A stretch of DNA of 61,056 nucleotides, the filler included, from Rhabdomonas costata (taxonomy: Eukaryota), in NCBI GenBank assembly GCA_019059605.1. It is 19 parts of 19 records of this genome, joined end to end, with 100 filler letters (N's around TTAATTAATTAA, not from the genome) between each part and the next. Parts side by side here need not be neighbours in the genome. Positions count along the whole stretch, not along the records: positions 25,772 to 28,889 come from JAHMHO010001346.1; 18 more parts are not named here. The stretch is one strand, 5' to 3'. Positions 1-61,056 of this stretch are shown one piece after another (within the stretch, counting starts at the first letter, position 1; every line of letters begins with the position of its first letter). A program made the position numbers and the translations under genes. The notes under the pieces are model-generated. The model was not told the origin of the DNA. It ran no database searches and saw only the letters and a program-made list of their open reading frames with translations.

Positions 1-1270
1 GTGTGGGTGGCGCAGCTTTTGAAGAGAACTCTTTGGTGGGGAGGTGAAGGGAGGACCCTTCTTCCCTCCTCCTCCCTTTCCTTGGCTTTTTCTTGGAAGA
101 AGGATGGCTTGGCTCTGCTTGCTGCATGGGTTGACAATGTGCGGCGGTGAGGTTCTGGGCTGTGTCAGAGAGAGAGAGCAGCTGTGGGCTCCCCCAGCTC
201 CCCAGGGGAGCCATCAGAGGCTGCAGCCCGTGCTGCTACCCTCATAGCCTCTGCGAGTCAAACAGGGGATTCTCTCTCCCCCTTTGATTTTGAGGGCCTC
301 ATCCTCAATAATCCAGTTCTGGCGGGGTCCTGACCCCCCGCATTTTTTTTGCCCCTCGCATTGTTTGTCTTGCTTGGGACTCTTAATTCCTACTGACCCC
401 CGCCCATCGTGGGGAGGTTGTGTTCCTGCGTTGGGATTCTGTGGGGGGATGGCGTGAGCCGCTGTGGCTCCGCACCTCGTGCCTCTTCATGTTTCTCAGC
501 TTTTGTGGAGGTCTTAAGAAGGATGTCCCCAATCCACAGAGGATTGCTTCCCCGTTGGAGCCCAATCCCAACAAAAATTCTGTGGTGATGAAGGTAAGTC
601 GATTTTGAAAGTAGGGTCCAAGCTGTGGTTATTGCAATGAAGGGAAGGGGTGATAAATATTGAGGGAAGTATAGAAAGATATATGAAAACAACGGAAACT
701 AGAGTGATTTCAGCGCAATGAATCAACCATGGATATCCCCAACGAGGCATGGTCGAGGAATCTCATGTAGTCTCTATTTTTGAGGAGGTAACGGGGTTTT
801 GCGGGGTTGTTTGAACAATGGAGATGAGGGAATGGCGTAACAGAAAGATGGTGGCACCGTAACTGGCCGAGGGCGCAAGGATTTTTTTCGGCATTCTCTT
901 TCTCGGCGCACAGGTATAGGCGACGTTTTGGAGGACGCGGGTTTCCTCGGCGCTTCAAGAATCGTACATTTCTTCGAATCGCTTATCCGATTATGGGATA
1001 CAGCTTTAGACTGCTTGAATGGGCCTCTGCCTTCTTTGTCATTCTCGCCATTTGCCGCTAGAAAGCCTCTGTGACTCCTGTCATCCCCTTTCCTTCCTCT
1101 GCGCAACACGAGGGAATAGGTGAGAAAGGGGTGTGAAGAAACTGAAGAAGTCTGCAAGAGAATCTTGTCCCCCTGCGCGTGCGACGTAGAGGCCTTATAA
1201 GGCTAGTGCCAAGGAGGGGCGACACACACACACACAAGGGAGTCAGTGAGAGGGGGGGAGGGAAGAAGAG

Positions 1271-3123
1271 ATGGCCCACGTAGTTCCCGTAAAGATCGAC
1301 TCTTCGGACCCCACGCGGGAGGCCAAGGTGGGGGACAGTGTCGTGATGCGTTACCGGTGCACCCTGGAGGACGGCACCCTGTTCGACTCTGCCCCGGTAC
1401 CTCCTCCGTTTCCTTCTGCTTCCTCCATAGAACAGTGCCAGATTCCATCCAAATCCGATGAAATCGTGAGACCCAGGAGACCGAAGAGCGAAAAAGAGTT
1501 CCCCAGCTTAATTTTGTGCATTGAAACCAATGAAAAGGCCAAAAATGATGAAAGTGCTCTGTCACAAGGTGTGTGTTGCTCACACCTTGCTCACGGCCTT
1601 GGTATTTCCGCTTTGGCGAGACAAAATATGATGAGGGGGAATATGCCCGCGCTGGTACTGGGGCCAGATATTTGTTTCCAAATTTCCGCTTGTGCTTCAT
1701 CCGCTGATGCTATCATCAGTTTATGCAGCTTTCTAGTGTGGGCATGTGCGTTCGCGATTGGGGTGGTGGGGCAGGTCCCCTCCGGGTACGTGGTGGGCAG
1801 TGGGGCGCTGATCTCGGGGTTTGATGAGGCTGTGCTGGGCCTGAGGCCGGGGCAGTCTCGTACAGTTCGGCTCAACGGCGAGCAGCGGTCCCTGGCTCCT
1901 TCTCACTTCTGTCTCTGCCTGCGTACGAGATGATATTATGTGTGCGTGAGCGCTTTCACCCAAGGAATCCAGCTAACGAAACGTCCGGAAGTCACCGGGG
2001 GGTGGCAAGCGCCAACCTCTCTGGTCCGAAGCTGACCTAAAGATTCTGGGCAGAAGAGGCGTGAAGAGGCAAAGTTGAAGCCATAGTTGAATGCGGCGTG
2101 TAAAGTGCCACCCATACTTCTGGAATGACGTTCGCGCATGGCCTTACACTGTTTGTACAGAGGTCACCACGGAAGCAGCCTGAGAACAGTCCAACAGTGG
2201 GCATATCATCGCCAAAACCCCACTTCAGAAATTGCAGCATTTTGCTGTTCGATTCGGAGAGGAGAATTTTGGTGCAACGGTACAGGGACAGGGTGGCACA
2301 AAGTGTGTGGAAGATTCCTGAATCTGAAAATTGACCTTGGTTTGTGGTGACCTCCAGGGAAGAGAGCGTTCAAACTCGTAGCGAACTCGTATTTTCATCC
2401 TTTTAACGTAACAGGCATCTGTTCACCCTGTCTTACGAAGAAAAAAAAGGGGGGGAATGCCAATAGTCCATGCACTTTTTGCTGTAAGATCCGGGTTGTC
2501 AAATGTTGGCTGGCAAGTAAAGCATTCAATGTCGGCAAAAACCGTGCCTCTGGGTGCAAACTGTGTGTTGGGGGGGGGAAGCAAAGTAGACCGCGATTGC
2601 ACCAGAAATTGAGATAGTTTTTTTGTGATTACAGTACGTGGCGCGATTTGTTCTGGTGCAATGGGTGCTATGTGACCTAGCTGGTCGCCCCAAGGAAAGT
2701 TCCCATGACGATGTTCTGAAATAACCCCGTGTGATTCCATGAGCTCTCACAGCCTCTTCCCTGACGAAAACCTTGGCCCCGTCTACTCTGTATTTCTTGT
2801 GCTGTGTATGAATGGTTTGCTTGTATGTGGGGGTTCAGCTTTGGCAAGCGCCGTGAGGATCTTGTTTTCAAGATGCCCCGCCACAATGCCCCGGAGGGGC
2901 TTGCTGTGGGAACGGCGATGAAGCTCCGCAGTGGCACCGTGGTCGTGGTGAAGGAGATCACCGACGACAGCGTGTTCGTGGACGCCAACCACCCCTTGGC
3001 GGAAAAGAACCTCGACCTGCAGGTCGAGCTGCTGGGCTTCGGCTCCCCGGAGCCGGGCACCCTGGCCGCAGCCCTGGCCGCGCCTGGGCCCCCGACCTCG
3101 CTTGCCGGTCAGCTGGCTGGACA
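1271..3123 (+). CDS. FKBP-type peptidyl-prolyl isomerase, SlyD/FkpB type with insert-in-flap domain; 3 exons, 3' truncated
   Basis: Exons 1271-1396, 1775-1887 and 2839-3123 join in phase through GT-AG introns: GDSVVMRYRCTLEDGTLFDS..GSGALISGFDEAVLG..FGKRREDLV..VFVDANHPLAEKNLDLQVELL. The DANHPLA motif is SlyD-type. Confidence 0.9.
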
Positions 3124-3223
3124 NNNNNNNNNNNNNNNNNNNNNNNNNNNNNNNNNNNNNNNNNNNNTTAATTAATTAANNNNNNNNNNNNNNNNNNNNN
3201 NNNNNNNNNNNNNNNNNNNNNNN
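3124..3223. other. Artificial contig linker (44N-TTAATTAATTAA-44N), first of 18
   Basis: The same 100-nt linker, with stops in all six frames, also lies at 6346-6445, 9569-9668, 12790-12889, 16012-16111, 19235-19334, 22456-22555, 25672-25771, 28890-28989, 32123-32222, 35339-35438, 38559-38658, 41772-41871, 44987-45086, 48202-48301, 51415-51514, 54626-54725 and 57839-57938. Confidence 0.99.
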
Positions 3224-4078
3224 GTTTTTGTTTTCTTTTTTCGGAGTGGGGCCTTGTGTTTAAACCTCGTGTGCGGGAAAAACCATTGTTTGGTCCATTC
3301 GATTTTTTTAAATTGATGCCGATTTCTGACCCCGTCTCCTTCTTCCTTTTTTCGACTGTCTTTTCTCCTTCTACTTTTTTTTCTGTTCCTTATCCCACTC
3401 CCGACCATCCGCAATGATGGAGGTTTCGGCACCACTCTAGTTTGTACCATGTTGTATGCCGACCGATCCTTCTTTTGTTTGCCTAGCTGCGCCGAAATGA
3501 ATAAAGACATCCTGGGATCTTCTGATTTAAGTGGAAATGCCTCTTCAGCATACCAGGAGGGTGAACGTTGAACGTTGAAGGTTGACATGAAACGCAGCAG
3601 CCTTTGCTTGCATGCGACTGGCTGTGGGCAAGGAGACAGAAGATTTTCCCATGGTTTTGCACTGAGCCTGAGCGTCCTTGGTCTATTGCTTCTCGGCGCG
3701 AAATAAAGCTAGGCTCAGACAACTGCGCCCGTCTCTCCGTAGCAATAGGTACAAAATGCTTTTGAACCTAAGGGGCACACTGCAAGCGCGGCATGCGAGG
3801 GCTACGCTCGGCCGAAACTGGACTGGGGATTTGATATACAGTTGGCATCGCTTTGCCTTACCTTTTGCAAAGGGAGTTGAAGACTTTAGGGAAAATAGCT
3901 TCGCGCGTAGTTAGAAGTTAACGGAAAACAGTTATACTCGCGCACATGACTCGCTGCATGCGAAAAAAAAGCAAAGTGTTTTTTGCGCATGCAGCACACG
4001 GTTCCTTTGGCAGATTCTTCTCTCTCTTTCATTTCGGCACCTTGGCCTTCACAAACCTCCGCTTTCTGGGCTTGCCTC

Positions 4079-5216
4079 ATGGCCTCGTCAAGCATCTGCG
4101 GGGAAACATGCGATTGGCTGTGCTGCGCCGTATGCTACCTTGTCGCCTTCCTCTTCCTGGTCACATCGGTGCTCAGCGTGGCCAGCACCTCCCTGACGGA
4201 TTGGTGGTGGATCACGGATCCCACTCGGGGTCTGCACGAGGGGCTGTGGTCGATCTGCGTGGGCACGGCGTGCCTGCCCAATAACGAGTACTCTGGGGGG
4301 TGCGTGGCGCTCCTGAACACGGTGCGGGGATTCTCCATCATGACGATCATCCTGGGGTTCTTTGCGATGGTGGCCGTGGTGGTGGTGAGGCGATGGTGGC
4401 CGTGCCAGTGGCGGCTGGCTCATTACATCGCTGGGCTCACGGTGTATGCTCTATTGCTGGGTTTGCCTTGACGTTTGGACCGTTGCGAAGTGGTATTATA
4501 TCAGGGATTCAAGGTTGTCGCTGTTTTCCGTTTTGGTTGTTGGCAGTCATGAGGTCACCAGTTCTCTGTCTGTTTAACTTGGCCTCTCCTGCTCAACCAT
4601 TGACCTCCCCACCCTCTCCCGCTCTCAGTTCCGCCCTAAGAATTTCGGTTGAGTCGGTCCACGGTGGAACGTGGCTTAGCGATTATAATGAAGAGCATGA
4701 AGAGTAGAGTAGTAGTCTTTGTGTATTTTGTGCTGCAATATTACAAGTAACTTTTTTACTCCGCAGATGTGCGTTTCGGTGATCCCTTGGTCCGTCTACC
4801 TGGGCTTCGTCTCGCAATGCGTGACGGGGCCCTACTCCCACACGTTGGAGCCCTCGGTGTACGACCCGTACGGGTACGCCTCAAAGCCCTCGGAGTTCTC
4901 GTTCCCCAGGATCACGAAGGGTAGCGGGTGGTGTCTTGCCATTGCGGCTTTCGCATGCTCCGCAGCCGGAGTTATTCTTATCGTCGTTTTGGATTGGTTC
5001 TGGAGGGTCGAGTGTGATCACAGCTCTGCTCCTCCGTGCTTCTCCCCTTGCCGTGTGAATGTCCTTCCGCCGGCCCGTCTCGACGGGATCGTTTTCACCG
5101 AGGTTACGCCATTTCCGCCGCCCGCAGTTGCATATTTCCTCTGTCCCCAGACTGGGGCGATCTGCACTTGTAGCTGTTCTTTCGCCAGTGCCAGCCATAT
5201 ATGCCCTTTGGGTTAG
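4079..5216 (+). CDS. Amastin/claudin (PMP22 superfamily)-like four-TM membrane protein; 2 exons
   Basis: Exons 4079-4441 and 4767-5216 with a phase-0 GT-AG intron. Pattern: hydrophobic helix, W..GLW..C..C extracellular loop, VRGFSIMTIIL, further hydrophobic helices, Cys/Pro-rich tail. Confidence 0.7.
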
Positions 5217-6455
5217 CGGTGCGCTGTCATCTTCCTCCTTCGGTGAGAACTGGTTTTTGCGGTGAACAAAACATCTTTTGCGTGATTTCCCTTTTGACCG
5301 TTTGCCCGTATTTGCACGCTTATTGGGTGCATCGACTTCTTGCGGTGTCGGGTGGGTGCACGGGCCGCGTTGAGTTTGTGGGTTCGTTATAATCAACCTT
5401 AATTTGTGCGGGACGTTGCAGGTCATCGTGTGCCGGTATTTCTGTTCTCATGGGCGACGGCCTGTTTTTTTTGAGGAGTAGAAATCTTCGGACTTGTTCA
5501 CTTCGTATGCCCCCCCCCCCCCGCCGGTCATGATGTGTCCTTCGGATCGGAGTGAAACACTGTGCAATTGTTTTGGACAGGGTACACATGTGTCGAACCG
5601 GGTGGGACTTGCATGCCGCTGGTTGCGGTTATTACGCGGGGATCTCCCCTCCCCTTCCCGTTGCTGCATTTGTCTGCGCGATACTGTACGTTGCCTCTTC
5701 GGTTGTTCAGAAGTCAACCGCTTCTTCTTCAAGGGGTGTGGAGCTGTGACCCGATTTAGCCAAGGCTCGCCACCGTCTTTCAGCATTTCCACTCACCTCC
5801 TTCCTGTGTAGGCGAAGACATCGATTAACTTCGGTTGGTAGGGGCACGGAACCACCCTCACTGTGACCATTTTCTGGGATTTCTCGGCTTACTATTCGAA
5901 CTCGCGCTGCTCAAACCGTCGGTCGCCGGCTCGGACTGGCGCCACGCTCGCTGGTGCAGCCCCTTTCCCATCTGTGCCGTGAGGTCAAAGTTCCAAGTGG
6001 AGGGCCCACAGCAGAAAGACGGAAAGCAATGAGTCGCTCGCTTCATTTGGTTCTGCCCATTTTGCTCAGGATATTGTGTCTTTCCCCTTTGCTCCCCTCC
6101 TCGGCAGGCTTAACGTCCGCTTCGACCCATTCACCCACCCCTTATCCTCAAGCAGCCCGTTATCTCTTCCGAGGCGCCCGCGCAGCCCCGCTGGGCCTGC
6201 TTGGGTGTCACCCTGCTCGCCCTGCTATCAGCACAGGCAGTGTGGTGAGCGTTGTGTCTTGCCTTCCAGTACCTCCCCGGACCTCTACTGTGTCCTGTGT
6301 GGCCTTGCCAGCCCGAAACAGCACCCACCCCCCAACCCAAAACCCNNNNNNNNNNNNNNNNNNNNNNNNNNNNNNNNNNNNNNNNNNNNTTAATTAATTA
6401 ANNNNNNNNNNNNNNNNNNNNNNNNNNNNNNNNNNNNNNNNNNNNGGTTGTGTGG

Positions 6456-6619
6456 CCAAAATAATTACCAATCTGAATGTTGCAATCGTGTTCTGATGAA
6501 ATCAACCACGCGAAAAAACCCATTGTGTTTAGTTTTATATTTTTGTGCTTTCTAAATAGGAGTACGTGGTTGATTTCATCAGAACACGATTGCAACATTC
6601 AGATTGGTAATTATTTTGG
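6456..6619. repeat. Contig-terminal inverted repeat (fold-back), probable amplification artefact
   Basis: Perfect 55-bp arms at 6456-6510 and 6565-6619, directly after a G/T-only contig start. Confidence 0.9.
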
Positions 6620-8730
6620 TCACCACTCACCAAAGTTCTCTATGGCGGTGTCCCGCTTACAATACAAGGTCCCAAAACGTCACACCTGGCACCAGAATAA
6701 ACTGTTAAGACCTACCCCCTGAACGTTTTGTTGGTTGTTGTACAGTTTACGCCATTTTCCAAGCAAGGCGTTGCTCAAAAAGCCGCGAAAGCGTAGAATC
6801 CACGGTTTTTTCCAAGGGCAAGGCGTCACCCAAACACAGTAAGAAACCCAAACCACCAGCAACTAAAAGCCATTGACACCACAAACAATTCAAGCAGTTC
6901 AAAAACTTGTCTGTTGGTCATTAGTCCGCCACTTCCGTGCTAAGGAGATGGTTTCGGTGACAGAGGCGGAAAAAAGTCGAGTCCGATTTTGCACCTACCA
7001 CGCCGGTTTGACGCCGATATGGCGTGGAGCTGTGTTGGAACACGTAGTGGGGCGTAATAGTGAACGCGTGTGTGGGGACTCGATTCCAAGTGGTGGTTCA
7101 ACGCAAGTGCTCGCACCACCTCTTTTTCTGATCCTCTATAACTCGCTTACTTCACTTTGACCAAGCAGTAAGTTTGCATATTGCTCTGAAAATGAAGGTT
7201 TGGTAGAATCCCAACATCGGCTTTGCGAGTGGGATTGTCACCCACGGATATCAAGGGTCCCCATGGCTTACGAGCGGGCAGAGAAGTGAGACATGTGGAC
7301 CAAGACAGGAGCGGAGGGAGCTCAGCGACAGGAACGACCACTATTTCAATCTTTTTATGCGTGTCCCCTCACCACAAATGCCAGGATTTTTTGTCACCCA
7401 AAAATTGCCCATTCCGTCCATGACGGAGCCGCTACCATACATCAGGAGTTTATGCGTAAGATGTTGTAGCGCCCCGGAAGCGGCATGATTGTAACAGCTT
7501 GGCAACGTCAGCCTTTCCAGCATCAACCAGCATCAACCCGGCAACCGTTCACAACATTGTATCGCGCACAGACTCGGATAGCGTTGAACTGCCAGAGCCG
7601 GTGGCTACATCACCTCAACCACTGTGACTGTCGTGTGGTTTGTGTGGGTTTATTGGTTTTGACGGCCCATAAATGCAAATCTTGGTGCCCGGCCACCAAT
7701 AGCGGTCATATCACCCTGGCCAACACCGCTGCGTTGCCTCACCGCGGTACCTGCGTCATCACGTGGTTCGCGAAATCATACATACAGAAATCATACAAAC
7801 CGCGGTCTGTCAAAGGGATCACCGCCCACCACCCAACACGGCCACGGGCACGCGGAATGGCATCCCCGCTATCCACGCTATCGCCAAACCCCATGACCAC
7901 TTCCGAACCCACGATTCCAGCGCACGACCACAGTGCTATATACCGCAAACCCAACCCAGTGAAGACCAAGCTGCTCTTCCTATTCCACTACCCGGGCCCG
8001 TTTCCTCGAACCCTGGGAACCCAGGCAGAATACCGACAACAGTAAGCACCAACAACAGCATAGTAGACCCTTGAAGACAGAAACACAAATACCCACGCAA
8101 AAAAAAAAATCCGAAAACCCGAAATGTGAAAACATAAAGAAAAAAATACACCAAAAAAAACACCATTACACCTTGAAAGTGCGAACACTACGCTCCCTCT
8201 ACCAAGTGTGTAAGGGTACGTAGCATGATGTGATACCCCTGAAGCCACCGTACACCACCTGCTTGCAAAAACATCACCAAAATCATGATTTTCGTATCCC
8301 TTAAACCAAATAAAACGACAAGATGAAAAAATAAAACCAAAAAAGTGTATAAAAAATCGACAAAACTTCACCACAAAATTATTCCGCATCAGCCAGCGAC
8401 ATCAAAGTCCATTAGATGTATGATAAAAGATCAAAGACCATCCACCCAAAAGCAACAATTTAAGCTGCTGCAAGTCACAAACTCATTGCCCCCACCTTCG
8501 TCCAGGCAGACTTTTACGCCAAACCAAACCTCGTTCAGTAGCTCTCAAAGAACCGGAAATTGGTTACATCACAACATCAAGACGAAGTCCTGGCTTTCGA
8601 TATCGCACCCTGACGCGGCGACCTCGCAATCAACCCAGTTCTAACAGCAATTCTGAATAACCCCATAAAAAGACTCCAGCCCACGTCGGAAATACTTGTA
8701 ACCTCAGTCACACAAGAGAGCTCGTAAAGC

Positions 8731-9568
8731 TCACGAATCAACGGGTCTGGCATGAGTGCATATCCACTTTTTCAAGAGAATCCACCGCTTCTTGTCGTAG
8801 TCATAGAACTCGGGGCGATGCTCACGGTACCCCTTGCAAACGTGCCAGCTTCGAATTCCCGCCACCAATCCATCCAACTTTTGGTTTGCAAACCATAATG
8901 GACGGGCCTCATTCCCATTCAATGACTGGGAAAACTGAGTGGTATTCCCAGCAACAGCGACGACAAACAGCACGGTGTTTGCACCAAAGTGGAACCGAAA
9001 AGGAAAGTTCCGCTGCGCGGAAAGCAGCTCAGGAGCAGACTCTGGCAAAACCGGGCCTCGAAGCGGTGGCCTTTGAGTCAACTTCTGAGCCAGAAGCGTG
9101 GTGTCGTAACTGGCCGGAAGCTTCCACGCCACAACCTTAGCAGCCGGCAAGCGACCGTCCTCGCAGCACCCACACAAGCTCTGGGCCCAATCCATAATCT
9201 GCAGTTCGCGGCCTCCTGCACCCCCTGAACCCTTTTGTAGCATCACGATGTCGCCTCGGGTCCGCAAAAGAGACTCATACTGAGCCCCGCCCCACGGAGG
9301 ATCAAAAAACGCGAGGTCAAGGTTTTCCAACAACGGGGAAGAAGCAGAAGGCAAGCCAGGTCCAGGGTCACACCCCAACATCTCCACACAACACGAACAA
9401 ATGACCTCCAGCAATCCTCCGCATGACTCAGAAGGTGTGCCCTGCCTGTACAGCGCCTCGTTCACTCGCAGCGCTTCCGCCCTTTTCCGATCCACCTCCA
9501 CGGCAACCACAAGGTCAAAAAACCCCAAAAGAGGAAATGCATTTCCTCCCCCGCATGCCATACCGTCC
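8731..9568 (-). CDS. RNA cap guanine-N2 methyltransferase (Tgs family), 5' truncated
   Basis: Open frame with DGMACGGGN (SAM motif I), VAVEVDRKRAEALRVN, FFDPPWGG and a downstream WKLP. Confidence 0.8.
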
Positions 9569-9674
9569 NNNNNNNNNNNNNNNNNNNNNNNNNNNNNNNN
9601 NNNNNNNNNNNNTTAATTAATTAANNNNNNNNNNNNNNNNNNNNNNNNNNNNNNNNNNNNNNNNNNNNGTTGTG

Positions 9675-9768
9675 GGGGTTCTTGGGGTCCCCGTGAAATT
9701 CCAAAAAAGAGTTTTCCAGGGACCCCGAAAACTCTTTTTTGGAATTTCACGGGGACCCCAAGAACCCC
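9675..9768. repeat. Contig-terminal inverted repeat (fold-back)
   Basis: 42-bp arms at 9675-9716 and 9727-9768 with a 10-nt loop, at the contig start. Confidence 0.9.
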
Positions 9769-10319
9769 TGCATGACATTCCCGCTCGACTCCTACGTGCC
9801 TGTTGGGTGCAAAATTGTCTTGCTGTGGCAGCAAGGAAAAGCTCGCAGACAAGGAATTATTTGCCTTTACAGCTTTGTTTCAATGAATCAATTGTATTGG
9901 GGAAACAAACTACACTTTTTTTTTTGCGGAATTCGCCTTGACTGTTTGTGTTCACGATGCTGGTTCCAAACCATGCCGTTGAATCCATCCGGTAGGCTGT
10001 GGCAAACGCGGTGGCAGTGGGTAGCAGGCCGTTTTAGTGATTCTTAGAGCAAGGAGGGGGAATTCTCTGCTAGCAATCGGAAAAGGTGCTCTGCTGACAA
10101 ATGAGGATTTTCCTGGCAACTTTACTTTGTTTATCCGGGCCTTTTTTCTGCCAGCCGAGACCCCAGGCCTATTTCGGCTTGGGCCTCTCTAAGCTGTCAA
10201 TTTTTCTTCACCAGTGGTTTTGTTTGCTCGCATCATCGTCTTTTCTTCGCAGCCTTTGTCCTTCTTCGTGGCATTCTTTCCCTTTTTCGCCGTCTCCCTT
10301 TGATTTGTTTGGTTATCCG

Positions 10320-11109
10320 ATGCCCAGCGCAAGGCCGAGCAGGACCTTGCGCGGAATACCCCACGACGTGATCCTCACCGTGTTGGCTTTTCTAAGGAAC
10401 TACCCCGAGCTTGGTAGGATGCCTACGGAAGGGAGAGGGGAACAGGGATGAGCTCGGTAGAGCAGTCACTGTCTTGCCGATGCACAGACACAGTGTTTTT
10501 TCCAATGGAGTGAATGAATACCACAAGACAAGAGTTCAAAGCACAAGCACGGTGCAGACGACAGCAGCACAGAAAAAAGGGATCAGGGTGCGAGAGAATA
10601 TGGAGGTTGAACGGAGCACAGAACAAACGTAATCATACACCAAGGCTGTAAGCTACAGAAGGCACACGTCAAGGAAAGAAGCAAGTTACACAGAAAGGAA
10701 GCCAAGGCGGGCCACAACGGAATCAATTGAAGGATGTGCGCAGGGCATGGTCATGGCTTATCGGAATGCCGTCTGAAGTAGTATGTTTCCGTACCTTTAT
10801 TTTTGGGCGTTTCTTTGTTGGGGAGCAGCCCGGGCACAAACCCCTTCAATAGCGTATGCACAGACCCCCACTTCATGTTCTCTAAGCAACATGGTCCGTC
10901 ATCTCTGGGCCAGGCGACCGGCAACCACCATTGGCCCTCGCACACACTCCCGAATGGGTGCTTCCCCCCTCTCCCCTCCCCCCTCGTATGCAGTGAGATG
11001 CCGCGGCGTCAACAAGTACTGGAAGGGTGCCACAGCGCACTACTCGCTGTGGAGGAGGCTGGTGCTGCGCAACCAAAGAGTGCCTGCTTCCCTGGTGCAG
11101 TTCCTGGAG
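10320..11109 (+). CDS. F-box protein, first two exons (further exons likely near 11909-11927 and 12396-12495)
   Basis: Exons 10320-10413 and 10994-11109 with a phase-1 GT-AG intron give LRGIPHDVILTVLAFLRNYPELVRCRGVNKYWKGATAHYSLWRRL, which fits the F-box pattern. Confidence 0.75.
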
Positions 11110-12889
11110 GTGCCGCCATGCATCCCCCAATTTACACAGCTTTGTACGTTCTTCGCGCATGCAAGACCGCACTGCCAGGAGTGGTTTCGTGCTTTGCAAG
11201 TATGCTGTTCAACTCCGCATCGTCATGCTCGGACTTAATAATAAGTGACATATCGCTCGGCCGGGTGGTGTCCCAGGGACCTTCACATCCATCATGAACT
11301 TCAGCACCACCCATGAAACCTCTGTAGCGTACGTTACAACCTGTTGCAGAAACGGCACGTAGTTGCACACGAGGTCTTCCTCTTCGCAGAATACACGTGA
11401 TACTTCTCGTTATTTTTCTGGTTCTGGGATTCTTACAGCAGCACCACATTAGCTTCTTGTATAATTATCCTCAGCACAATTTCTAATCTGCTTTCAAGAT
11501 CGGGCGTCATTGCGAGAGTCCAGCGTCTTTTTTGGGGTTTGTATTAGTTTTCTTTTATTGCTTTTTCGTCGACGTGGCGTCTTTTCACGCCTGACGCGCG
11601 CGCGTGCTTTCCAAGCATTTGGCCAAGCTGCATACCGTACTTTAGGACAAAACGAAATGCCTCGATCTGCAGCTGTTATGGAGGCCTTTTTTGACCTCCA
11701 AAAGAGAAGATTTTCGTCTTTATTTATGTGCACGCTGCGGTCAGGGGGTGCACGGGCCGTCGTTGCCTTTGTCGGTGCTGGACTTGCGGGGCACCACCAT
11801 GTTTGTGGGCGACTTGCTTCATCTGGTGCAGCGTTGCGGGCCTTGCCTGGGTACGTTTCTTTGGCCCTCACCTCACCCTACGGCCGAAAACGGAAAATGG
11901 AGGCCCAGGGTGTGAATTGGGGGTACGGTGAGCCACGCTGAGGTACGGGCCTGGGCCTGGCACTCCCAGCGGAACCGCTCCCCAGCAGCTTGGGCGACCC
12001 ACACCGATTCGTTATTGGACCCACAGAGCCCTACACAACCACAGTAACGGATCATTCGAAGAGCCTCCAAGAAGGTTCTGGACTCCTGTGACCGCATCCA
12101 CAAAACCGAGGGGGAAGGGTCCCCACCAGTGTGGGAAATGAAGGTGAAAGGCAGTGAGTTTGCAAGGAAATCAAGGATAAGCAGTCGTGATTGTGTCTGT
12201 GAAACATCAGAGAGATAGAGAGGTGTGGTTTATAACGAACGCTGCTACTGTAATATGCATTGTGGAAGCGCACTTGTAGTTGGAGGAGAGGGGGTAAAGG
12301 GCTCTCGGGTCACTTCCGGTTCCTGTCTTCGGGCAAAAACATCGCATAAGCATTGCATCATGAGCACTTATGGTCCGTCGGTCACGTTTGTCCAGATGCA
12401 CACACACTTGGCTGCTCAGTTACTTGGCTAACTGACCACCTCACTTCGTCCTTACACGCGCGCACACTTCGGTCCGTGGACATGTCACATCGAGGGCTCC
12501 CCTTCTCCTTTTTTTCAACTTTCCTTGACCTCAACTTGCGGCAAAAGCAAGGCTCTGTTGCCTCACGACCAGCTCTGAGGTCTCTCACTCACTCGCTCGC
12601 TCTGGTGACTATCAAAGAGAGGGATGCATTCTGCATTCTACCTTTCCGCAGGACGAGTCTGGAGGAGCCAGGATGCCCCCAACGTTGTGGCCTAAGCCCC
12701 CGGTCACTAGGGTCCGCCAGGGCCCCAGCGGAGACCGCGAGGTGCAGCAGGCTCCTCCCATGGCGTGGATGGGCCCACTCCCAACACCCNNNNNNNNNNN
12801 NNNNNNNNNNNNNNNNNNNNNNNNNNNNNNNNNTTAATTAATTAANNNNNNNNNNNNNNNNNNNNNNNNNNNNNNNNNNNNNNNNNNNN

Positions 12890-13400
12890 GGGGTTGGGTT
12901 TGCAGGACTTGCCCGCGCAGCTGACGCCTGAGGAGCTGCTGTCGCGGGTGTACGCGCTGTTTAAGGAGCAGCCCCACTGGGGCATCACCGAGCTGGGCCG
13001 CAGGACAGCTCAGCCACTCACGGCATGTGAGCGTGTGGATATATCTCGCCCTATCCCCTATGCATGGGCTCCCTCCCGCACCGCTTGCATTGCTCGGCAA
13101 TCCGGGTTAGGGTCGAACGAAATGCTTTCTGCTCTTTTGGCTGTGGGATTCGAGAATAAACCTCCCTCCGTTCGGGAATGGGAATGTGCGATGACACGTG
13201 CAGCCGATAAAACACTCTGCAGCTGGCAGAGGGCAGTGATATTTTGCTTTTGCACCCGCCCGGGGCAAGCATCGTGTCGGACTTTCGGGAGGTTTAGGTC
13301 TTGGAGGTTGCACAGCTGTCTCATTCGCCGGTCCGCAGGCCTTGCGAAAGGTGGTCTCCGAGGTTTGCGTGTACGACTACAGTGCGAAGGCCTACGCCCA
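12890..13400 (+). CDS. TFIIF beta (RAP30/Tfg2) C-terminal winged-helix exons; 3' end uncertain
   Basis: Exon 12890-13022 joins the exon starting at 13339 through a GC-AG intron: EELLSRVYALFKEQPHWGITELGRRTAQPLT-ALRKVVSEVCVY. This resembles the RAP30 winged-helix LF..F.....W....L...T.QP...LK..L..I pattern. Confidence 0.65.
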
Positions 13401-13611
13401 CAGAAGCCGACCCATCCCAACAATCCTCATCTTCGGACTTCTGAGGCGATGCAGAGATCAATTCGCAGCCTCGAAAAGGTCTGCCGGGGATAACGGGCGC
13501 CCGCGGCACATCCTCCAGTTAACACAAAAAAGAAGAGAACTGTTCCCCTGCGAGATAATCATAAGTGGACCTAAACAAGACATACAACAAACAACATAAA
13601 CAGGCACGCAC

Positions 13612-15222
13612 CCTCAGCCCTCCAGTCGGACAGTGCGGTGTCGCTGGAGAGCACAGCGAAGGGTCGCCCAGGCTCCGGGGGATCGGTGAAGCTCAGCGAG
13701 CAGCACTCCCGGCGCCGTGTCGCGGGGTCTGTGACGACCACCGCGAGAGCTTCGCTCCCGTCCGCAAACTTAGTCACCCTGAGTCCCAGCGGAGTGAGAT
13801 AAACTCCCCTCTTAATCACAAGTTCTGGTAAACAAACACAACAGCGGCATGGGTGGAGCATGGGTCCCTTAGAACACATAACTTCCGCACTCACGTCGAT
13901 CCGACGTGTACCCCGCCATCGCACATCGCCGTCAAAGGTGAACACAGAACGCATCGTACGAGCGAAAACACCGTTTCTTTCAGCATTCCCAACTCCCTCA
14001 AGGTGAGGGAAGCTCTCACGGGTGCTTGCATTTTAACCCGTTGGCAGCTCCGCTTGGCTGCAAATCCATCGAATCAAATCCGTCATAAAAAACAGAATAG
14101 CTCGGGGGCGTCCCAAGTGCCTGTGGGGTTGCTTTTGTGTCCCCCAAACGCGTCAAACACACTCTTCTCCGACCAAAGCGCAAAAGGGAAGAATTGGTGA
14201 AAGGGCTTGGGGTAGGACCCAAAAAGGAGTTGGTTTGGGTGAGTGTGAGGGAGTCGGGCCGAAGGATGTGGGTGGAACCTCAAAACGGCGTCCTTGGATG
14301 AGGCAACAATCTCCAGCAAGCTGGGGGGCACTTTGACCAGAACAAAATCCCTCCCGCCCGTCTGCGCGCTGTCCAAGCTGAGTTCTTGCCTAAGTGAAAG
14401 GGACTCCCACTCCCTCCTCAAAGGCCTTCCCGGCCCATTGCTAACAAACGTTGCAAAAGGTACACAACAAAGCAAAATCGCCTGATTCCTTTCGGGGATC
14501 AAGAAAAGATCAAGAAAAGAAATGGATTCGGCTTCACAGGCTCATCATAGAGCTAATGATGACGTCAACTAGCGCTATTCGGACGAACAAACCGTGCACA
14601 GTTGCACTCTTACACACATTTTGGACTGATTTTAAAATGACCAATCGCATAGTAAAAGAAGAGTATATCAATGATCACCGCAACTCCTGTTACCCGTCCG
14701 AAGACGAGGCTTATTTTCAAGTAACTCTCTTTTGCGCCTTTGCCTACCCTACTTGTACGTGAATTAGCTTCTTTTTTCCATCAATTTTGGCCCCAAAACC
14801 ACGGTGCCCCTAATTGTGGCCTTTTAACTGGAAAAGGATCTCGGCCCTTTCGTGGTTGTTGTTCGAAGCATGCACCTTCCCACGTGTAGCCAATGTAGAT
14901 TCGATCATAATAGATCATAATAGTGACGTTGACCCAATGGGAGAAGGGGGTTAGTGCATTTTGCATCCAGCTTTGCCTCTTACTTTCTCTACGTGACTAC
15001 ACGCACTGCCGTCACACAGGACCATTGACGCCTTCGTAGGTTTTCAGGCAAAGGCACCACATGTCGAGGTTCGGACGTCCTTTGGTCACCCAAATACTGT
15101 AGCTCACAGGGTATGAGCGGTAGACGCCACTTGAAAGTGGGAAGGAGGGGCACTCACCGAATGTGTCTGGGCGAAGGCTCCGAAAGCTCCGCCTTTGACA
15201 CTTCAGGCGCCACAGAAGACAT
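13612..15222 (-). CDS. TFIIF beta (RAP30/Tfg2) N-terminal exons
   Basis: Four phase-compatible GT-AG exons: 15222-15158, 14425-14279, 14024-13972, 13824-13612. ELSLDSAQTGGRDFVLVKVPPSL resembles RAP30 ELDLTGAKQNTGVWLVKVPKYL, and LGLRVTK..PFAVLSSD..RAEG resembles GKLRIAK..LTVFTES..SLEG. Confidence 0.6.
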
Positions 15223-16649
15223 TCCCACAGAAAGCAGAAAAAAGTTAGAAAAAGAAGAACAAGAAGGAGCTGACAGCTGAGAGAGAGAGAGAGAGAGAGA
15301 GCAAAGCCCGCGCCCGATAACTGGGGACCTTTGTGCAGCTGGCTATGCGTCCTGTGGCACGTTGAGGCACACGACGGGTGGAGAGGGATAATAGGCGTGC
15401 TGAAAAAGAGGCTTTCGTTCGGAAACAGGTGAATGCCATCCCATGCGGAACGGCCCGGCAGCTACGCATAAAGCAAGCGTCCCCACTGTCCAGCATTCTT
15501 CAGCTTCGGATAGCGGGACGTTTGCAGCTACGACTCCAAGGGAACTCATGCAGCCAACGCACCCCTCCGCTTCGGCCGCGTTGCGGGCTGAAGTTCGCGC
15601 CTGGAATACCGTTTATTGCATTCTGGAGTAACGGAAGCCCGCTGCTCTCCGGGCGTCTCAAGACATACTGGACGTGTTCCAAGGGAAGTGTGTTGCCCTC
15701 TAACACACAAAAATTTCTAATGAAACCCAGTGAACAGGGGGAAACAGAAGACGGGTGTTTTTTTCTTTTTTTCCCCGAGGCAGACCTCTTGGACATTCCA
15801 TGCGATTATGCGAACTACTGCTGGATTGTGAGCACTATCCGGGTAAGAAAACTTCCGAAGAAATTCAAGAAAAAAAAATACAGCTCAGCACAAGGCAGTT
15901 CGGCGTTCCGTGACACGAACCAACACCAAACGCGCATGCAACCACGGGAGGGTACTATGCGTGCAGAAAGCTGTTTACGAACGGAAAAAGAGACGGAGCA
16001 AACCACCCAACNNNNNNNNNNNNNNNNNNNNNNNNNNNNNNNNNNNNNNNNNNNNTTAATTAATTAANNNNNNNNNNNNNNNNNNNNNNNNNNNNNNNNN
16101 NNNNNNNNNNNTTTGGGTCGAAAATCACAAACTCTGTAAGTACTCGGTAAGTACATGGGTGGTTTGCAAAAGAAAATATGAGGATGTTAAAGGAGAGAGG
16201 CTTCTTCGGTTTCCTGGAATACCCTCCATGGTTTGACTGACATGGCTCTCCTCGACACTTGCTCGACCTTATGGTAATTGACTGAGAGGATGCAGACTGC
16301 GGTCCTCTGCCGCGGTGATGACACCTACGTTCGCAATCAAGAAAGAAAATTAAGAGCGCATACCACCCAAGACCGTGTGGGGGCTTGTGTATGGTGGTGG
16401 TGGGGTGGGAGAGGTGAGGGAGCTGAGTGAAACAAAATCCCCAAAGCTAAAGCAAAGTTTTCCTGAACGATGAGCGCCACAAGATTTTACATCTGCAAGT
16501 GGTGGTGGGGTGGTGGCTCCAAATCCCTCCTTTTTTATTCGGGGTATGGTTTCACTTTCCAGATGTGTTTCCTTTTTATGCTTTGCCTCCCTATTCCTCC
16601 CATTTTTTCTTCTTCCCTGTGTCCCCCCTCCCCCCGCATACACACACAG

Positions 16650-16762
16650 CCTGGCGGTGCTGCTGAAGGGCTGGAGGGATCGCCTGGGGTTCTGCCTGGG
16701 CGCTCGCAAAGGGATCGACCACCTGGGCCACCAGCTGCTCGCCCGGGTCGACCGCATCCCTG
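16650..16762 (+). CDS. Isolated exon of unknown protein
   Basis: Pyrimidine tract and CAG acceptor, GC3-rich frame LAVLLKGWRDRLGFCLGARKGIDHLGHQLLARVDRIP, then a GTGCAC donor. Confidence 0.45.
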
Positions 16763-17376
16763 GTGCACCTGCACACCCTCCTCCCTCTTCAGATTCTTTT
16801 TCCTGCCCTTCTTCGGAAAGAAAACTTCTTACTTCGGAAATCACGCCCGCCATATGTTTCGCGCGCAACGCCACGCTGCGCCTATGTGAATGCTGCTCTC
16901 CATCTTTGTACAGCACGTGTTACAAAGTTAACTCAGAAAAACCGCTTCTTAGCCACGGTAACATGAGAGCGTTTGAAACCTGTCATGTGCATACGTGCCA
17001 GCCTATCGGCACTTCAACAGTCTCATTCGAATTATAGCTATCTCAGGCTTAGGACTTCAAAAACACAACAAAGTTTCACGGAGTAAATCAACTTAGTTCA
17101 TGCAAGGACTTCATCACCTTGCAAAAGTAAACCTTGGCCGTTAAAAAGGAGCTCCCCTTGAGCAGGAAGCAGGGTGCCCCATTGGGTGCGGTCGTCGTGA
17201 AAAAAGAAACAAGCACCCTTAGATACAGAACCATGCACCTGCGCTGACACCACAAAAGAACTGAAATTATGTGCGAAACTACCAACAGACAAAATGCTCG
17301 GCCTGACCATCCTTGCATCACAACCAAAAGTGAGCATGAGGCAACCCCGAGGAAAAGGAAACCCCGCTCATCACAC

Positions 17377-18074
17377 CCGTTTGCAGCGCGGGTGAGCCAC
17401 TGCACAATCTCCGAGCGGGAGATCCGCCCGTCGCGGTCCTGGTCGAGGTCTTTCGGGGAGACGTTCAGGTCGATAGACGCGGCGGCCGCGGTGAAGCTGC
17501 GGCGCGAGCTCGGCGACAGCGAAGCCATGAACACCTTGACGTTCTCAGGGTGGTGCGCAAGGGTCGCGGCAAGGTAAGCCAACTTCTCTTCGGAAAGAGC
17601 TGTGATTCGCGTGGAGGCGGTGGTTTGCAAGGCAGAAGCAGTGAAGAAGTGGGGTGGCGGGCGCTTGCAGAACCGCTACGGTCACATTTTCCAAGCGCCA
17701 TAAATTGATTTGTGCGTTGTTGTGTATTTTTTGCAGTGCGTGCATGCGCGTGGTGCAGGAGGAAAGTGGGGTGGAAATGGCGAACAATAGTGACTTGTTC
17801 CATTTTATCTGTGAAACTGCGCCCACAAGAGAGAGAAATACGTTTGCTGGGCTTCACAGCCGATGTGACGTGTCCACAATAGGGGATCCCCTGGTTGGGT
17901 GTTGATCTGGCCAACGCACCCTTTATGAAAGCCATAGAATTTTCACGCAGGCCTCCCCTCCACCCCCAACCACAGCATCACACTTGTTGGGTGTCCACGC
18001 CGCTGCCTGCACCCCTCACATGGGGCCCTCCACCGCCGCCAAGGCGCAGCCCAGCCCAACCTGCGCTGCAGCAT
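17377..18074 (-). CDS. EF-hand protein with possible mitochondrial presequence; first two exons
   Basis: Exon 18074-18027 (MLQRRLGWAAPWRRWR) and exon 17663-17377, which contains the EF-hand loop DQDRDGRISRSE. The join needs a GC donor. Confidence 0.6.
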
Positions 18075-18421
18075 TTCGGAGGGGCTTCGGAGGGACGGGG
18101 AGATTGTGACAGGGGAAGGCGGTGGGCGTGAGTGGGTAGGAAGTAGGAATAAACCAAGGGGGGGCCCGTGACAAGAGATTGCTTGTAGAAAAGGTGGGGA
18201 AGGGAGTATTCGAGCGCTTTCTCCATAAGCTCGCCCACAAAGAAACCATGGAAAGGGTACTCTTTTCCTTCCGCCGCCCACCATCCGGTACAAACTCATC
18301 CTCATATCAGGCAGCCCGAACAGTATCCCGGGTAGTTCACACTTTGTTTTTCTTTCCCCCGGCACCCAAACAGCCCAAGACGACACGCGGCACAGAGATC
18401 CACACATAAACTATCTACAAG

Positions 18422-18543
18422 CCTCTCGAACTGCACCAACGGGGCTGTGGCGTGCGGCTGGAATCTGCTCTGGAAGGAGTCGGAGTGGCGCAATCGTATC
18501 GGGGGGATTATAGTTATGAACACTTCCTACAATGCCACTGCTG
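18422..18543 (+). CDS. Isolated exon of unknown protein
   Basis: CAAG acceptor, frame LSNCTNGAVACGWNLLWKESEWRNRIGGIIVMNTSYNATA, GTAAGC donor. Confidence 0.4.
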
Positions 18544-19334
18544 GTAAGCGGGGGTTTGGGTTAAGGTTAGGTTATGGTTGTCGCTGGTTCACTGGTTCAT
18601 CAGAAGATCGTGTTGGGGCCACCGGGGGTGGGTTGCAGTAATAATCCGGGCTGGGATACGGTCTGTCGGCTTGTGCCTCCCCGCTTCTCTTCTGTGCAGG
18701 TGGTGGACAGCGATCGTGACGTGACAATTTCGCCCACTTACCCCTCCCCAATAGACATTTTGTGTTTTGTGTTGCTAATAGTTCGATGTATTCCTGATTG
18801 CTACGAGGATGCGAAGAAAAAGCAGGGGTCGCGCAGCATGCGTGAGCCAAAGGCTTCAATTTAGGTTTGCAAGAGGCACCAAAGGACACATTGATTTGAA
18901 AATAAAGGCAGACATTAACCTGTGAAAACCTGCGCGGCCTTTGTCTAATCTGATTCATTTAAACGTTTTCTTTTGAATGTCTTCACCACAGAATAAGCAA
19001 GACAGAACCAAGAAAAGGGTGAAGAATGGTGGCGCAGGGTTCCAATGGGAGAATACCGCCACCAAAAACGGCCATACGGGAAACAAATACAGTACAGGTT
19101 GCAACCCCATCACAACAGCTAACACTCACCAGTGGCTCTGGGGGGCTCGCAAGAGGGAAGGAAGCCTTGGATGACCTCACAAAGAAAGAGCCAAAAAGGG
19201 ATATTCTCGGACCCCCAGAGCCAGCAAAACCACANNNNNNNNNNNNNNNNNNNNNNNNNNNNNNNNNNNNNNNNNNNNTTAATTAATTAANNNNNNNNNN
19301 NNNNNNNNNNNNNNNNNNNNNNNNNNNNNNNNNN

Positions 19335-19648
19335 AAGGCAAGAGACTTTGCCGCGGCATTGGAGATCCACTTCTGCACTGGTTCAAGCTTGGAGGGTGAC
19401 CCTTCTGCGGGTGTTGGCAAGGCGGTGTCGGTGCTTGGCTGGCCCTCTTCCTTTTCTTTCGAAATAGGAACCGTTGAGGGGAGGCAGGCCAAGGCCGGGG
19501 CTGGGGACTCGCAATCCACCACTGCCGGGGTAGGGACCGAATCACAGTCCGAGATTGTGTTGTCAAAGTGGGGCAGTACCGCAGCTTCCCGAGGCGTCAG
19601 GGCAGCCTCACAGTCCGAGGGGATTGCAGCTGGAGTCTCACTGGCCAT
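19335..19648 (-). CDS. Low-complexity Pro/Ser/Ala/Glu-rich coding segment, runs off contig
   Basis: Open frame MASETPAAIPSDCE..KWISNAAAKSL; no recognisable domain. Confidence 0.4.
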
Positions 19649-19871
19649 TTTCCTTCCCGCCCCTTCTCTTGCACAAAAAACAAAAAGAGTGCCTCTCCGC
19701 TGAAAGAAAAACGCAGAGAGGAAATGTATTTTATATGATGATTTTATATTCTATTGAAGACGTCCCCTTCATTCTTTGTTTCGGGTGATAGGAAGGAGCA
19801 ACCACCACCGAGAAGGAGAAGTTCCCGAAAAAGCGGAGCAGTATTTCTCAGCGGAGCAGTGCAGTATTCCT

Positions 19872-19908
19872 CACCACCACCACCACCACCATCACCACCA
19901 CCACCACC
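19872..19908 (+). repeat. (CAC)n trinucleotide microsatellite
   Basis: About 12 CAC/CAT units read directly. Other simple repeats: (GA)n near 15279-15301, (GT)n near 23288-23304 and 47014-47036, (AC)n near 47499-47520. Confidence 0.9.
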
Positions 19909-21309
19909 GAAAACGTATTTTCTGGGATACCTGCAGAATTTCGGGAGTTCGTTGGAGGGCGATACGCGCGCGAGGCAATACATTGCCGGGAGGGGGGGTC
20001 TGTCACCACAGCACCGTTTGCACTTTTTGGAGTCTATATTTGCTGAAGACAGCCTTTCCGCCCTCCTGAGAGTATACACCGCCCTGCTCAGCCTCACCAG
20101 ACGTTTTTTACATTTCATGGGAATTATTTGGCGACTGCTTTACACGCGCTCCTCTGAATGCATGATGGTGAGCTTTACAATGAGTACAACAGGACATTGT
20201 GCGCACCAGTGCAGAAATGACCCCGTTGCGCAGCAGCATCCGGTATCATGTCTTTCTGGGATGCAATTGTGTCACAGTATTACGGTCAGCTCGCCAGCGG
20301 CATCCCCCCGCCCGTCCGAAAACATGGAGCTGCAGCCGCTCTGGGAAGTACAGCGCAATGGCGTGCAAGGGTGTCCGGTGTCGGAGAGACCGCCACCCCA
20401 AGGGTAGGCTCAGCACGAAGTTGACGGGTCTTTCAGGGCAGGGAGGGGGGGGTTCCTGCTGTCGCAGGGCCTCCACCCCGCGGGCAGGTTTTTGGCCTTG
20501 GAACCACTGGGGCAAAATGGAATCGATCTCTGCTTACTTCTTTACTGCAATTACAAGAAAATTTTTCGCACATTTTTTTTTGGGTCATTCTGAGAAATCC
20601 ACACGTTCTTCCTCCGTCGAGCCGTAGAATTCCGCTGCCTCCAAACTGATCAAGGCTCAGTGCGTCTCAGGCTGCAGCAGTAGCGGTCCGCAAAGTCCCA
20701 AACCGTTTAACGCCGTTGGACATTTAACTCCTTCCCCAAAAAACACAATTGTCACAACCAATCCTTCAGAGCAAACCCCCCCACCAACCACCTGGCGGTC
20801 CCAGTGATAAGGGACTAAATGGGCATGGCATATTGATCACATAAATCGTCAAGCTGGTGCTCGTGCGAGCTGGGACCCAAGGGCTGGAAACAGTGCGCGA
20901 AAAACCTCCAAGTGGCACTATAAGGTTCCCTATGATTTGCCAGGAGAGTGCAATCAGATAGGAACGGAGCTGAATCCTCACTGTTGTAAAACACAGCAGA
21001 TCTAGTCACGAAGTACATCCAAAGAGGAAAGCTCGGCGAAGAAAGGAGAATCCGCCTATGCTTCCCGCAGTCCCGATCTGATTGCCACGCACATTTAAGG
21101 CCATTATCCATTGTTTAGCTGCCAGCTAAACTGTTCACCATTTCCCGGACTTAGGTTTTGGTAAAGCATGTCTGCATTGGATCCGGAGTGAACGTTATGG
21201 ATGCTTTTTTTCCCGACCTGAGGAATGTCCCCCTTGGTTTTCCAGTGCGTACGCATTGGGGAAACATCAAATTAACCACCGCGTTTTAACCACCGAGATA
21301 TTCGGCACT

Positions 21310-21476
21310 CCTTCAGCAGTGTACCTTTTTATGACACTCTTCTTGATGAACATTTGCACTGATGGTATCTCGCAGGGGGTTAAGAAGCAAGGCAAGGCAA
21401 GCGTCCCCATTTCATCTCAAATGGGGCTAGGAAGCGATGCACGCGTCCCGTAAAAAAAAAGGTACACTGCTGAAGG
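21310..21476. mobile_element. Short inverted-repeat-bounded element (MITE-like)
   Basis: CCTTCAGCAGTGTACCTTTTT (21310-21330) has a perfect reverse complement at 21456-21476, with weaker complementarity further out. It is internal to the contig. Confidence 0.45.
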
Positions 21477-22118
21477 TAAGCCAGATATTCTTAGGGTGGC
21501 TTCATCCCAGGAGAGGTTGTGCTCAGCAGGAAGGGTCTCCAGGTGAGTTTATGACTTTGTCCAGATAGGAAGCACGGCAGTTCGAGGCATGAACAGTGTA
21601 GAAAGAGGCATTGACGTGGCCTATATATAGTAGAAGGCTTGTAGTGGTGGTTTGAGTGTCATGTCAGGTTTACCCCAGCAAGCAAAGGGACGGACGCTGC
21701 GGTGTTCTTGGGATGGGTTTGGTGTTGAACGATTAAACAACGAAACCCCTCTACGGACTCTACGAACGTTACAGGTCGGTTACGTCCTGGCTCCTGGTGT
21801 CAGCTCAAAGGTTGTCACTCTTGGAACGCTATGCTGTGGTAGCCATGCTCGCAGTGGGGTTGGACTGTAACGTTGGTGCAGGGCAGTGCCGATGTATTTC
21901 TTCCAGTTTCCTCGCGTACGACGCTGATCGACTGAGTGGGTGGGGTGTTGGCCGAAGGAGAGAGTACAAGTGTGGTACTGGTGTCGAGCAGGCCGATCGC
22001 AGCAGAACCGCAGGGTCCCTCTTTTTTGTCTCAGCCTTTTGCTGTGACTGTTGCCCTTTTGTCTCCTCCCTTACAGCCTTTCTCCTCCTCCTCCTCAGAA
22101 ATGATTTCGTCCCTTCCC

Positions 22119-22455
22119 GAGGATCTCGAAAAATGTTTTCCCACGTTGCCCTGGTATGGCCTTTTCGGTGTGCTGACGGACGCTGGTGTTCCACCTACCC
22201 TGGTGGGTTGCTTGCGGAGCTTTTACAACAGTCTACGTCACCAATTCCCTTTGGGCCAAGTGGATGGTTCCTTGTGGGCCACGGGCAACGACCTCGCCCA
22301 GGGTTGCCCAGCGAGTCCTGATCTGTTGAATTTCATTTTCGAACCTTTTCACCGCTGGGCCGCCGCTCAGTCAAAAGGTGTCTTCGTCGCTGGTCAGTGG
22401 ATACCTTCGGAAAGCTTTGCCGACGACGTCACCCTGCTGGCCACTTCTCTCGAGG
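22119..22455 (+). mobile_element. Non-LTR retrotransposon reverse transcriptase fragment (5' truncated, runs off contig)
   Basis: RT motifs in order: DLEKCF..L.W, LAQGCPASPDLLN, FADDVTLLATS. Confidence 0.9.
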
Positions 22456-22969
22456 NNNNNNNNNNNNNNNNNNNNNNNNNNNNNNNNNNNNNNNNNNNNT
22501 TAATTAATTAANNNNNNNNNNNNNNNNNNNNNNNNNNNNNNNNNNNNNNNNNNNNCTCCAGTCAGATTCGGTGAGGTTGTTGGTTGACTGAGTGAACCTC
22601 TTGGAAATGCTCAAAAGCTGAATTCTGGGTTGTCCCCAGCTTCTTCTCATGCCTCAGCACCTGGACAACGCCCCCTCCCCCCAAAGAGCGAATTGGTTAT
22701 CAGATTTTCTCCCACGTTAGTTTCTCTGGTTTGTTTCTTTACCCTCCGCCAAAATTACACGGCACAGCAGCTGAACTGGAGAAGACGCATGTTGCTCGTG
22801 TCATCAGCACAGTGCCAACCCCATCCACTTTCAATGTTCGACCATTAAGAATTGGTGTGCATCCTGTTTTCTGAGGATGCGTTGTTTGTTGGTTTCTCGT
22901 TTTCTTTCAGGGTCTTTACTTTTTCATTTGGTTTGTTTCTGGAGTTATTTTTGTAAGTGCGACCAAAGG

Positions 22970-25480
22970 ATGAACCCCGAGAGGTGGAGTGTTCCCGAGG
23001 TTTTGTCCTGGCTCGGCCTGATCGGCGCTGAGAAGTACTCCGACGCCTTCCGCACCAACCGCGTGGATGGCCGCGTCCTCTTCACCGTGAACTCGCAGGC
23101 GCTGAAGTCCGTGCTCGGGGTGAACACCCTTGCCGACCGCAAGGTGATTCTATCTGCAATTGCCGATCTCAGGGCGAAGACCAACTCCGGAGCCTCCCCC
23201 TCCTCCTCCACAGCGTACTCCTCGGCCGCTGCCGCTGCCATCCTCGAAGAGGAAGAGGACGAGGATGTATGACGAACAAACCTCCGCGTGTGTGTGTGTG
23301 TGTGTTGGTCTCGCAATCGACCGTAGTTTAAGTCCGCGGTTGGAGCCTTGAGCCGAGTTTGATGCTCCTGATGTGGATCTCGTGATGCTTGGCTTGTGTT
23401 TTTTCTTCAACTTTTGCAATCTGAGTGTCTTTTATGCATCGGTTTGTGGTCCCTTATTTTGTACGCTCGCCGTGGCCACCGGGAAGCATCGAAGTGCGCT
23501 GAGTCTCCATGGGCAATCCGCGTTTCTGCAGGGGTGAATAGGTCGCTGCGGGATGAATGGGCAATGGTTGTGCTTCCCTCTCACCCCTCTCGGAAGACCG
23601 TCATGCGGCCCCCAAGCACGAGCACCAACTTCATTGTGCCGATGGTGCCCATGCTGGACTCCCCGGTGGAGAAGAGGGCCAGCTCTCCCTCGGCAGGGCT
23701 CAACCGCACGGGCTCGAAGGTCACCTTCGACGACAACGCCGTGGAAAACGGCGCAGAGGAGGTGCGCCTGAGCATATTTGGCAGCAATAAAGCAGCCGTT
23801 GAATGTTTTCTGCTTGAGAACGCTAGACCTTGAGCACCTCAGCGCAGCAGGGAGAGGACTAGGGAGGTGCTGCACAGTTTATGTCCTCAATTGGGCTCTT
23901 GCCGTCGCTCTTGTGTTAAAAAAAGGAAAGGAAAAGGTCCCAATTGGCCTTGAACTCAAACCAGCCGTTGGGTGGCTCAGCGGAAGAGAGCGTGCCTCCT
24001 GCAAAGATCGGGGTAGCGAGATATAGATATAACCGGATTTAAGACGATGCCACGTCTGTCCAACAACACTGGGTGCTGCTCAAGTTAGTTTCCATTGGAA
24101 TTCCGCAAACAAGCTCCGTTTTTTTTCCGGGTTTGAAGGTGTGTGGGCTAGCACCCCTGGCTGGGGCTTTGACAGATGAGAAGCAGCATGTCGGGAAAAG
24201 TTCAATCAACTGACCAATTTCGGTCTCACACCAGTACTGCATTAACCATCAGAACCATCAAAATTCCATTGACAGAGTTGATCTTGAAACGACCCAAACT
24301 GAACTTTAATCGTGCACGCCTTCAAAGTTTACTGTGCATCCCAAACTTATTATCAACACTGTACTTGCATCCCAAACCAAGGACAATATTGACAAGAGCG
24401 ACCTGGGGGCCTGGGGCGCCGCATTGGCCCGAAAGGAGAAGACCCTCTCCGCGCGCGAGCGGGCGCTGGCCCGCCGAGAAGAGCAGCTCGCCGTGCGGGC
24501 CAAGGAGCTGGAGAAGAACCTGGCCGCGTTCAACCTGGAGAGGGAGCAGTGGATGAAGTCGAGGTTGTTCACGCAGAGGATTCCGTCTTGTCTTGGCTTC
24601 TCTTGTGGTTGTCATGCACATGGTTGTTCTTGCTACCCTTTGCGAACGTTTCCATGAGGTGCAACCTCCCCCTTTCTCTAATTTCATGTGTCGTAACGTG
24701 TGCACTCCCGGAAGTGTGCGCCCCCTTTTTCTGGGCGCTCATGGGTGCCCGTGACCGCTGTGAGAGTGTGGGACAAGGTTTGGGGTCTCGTGGATGTATC
24801 GTCTACTCCAAAACTATACGTAGAGTGTCACGGGTGGAAATGGAAGCTACTCCACACGGAAGGAGTCTGATGTCCTCTTTTATGGTATTCTTAGTGTTGT
24901 GCGATAGCCCCTTTCCTTGCTCGCTTTGGTCGAATGCACCCAAGTGCACCCATCCCAATAACCAGTTCGCTGCCCATTAATTATCAAATTTCATCTAGCC
25001 CAACTGCCACATCTATTTTATCTGGGTTCCATCTTCAGTCCAGGATTTGTTTTGCACCGAACGCGGGAGTTCATTTTTGGCCGAAATGGTTAGGGATTGG
25101 AGAGAGGGTGTCCTTCACTCGCTCCTCTGCCCCACAACCAGACTTGTGTTGCCGCCTCCTGCAGAGGAATGCCCGCAAAGGGCGGCCAGGTCGCCGCGGG
25201 CACCCCCGTGAAGTTCTCGCTGTCTCCGAACGTCATCGTGTGCGACGAGCACGGGGTGCGGGTGGAGAAGATCACCTCGGTGCTGAAGAGGTTGGCCCCC
25301 CAGGTCAGCCCCTTCCTGTATTCCCGGGAGCAGCCCAGCCTGGACAGCTGCGATGGGGTGGTGTCGATGTACACCCGGGACATGCTCCGTCGCGAGGAGA
25401 GCTCTGTGGGTATCCACGCAATGTGTCTGTGGTCGCGCTCTGTTCACGGCGTGAAATCCGGGCGGGGCCACGAACGCTGA
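22970..25480 (+). CDS. SAM-domain / coiled-coil protein, at least 4 exons (3' end uncertain)
   Basis: Phase-compatible exons 22970-23266, 23597-23761, 24382-24563 and 25165 onward. PERWSVPEVLSWL..YSDAFRTNRVDGRVL..LGV..LADRKVILSAI is a SAM domain; exon 3 is an E/R/K/A heptad coil. Confidence 0.85.
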
Positions 25481-25776
25481 GGCCAGCTGTGAGGCGGTAG
25501 AACACGCTGGACTATTACATAAAACCTTCCCCGGTCAAAGCAGGACGCTGGTCTACGTATTTACACAAATCAGTGTGTGGTCCTTGCCGCCCATGCCACG
25601 AAATGTGGGTGACGGTCGCTTGGCATATTTGTGGAGAACAAAAAACACCAGCACAGAGCGGCCCACAACCCNNNNNNNNNNNNNNNNNNNNNNNNNNNNN
25701 NNNNNNNNNNNNNNNTTAATTAATTAANNNNNNNNNNNNNNNNNNNNNNNNNNNNNNNNNNNNNNNNNNNNTGTTG

Positions 25777-25920
25777 TGTGTAATCATTTTTTCGTGTAAT
25801 CATTTTTTCGTTTTTCGTTTCAAGCTCTCATGCCATTGTGGAGCGAGAAACGAAAAACGAAAAAATGATTACACGAAAAAATGATTACACTCAGTAAAAA
25901 CACGAAAAAATGATTACACG
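25777..25920. repeat. Contig-terminal fold-back over three GAAAAAATGATTACAC direct repeats
   Basis: Arms at about 25777-25821 and 25846-25889. The 16-nt unit occurs three times on + between 25859 and 25919. Confidence 0.85.
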
Positions 25921-26186
25921 CAGTCGTGTTTTCAGGCGTTGGGGGCGCAACCTACTACCGGCACAGCCGCGATGCTGCCGAGAAAAAAATTTGTGGGAAA
26001 TGTTTTTGCCGGCAAACGGCTTTCAAGTTCAGATGCGCAACATTTTATCCCACCAATAATATGTACGTGTTGGGGCCAAAATTTTCGGTTTTTCGATCCT
26101 CGGAAAGTGGAGGCCGAACGCGCCCATCACTTTCGCCGGTAATGCCTTTATGAAATGGCCAAAGTGTTCGGGGGACCACCCACGTC

Positions 26187-26893
26187 TGGGGTAATTGTTG
26201 TCGTAACCCCATTGCCCGGGATGGAATCAGGGGCTAGAAGGGGTGTATTGGGGAATCCCCGCGTCCGATATGCCCTATAGGCCGGGCCTTTACCCGGTTG
26301 GACCATGGCATGCCAGGGTGTCCCCAAGGGCCCAGGGCCCATCTATGGGCAGGACCCCACCGCAAGTGGGGGAGGGTGTGTGCCTGATGCTGGGGTGAAG
26401 CTGCGGAAGCGACGCTCGATCGGGCCGCTTGGTTTCGCGCCTTTGCCGCCGAAAGTCCCCCGTGCGTGTGGCCCCGAAGGGTACCCCGAACCCCTCAAGG
26501 CCCCGGGGCACCAGTTGTGCCCACCCAAAAGGTGGGGGCGCGGTGCACGATGCTATGGGTTTCGGGCGCAAGGCGCGGCACCAGCCCGGACCGGCAAGCG
26601 GTAGGTGCTGTACGCGGGCGTGTTACGGCGTGTTACGTGGGACGGAAGCCCCAAGATGTCCTATGCGCGCTTGTGTTGGCGGAATGGCCGGGGTTATAGG
26701 ACCCGAGGCAAGCGGAACGGGGTATTCTGCCATATCTGATAGTGCATCTGGTGGCTGCTAAGTTGGTTTTCTTCTTATTGGGCAGGTTTTGGTGCACAAC
26801 CGCAGTGTCTTCCGAGTGGAGGGGGTTGGCGTATCAACAGCATCCGGCTTGAACAAGGCTACCCGCAAATGCCGGTGGTTTTAAGTCTCACTT
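26187..26893 (+). ncRNA. Candidate highly structured RNA or non-autonomous retroposon body (unidentified)
   Basis: GC-rich, no exon-like signals, with nested long-range helices and many hairpins (detailed in findings). Followed directly by a hexamer tail. Confidence 0.4.
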
Positions 26894-26939
26894 CAAGTCC
26901 AAGTCCAAGTCCAAGTCCAAGTCCAAGTCCAAGTCCAAG
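26894..26939 (+). repeat. (CAAGTC)7 + CAAG tandem repeat
   Basis: Perfect hexamer array read directly. Confidence 0.95.
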
Positions 26940-27678
26940 GCCTTCTTCATGCCCTTTCTTATTGCATCGCCAGCAAACCCATGTGCAGAAAAAACAACAG
27001 CTTACGATTCGGATTGTTGACAAAATTTAGAAAATCTGAAGGGATTATCTTCACGACGATTTTGGCTAAAGATGAAAGCCAATCGGCACCGGAAGAATTT
27101 TCGGCTTTTCTCATGTACGAAAACAAAGTACGGGCAAAAAAAGGACTGCAGCTTCAATTGAGTACTAAGTTTGACAAGGGCAAAAAGAAAAGGAGGCGCA
27201 GAACTGCCTGACGTACCCTGTAGGATGGAGACAGGTGGGCGGGCAATGTCAACGGCATAAAAAGGAAGATGAATCACCGGAGGGCCTGCGCCAGAACACC
27301 AGCTAACCAGCTAACCAACACCACTGTCCCACCCTCTGCAAAGTCGGCTCGGCCGTCGGGTCAAGCCCCCAACGAATCCCAGCAGCTTGTTGGTGCGAGT
27401 CGACAACGAGCAGATCCACAATATAGGAAGGAGCGTTTGAACCCCCGAGCCCCGCATGCATCCCTCCGTTTGCCGTTCCACGAAGCAAGCGGTAACCGAA
27501 GGGGCATGAGGGCCAAAGAGAGAATTCAATACTCACTACTCCATGCTCACAGCTATTTACACACTACCAATGCGGTCCCTAAGGCACTTCTAGGGAGTCA
27601 CCGGGAACTAACATGCCACCACTAGTTCGTTCCAACGCGGAACGGCAAAATAGGGGACCAACGTGGAGATGATAGTCA

Positions 27679-28846
27679 TCACTTCCCCCCACAGGGTGGC
27701 ACCACCTCCTCCACCGTGAAGAGAAGGCCATTTCGGGTGCCCTTCAGCACATCCTCGCGGCCGAGACTGTGCGGGGGAGCGGCCTCAGAGACCGCGACCG
27801 CCACATTATCTTCCGCGCCCGGAGGAGCGCCCGAGCGCAGGCTAGCCTCGGTGAGAAGGTAGACTCCGGTGACTCGGAAGGTGAACCCCGATGGGAGCAG
27901 CACCTCTTCCTCGTCGGGGTAGTATGAGAAGTCCCTGATGGGCCGCCCTTGCCGTAGCCGCAGCCGAAACACTACGGATAGCTCTGACTCCTGTGGGAAA
28001 ATGCGAAAAAGGGATTTGGTCCCGATCGCAGCGGGTCCCTTTTCAAAACTTTTGGACCAAGCCAGAAGAACGGAAAATATGGTGAATTTCTTAGTCAACG
28101 GTCCAGAAGACAATGCCAATGAACACACGCTTTTGCAAATGATGCAGGTATGTGGTTCAATTGTGTGCATGCCAAACTTGTAAGCAAACTTGTAAGCACC
28201 AGCATGCATTGTTCGAAAAGTGTGGACGATGACAGCAAAAATCTTGGCAAAAGAGGTCAAAGATGACACCCACACTATTCCAGGATTAATTTGTAACATG
28301 GGTAACACAGCGAAATAGGGGCCTGAATAACAGGGTTCAACAGGACATCACATTTTAAATCTGAATCGGTTGATTGACATACTGGCATATTGGGTTTGAC
28401 ATATTGGGCCCACAGACTCAGCACACAAAAAGAAGAACAAGGCAATCAATTCCCAAAAACACCTTGCCGGCTTCCTGTGAGGCCTTGCAGAAGGAGCGGG
28501 CCACCCGCAAGGAGGTGGACGTGCTGGAGAATGCCGGCCATACCGAGATCCTCGAAGCGCAGGGCTCTGCGCTCTCGCTGACGAGCTGCTGCACCATGCG
28601 GTCAAAGTCCTCCTTCCCAAGCCGAAGGCCGCGGAAAGTCAGCCCACACCAATTCGGAGTCATGCGCTCCAGCGCTCCCTGGAGGCACCAGATGTAGTCC
28701 CTCCACATAGAGATCCCGGCCTCCTCCTTCTTGTCAAACCACGCTCGCAGAGCCTTGTTCACCTCCACGTAAATGGCAGTCTGGAGAGTGTAAATATGGA
28801 TGCTGAAGATGTCCACGGGGGCCATTGGGACCTTCCCTTCTGCCAC
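27679..28846 (-). CDS. Mono-ADP-ribosyltransferase domain (ARTC, R-S-E clade); last two exons
   Basis: Exons 28846-28463 and 27990-27679 with a phase-0 GT-AG intron. Motifs: IHIYT....IY..VN..LR, TFRG, WPAFSSTS, FSYYPDEEEVLLP..FTFRV. Confidence 0.9.
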
Positions 28847-29158
28847 CTGAAAATAACCCGCACCCAGCGCCCAGCAGTAAAAAAGCAAANNNNNNNNNNN
28901 NNNNNNNNNNNNNNNNNNNNNNNNNNNNNNNNNTTAATTAATTAANNNNNNNNNNNNNNNNNNNNNNNNNNNNNNNNNNNNNNNNNNNNTGTTTTGCCCA
29001 CCTCCTGAGAGTGCCCTCGCCGCAAAAAAGGGGACGGTAGAAATCTCCATCAAAAGCGAAGATTTGAGGACGACTCGTTCCTTGTTGGTCCAAATTCCAC
29101 CAGGAGGGGGACCACGTAATCCTTTTTCCTCACCTTCTTTTCCTTTGGTTGGGTGCAG

Positions 29159-31657
29159 GCCCGAGCCGCCCGTGCCGCCCCTGTCGCTACCTCCCCCACA
29201 ATGAAGCCCCACTCCGCGATGGACCCAGCCCGGCTGATTTTGCGCTCGGAGGAAGCGGCGCAGAGGGAGGCCATTGCTGTGACGGAGCAGGTTGGGGTTT
29301 TGAGGCATTCGTTGCGATGGGTCTTTCCGCATCAGCTCATATGCTATGCTTCGTTTGTTTTTGATTTCGGTTGGCTTTTGCTGCTTTGACCCGTTTTCCT
29401 CGCTTTTCGGCATTTCCCTTTCACCTCCGCCACATGAGTCGAAAGGAACCTAAACGGCTCTGTTTTTTGGTCACTTTGGTGAAGCAGTGTCATCTGAGGC
29501 GAAAAGGGGATGGGCTGACAAAGCTGTGTGCCTCGAATCTTGGGAAGGATACAGAACAAGGTCGCACCTGTACTCGCTTGGTTTTTGGTTCTGAATGGTC
29601 TGCGTTTTCCAGAGAGGACACACAAGAGTAAGTTACACAGACTTTGGGACTTGGGAACATTTTGCAATTTCCAGAACTATGCTTTCTCATCATCGCGAGC
29701 GCGCAAATACCAAATACGCGCCACGCATAAGCACTGAGCCATAAGTAGTACTAGCCGATGGCTCGGGTGGAGGGGGGCCCCTGGGCTCGCAACTAGTGAC
29801 TGGCCCCTGGATGGTAAATACTTTCACCCTTGCCTTTACACGAGTGTACGTATATCAACGATAAATTCTTTCTTCATTCCATTCCCTGTTGCTATGGTAT
29901 CTGGTCACCCACGCCACCTGGTCAGCTGAACAAGCCATGTGAAGCCGATTGCTCAGTTGAAGTGCGGTTCTCCTAAGCTGCAGCCCTGCAACTCTGCATG
30001 CATGCATGTACACATTTGCACGGGCACAGTTCGAGAGAAGTGCTGTGATGGCGCGGCGGGCTGAGGCCGTGGCGTTGGGGCAGCTGTGGCAGCTGCAGGC
30101 TGAAGAGGCGCAGGCCCGAGAGGGCGTGCGAGCGGAGGAGGCCTTGCAGCGCAAGCAGGTCTGCTTGCGGGTGGGTTCCGCGGATGGAGTATCCCCGCGA
30201 CCTTATTTACACCACAGGGAAAGAACGGTAAAGGGTGTGGATCATCGGAATCGGGACCGACGTGGAAAGCAGAATTGAAGCACATACGGCGAAGCGAATG
30301 TGGTTCTGCCCATCTCTGAATTGCCTTTTTTCGCAATCTCTGCAATACCAGCTCTTTGACAACTCGTCAGATGCACTGTTGTGCCTTGTCGCACCCGCTG
30401 CGAAATTGGTAGTTCTTTCCTACCGATAGTGGTCCTCGCTGTCTACCTGGCGGGAGGTTTTCAGGGCCTTTTCATTGTAGACATCCCATGGATGCCACTT
30501 CGATGGATTGGCCTTGAAGTTTAGCGTGTGTCGCATGATCCACGAGGGGAAGGTGAGGCAAAGATGCAAAAAGATGCAAAAACGAGCCTTTTCCGAATCC
30601 TTTTCGTTTGAAGTTGTTTTTTCATGAAAATCACTTCTTACTAGTTGGGTATAGGCGGGCGTGTGTGTGTGTGCGGTGTGCAGGAACTGGACGTCCTCGT
30701 CGGTGTCTCCGCGACACTGCATCAGCTATACCACCACGCCCTCACCACGCAGCGCTTCGCCCGTGCCCGGCTTTGCGAACAAGCGGTGCGTGACTTTGCA
30801 AAAGAAAAACTGTCCCTCCCCCTACTGTGTAGAGGTGGACGCGAACTTCGATCGACCCTCAGCCTGCTTCCCTCAAGCCCTCGTTTCGATAACGACTATG
30901 CTTTGTTATGGTGAAATTGGAGATAGCAAAGGAATTTTAGAGATCATAAGATCCTACAGTGGTCCATCTCAGGGGGGTTACAGTACACTGATCTCATGCG
31001 CGTGTGCTTGATTTTGTTCAATGGGCAAACATAGTGGCCCTGGCCCGTTGCTCAAATGAAGAAAAATGCAGGTCCAAAAAAAATAGCACCTCAAGCTCGG
31101 TACATGCTGCACTGCTTCTGTATTACAACACCTGCTGAAAGCTTAGAAGGCTTTCCTCCACAATATGGTGTCCGGTGTGGGGAAGAGGACACATACATAG
31201 TATGCTGGGCGAAGTGTCATGAGCATTGTGGTTGATATTATTCACGGTGCGTGTGTATGCGTCGGGAAACCCGGGCACGTGAAGAACAGCAACAAACGCG
31301 GCGTGCATTGGGATGCCGACATTTGTGTTCCAGGCGGGTGGAACACCACTGACCCCAGACTGCCACAAAAAAGTGCTCCGCCGGCCGCGCTGGAGGGGGA
31401 ACCCCAGGCGAACCCAAACTAACACAAACGCACAGGTGGAGGTTCGAGTGGTGCAGCTTTTGCAAGCCTACGAGTTGTGCCGGGGGCTGGTGGTGGTCCG
31501 GCTGGAGGTCTTTGAGGAGCTCCTGCTGCAGGAGCAGGCTCAGCGCGAGCACATTCGTCGGATTGCTGCACTAGAAACCCGCCGCGCCCAGGCCACACAG
31601 CGGGTGCAGCTCATGGCCACGGAGACCCGAGCACGGGAGGCCCTTCTGATTGCCGAG
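29159..31657 (+). CDS. Coiled-coil protein of unknown function, 4 internal exons
   Basis: Phase-0 GT-AG exons 29159-29290, 30030-30158, 30684-30785 and 31436-31657; E/Q/R/A/L-rich helical sequence. Confidence 0.65.
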
Positions 31658-32009
31658 GTTTCTCGGTTTTCATTTTATGACTCGCGCGCGCGCACGCACA
31701 CACACACGCGCGCGCACACACCCACCCACCAAGGAAGGAGTGCAGAGTCGCAGAGACCTGAGCAGCAATGGAACAATGCAGGTAGCCGCTGGAAAAGAGC
31801 AGCTGCGCGTCAATGGCCAACCAGATGTGGTACATTCGGCGGTGAGCCGGTTCCGGTTCCCCATAGCACCGTTCGCTTCAACGGCACATCTCGCGAGCAC
31901 CCGTGGCCAACAGCGCGTGCGCCAGTCAGTCCACAGTGCCAGCGCGCAATGCGCCCAACACGCACACTCGCTCACTCACACTTGCATCCCTTTACTTCTG
32001 CGGTGGCTT

Positions 32010-32113
32010 TTTCTTTTCCTGATTCCATCCGTTTATTTGGGTTGCCAACAAAAACGAGTACATTCCTGCTTTTTTGTTGGCAACCCAAGTAAACGGATGG
32101 AATCAGGAAAAGA
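32010..32113. repeat. Contig-terminal inverted repeat (fold-back)
   Basis: Arms of about 43 bp (TCTTTTCCTGATTCCATCCGTTTA..GCCAACAAAAA and its reverse complement) with one mismatch, at the contig end. Confidence 0.85.
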
Positions 32114-32633
32114 CAAACCCACNNNNNNNNNNNNNNNNNNNNNNNNNNNNNNNNNNNNNNNNNNNNTTAATTAATTAANNNNNNNNNNNNNNNNNNNNNN
32201 NNNNNNNNNNNNNNNNNNNNNNGGTGGGTTGGCCATTATTTGACGTATTTACTGGGATGGTGAGTAATAGTGGTGAGGAGTGACGGGTTGTGGAGTTCAG
32301 CTGTTCGCGCAGCAAACATTTTGTTGTCCGAGAAGTAGGGACCACAGGAAAGGGAATGTGAGTGTCAGTCGCCAGTGCATATTGGAGCCCCCCCTTCCCG
32401 GATTTTGGGGTCTTTGGGGGGGGCGGGTGAACGCGAGAATCATAAATTGACCAGTTACTGATACTTTTTCAGGGTTTCTGTATGTCCACTGAGGGAATAA
32501 ATGGGTGAATGCAATGAGATGACCCTTTCAGATGGTTGTCCTGACAAATATTAACAATAATGCGTCCACCTCACTGCTTTTTTATACTCGAGAGGAGACA
32601 GCCTGTAATAGTGTGAAATGGAATAACGTGAGA

Positions 32634-33446
32634 CTAATGTGGTCTTCTCCACGACAAAGGAGGGGAAGGGTGCCATAATTTCCCATTTTCCTTCCTTCTT
32701 CCTTTACATACCAATTCAGAAGTCTGGTGGTGGGCAGGCCAGGCGGAGGGCCTGGCGAGCCGCGGGACCCCACAAACCCCACCAGCGCCAGCCTCCCGGT
32801 GCCCCGACGAATGAGACGAAGGAAGATGGTTCCAGCCGTTCAGAATTGCCGCGAGAAACCTCTGCATTGCCACCGCGTGCTTCTCATCCCCGTATTTCAT
32901 TGACCAGACCTTCACGGTGAACCTCCACGCCTGTGTGCGCACTGCTGTCACCCCATGCACGGCGTCCGGTCCACCAGGGAACCGACCCTTCATCATCGCA
33001 TCCACAACGCCACCCCACAGGCGGGTCACCCTCACTTCTGAACAGTTGGTCAGCTTGTAGAAATTCTTGGCCGCTTTGTCAACAGGCGGGCGAATACCAT
33101 CACGGAAGACATGCACGCTGCTTTGCACCGGCAGGATTGTCGGGCAGAGGGCATGGACGGCAGCCGAAAACCTGGGGCCAGGGGTGTGGGTCTCCAGCTT
33201 TCGGAGCCGATCAGAAGAGGATAGTGATGGTGACAGCAATGCATCATTCTCGGGAGTGTCAGTCCAAATGCACCACAAGGAGGCATTCTTTAGGGCTGTC
33301 GCATGAGACACGGACGCGACACAGCTGCCGCTGCTGCTTGATGGGTCGAGATCAAGACTGGGAACGGCGGAGGGAGCAGGGGAAGGACTGGGGAGAAGAG
33401 GAGGGGTACGCCGAAGCCAGCCCGCATCGGAAGGTGCTGCAGGCAT
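32634..33446 (-). CDS. Divergent eIF4E-family protein, apparently intronless (270 aa)
   Basis: eIF4E core elements in order: L....WCIW, VHVFRDGIRP, RLWGGVVDAMMKGRF, VHGVTAVR, VKVW. Confidence 0.75.
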   Translation of the reverse strand: MPAAPSDAGWLRRTPPLLPSPSPAPSAVPSLDLDPSSSSGSCVASVSHATALKNASLWCIWTDTPENDALLSPSLSSSDRLRKLETHTPGPRFSAAVHALCPTILPVQSSVHVFRDGIRPPVDKAAKNFYKLTNCSEVRVTRLWGGVVDAMMKGRFPGGPDAVHGVTAVRTQAWRFTVKVWSMKYGDEKHAVAMQRFLAAILNGWNHLPSSHSSGHREAGAGGVCGVPRLARPSAWPAHHQTSELVCKGRRKENGKLWHPSPPLSWRRPH

Positions 33447-35085
33447 TTTGGCAGATAAGTGGCTGTGCGATCAGTGACCACGCGGAACCAAAGCTAGTGT
33501 CCAGCGATGATCAATGAATTCCAAGATATCGATTGACTTGCACTCACATCCGTCCATACATGCACACATGTTTGGATTATCAGCCCGAAAGGTGCATTGC
33601 TGAAGCTATGGAATGCAGCGCAGTTGTCAGGAAGGAACATATTCAAAACAGAGCTTGAGGAAGTGCGATACCTCACTGTTACTTGCAATAAACACACAAT
33701 GGATCACGTGGATTTGACCTTTGATAATTGCACCCCCCGCCTCCACACTCATACACACCGTGTGAGAGCTATTCAAGACATATGCAGCCAATTAGGGATT
33801 TTCGTGGTCGATCACCCGCCTCTCAGGGTAAAATATTAGTGACCCCTGTCACTGCAAAAAATTTTCAATTCAAAATTTGAAAGGTGTCGTGCATCGGTCT
33901 CTGCTCCCCTGCAGAGTGTCGAAAGGATTCCTGACCACATTCGGGACATCACCACCGCTCAAACGCAGCCCTCATGGTGGGCACTGCTCCCGCCTTTCTC
34001 CACTTTTGCTATAGTTGCAAGCAATATTTCACGGTATCCCTCACTCCCCACTCCCTCTTTTTTGTGGGACACCCATTGCGCCTTCTCCAACAAAGTACCA
34101 CAGAGGTCCAATGGAGCTCCCGGTGCTTTTTCCCAATACGATGTGTTTCCAGTAAAAGCACACAGAGGGGAAGCCACATAGAAGCTTTCCCTTGGCCGAA
34201 AAGCCCCCCTGCATGAATAAATCTGCGAGAGTACAGAAGAAACACAGAAAAAAAATTCCGACAAAACTTTTCCAGATCCACTCCTGGGGCACGGAGGAGC
34301 GAAAAGCCCAATCCAGTCCACACAAAGAGCTCGGAAGGGAAAGGCGCAGGAGACAGTTGCTTGAGACAGAGGCACCACCTGAACAAGAGCGTTGGGTGAA
34401 TGCCCCTTTCCTAAGCGTGACCGAAAAGAGGAGGCGACAAGGACGTGAACAAATGCACAGAGCATATGCAGTTGCTCACCGCTCCACATACGCACATACG
34501 GGGAGGAGGTCCGCAAAAGGCACTTAGAACTCGCCATCACCTCCAACTGCAGCGCCAAAGAGTTGCAACAGCAGGCCCGACGGCAGACTTCAGGTGAAAA
34601 TGGGGACACATGGTACCAGGCGCATTCCGGGGAGAGGTAGAGGTAACAATGTTTTGCTTCACAAGTGCATACCCACACATTGCCGAGGGGCCGACCACCA
34701 AGGAGGAGAGGAAGGAAGAGAAAATACTACCACTCTCGGCAAAACTCAAGCGAAAGCGCTCTGGCTTTCACCCCTCTAAACAAGAAAGTGTGGTTGTGAT
34801 TCGCCTCCTCCGGTGGCGTGCGCACGTGCTCCCTTTTCTCTCGCTTACTGACAAACCTACTACTCGCAGCATTACCGACAAGATGGGCACTGCTATGACT
34901 CCTATATATGACTAGATTAACCCATACAAACAAGGGATCACTGAGACAAGCGTGGCTCATCAAACGTGATCGTGCGAAAGACAATCAAATCCAAAGCATG
35001 ACCTGTAACATAAAAGAGCGAAAAGTGAATCTCTCCGACGCCCTCGAGCACTTTGATGCGGCCGACCATCATTTCCCACTCGCGC

Positions 35086-35232
35086 TTATTTTCTGAGGCG
35101 CCGCAGCAGCACCGCCACCGCCTCATCCGAGCTGAGCCCGCTGGAGGTCACCAGTCTGCGGTACCAGCCCGACAGGGCGTGGCTAAGGACCGCTGGCACC
35201 TCTCTCTCCGAGGGCGAGGTACCACGTTCCGC
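35086..35232 (-). CDS. Terminal exon of unknown protein
   Basis: CCTTTCAG acceptor, then GC3-rich ..EVPAVLSHALSGWYRRLVTSSGLSSDEAVAVLLRRLRK and a TAA stop. Confidence 0.45.
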   Translation of the reverse strand, partial: AERGTSPSEREVPAVLSHALSGWYRRLVTSSGLSSDEAVAVLLRRLRK

Positions 35233-35438
35233 TGAAAGGCAGCGAGGATGCAATGGAAGCAACACATTACAACGGAACAATTTAGGACGACACAGCTTAG
35301 GTTTCATCTGGTAGTCGCCCTTGTCACCCTTCCCACAANNNNNNNNNNNNNNNNNNNNNNNNNNNNNNNNNNNNNNNNNNNNTTAATTAATTAANNNNNN
35401 NNNNNNNNNNNNNNNNNNNNNNNNNNNNNNNNNNNNNN

Positions 35439-38165
35439 GGCCGCGGTATTCAGGGTTTGCGCCGGGGTGCTTCACCTGCTCAACGCGGAGTTCATCAGCG
35501 ACGGTGATGCGTCCCTCTGCCAGTCTTCTTTGCCCCCTGCTCCCTGTTCAGCTTCTCTTCCCACTAAAATTACCGTCTCCATTTTTCCTGCGCTCTTTAT
35601 CTCTCTTCAAGAATAACTGAGAAGTTGTGAGCTATGCCGGAAAGAATTCTGTTTCGGTTTCTTTGGTTCCTTTTTGGTGAAGGGGAGGGTGCGAACATGC
35701 CCCTGGTGCTGCTTGCCCTCATTTTGATTTTGGATGGCTTCCTTGCATTAGTCTCTTCTCCATCCTGATGTCTGCATGTATTTTGGCTTTTGTTGTTTTG
35801 GGATGCTAGCGTTGTTTAGCCTTTCGAGAGCTTGGTGGCCCGCGGAGTAGCGCAGAAGGCTCGCACTTGAGCACCTGTAGGCTAACTGCTCTTGACTTCC
35901 CAAAAACTTAACAAGGGAACGACAATCTCGTCAAGAAAAGACGAATTCATCAAGCCCACCAGCTCAAAAGTCAAGGATCATCAGATTGTGTGCGCTGTGT
36001 GCTCCACTCTTGATCGTGATGTGTAGCAGAAGCGGAGAAGATGTGTCGTCAGAGATGCCTCCAGGCTGATCTCTATTGCACTTTCGGTTATTCACAGAGA
36101 GCGAGGTGACTAAATTGAGCCCGCAGGGCCGATCCGCTCTGCACACCGCGGCAGAGCTATGGCAGGTCGACCCCCAGGCCCTTCTGACCGCGCTGACCCA
36201 GAAGCGCACCCCACTTTTCACGAAGGCCCTGTCCCCCGCTCAGGCCGCCGACAATCGCGACGCACTGTGCAAGGCGCTGTACCACGCCATCTTCTTGGGA
36301 TTGGTCGAGAGGATCAACGCCGTCCTCCGGCACCGCAACCCCTCAGAGGTGTGGTGACGCCTTCGGGGAAAGGAGCTTCTGGATGGGGGCGAGTTCCAGC
36401 AGCCAAGTTTCGGACAGTAGCATATAGGACAGCACACCGATTTTAAACGGGACGGAAGCCGAGTGCCTTCTGGAGGATCAGGAAATATGCTTCACTGCAT
36501 TACAGGTTCGCCGTGATGTCGAGCACATTATTTGTGATCGCTGACACAAACTGAATTCTCTAATTTCCCTGTATTGCTCTCTTTGAGCTTGGCCTGAAGC
36601 AAACAATGGGAATCTAAATTGTTTGTATGCATTTTTATTTTGTTGTGTTCCTGGGTGTTAACCTTTGGTTACCTCCGCTCGCATTGTGCTGTAAATTTTG
36701 GAAATGATTCCGCAGATAATGGGTTTCTCGAAATTGGAGGCGGAAGGTCACCAGCTTTTGGTTTGGTTTGTCTTCCCTGAAGGTGGGTAGGTTTTTCTGC
36801 GTAGCTGCAGCCCGTACGACTCATCCCTTTCTGTATAGCCTGCGTGTGTCCAAAAATATTCCTGTGAACTCCTTTCTCTTGATTTTTTTGATGTGTGAAG
36901 GAAGAAACGCCCTGGAATATAATTTGATCTTGCCACAGGGGCGGGCACAGAGCAGCAGCACTACGTCGTCGTCGCAGCCCTCCACCCCGCTGATGCCGCC
37001 TCGGCTGGTGGCACCCTCCCCGCCCGAGCCGCTGTGGGTGGGCCTGCTTGACATCTTTGGGTTTGAGCAGTTTGAGGTGTGCGTGGGTGTGGTGTTTGCT
37101 GGCTTCTGGCTTCGCGCGCAGTGTCCTGGGACGTCTCCTGATGCCTGGCCATCCTCGCTTTGGAGGACCTGAGCTTGTACCCATCTGTCAGAGCACGAGC
37201 GCATACAGTGGCGAGATGAGTGATAGTGCTGCTTCGGTCCGTTGCGCAAGGTTGACAGGCTCCTCTTCATCACCTCCTTCGTCTCCTCTGCCTTCATTCT
37301 GCCGGGCCGAATGTTCTATTTTACTGGTGTTCCATGCTTGTTTGTTGTGCCTGGACACGGTTTGTCCTTCTTTGGACAGCCCGCATGAAATGCATCCCCG
37401 AACGGGTATTTCATCTTCGTCTTCACGCTTTTGACATTCCAGGTGAACCGATTTGAGCAGCTGTGCATCAACCTCGCCAACGAGCAGCTCCAGAACCACT
37501 ACACCGAGTGCATCTTTCGCCGGTTTCAGCACACTTCACTCATATCCACACAAGTCTTCCTTCACAAAACCCAGGCTTATCAAGTGCTGCTCCCAAATTT
37601 ATGTCATACTCTTCCCGTCGACCCACCACCCCCTCAGTCCCGACGTCGATCACCCTTTTTGACTCCACTTACCCCAAAAAAACGGCAATGAACGGCAGTA
37701 TTAGCCTAGGGGGCGGGTACCAAGCGCCATGGTCAAGGGCACAAAGGCCGAAAATGAAAAGACCTGCCCTTCAACGTCTTAGGAGGTCTTTTTGTTTACA
37801 GTTAAGGTCCCCAAGCCAGCCTCAGCTTTGCCCTCTAAAGCACATGAAATTGTCGTGTTGTTCCAACGATAACCGTTACCGGTTTTCGTTCCGCGTTCTG
37901 TCGTTGTTTTTCCCCACCCCTTCCACCCCCTTCCGGTTTGAACAGGGACTTGGAGGAGTACCGAGCCGAGGGCCTGGACCTGGGCGGGGTGAGCTGTGTG
38001 GACAACCAACCCACGCTGGAGCTCCTGGTGGGCCGTCACGGGGTGTTCGACCTGATCGACAGCGAAGGAGTTAACCTCAGCGGCACCGACGCCAACTTGC
38101 TTTCCCTGATGGCTCGTACTCTGAAAGAGCACCCCTCTTTCGAGAAGCCCGCGCTGTTCCGCGAG
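35439..38165 (+). CDS. Myosin motor domain, 5 internal exons
   Basis: Exons 35439-35503, 36098-36348, 36939-37076, 37443-37522 and 37946-38165, all GT-AG and in phase. Motifs: AGVLHLLN, RDALCKALY, LLDIFGFE (switch II), NRFEQLCINLANEQLQ, EY..EG, DNQPTLEL. Confidence 0.95.
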
Positions 38166-38759
38166 GTATGCTTCTCCCTCTCCTGGGGGGTAGGCAGTGT
38201 GCTCGTTGTATTGTTTGCGCTTGTGTTGATGCCCGCGCTCATGGTCACTAAGTTAGTAATACGGACAGATGAGCAATAGACGGGTGAGTTAAGGATGGAT
38301 GTTAGTATACTCTTGCCAGGTTTTGTAGGTCCGGTCCAGCATCAGCTGCGGCTCTGGCTCCAGGGACCTTATGAAGAATATGGTGAAGAGGAAGTAATTG
38401 TGTTGATACCTCCTTCCCTCCCCAGGGGTTGACCCTTGATATATAGGCAGCTCCCTAAGCCAACTTGCCATGCGCAGCAGACGCCAACAGCTCTTCATCC
38501 AGCGCGCCACTCATGCACAACTCGCGTTCCCACCACCACCACCAACCACACCCAACACNNNNNNNNNNNNNNNNNNNNNNNNNNNNNNNNNNNNNNNNNN
38601 NNTTAATTAATTAANNNNNNNNNNNNNNNNNNNNNNNNNNNNNNNNNNNNNNNNNNNNCGATCTCCCCTTTCCCAAAAGAAGCTTGCTCCTTCTTTTGCT
38701 GAGTGTTGGAAGCACGTGGCTGCCATTGCCAATGTGGTGGGAACCCCTTTTTTGCCAAG

Positions 38760-41484
38760 GTGGGGGACTCCTAGGGCTGTGCAATGCGAAGGGCTCCTGT
38801 GTGGCGATTCTGGGCGTGCCCACGTGCCAGTGCTACAGCAGCCTCAGCCAAGGGTTTGTTTCATAGCATTTGCGCACCCACACCCACCCCTTGCCCTGCA
38901 GGCCTCTTAAGCTTCTGTGATCAAACAGTATTGTGAGGCTGCGTTGGCGGGACGGGGGAATAAGGACGTTGAGGTCCATTTTTGTTGTTGTTATCGGTCG
39001 AAGTTGCCCTGCTCTGCCAGTGCCCTGCCTGAAAGAAAATGACTTTGGTCTTCTGCCTTCTTTTGGTCTTTTTCTGTCACCGGAAAATCATTACCACTTC
39101 TCGCCCCAATTTTTGTTTGCTCCACGGCTCTCGTTTCGGGGTCGGGGAGGGGGTGGATGGAGGCAAGCAGCGCCCGTGCGGCTCCGGTTAGACCGTTTCC
39201 CAAGATCGCTGCCCAGCGAGTCGGGGTCCCTTTCCTGCAGTTTCTCCATTGCTTTGACCTCACCGTTGTTGGACAAAGTTTGGTTACTAAGGGTCTTCTC
39301 CATCGGTGGGTGGCTGTCCCACACAGGTACTGGACTGGCTCGGACTGCTCCGCGTGCCAGGCGGGGTACTACGGCACGGCCTGCCAGAGCGAGTGCCCCG
39401 GAGGAGCCTGCAACGCATGCAACAGCCGTGGCACCTGCTCCAGCGTACACCCCTCCCCGCACCGCCCTCCCGCACCGTCGTCCAGCACACTTTGCACGCC
39501 TCTGCTCCCTCCTACGTATGATCAAAGGTAAGGAGAAAGGCAACCGATGAGCCAAAGGGCAGTGCCGTCCCTTGCATTATCACATATGGTATGGTCTCCT
39601 CCATCCCATTCGGAAAACTTAAGACCCGGTTTCGAGCGCTTCATCATCTTCATCTTCATAGCTTCCATCGGTGCAGTGTTGGAGCCTGCCCATCGCCGAT
39701 GGCCGATGTTTCTAGTGAAGTGTTTTTTTGACTGCTGCGTCGCGACGAAGATCATACTATGGGATGAAGAACTGGTTCCCTTCGATGCACATATGATTTT
39801 TCACTGCAGGAGCCGCTCGAAAGCGAGTGCTTTTGTGCGGCATCGGGGGCGACAAGGACGCACACAAAATTACCTGGCATACGCTCACAGCATATGAATT
39901 TTGGGACAACGTACGATATTGCCAAGGTACGCAGCTGTTTGTATTCACATTTATTATACAAAGCAATGCGACCTCCGCACATTATGATGCTCATCGGCGC
40001 GCAGGGCGTCTCCGGCACGGGACAGTGCACGTGTTACTCGGATTCTTCGGGGGGTTTCTGGACGGGTTCGAAATGCGACCGCTGCCAGAAGGGATACTGG
40101 GGTATTGGCTGCACCTCGGCCTGTGCGGGCCTGCCGTCGAGTGCCGTGTGCTATGGCCGAGGGTCCTGCTTTGACGGAGAGCTGGGCAACGGGTCGTGCA
40201 GCTGCTACAGCCCTGCCCTGATCGGCTACTGGGTATGACATGCTCTCCCAACACATCAGGCGCTTGTTTTTCTCTTTACTCAGATCACGCGCCTTTAGCG
40301 TGATGGGCCCATGCCCCCGACAACCGTGGTCAACGTTAGCTTGGTAGCAGTCTTTCACCTCTCCATTTGGAGCTAGAGGAGATGAGAGGGGGGCACGGGC
40401 TCACTCACACCTGCGAAGGAATGTGTGTTCCACCACCTTTGCACCAGTGGGTCAGATCTTCCCTGTCGATGAGGTTTGATGTGCTCCAATGTCTGTGGTT
40501 TCGAATGAAAACAGGCTGCTAGTACCTTGGCCTTGGCATTGGTCAACTTGAGCCGCCTCTCTGAGAACAGTGATTATGTTTGAGTTGTCTGGAATTGTGG
40601 CATTTCTTTAAAATGTGGAAGGGCCTGCAACCCGTGAGACAGATAAAATATAACTTTTTTTTATCATTTTTGCTTTTCCAAGTTTCAGCACCCAAAACCT
40701 CGCTGGCTGAGTGTGCGCGGGTGGGTATGGATGTATATTGGCGGTCGGTAGTTATGCTGTTACTTTTTGTTAGGACTCGGCCAGTGGGTGCTCGAATTGT
40801 GTAGCGCGGTACTACGGCCCGACGTGCAGCACTCCGTGTGCCTCGCCCACGCTCTGCCTGACCTGTAGTGACGGGGTCACCGGCACGGGGGCCTGCACGT
40901 GCCGGCATGTCGGAGTGGGCAGTTGTGGAAGAGAAGGGAGGAACGTGGAGAGGAAGTATGCAAACCGGGAGGACCATAAAGCTCAGTTGTCACGAAGAAT
41001 GCAGTCGACTTGGGTAGCTGCTTGCGCTTTCTGTGGATCACTACTGCTCTATCCTTATATTGTATAGCATGTGTGGTGTGGCGTTGCCCAGAGTATGTGC
41101 GGGTCTACCGATGTCGGAAGACGCATCCTTGCCCATCAGGTGTGCTGGTACCTCCCAAAGTTGAGAGAGAGAGTGTGTGTGTGTGGGGTGTCTCAGGAGT
41201 GGCCGGGTAGGCACGGGCTGCCAGCAGGTCTGCCCACAATCCGTCGTGAACGGCACCAACCAGAGCTGTGGGGGGCACGGCACCTGCGTGGCCACCTCGG
41301 GCACCAGCAACGTGGGGCAGTGCATATGCGCCACCAACTTCACCGGCCAGACCTGTGACAGCTGTATCTTTGGGGTGTACGGCCCGAGCTGTAGCCACGC
41401 TCTGCCGGGGCTAGTGACCCTGCCCGGCGGGGAGGTGGAGCCCTGTAATGGGAACTACCTGAGCTACTCTGGCGGGATCTCCGG
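38760..41484 (+). CDS. Cys-rich EGF/laminin-EGF repeat surface protein, 5 internal exons
   Basis: Exons 38760-38853, 39327-39444, 40005-40232, 40774-40904 and 41197-41484. Repeated C.G.G.C..G..G.G.C.C..G(F/Y)W.G..C..C..GY(Y/W)G..C units. Confidence 0.9.
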
Positions 41485-42725
41485 GTCTCTGCCTGCTTTT
41501 CTTTCCTTCTCTCCTTTGGGCTACAGAAGGCATTGTGCTGCAGCATGATGGTGGGCATTGAAAGCACGTAAGATTGCACAAAGTAAAGAAGTGGAAGAAG
41601 AATGATATTAAATATCCGGTTCTTTCAGACTTTTAGGCACGCAGTGCAACCGCGAAGTTTCGGTGTAATGAACAATCATTTTGAAGATGAAAGGTTCGTT
41701 CGTACGTACGTACGGTGGAGCCTACTCTGGAGGAAAGAACAAGGGAGTGGGGAGGACCAACACACACCAACNNNNNNNNNNNNNNNNNNNNNNNNNNNNN
41801 NNNNNNNNNNNNNNNTTAATTAATTAANNNNNNNNNNNNNNNNNNNNNNNNNNNNNNNNNNNNNNNNNNNNGGGGGTGTGGTACTGTGGTGACATTGCCG
41901 TTTCGTGGAGCTGCCTTGCCACAGGAAACGGCAATGTCACCACAGTACGACACTTCGGCACAACCTCAACACCACGATTGCTGCTTGGATACGCTTGGCT
42001 CGCATCGCACCCGCACCAAGGTGCTTGGATCTTCAGTGGTCCCTTCTAATAGCTTCGTCTCCCCTGGGGCCTTTTATTTTTCAATTATTCGCATTCTCTG
42101 ACCTCAACGTTATCCAGTGGTGTTGCTGTGGTAAACATATTTTTTAATATGCCCCCATATTTAGACCATCAATTGCACCAATTGCCCAGACCACGTCAGG
42201 CCACTGAACGGAAATAAGCAGCAAAATAGTTCAAAATAAGATAAAAGAAATCCCTGGAATAAAAACAAAAAATCCTTTAAATTACCCCAGAATAATAGGT
42301 TTTTTATTCAAAAAGTTTTCCAGAAAGAGATCTCACTTTATGAAATCGACACCTACGTTGGAGCTTTTTCCAGGGTGGCGTTCCTGGCGGGTTTTGTTCC
42401 CGTTGGTTCAGAGGAAGTCAAAATTTGTAAATTTTGAAGTTGTGTTGTTTAGTAGTTGTTACTTGTGTCGCGTGTGAAAGCGAAGACAACTAGTTTTTCC
42501 TTTTCCTTTGAAATATTCCCATTTTTTTTTGGAGAAAACACTGGAAAAATTACGACGCACACGGGGGTTATTTCACAGTATAACCTCCCCTTGCACACTG
42601 ACCTCCTCTCATATTCGTGCATATTGTGCTAGAGGTCACGAGACTTCAGATAATGGCTTCAGATAACCACTTCTTCACTTCTCACGGTAACACGCACAAT
42701 GGCAGGCGCACGCACACACACACAC

Positions 42726-44117
42726 CCTCGATGTAGGGCTCACAGCTAAACACGGGCTTGTGCTGGCGTTCAAAGAACTCCAGCACCGTGGCCTCCACGA
42801 ACTGCACCTTCTTCGGGGGGTTCAGCTTGTTGAACTCCTCCGCGAAGTACATGCACAGCCCTGTTTTCGCGAACACCAGCCCTCCGGCTCACTAACGGTC
42901 GGACAACCGCAGACTTTTTCCAGGGACCTGACGGACACCGATCGACCGAGCCTCCATTGCGAGTTGGTCACAAGAGCTCAAATAGAAAAAGTGGTTTCGT
43001 TCCGAAACTTGCGTATTGCGTGAGTGTAAAGAAATGTCACGGTGTCAAGGTCACAGTTCCACGGATCGCTACAGGGGCTACGTCGTCACAGGGCTTTGCG
43101 TGAATGGCTGGGGGAGGGTGTAATCTCACCGACAAGATTCCAATGATAAATAAAGTCTCCGAGTGTGGTGTGTTTGCGCTAATTTCAAGGTGCGTAAGCG
43201 CAAAACCTCATCTTCCGTCTGGGGCAAATGAAAATGAGTGAGGGACATTGGGCTTTATCGTTCCTTTTCTTCTTCTTCAATTTCATTTCCAGTCATGCGT
43301 TCATGTGTTAAGTTTTGCTGCAATTCATCTTTTCCTTGGGTGGCTTGAAAGCCGTATAGGAAAAGGGGAACCTGTCTGTTAACAATGCTAAGAACATTGG
43401 GGAACCCGTGTAAAAGCGTGACAGAGTTCCTGTTATCGACCGAGAGACGGCGGATTGACGAGTAACCGGAGACGTTTTTTGAGACTATCGATAGACCCGC
43501 AGCGAATTCTCCGGGTAACTGACATGAACGCGAACGCTATTGTGCGTTGGGTGGGGTCCGTGTGTGTCGGGGAATGTCTCGCCACCCTGCATCTCGGCGT
43601 CAATGAAGTAGTTGTGCTGAGGTTCCAGCAGGCCCTCCTTGGCCTGCTTGGCGACATAGCGGCGCTCCAGGCCATCCCCTGCGGCGGGCTTCGTGAGGTC
43701 CGTCATCCGGAAGCACGTCTGGCGAGCAAACGCGGACAATGAGACATCCGACGAGCAATCAGAAGCGTTCGCACGAATTCCAAAACAAACCAGTGGATCG
43801 AGGTATCATTAATGGGAGGTGACTCCGAAGTTGATGCATAGGTGGGAAAAACCGATGCTATCAATGCCGCAAAAAAAGTTGGTGATAAGGCAGCACAACT
43901 GAGAGGAACATTTTTTTTTGATATTTTAGTTCAGAAAAAACTTTGAGGGCAAGAAAAGGAGTCCTGCATTGATCACCAATTGAGTGAGCAAAGAAGAGGA
44001 TTCGGAAAAAAGGAGCCCGAACGCACCCGCATCGCGCCCTCGGCGAAGGGCTTGTCCTCCATCACAACAACAGCCACCGATTTCTCCCATTCCCTCTTCC
44101 GGAAGTTGTAGTTATAC
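42726..44117 (-). CDS. Alpha-kinase (eEF2K/MHCK family), internal exons
   Basis: Exons 44117-44027 (acceptor uncertain), 43718-43586 and 42860-42726. Motifs: PFAEGAMRTCFR, YVAK, D.EMQ, FAEEFNKLNPPKKVQF, EPYIEG. Confidence 0.92.
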
Positions 44118-44239
44118 CTGAGACGAAGCCCTTCCCGAGAGAGCGACCCCAAACACAACTACACTGCACTCCTGCGCCAGCACACGGTTCTTTCCTGACG
44201 AGAAGTCAGAAGTTTTGATTGGAGCGGTAAAAGTTCTAA

Positions 44240-44622
44240 AATATCGCGGTGGACACTTTTATTTGGCGAGCATATGAGGCTCTCGTTTGGTGTGCCTTTT
44301 TGTGCAAAAAAAAAGGAGACATTTTCAGACTTACTAGAGGTTTTTCGGGGGAAAAATCTACACGGAGCTACAAAGAGTGACCTTTCTTTGTTTTGGAAAG
44401 CATACCCCAAAAAACATTGTCAGTCGAGCTCGTTGGTATCCCAAAGCACCTGAACGTCCTTACCCTTGATTTGAGTCACTTTTCAAGCCCAGTTTTAACG
44501 ATTTTTGGTCTGAATTTGGGTTTTCAGGAGTTTTGCAGGGGAAAAACCGGTGTTTGGTGTGCACCACATTGCTGACATCCTACTTTTTGAGTTCGCCAAA
44601 TAAAAGTGTCGACCGCGATATT
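44240..44622. mobile_element. MITE-like element with ~30-bp terminal inverted repeats
   Basis: AATATCGCGGTGGACACTTTTATTTGGCGA (44240-44269) matches the reverse complement of 44593-44622 with one mismatch. No coding interior; TA at both ends. Confidence 0.6.
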
Positions 44623-45162
44623 AGCCGCCACGCCCAAAGTGCCTGCATTTTAGATGCGTCAAGGGGGTGCGGATACACTACACCGTGGTTATGGTGCAAG
44701 TTCTGGTGCTTCTAGGTTCCTCCCGTGAAGAAGTGTGTGTGCGTGTGGGGGGTGCCATCATCAGCGGTGCCCGTTCAAAGCATAACAATACGATTAGGAC
44801 GATGCAGGCTTCCCTTGCATCGAGCAGAAGAACCCGTAGAGGGATACGTGGCGAATAGGAGTTTTTTTTGGAATAGAAGTTTTAGCAGGTGGTGTGCACG
44901 CATTCCCTTGATTTTACAGCGCTTCGCTCCGCAGCACACCATCCAAGGTGTTTGCCTCAAGGGTAACACTGGTGTCGCTCTAAAGTNNNNNNNNNNNNNN
45001 NNNNNNNNNNNNNNNNNNNNNNNNNNNNNNTTAATTAATTAANNNNNNNNNNNNNNNNNNNNNNNNNNNNNNNNNNNNNNNNNNNNGTTGGGTTTGAAGC
45101 CGATGCGCGCGTCCCGTTGAATCGTTTACTGAGTGACCCCTTCGCTTGACTTTTTTTTCTAG

Positions 45163-48100
45163 AGCCGTGCTCGGGATGAGGCTCTGTCGACGCTTCAGGC
45201 CTGCTCCCTCATGCACGGCATCTCCAGCCGGTGCTTGACCTCCCGCAACGTGGACTCTGAGTTGCCCCCGTTGCTACTGAGCCTGTGGAGGGGTGCGGCA
45301 CGGCTGTGCGGTCCCTCCGCGGACCGCGGGCGGCAGCGAGGGTGGCTGGTGGCCCTCATCCAGGAGTCTGGGGTGTGTCTGTCCCCCGACTTTTGGGGAC
45401 AGCGCGTGTGGGACCTACTCTAGGTGGTTAGCGAGCTCCACCAGCTTCAGCGAGGGGGCCTTGAAGGTGAAGATGCAGATCTCGGAGAAGAGTACAGGGG
45501 TGCCACCACGAAAGAATTGTGCACCATGTGCAGCAAAGGCGAAATCATGAAATCATAAGCAAGTACAGCAGGGCAACGGCAGCGAGCCATGGCAGTCCCT
45601 GGCTCCCCACAGTAAGCATAATGGCCTCTAGGGCAGCTTCGAAACCGACCAGGGTGGCGAACTCCCCCCGCACCCTTCGGCAGTGTTTATTTCCACCCTT
45701 TTCCCCCGTGATGTTCCTCACTCATCTCCTTCCACCCAGCTGCTTAGCTTTGAGAATCGGAGATGCCCCATACAGTGTTATGTGTTATGTGCACGGTGGG
45801 TGATCGCTTCTCTCTTCCGTTCTGACACAGATGATGGACGCGGAGTTCCTGTACGAGCTGTGTGGGGCGAGGCTCGACTCTGCATTGGACCTGTGGACAG
45901 AACTTCTGCCCCATTACATGACAAGCAGAACAGACAACGTATGTTTGTGTGTATATGTGTGAGAATCGCCCGCACGACGTCTCCATGTCAGAGAACACCA
46001 CCCTGCAGCAGCCCGAGCGCCGGCTCCTCTAGTTGGGAAACAACATCCGAACAGAAGTATTCAAAGGCAGAAGAGACCGAAAGCAGTGCAGTACCATGAA
46101 CCGTGGAAAGGGGCGACTGAAGAATGCCCCGAGTTTGACCCTTCCCAGTGCCATCCAAAGTTTCACCACGGAACGAGACTCTGGCAATTTAAGCGCGCCG
46201 AGGCAACTTATGTCCTCAACCAGGCACCTGTTGGCCCCCATATTTCACAGGGGAAGACCTGGCTGGGGTGGGGTCAGTGTTGTCTTCACCCATTAAACCC
46301 AACTCAATGTGTGTGAGAGTCGGTGGATGGGGGATGGGGTTGGGGCGTGTTCATATATCGTTGCGCTTTCATGAAGCAGACTCTTGGCCAAACAAGGGTT
46401 GACGTGAGTGCTGTTTTTATTTTCGCTGCATTTCTCAGTAATAAGTTACTGGACTGTTGTCAGCGCACCCCTCTTCCTCCTCCGGCGTCCTGCGCCACTG
46501 GGGCGTGGTATCAGCGTGCACTACCGGTTTCCGAAGTCTATCGTTGATTACACTTTACGCTGCTTTCTGTGCTGAACTCTATTTCTGGCACACGATTTGC
46601 TCCGCCGCGCTTTTTTGCGTTGTGCTGACGGTCGAGCTATTCCTCGATCTCCTCCCCTCATTCTTGCAAATACACATGCACGCACACAGACGCTCACATA
46701 TTTTAGGTGGAGGCAGTGCAGCCTCGGGCGGTGCAGGTGGTGCGGCTTCTGCTTCGGTGCGCGGGGCTGCAACCCGGGGACCTCGTCACGGAGTTCCTGC
46801 AGTACGGTGACCTGGTGGGCTCCCTGGCTCAAATCATCACCTCCCGGAAGGCATGCGTGTGTGCTTTGTGATTTTCCTATTTCTTTTCATGCACCCACAA
46901 GTTTCTTCCCTGCTGGCTGCTTTTTCAATTGAGGATGGAAAATGTGTTGTTTCAGCACTCTGAAAGCAAAAGCAAAAGCAGCTCTTCTTGCTTGCATTCC
47001 CTGCGTGCGTTCTTGTGTGTGTGTGTGTGTGTGTGTCATTTCCGGTCGGTCTGTGCGCTGTTATCTTAGTCATACCCAGCTATATAGTTATATAGTAACT
47101 TCGTTTAAGATTGCTTGAGGCTCGAGCGTTGGTGTGAGAGCAGATTAAAGGACCCCGGAATATCACCTGCTCTCTTTCTCTCTCTCGCTCGCCCTCTCTC
47201 CCTGGTCCCGACGGTGGGTGCACTGGGTGATTGTCATCTGCAATGCTTCTTCTTACACCGTACCGTACCGTATCGTACCAAAACTACGGAGAGGGTACAT
47301 TTCCTGTTCGCTCCGCAGGTCCATCTGCCCAGCGTGGTGTATTCCGCAGTGGGGACTGGGGCTCCCGCCTTGGCTGCCGTGCGAGAAATCGCGGAGCTGT
47401 GTGAGCTAACCACCAACGATCTGCTCAAGGAGCTCCCTGTGAGGGACGAGAAGAGGGATGTCTTGGCCACTTTGGTCTGTCCGAACCTTCCCTCAAAAAC
47501 ACACACACACACACACACACATCCCATATTCGTACTGCACTTTGAACCGAAGTGGCCCGATTTCTTTTTCTGTTGGTATAGAAACTTGCGAGGGTGATTT
47601 TCTCTGTGAGCTGCGTCCAAGCTTTCCTGTTTGTCTGATTGACTGTCGATTAGAAAAATCTGTTGCCTGGACTGGTGGACTGCCCCCTCCAGCCCGCTAG
47701 CCCGCAGTGCAAGATTGTTTCTTCCTGTGCACAGCTCGCGAAGTATGACGTCAGCCCTTTGGAAGCGGTAATGAGCTCCAACCCGGAAGATGTGGTGAGC
47801 TTCCTGCGCGCCGTAATGGCGCGGTATGACATTGACTGGGTCTCCCTGGTGGACCGCCGAGAGAAGCATGCCCCCCCCCCGCTTCCCCCTTCGTAACTTC
47901 CTTTTTGTTTTCCGTCTTCTTTGTAAAGTTTTCCACCATTCCAAACTTACACTTTACAGAATCAACCCTAATGTCCTAAGCTAATCCTTCCAGCACTCAT
48001 TCGTTCGTGGACCTGATGCCCGTGTACTGAGCTGTTCGTAGGTCTCAACGTCAAGAAACGCCACGGCTCTGCGCTAGCACGAACGCGAAATGTTTTTCTC

Positions 48101-48201
48101 CCGGTTGAGCTTTTTTTTTTGCTTTGTCGCATTTGCAGGCCTGATATTGCACGGATTCTTCACCTCTTCGACTTGAGCCTTGGGGACCTGGTGGGGCCCT
48201 T
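45163..48201 (+). CDS. Helical protein of unknown function, about 6 exons
   Basis: Exons 45163 to about 45372, 45831-45938, 46707-46850, 47319-47474, 47735-47865 and 48139-48201. They stay in phase if two donors are GCATGC. Confidence 0.65.
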
Positions 48202-49797
48202 NNNNNNNNNNNNNNNNNNNNNNNNNNNNNNNNNNNNNNNNNNNNTTAATTAATTAANNNNNNNNNNNNNNNNNNNNNNNNNNNNNNNNNNNNNNNNNNN
48301 NTACACGCCGTTGACTTTACCAGTCGTGTAGTGGAAGATCCTTCTTCGTAGGTGGGTTATATATTGAGCACTTTCGCGTGCGAGATGTGAAATGGTGACA
48401 AATTGCATTCATGTCAAGATGTGATGTGCACAGGGCCTAATTTAGTTGTGCAAAAGTGTTTTCGAAAAACGCGGAGTGTTCATAAAGTCCTCTCGACATA
48501 TTTTTGCAAAGGCTTCTAGTGCTTTATTTCTTGGTTTTCTGTACTTCGATCATCTGCTCCCAAATTGCGCGGGGACAGCTTTGTCAGCTTTATAAGCGCG
48601 TGGGGCAATAGAGCATCAGGTGGACAATCGGACTTTAGCTGTCATAAACATATACCACACATTGAACCATGCAAAAAAATTCCCCGCGGACGTCGTGATT
48701 ATGGGTAAAAACAAAATGAAAGCAAGAGACACACTGGTATCCATGATGGTGGTGCCGTGCTGACTACCATGGTGGAAGTTAATTCGTTCTGGTTTCAGGA
48801 AATCCGGTATCCGTTTATCGGTTTGGTATTGGCACAGGGTATCTCGGTGCCTTGGAAGGTCGGGTAAAGTTCTTTCCGCGGAGATTTCTGGGATGCGGAT
48901 TTGGGTTTGAGGCGACGCTCTTCAGAATGGGTTCTTCGCACATTCTGATTTGTTTTTCGCGGGCGCCTTTCTGCTATGTGGTACTCAAGCTTCGGTCCGG
49001 CCCCGCTTGCCGTTTTTGTCGCCACGAGTTTGCCCCTGTTTAAATGCATCGTCTTTACTCTCTCCCGTTGCCTTCCTGCTTTCCTTGTTTATTAGCCAGA
49101 TTTCCAGATTTCCGTTGGGCCTCAAACTTTTGTGCCTGCTTTCCGGGGGGTTTCGGCCCTTTTCCGGGGCGTTGGGCACAGTGACCACTAGAACTAGAAA
49201 AATCCACATCCGTGTCCCATGTCCGGCAATGATGATCACGTCTGGTGACTTGGTGCGCCGCTTTCCAGGGAATTTTTCTCGCAAGAAGCCTGCAACGTCG
49301 TTTCACGGATTTTTTATATCAAAACCAAGACGTCTGCTCGCCCAAGGAAAACTTTTCATCGGTTATAACTGGAATGCAACGGGAAGACCGCGCAACAGAT
49401 GCTTGTGTAGGCATTGTCTATTTTATGCGCGGCGTGGTTTGTGGCACAATAGCGCGACGATTCCATTGTTGTGGGAAGATTTTTTTAAAGGCTCGGGCGA
49501 AATTCCTTATGGACTTAGGAGGGATGGAGATCTTTTCCAACTTCTCCAATTTAATCCAATCCTATGGCTTCTGAATCCCCTGACGTCATGAACACTTTGT
49601 GGCTCCGGCGGAATGCGAACCTTTAACGGCGGCGAAAAGGCGCCACAGACGCCCAGGTTTTTCAATCCGCATTGACCAGGCTAGATACCAGCGACATATG
49701 TCTATTTTTTTTTTCATGTTTTTGAGAGTTTCCTTACCTAGGATTGCGTGGGTAATAGCCAGAATAGAATAAAAAAGGAATTGAAGGCCACCAGGAA

Positions 49798-51370
49798 TCA
49801 ACCAGATCCGAAATCAGCGTACAGCAGTACCGCAAAGCCAAAAGCTTGCCAACGGCACAGCCAATGCTTTGGAGCTGGGCACATGGTTCGAGAGCCAGAA
49901 AGCAGCAGGTCAGGTGGGGACCCCGTGGAAGGAATCTGCCGCTTGAAGAAAAACTGATTCAGCGCGTGGGAACAGGGTAGAGGGATCAGTGTCCGGAGGG
50001 GCTAATGCCATTGCCATTGATCTAAGGGAGAAAAGCAAGGTAAGTAAACCGCAAGGATACCAAAGAACATACCCAAAACCACAATTGCTGAAACAATGTG
50101 TATGTGGTGTGTTGTAAGTATGTGATGAAGATATTTTTTTCGTGACAAAGGGTTGCGGGGTGCGCCGTCCCGATGCTACTATCGGCACCCGTTTGTGCGG
50201 GCATACCTTGTTTCTGTATGAGTTTGCTAGTGGATCCCAGCCCGCGCCTGCGTGAACGAATGTTTCACATTTTAAACCGTATTCAGCTTTGAGACGTTGT
50301 GTTGGGGCTTATGTTTGGATTACGCTCGCTTGTTTGGTCTGCCCTGTGTGTTACTGAAACAATTGCAGGATGGCGAATGCTGTGGTCGAAAAGAGGGAAC
50401 ACGGTGGAATTCAGAAGTAGATGTCCACTCGGGGTCGGCAGACTACTGATTGTGTGGAGAGCAGTGCGAATGTCAACGCACCTCCTCAGTATCGACCCAG
50501 TAGGCCTGGTGGTGAGGCATAAACCTGCCGTTCATGGAGGTCAACTGCCGCAGGCGGCTCTCTGCCTCCGCAAAAGTGACTAAAGCAATGGGAGCACCAA
50601 TAACCTTGTATAAATCACAGAACACCTTCATTAGCGCCCAACCTCATATCCTAGTGTCAAACTAGATGTATGCTTGGCCCGTCCTTTCTCGCTCTGCACT
50701 TCCCGGCAATCCACGTACTTTCAGCAGTCGCGCAGATAAGCTGGTATGCAAGCTGCAACCAGATACCAACAATGTTACCCCTGCCGCTCATTGACGGCCA
50801 TATCTCAACATCTTTGCAGACATCTACAGACTACACACGGTTAAGTTCAAGCCGGTGCCTGAAAGCATTGTTACATTGTTATTTGAGGCGTGTCCACCAA
50901 TTGGCAATGCAATAATGCAATGACTTTTTCAAGTGAGGAAAGGTAAAAAAACGTGATACAATAAATGTGGACAATCGACGAAATCGCTTTGCACACTCAT
51001 ACACAACTCTATGCTCCGTTTCTCTCTGTGTGTGTGCTCTTTCCAAGTCGCGGCGTCAAACCAAATCGGTCCACAACAAAGCTGTTGCCGTTGTCGTCCT
51101 GCCTGCAAAGTACATGCCACTGCCTCCCACTGCGCACGAGAGCCGCAGCAAGAAACCCTGCTCGTTTCATTAGATAACACCCCAAGTAAATGCAAAAGTA
51201 TTTGATGCAGAAAAGGCAAAACAGATATCCAAGAGCTGCCGGTAAGGAAATGGCCGTTCGGGACACTCAGCAGGAGTGAGGTGCGAAAGGATCGTTTGGA
51301 GAATTTCGGGGCCAGGGCCTCCCACTACTCACCCATCTTGCGGGCCGCCCCCACCTTAGGGCACAAATAC
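49798..51370 (-). CDS. Small protein with RQDDNGN...H.Q.YW domain (bacterial-type family); 4 exons, last exon tentative
   Basis: Exons 51370-51333, 51157-51062, 50579-50482 and 49953-49798, GT-AG and in phase: WHVLCRQDDNGNSFVVDRFVTFAEAESRLRQLTSMNGRFMPHHQAYWVDTEE. Confidence 0.7.
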
Positions 51371-51521
51371 CTGCCGTGTCAACTGAGACGTGAAGACGTT
51401 TCCGAAGAAACAAANNNNNNNNNNNNNNNNNNNNNNNNNNNNNNNNNNNNNNNNNNNNTTAATTAATTAANNNNNNNNNNNNNNNNNNNNNNNNNNNNNN
51501 NNNNNNNNNNNNNNGGTTTTG

Positions 51522-51588
51522 TTGATACACATGATACAGGCTTTAGCAAAAGAATCCTTTTCGGTAAAGCCTGTATCATGTGTATCAA
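51522..51588. repeat. Contig-terminal inverted repeat (fold-back)
   Basis: TTGATACACATGATACAGGCTTTA pairs with TAAAGCCTGTATCATGTGTATCAA; the stem is imperfect near the loop. Confidence 0.85.
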
Positions 51589-52158
51589 TCAAAATTGCAG
51601 AATACTGCAAAACTAAATGGCAGAAAGGCTTCGTTTCCACAGTTGCCCTGAGCTCATGATGTCTTGTGCTTTCTCTTTCTTTCGCGTTGTGACCTTGACA
51701 TCGGCGCCCACGTTTTGGACGGACCTGAGTTTCATTTGACATAGAGATCCCTTATTTTTTTGTGAAGCGTGGGCTTTGGGAGCTGGTAGGATCTTTTCCA
51801 TTTTTGCCTATCCCGTGCACACGCACCCTAAAAACAGGTTCTCCTTGAGGGACAGCACCAGCCGCAATTCTCCGAGCTGGTGGACTCACAGAGCCAGAGG
51901 TCCCTAGTCCCCACCTTTTCCACCTTGCCCATCGTTTGGCAGAGCGTGGAAAACTGCTTCATATGCTTCATATATTTCAATCAAAATGTTTGCAAACTGC
52001 GTGGTGGTCATACACAAAGGCTAGGGTATGCTTCATAGCATAGTGAGTGGCTGGGGGTCCAGATGGCAGTTTAGGCAGTGATCTTTTGCTCCTGGAGGAG
52101 AGAGGTGTGACGTGGCACTATCGTCTGGCCCTCTTTCTTTGTCCATCTGCCTTTTCAG

Positions 52159-53725
52159 TGAGGAGCAGCCGCCGCTTGCCCCCCTTACGACGGACATGGT
52201 GGTCCCCCGGCTGGCGCCTCGGAAGGAGAGACGAAGGCCTTCGGGCAGCAGCAGCGGACCAGTCTCTGCCGCACCAACGCCTCGAGTGGACTACGTATGC
52301 AGTCTGACATCTCGGCTCCTCTTGCCTGAGGTGCAATCAGACTAAGAATCAGTGGCCCTTTTGGTTTTAGAGAAGAGGTTATTGTTGCGCAAAAATGGTT
52401 GTACTGCTACCCTTCAGCCTCAGCCCGCTCAAGGACCGACCCTGAGGCTGGGTTCCCACCTGCACCTTTGCATAATTATCTACCAAATCTACCAAGGGAT
52501 GGGGGTTTCGTCCTAGCAGCAAACGGAAGTTTTTGTTTGTGCTTGGAATCAGGAATCAATTTTGCAGTCATTTTGTTTTTGAGGTAGAGTGGGTCCTGTG
52601 CCGTGCATTTTTCATGCGTGTGTGAGAAAACCTCGGGTGAACGCGGTGTGCGGTTGTGACTGGGGATGCTCTCCGCCGTGGGAATCAGGTTCAGGAGGCC
52701 CTGGGTATCTCGGAAAGGAGGCGGATGGAGATGGAGGCCGAGGTGCAGCGGAGGAGACAGCGGCGCAAGGCATAATATGCTGTTTGTGTGGGATGGGGCA
52801 CACGCACAGTGACACTGGCAGTTTCAGAAACAGTGAAAAGAAAAAGTAAGCACAAGAAAGGTTGGTAGCCGCAAACCAGTATGCTGCCCGCAGGTTTTCA
52901 CATGGAACTTAAGTGTTCTTCTTGCTCAGAACCGAAGTACCTTTGAGAAACACTTACGTATGAGGAGTAGAGGTGGGGCCCCCTTTTTTTCCACCTGGAA
53001 CTGAAACGTGTTGTTTCCCATTCCGAGTATTTGCGGGTGGTTCCCTGTCGTGTGCTGACAGTAATTATCGAGCTTTTCCTCTTCTCCCTCTTTGGGCGCC
53101 CCATGATGGTTGGCGTTGAAACGATAGGTTGGGGGCAGTGTTCTCCGAAGGGCTTTGCTTAGCAGCACTGGTAATTACCGTCATTAAAGCGTGGAACCTT
53201 TTTGTTATCCCCGAGATAGTCAGTAGCTTCGCGTGCACAGCTTCTGGCAGGCACTGATGTGGCCCACCTGCTGCTTCTCCCCGCCACTGAGGGAGAGGCG
53301 GCACCCTCCACTGTCCCCCTGGCTCTGGTGGACGGGTGCCCCTTTCTGAACCCTTTGGAATGCCCGTTCAACAGCGGAAAGGCGGGGATCCACCATACCA
53401 CCCACTGGGAGTTCCACCGCCAGGCCTCCCCTAACCTTCTGCCACCTTCCTTGTGAGGGTACGGGTAAACACACATAAACTAACGACACTGGCAGGCTGG
53501 CTAGCAGTCGTTCCAATTTCCGGAGAACGCTCCTTGGCCTCAAGCTTTTGCAGATTTGTTCTCTGCCATCGAACTTCAAGTAACTTCTGGGACAGAGATG
53601 GTGAGAAAATTGATTATCTCCCTTGCTTCCCTTTACTTTTGCCTCTGCCCTCACCTGGAGTCTGAAGGCTTGCTATTCTCCAGATGCCCCTGCATGCAGC
53701 AGGATACTTCCATCTACCAGCCTAA
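52159..53725 (+). CDS. Unknown protein, last 4 exons
   Basis: Exons 52159-52294, 52689-52769, 53241-53423 and 53684-53725 (TAA). The model needs GC donors at 52770 and 53424. Confidence 0.5.
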
Positions 53726-54958
53726 ATACGCGATGTGGTCTGAGTAAAAGTCTTCGCCTCTTTCCTGCACCTAATTTCTCATTATATTGTGGGCTGTGCT
53801 TTTTATGACACATTTTTAGGTGTGCTTAGGTCCACCCACGCCTGAGCACTGGCTTAGCTTTGTGTTCTTCTCCCACCATGCACAACCCTTAGGATGGCCG
53901 TCCTCGACCTTGGGTTCAGTCGGCGTAGCAATGGAGGGTGCCTTTGAGAAACACAGGCCCTCCCGCTCTCGTATTGCTTCGCCTGCCTCTCCAGCCCCGC
54001 TGATTGATGTGTGGATGTGTGGATGAGGCAACCTACCTCTGTGATGGTGCTCAACTTGCAGATGTTGGATATTTGCCTTGTTGTACAGAGACTGGCATTT
54101 CTTTCTGTACAGCTATATAGTCAGCTTGCGTTCCCAGCGCAGAAGCTCCAGCAAGTGGTCCGGTTCGAGCCACGGCCGTCCTCGCTTGCCGTGGGTTATT
54201 GTGCTTTGTCTGTAACTGTTGTTGTTGCAATGCACTGTGACGTGTACTAGGACTTTCCAAGGTTCCACGTTCGGAAGCAGGCGCTGACGTTTGTGTAAGA
54301 AAGGTGGGCACAAAAATGACAAGGCCCAACATGTTTTGAATTTGGCCATTTAGCTTCATCAGTTTCTTGACTTTTTGACGACTGCTAACCGATGACTATT
54401 TCATGCCGTTGTTTGCCAATATTATCTGCGAGGGCTTTTGGCGGTATTGTCAAATTTATAAATGCGGAGATAGGAGGCAGGGCTTATGCAGAATGAAGCA
54501 CCGTGCACTAAGCTAGAAATCCTGACCCTGACCCTGTATGAAACGCACCGACAAGCAACTGGAAGCTGCAATTAAGTCAGCGGAATTGACAAAACGCACC
54601 TTCGAGATATTTAAACCCCCAAAAANNNNNNNNNNNNNNNNNNNNNNNNNNNNNNNNNNNNNNNNNNNNTTAATTAATTAANNNNNNNNNNNNNNNNNNN
54701 NNNNNNNNNNNNNNNNNNNNNNNNNTGTTTGTGGGGAGCCACTTCTTCCATTTCTAGCAAGGTAAGGTGCGGTGGCATGCGTTCTGCTGCCATGTGGCGC
54801 TTTGGAATTTTTGATAAACTCCACTGACCCAGGCCGTTGTGAACTCAGATCACTTGCTTTTCACTCCCCATCTTTTTCAAACTTGAATTTCCCCCTGGTG
54901 TGTTGCCCGCGGCTGCCTTCGAATCCTTTGCCCTCTCTACTGAGAAAACAGCAGTGCA

Positions 54959-57838
54959 ATGCAGGTCCCCATTCTTCTTCTGAAAGAGGGCACGGACACC
55001 TCCCAGGGCAAAGCGCAGATTCTGAGCAACATTGGCGCATGTCTGGTGTGTGTGGTGGTGTGTGTGTTAGTGTGGGTGGGTGGGTGTTTATTTGGTATTT
55101 GACAGTTGGAGTTGTTTTGAACAGCCTGACAATTCTTTCTTTTTGCATTTGCTTTCTAATTGTGCTTCTCCGTACAGGGGAGATTAGCCAACAATTTTGC
55201 CGCCAGTCTGAGCATTCCGGGTGGTCACCGTGAGAATTTGGGCTATGTGGATGGGGTTTGCCTTCTGCTGGCTTTTCTGGAACCCCACAGCATGTCGTGG
55301 ATACAGTCCGGACGACTCTGGGGCCGCGGGGGATGGACAAGCTCATCCACCTTGGCAAGGATACCGTGATCTCGAACGACGGTGCCACCATCATGAAGCT
55401 TCTGGAAGTTGAGCACCCCGCTGCCCGCACACTGGTGGACATTGCCAAGTCGCAGGTTTCTCTTCTACCCCCCCGCCGAAGTGGAGCGCGTTCGCCGGGA
55501 TTCTCCCAAACTCCCACGTCTGGCAACAGAGCTATCAGCTATAGGACCCTCGAGCACCCAGGCTGCGCGCGTCTCAGGTTAGGGGCACCTTTTCTTTTCT
55601 TTCCATGATCGCTCTTCTTCACCTGTGTGTGCGTGTGGGTGGGCGGGTTTCTTTTCTGTCTTTACGTTGCACAAACATAATCTAACGCCAACAAACGGAC
55701 ACAACTGTCCCTAAGTCAAAGAAGAAAAGCTTTTCAAACTTGAACGTGACAACACACAAAGCGCTGCCAAAGACTTTGCCATCCTTACCGCTAAGTTTTT
55801 ACCTTCGCGGCAATTTCCCACCAATTCCATTTCTAATTCGATTTCCGTTTCGCTCAATTTTCAACTCCTGTTTATTTTCATTATTTTTTATTTTTTCTTC
55901 CTTTCGGTATACTTCACTCTTCCACTCTGCCACCCCCTTTCTTAGGACAGCGAGGTAGGCGATGGAACGACCTCCGTGGTTATTCTCGCGGGAGAGTTCC
56001 TGAAGAAAGCGAAGGAGCTAATCGAGGACGGCATGGCCCCACAGGTCATCATCAAGGCCTATCGCCAAGCTTGCACGCTGGTTTGCGCTACTTTTTTTGT
56101 TTTTCCCCTTGGTAGAGGCGAGGGGGCAATTTGTGCAAATTGTGTGTACCATCACCCTCAAGGTTGGGATGAGTCTCAAAAGGTGCCCAGATGCAAACAG
56201 ATGGCTCAGATCGCCCCGTCCCCCGCTGTCTCATTTGCTTGCGCCCCATGTTCTGTGCGCTTTTTTCAGCGGACACTGGGCAATGTTCTAATGCTCAAAT
56301 GGGAACGTGGCATTATGGAATCCTACGGGAAAATGGCTAAAGAAACGCGTTCGATTTGCGCTGCCAAGGTCCTTTGCTGTGGCTTGGAACCGCCGCAGAA
56401 CCATTTTTTGTACTCATTCATATTTACTACCGTAAATGTAAACTTAGATGAAAGAGAAGAGAAGAGCATCTCCTCATCTTTTTCATCATCTTTTTCCCTG
56501 GGAGCGATACTGGGTCACGTACGAGGTTCTGGTCTGACGGCAGCTTTGACTGAAGCAATTCTGCGCCTTGTTCCACTTGCGCTTGCCCAGTAAACCCCAG
56601 TGGCTTCTCGCCAAAATTCGAGTGTTCTCAAAAAGTTTCCAGTGCTTCCAGTATTTTAGGCCGTGTAAGTGATGGTCCTCCTCAGCGTTCCACGCACCCA
56701 AGTGTATGCAGCGGTCCGACCGCTTTGCACACGCCGTGTGCGCTTCCACCAAAAGGGAGGATAAACCATCTGGGACACGCATACAGAGTTGATCCGCACA
56801 CTCGCTGGGACCCCGCTCGATGTTTGGTGCTGCGCCGTGCTCAGCCCCTTACTCTTGACGTTTTTGTTGCTCCTTTTGTGCAGGCGGTGCAGAAACTGGA
56901 GGCACTCGCTGTGAAGCCTCAGACGGACACCCCGCAGCAGATGTATGACGTCCTCCTGAGCTGCGCGAAGACCTCCCTGAATTCCAAGCTTATCGCCTCT
57001 CATGGTGCGCCCTGTTCTGTTCCTAGGAAGAAGAGCTAGTACCGTCCAGGGAAGCAAATAGACTGGGGAATTGGGAAGGAACGCACACGTTTTTTCACGT
57101 TTGTTTTCCCGAAAGAATTTCCTCACAAATTTCTAAAAAGTTTATGGAAGGGTGGTTATAATTTAATGATTTGTTTATTTCATCAAATGAGAGCCACCAC
57201 AAACCGAGACCCCGCGGCGTTCGGGAGGCCCCAGGCCATTTCTGGACTGTTTCGGTTGTTGGGTACCATTTCCTTTTAGTTTCATAAGCCTTTTTGGCTT
57301 CTGACGGTACTGTTGTTTTGTTCTCTGGTGCCAGTTGGACTTTTGGGTGGCTAAGAATCACTCCTGCAATAATGTATCAGGGGACTTCTTTGGTAAGATG
57401 GCGGTGCAGTCCGTGAGCATTCTCGACGATAACAAGGACCTCGCACTGATCGGAGTGAAGAAGGTTCAGGGTGGCGCCTTGGAGGTGTGCCTTGCTTCTT
57501 TTCCTTTTTTTTTTTGGAATTGGTGGCGGAAAAGAACGAAAGTAGGGGAATGAACGAGTGAGAAGATTCGAGCGGAAATCCGAAGAACTCTCCGGACCAA
57601 AAAAAGACAATGCCCTTCGTGTTTGAGAAATGGGAAATATTGGATAATCAACCTTTGACGCTGATCCGAAAAAAATGGAGATGAACCATTATTTACACAT
57701 CCTTTTTTGTTACGGTATAGTACTTATCAAAATAGTGCGTTCTCCCCTTTAACTTTCGCAGGACTCCTTCCTGGTGGACGGGGTGGCGTTCAAGAAGACC
57801 TTCAGCTACGCTGGGTTCGAGCAGCAACCCAACAAACC
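54959..57838 (+). CDS. CCT7: T-complex protein 1 subunit eta, 6 exons, 3' truncated
   Basis: Exons 54959-55045, 55291-55455, 55946-56080, 56884-57004, 57381-57484 and 57762 to contig end, all GT-AG. Motifs: [78 protein letters not shown]. Confidence 0.96.
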
Positions 57839-57941
57839 NNNNNNNNNNNNNNNNNNNNNNNNNNNNNNNNNNNNNNNNNNNNTTAATTAATTAANNNNNN
57901 NNNNNNNNNNNNNNNNNNNNNNNNNNNNNNNNNNNNNNTTT

Positions 57942-58131
57942 TGGGTCAAGCCCACACAAGTCCATCAAATAGCCAGCCGTTGAAAGTGTCAATTAAACTT
58001 CATATTGAAATTCCACAGAACCGAAGGCCCACACCAGAAGTTGAAGAATAGTGCGTAACGAATTTCGATATGAAGTTTAATTGACACTTTCAACGGCTGG
58101 CTATTTGATGGACTTGTGTGGGCTTGACCCA
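57942..58131. repeat. Contig-terminal inverted repeat (fold-back)
   Basis: Arms of about 72 bp at 57942-58013 and 58060-58131, with one mismatch near the loop. Confidence 0.9.
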
Positions 58132-58977
58132 TAACTTCCGAGTAAGATTCCAAGTTTGCAGTTTAACCTGCTTTGAGTAGCGGCATCTCAAGAGTAGGAG
58201 GTAAGGGTGGTAAGGGTAGACATTTCCATGCAAAAGTCTCTTTCCTCCACCCCTTTGGCTTCTCAAGTCCGAAAATGCTTCATTTAAAGTGTGCTTTTTT
58301 GGTTGTGAATTTTCAGTGACGCGGACAACACTGTGACCTCAAGCGTTACTTTTCGCTCTATGAGTTTAGCATTGAGCATTACGCGCATCTCTATCGTTAC
58401 ATCGCATGTACCCATGAGGGTGCGTGGTTGCTGTCTCGGGAAAGGCAAAGCCTTTGAAGCGTGACCTTGCACATGCTGGACCATCACCACATTATGCACA
58501 GATCATTGACGCTGGGGAGCAGCTGTATATCCAGGAGTGTGTCAAGGGCTCTGAGGTTTCCTCGACGACCTCTCCCATCACCGCAGAGGTACGCCGCTGA
58601 AGACAGGACCCTGGCTCCACCCACCCACCGAGCTCCTTTACGGTCACTCGGGGGGGGGGTCTTTTTTTAGGTCAAAAGTAATTGGGATAAGCAATCGCTG
58701 CGGCTAAAACGCCGTTTTTCTATCGTCCTACGTGTGCATATGCAGGTTGTGGAAACGGAAGGACCCAGCTGAGTTGAACCTTCACCTGGAATGAATTCTC
58801 GTCCTGCACCTGGCACTGCCTATCCTTTTTCAGGCTCTCCGAAAATCTACTCTTGTCGTGTGGCATCTTAGCTTCTCTTAACACAGTCTGGCACCCTGGC
58901 ATCACTCGCTGCTTTCTTGCTTTTGCTCAGGTTTCGTTTAAATGTTCTCCGTTTAAATGTGTCGTGTTCACCTTCAG

Positions 58978-60191
58978 GACGAGCGGGGGACCGGGGTAGA
59001 TCCCGTGGTCGCGAGCTCCCCGGTAGCTCTGGAGGTTGTGAACGATGCCGAGCAGCGCTACATTGACGAAGTTGTGGAAACCACGCGGCAGAGCCCAGAC
59101 AGGTCTGGCGGAGACCGCCTGGACAGCGGTCCGCCAGGAGATCCGCCCTGATTCTGCGTTTGCTCTGATGTACATTTCAGGGTAGTTTTGCGCGGTGTAC
59201 AAAGCAGCAGCCAACCTCTTTGCCTGTGCGCGGCATTGCTGGCTGATTGTACAGGCAGTATGTGATGTGGCAATCTTCAATGATTTTTTTTGCCTCCTGC
59301 AGAGATTCTGGTTGAGTGAAGTTGTAAGGTTGCGCTTGTGTGGGACAATCTCATTTTCTCTTTGTGTTGCGCTTCTCCCTGTAAGCGCCTGCATCTGTGC
59401 ATAAATATCGTCGCACATCGAGACCTGGGGGTTTGCCTGCTCTTTGGTGTGACTGCCGTGAACTCCATTGTGTGAAGCGCCTTGTTTTGATGAGAGATGC
59501 TCAAGATATCGTTTGGGGCACGTTTATTTGGATCGGTGCGGGAGACGTGAAAGTTGTACCGAAATCCTGCAACCTGTTCAATTGCAGTGGTTTTCAAGGG
59601 TTAAGAAGAAAATATTTTGAAGTGCTGAATTCATGACTCAATGATTTTTCTGGAATTCGATTGAGCGGTGGTGTTCTTCTGTGGTGTTGGCAGTCAGAGT
59701 TTTTGGATTCTAGCTGTCCAAATGTAGGTGTCCGTGATGATATGTGCTGAAGATGTTTAGTTACTGTGAACTAGTGCAAACGGAGTGAATGTGGAGTTGG
59801 GAGCTGCAGCCACGCATCACTCCAATTTGCTTGCTTTCATGTGCTTTCCTTGCTTTTCTTGCTCGGCAGCTTCGACCGACCAGGGTATGAGAAACAAATC
59901 GCAACTTTGTCAGAAAGTACCTTCAGCACAAGGAAGTGGGGACCTTTGACTATGTCCATATAACTTGGGTGCTCAAGGCCGCCTGTTGTTTCCTGGGCCG
60001 TTTTGATGATCATGTTCAAATCAATTTTTTCGCGACGCACTCTTGCGAGGAAAACGTGATCTGAAATTACCCTTAAAACAGCAGGCCGAAATCTTTAATA
60101 ACGAGAACCCTTTCAGGTGATGCCCCGGCAGTTGAACGTGGTCAGCGCAAGCGGGGAACACAATAGAGTGATCGACCACAGGACGGTGAAT
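58978..60191 (+). CDS. Probable exons of unknown protein
   Basis: Exon-like segments 58978-59102 and 60117-60191 with CAG acceptors and GT donors. Phases are not reconciled. Confidence 0.35.
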
Positions 60192-61056
60192 GTAGCTCGC
60201 GCGCCCAACCCAGCGTCCGCGGGCTCGCAACGTCCGCAAAATCGAATTGGGCAAAAAGGACGCTTGGCGGGCAAAAATCGGCGCCCCTGGTCGGCCGGAG
60301 TGCGTCGGCAAGGGCCCCGCCAATTACAAAGCCCGCAGTCCTTAAAGACGCCCCATTTCACGGAACGGAGTCCGGATAAATCCTCTCCATGTCCTTGCTG
60401 CGCTCCTTCCGAAAATTGCACTTTCCGGGCGCGTCGTTCAAGGGGCGGCCCTCTTCAAAACAAACCCGGGTAAACCACCATCCCCGTCGAACGTTTTCCT
60501 GCGTATCCCCATGCCCTTATATTTCCTCCGTTGTAAGCATTTCGATCCATGGCGGTTTCATGAATTATTTCATCATTCATAAGCAATGACTATGCGCACA
60601 GTTTGGCCCGCACTTCAATCACTTTTTCATTATTTGATCGGATTTCAACCGAACCACTACCGCCAAAGACGGCTTTGGTACACAAATGCGTTGCTGCTAC
60701 GGATTGGCTGCCTCTTGATTGGATTCTTCCTTTTTGGGTTGGCTTTTCCCCCCATATCCCTGCGAACCTGCGCGCCTTGTTCCGGTCAACCGATGGCAAC
60801 CTTGAGTCGGACCACGGCTGGTGTCATCGGGTGCCCGTTGCCTCCGTTGTTCGTGGAGCCCGATGTCGGTCTTCGAGCTGCAACAGTGGAGTGCTGTACG
60901 CCCTAAAGAACGCCGCACCTTTAAGTTTTCACACGGTGCGGATTGTTCAATGCTTCAAGGGGATCTTTCAATGGCCTATGCAGAAATCACCCAGAGTACC
61001 CGGTAACAAAGCTGCTACCGCAATGTTGAGCACTCGGCACGTTTCAAGAGTCCAAA

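Follow-up and report, generated by a model that had tools for sequence, protein, structure and literature searches.

We read the segment at 26187-26939 of the window (the whole 61,056-nucleotide stretch of Rhabdomonas costata DNA under analysis) as what is left of a non-LTR retroposon of low copy number, possibly an RTE-like one: its 3' end, decayed and 5'-truncated, lying on the + strand. We give this reading about even odds (roughly 0.5). An earlier note had taken the segment for an undescribed large structured RNA, be it a SINE-like element or LINE 3' region or a cellular ncRNA; since its folding proved no better than that of shuffled sequences and Rfam offered no relevant match, the structured-RNA part of that proposal falls, a tRNA-headed SINE is unsupported, and a LINE 3' region or related retroposon is left as the best, if unproven, reading. 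Should the retroposon reading be true, the element is one more dead retroposon scrap, and what would be new is only its (CAAGTC)n tail and possibly an RTE-like family in this protist. A full-text literature search returned no paper joining CAAGTC with a retrotransposon, and a search of titles and the starts of abstracts returned no RTE-like family in this protist.

Anatomy and setting of the element

The window strings together 19 unrelated contigs, each about 3.1 kb long, with an N44-TTAATTAATTAA-N44 linker, and as this artificial linker recurs every ~3.2 kb, neighbours across the N runs are unlinked; the element lies on the contig at 25772-28889. Pfam matches to myosin, TCP-1, eIF4E and SAM domains, together with a GT-AG intron in the window, show that the source is a eukaryote. 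The element has a GC-rich core (26251-26720, +; GC 0.67), which ranks first among the 1008 windows of that size in the whole 61 kb, has no intact ORF and is likely a decayed retroposon body. It is followed by a segment of 50% GC (26721-26893, +), a putative 3' UTR with a chance-level fold, and then directly by a tandem array at 26894-26939 (+). The (CAAGTC)7 tail described earlier is real, with seven perfect units at 26894-26935 plus CAAG (7.7 copies), and is the only perfect hexamer array of at least five units in the 61 kb. The array is flanked on its left and on its right by an in-register unit matching CAAGTC in five of six letters, so that sequence does not settle its direction. A small hairpin is predicted just 5' of the array at chance level (z 0.07 and -0.62), and no second copy of the element was found in the window.

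The element's contig carries three further features. At its left end (25772-25925) lies a near-perfect palindrome with 16-nt subrepeats, which scores z -16 in the 120-nt folding scan described below and whose miRNA-family Rfam matches all fall below the gathering score; contigs of all three sequencing runs introduced below leave it with several different flanks, which makes it a dispersed repeat, and a fold-back artefact could account for its outer left arm. On the - strand, a 472-nt phase-0 GT-AG intron (28462-27991) separates two exons at 27679-28870 that match ART (ADP-ribosyltransferase) in Pfam; over 28774-28847 a contig of run X3 shows 11 differences, which suggests a paralog of this gene. 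A lysine-rich open stretch after an AG at 27031-27211 (+) is possibly a last exon, and has no Pfam, Atlas or codon-model support.

The earlier statement that the element holds no credible ORF stands, with no frame reaching the Pfam cut-off and no clear host-like codon signal. A codon model of the host, which had identified the correct frame for 16 of 17 held-out pieces, scored no frame above +0.9 in nine windows from 26253 to 26762. Pfam and protein comparison found no APE endonuclease or reverse transcriptase ORF on the 3.1-kb contig, Atlas look-ups of two open frames gave scores below 0.8 or nothing, a zinc finger could not be shown with Pfam or Atlas, and exact look-ups found 0 of 3. In favour of the retroposon reading, another contig of the window carries a LINE reverse transcriptase (RT) fragment of another family, unrelated to the element (22122-22454, +; cut by the contig end), which has 123 mostly unnamed relatives at up to 77% identity; many of these are endonuclease-RT-RNase H proteins of 1,800-1,970 aa, and G-x-x-T or a PPT-like tip closes most of the 14 C-termini inspected. 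The element had no match in this RT family (120 proteins).

Motif, tail and versions of the 3' third

Within the GC-rich core, one + frame holds the motif W-x-E-x6-D-R-x2-W (26391-26432), of the kind seen near the C-terminus of RTE-type LINE proteins; we spotted it by eye before testing it and treat it as a lead, not as proof. The 61-kb window holds its strict form a single time, within the element and on the strand of the tail; this form is found neither in 833 kb of unrelated loci nor in any of 5000 shuffles, 25 of which contain a looser form. The host codon model gives the frame carrying the motif scores of -7.6 to -11.3. For comparison we fetched and translated 87 contigs with an RT motif. 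The RTE reference set is narrow, its 179 segments reducing to 12 non-redundant ends, of which seven were used and five dropped as BovB-like or rearranged. The strict motif is present in 2 and the looser form in 4 of these 12 ends, and the complete RTE-type copies L193, L237, L238 and L250 have short repeats at the stop. In the element about 460 nt separate the motif from the tail, whereas the fetched RTE proteins run on for no more than about 20 residues past the motif. Among the loci collected (L181-L267), many prokaryotic genome records turned out to contain contigs that carry LINE reverse transcriptases of eukaryote type, BovB-like copies included, which points to contamination; scans of viral contigs for the RTE motif yielded 0, 1 and 0 confirmed cases.

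In two local profile searches the best + match ends on or just past the motif, and frameshift-aware profiles are equalled by 136 of 2000 and by 31-50 of 1000 shuffles (p 0.03-0.07). A five-sequence HMM did not place the element among its best 20 domains of 2442 tiles, and an ungapped full-length test was matched by 850 of 5000 shuffles with the best-placed query and by 2923 of 5000 with the best of seven. For a target-site duplication (TSD), about 7-15 bp long in RTE-clade LINEs, the only candidates are two 7-nt matches, a result that 2617 of 5000 shuffles also give; the duplication of an old copy could have been lost. With the profile, ungapped, database and TSD tests weak or negative, an RTE origin is only a lead, and one whose odds we put clearly below even. 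The tail agrees with the available parts of two accounts, according to which RTE-clade LINEs end in microsatellite units, some of them hexamers such as (GATGTT)n (PMC6007223), and RTE elements and their SINEs have such ends (PMC6007223; PMC3747384).

The history that we infer for the element, including its mechanism, age and clade, would run as follows. A full-length LINE elsewhere would have been copied by target-primed reverse transcription that began in its 3' repeat. Copying would have broken off early, so that no more than the tail, a short 3' UTR and the last part of ORF2 (about 26250-26720) was retained; the truncated copy would then have picked up stops and frameshifts, and its hairpins would be a by-product of 67% GC. 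A tRNA-derived SINE was set aside, as the element has no tRNA and its A-box-like word (26677, +) and B-box-like word (on the - strand only) are not properly arranged with respect to what we take to be the consensus boxes.

Searches for relatives were negative throughout. Scans for (CAAGTC)n arrays covered at least 119 loci (80 with wide flanks) and 61 loci, and among the 180 matches listed none resembles the element or matches the LINE proteins tried (best blastn E 0.054); the metagenome collection has no exact match to the UTR-tail junction, and neither that collection nor the (CAAGTC)n loci gave an alignable homolog. Plasmids and phages gave no match to the element, phmmer against 1.84 billion representatives gave 0 matches, and a word search gave 0 of 476 candidates. 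These blanks, the lack of a TSD beyond chance, the many unrelated settings of (CAAGTC)n arrays and the marginal or negative RTE profile tests all speak for a plainer origin, in which the GC-rich DNA downstream of the ADP-ribosyltransferase-domain gene is ordinary intergenic or locally duplicated sequence and the microsatellite grew by slippage; the variants would then be alleles, a small duplication or amplification errors. We consider this explanation somewhat unlikely: the strict motif is missing from every shuffle, the sole perfect hexamer array of its length follows the most GC-rich block of the window, and the 3' third has at least three versions, one of them more divergent than its flanks.

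These versions come from three runs (X1, X2 and X3) of one sample, none of which is recorded as RNA and which have no bearing on expression. The X1 contig spans 25861-26883 and reads G/C/C at 26696/26725/26778, unlike the window, whereas X2 contigs have both letters at 26696 and 26725 and only the window's letter at 26778. Record 9 of X2 (26556-26695) has six other letters (four listed) plus a 10-nt gap in 130 aligned letters, the gap corresponding to one copy fewer of a 10-nt duplication. Measured against the X2 flank pieces, which have five differing letters in 733, this divergence has P 0.013 for the four listed sites and 0.0003 for all six, and record 9 is likely too divergent to be an allele. 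By these comparisons the 3' third (26556-26883, unstranded) would exist in at least three versions in one sample, and probably at a second locus; with that many versions, one of them an unlikely allele, the element is probably a low-copy repeat. The loose contig ends of the runs carry GT-rich adapter-like sequence, presumably an amplification adapter, and because all versions come from one sample with such ends, some of the variants could be due to chimeras, polymerase errors or alleles. Contig depth toward the array, which is not copy number, rises in X2 (4.7, 17.9, 46) and is flat in X1, and coverage holes, which prove nothing, lie on both sides next to the stretch in X2 and over most of it in X3.

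The placement of the variants also bears on the possibility that the array is the (GACTTG)n tail of a right-hand element on the - strand, beside a GC-rich block that comes from some unrelated repeat (a fragment of an LTR, DNA transposon or other element). The in-register unit on either side of the array would allow this; we judge it improbable, since the multiple versions sit to the left of the array, where the RTE-like motif also reads on the + strand, and of the two listed contig pieces to the right one shows 0 differences and the other one letter plus five gap letters.

Folding and the RNase MRP-like 10-mer

A real structured RNA gene or structured SINE, with the long interrupted stem at 26430-26583 as its core, for instance a very diverged RNase MRP-type RNA, is quite improbable on the folding evidence. 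All 16 strings named in the earlier note are present at or within the positions given for them, so the helices it listed exist as strings; as structure they are at chance, with 7 of the 12 below 0.3 pairing probability. In the + ensemble, the outer helix 26253/26727 reaches a pair probability of at most 0.11, CCTATAG/TTATAGG and CGTGC/GCACG 0.00 each, the helix 26584/26619 0.01, the helix 26844/26875 0.00 in its named register, and the hairpins at 26355 and 26337 0.15-0.27; the three central helices (mostly 0.84-1.00) and the hairpins at 26520 and 26280 are well supported. The minimum free energy of the whole element gives z +0.71 on the + strand and +1.24 on the - strand, being equalled by 14 of 20 and 18 of 20 shuffles, respectively, and a 120-nt scan found no window within 26172-26931 below z -0.86. 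Counts of local elements are equally ordinary: 67 Watson-Crick stems of at least 6 bp against a shuffle mean of 76.2, three hairpins of at least 6 bp against 1.5 expected (42 of 200 shuffles reach three) and one tetraloop hairpin against 1.6 expected. The central stem, which has no strand preference, is the sole part that folds somewhat above chance and, like the GC island around it, speaks for a structured RNA. Taken alone it scores z -2.3 (+) and -2.9 (-); with window choice corrected for, 13 of 60 (+) and 3 of 60 (-) shuffles match it, and it stands out weakly, on the + strand no more than on the - strand.

The G-U pairs that the earlier note had read on the + strand do not indicate a strand, because the + strand is G-rich (G 0.37, C 0.30) and its shuffles also fold better (-324 kcal/mol against -287 for the - strand). 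Nor do the variants favour a conserved fold: among the seven listed sites, 26725 breaks the claimed outer pair, 26696 turns a pair into a wobble, and none is compensatory. At gathering score Rfam returned no match, and a search at E up to 10 added only four sub-threshold matches in the element, all of them unrelated. The words that we take to be the hammerhead core and the telomerase template were both absent from the element, in agreement, for the hammerhead, with the earlier note. Also set aside were an rDNA spacer, Rfam having found no rRNA on the contig, and a euglenid non-conventional intron, for which CAG/CTG words are present without an evident flanking exon. Nested helices are what 67% GC gives, and the lesson is that helices nested by eye in such DNA call for a shuffle control.

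One feature within the stem, a 10-mer at 26451-26460 (+) noticed after the fact, resembles what we take to be the CR-I consensus of RNase MRP RNA; it occurs in 71 of 20000 shuffles and once in the 833 kb control, a rarity close to that of the loose RTE motif and in itself a caution against motif spotting. No GGGGCT, which we take to be the consensus of CR-V, the element that closes P4, lies downstream of 26460 on the contig. Segment 26187-26890 contains no hairpin with a GARAR pentaloop (P8), and in place of a six-nucleotide CR-IV before the 3' strand of P2 there is only an AG..A word at 26706, after the putative P2 strand; both features belong to RNase MRP RNA in the available part of a description of it (PMC13184271). 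With these other features absent, the 10-mer is likely a chance match, and we do not assign the element to RNase MRP RNA. It is highly improbable that the GC island (about 26245-26735) holds a genuine RNA gene around the stem, in the extreme case an RNase MRP-type RNA that has diverged strongly; if true it would matter, given that a 2006 survey, in the part available and based on Leishmania and Trypanosoma, gives no P or MRP RNA in Euglenozoa (PMC1636426).

Comparison with known systems

Compared with RNase MRP RNA, as far as the available parts of two sources describe it (PMC13184271; PMC1636426), the element has the CR-I-like 10-mer inside a GC-rich block with pairable ends; it differs in the GARAR pentaloop, CR-IV and CR-V and in having no Rfam match. 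Stringent LINE/SINE pairs with shared 3' tails, in the portion of their description available (PMC3747384), resemble the element in a non-poly(A) repeat tail and in a small hairpin predicted before the array, which here is at chance level, whereas the element has neither a tRNA head nor properly arranged A and B boxes. From RTE-clade LINEs the element differs in that its contig holds no RT or endonuclease, its motif lies about 460 nt from the tail, no TSD was found and its profile match is not significant overall; it has in common with them (BovB, plant RTE and schistosome-type) and with their 5'-truncated remnants a tail of short tandem units (PMC6007223, available part), and with the RTE-clade copies L193 and L237 the motif W-x-E-x6-D-R-x2-W. 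The octopus element RTE-2_OV, likened to it by description and not by sequence, is an RTE with a C2H2 zinc finger, a domain not shown in our element, and with UTRs of about 600 nt, as given in the available part of its report (PMC9115989), so that a long stretch between RT and 3' end does occur within the RTE clade.
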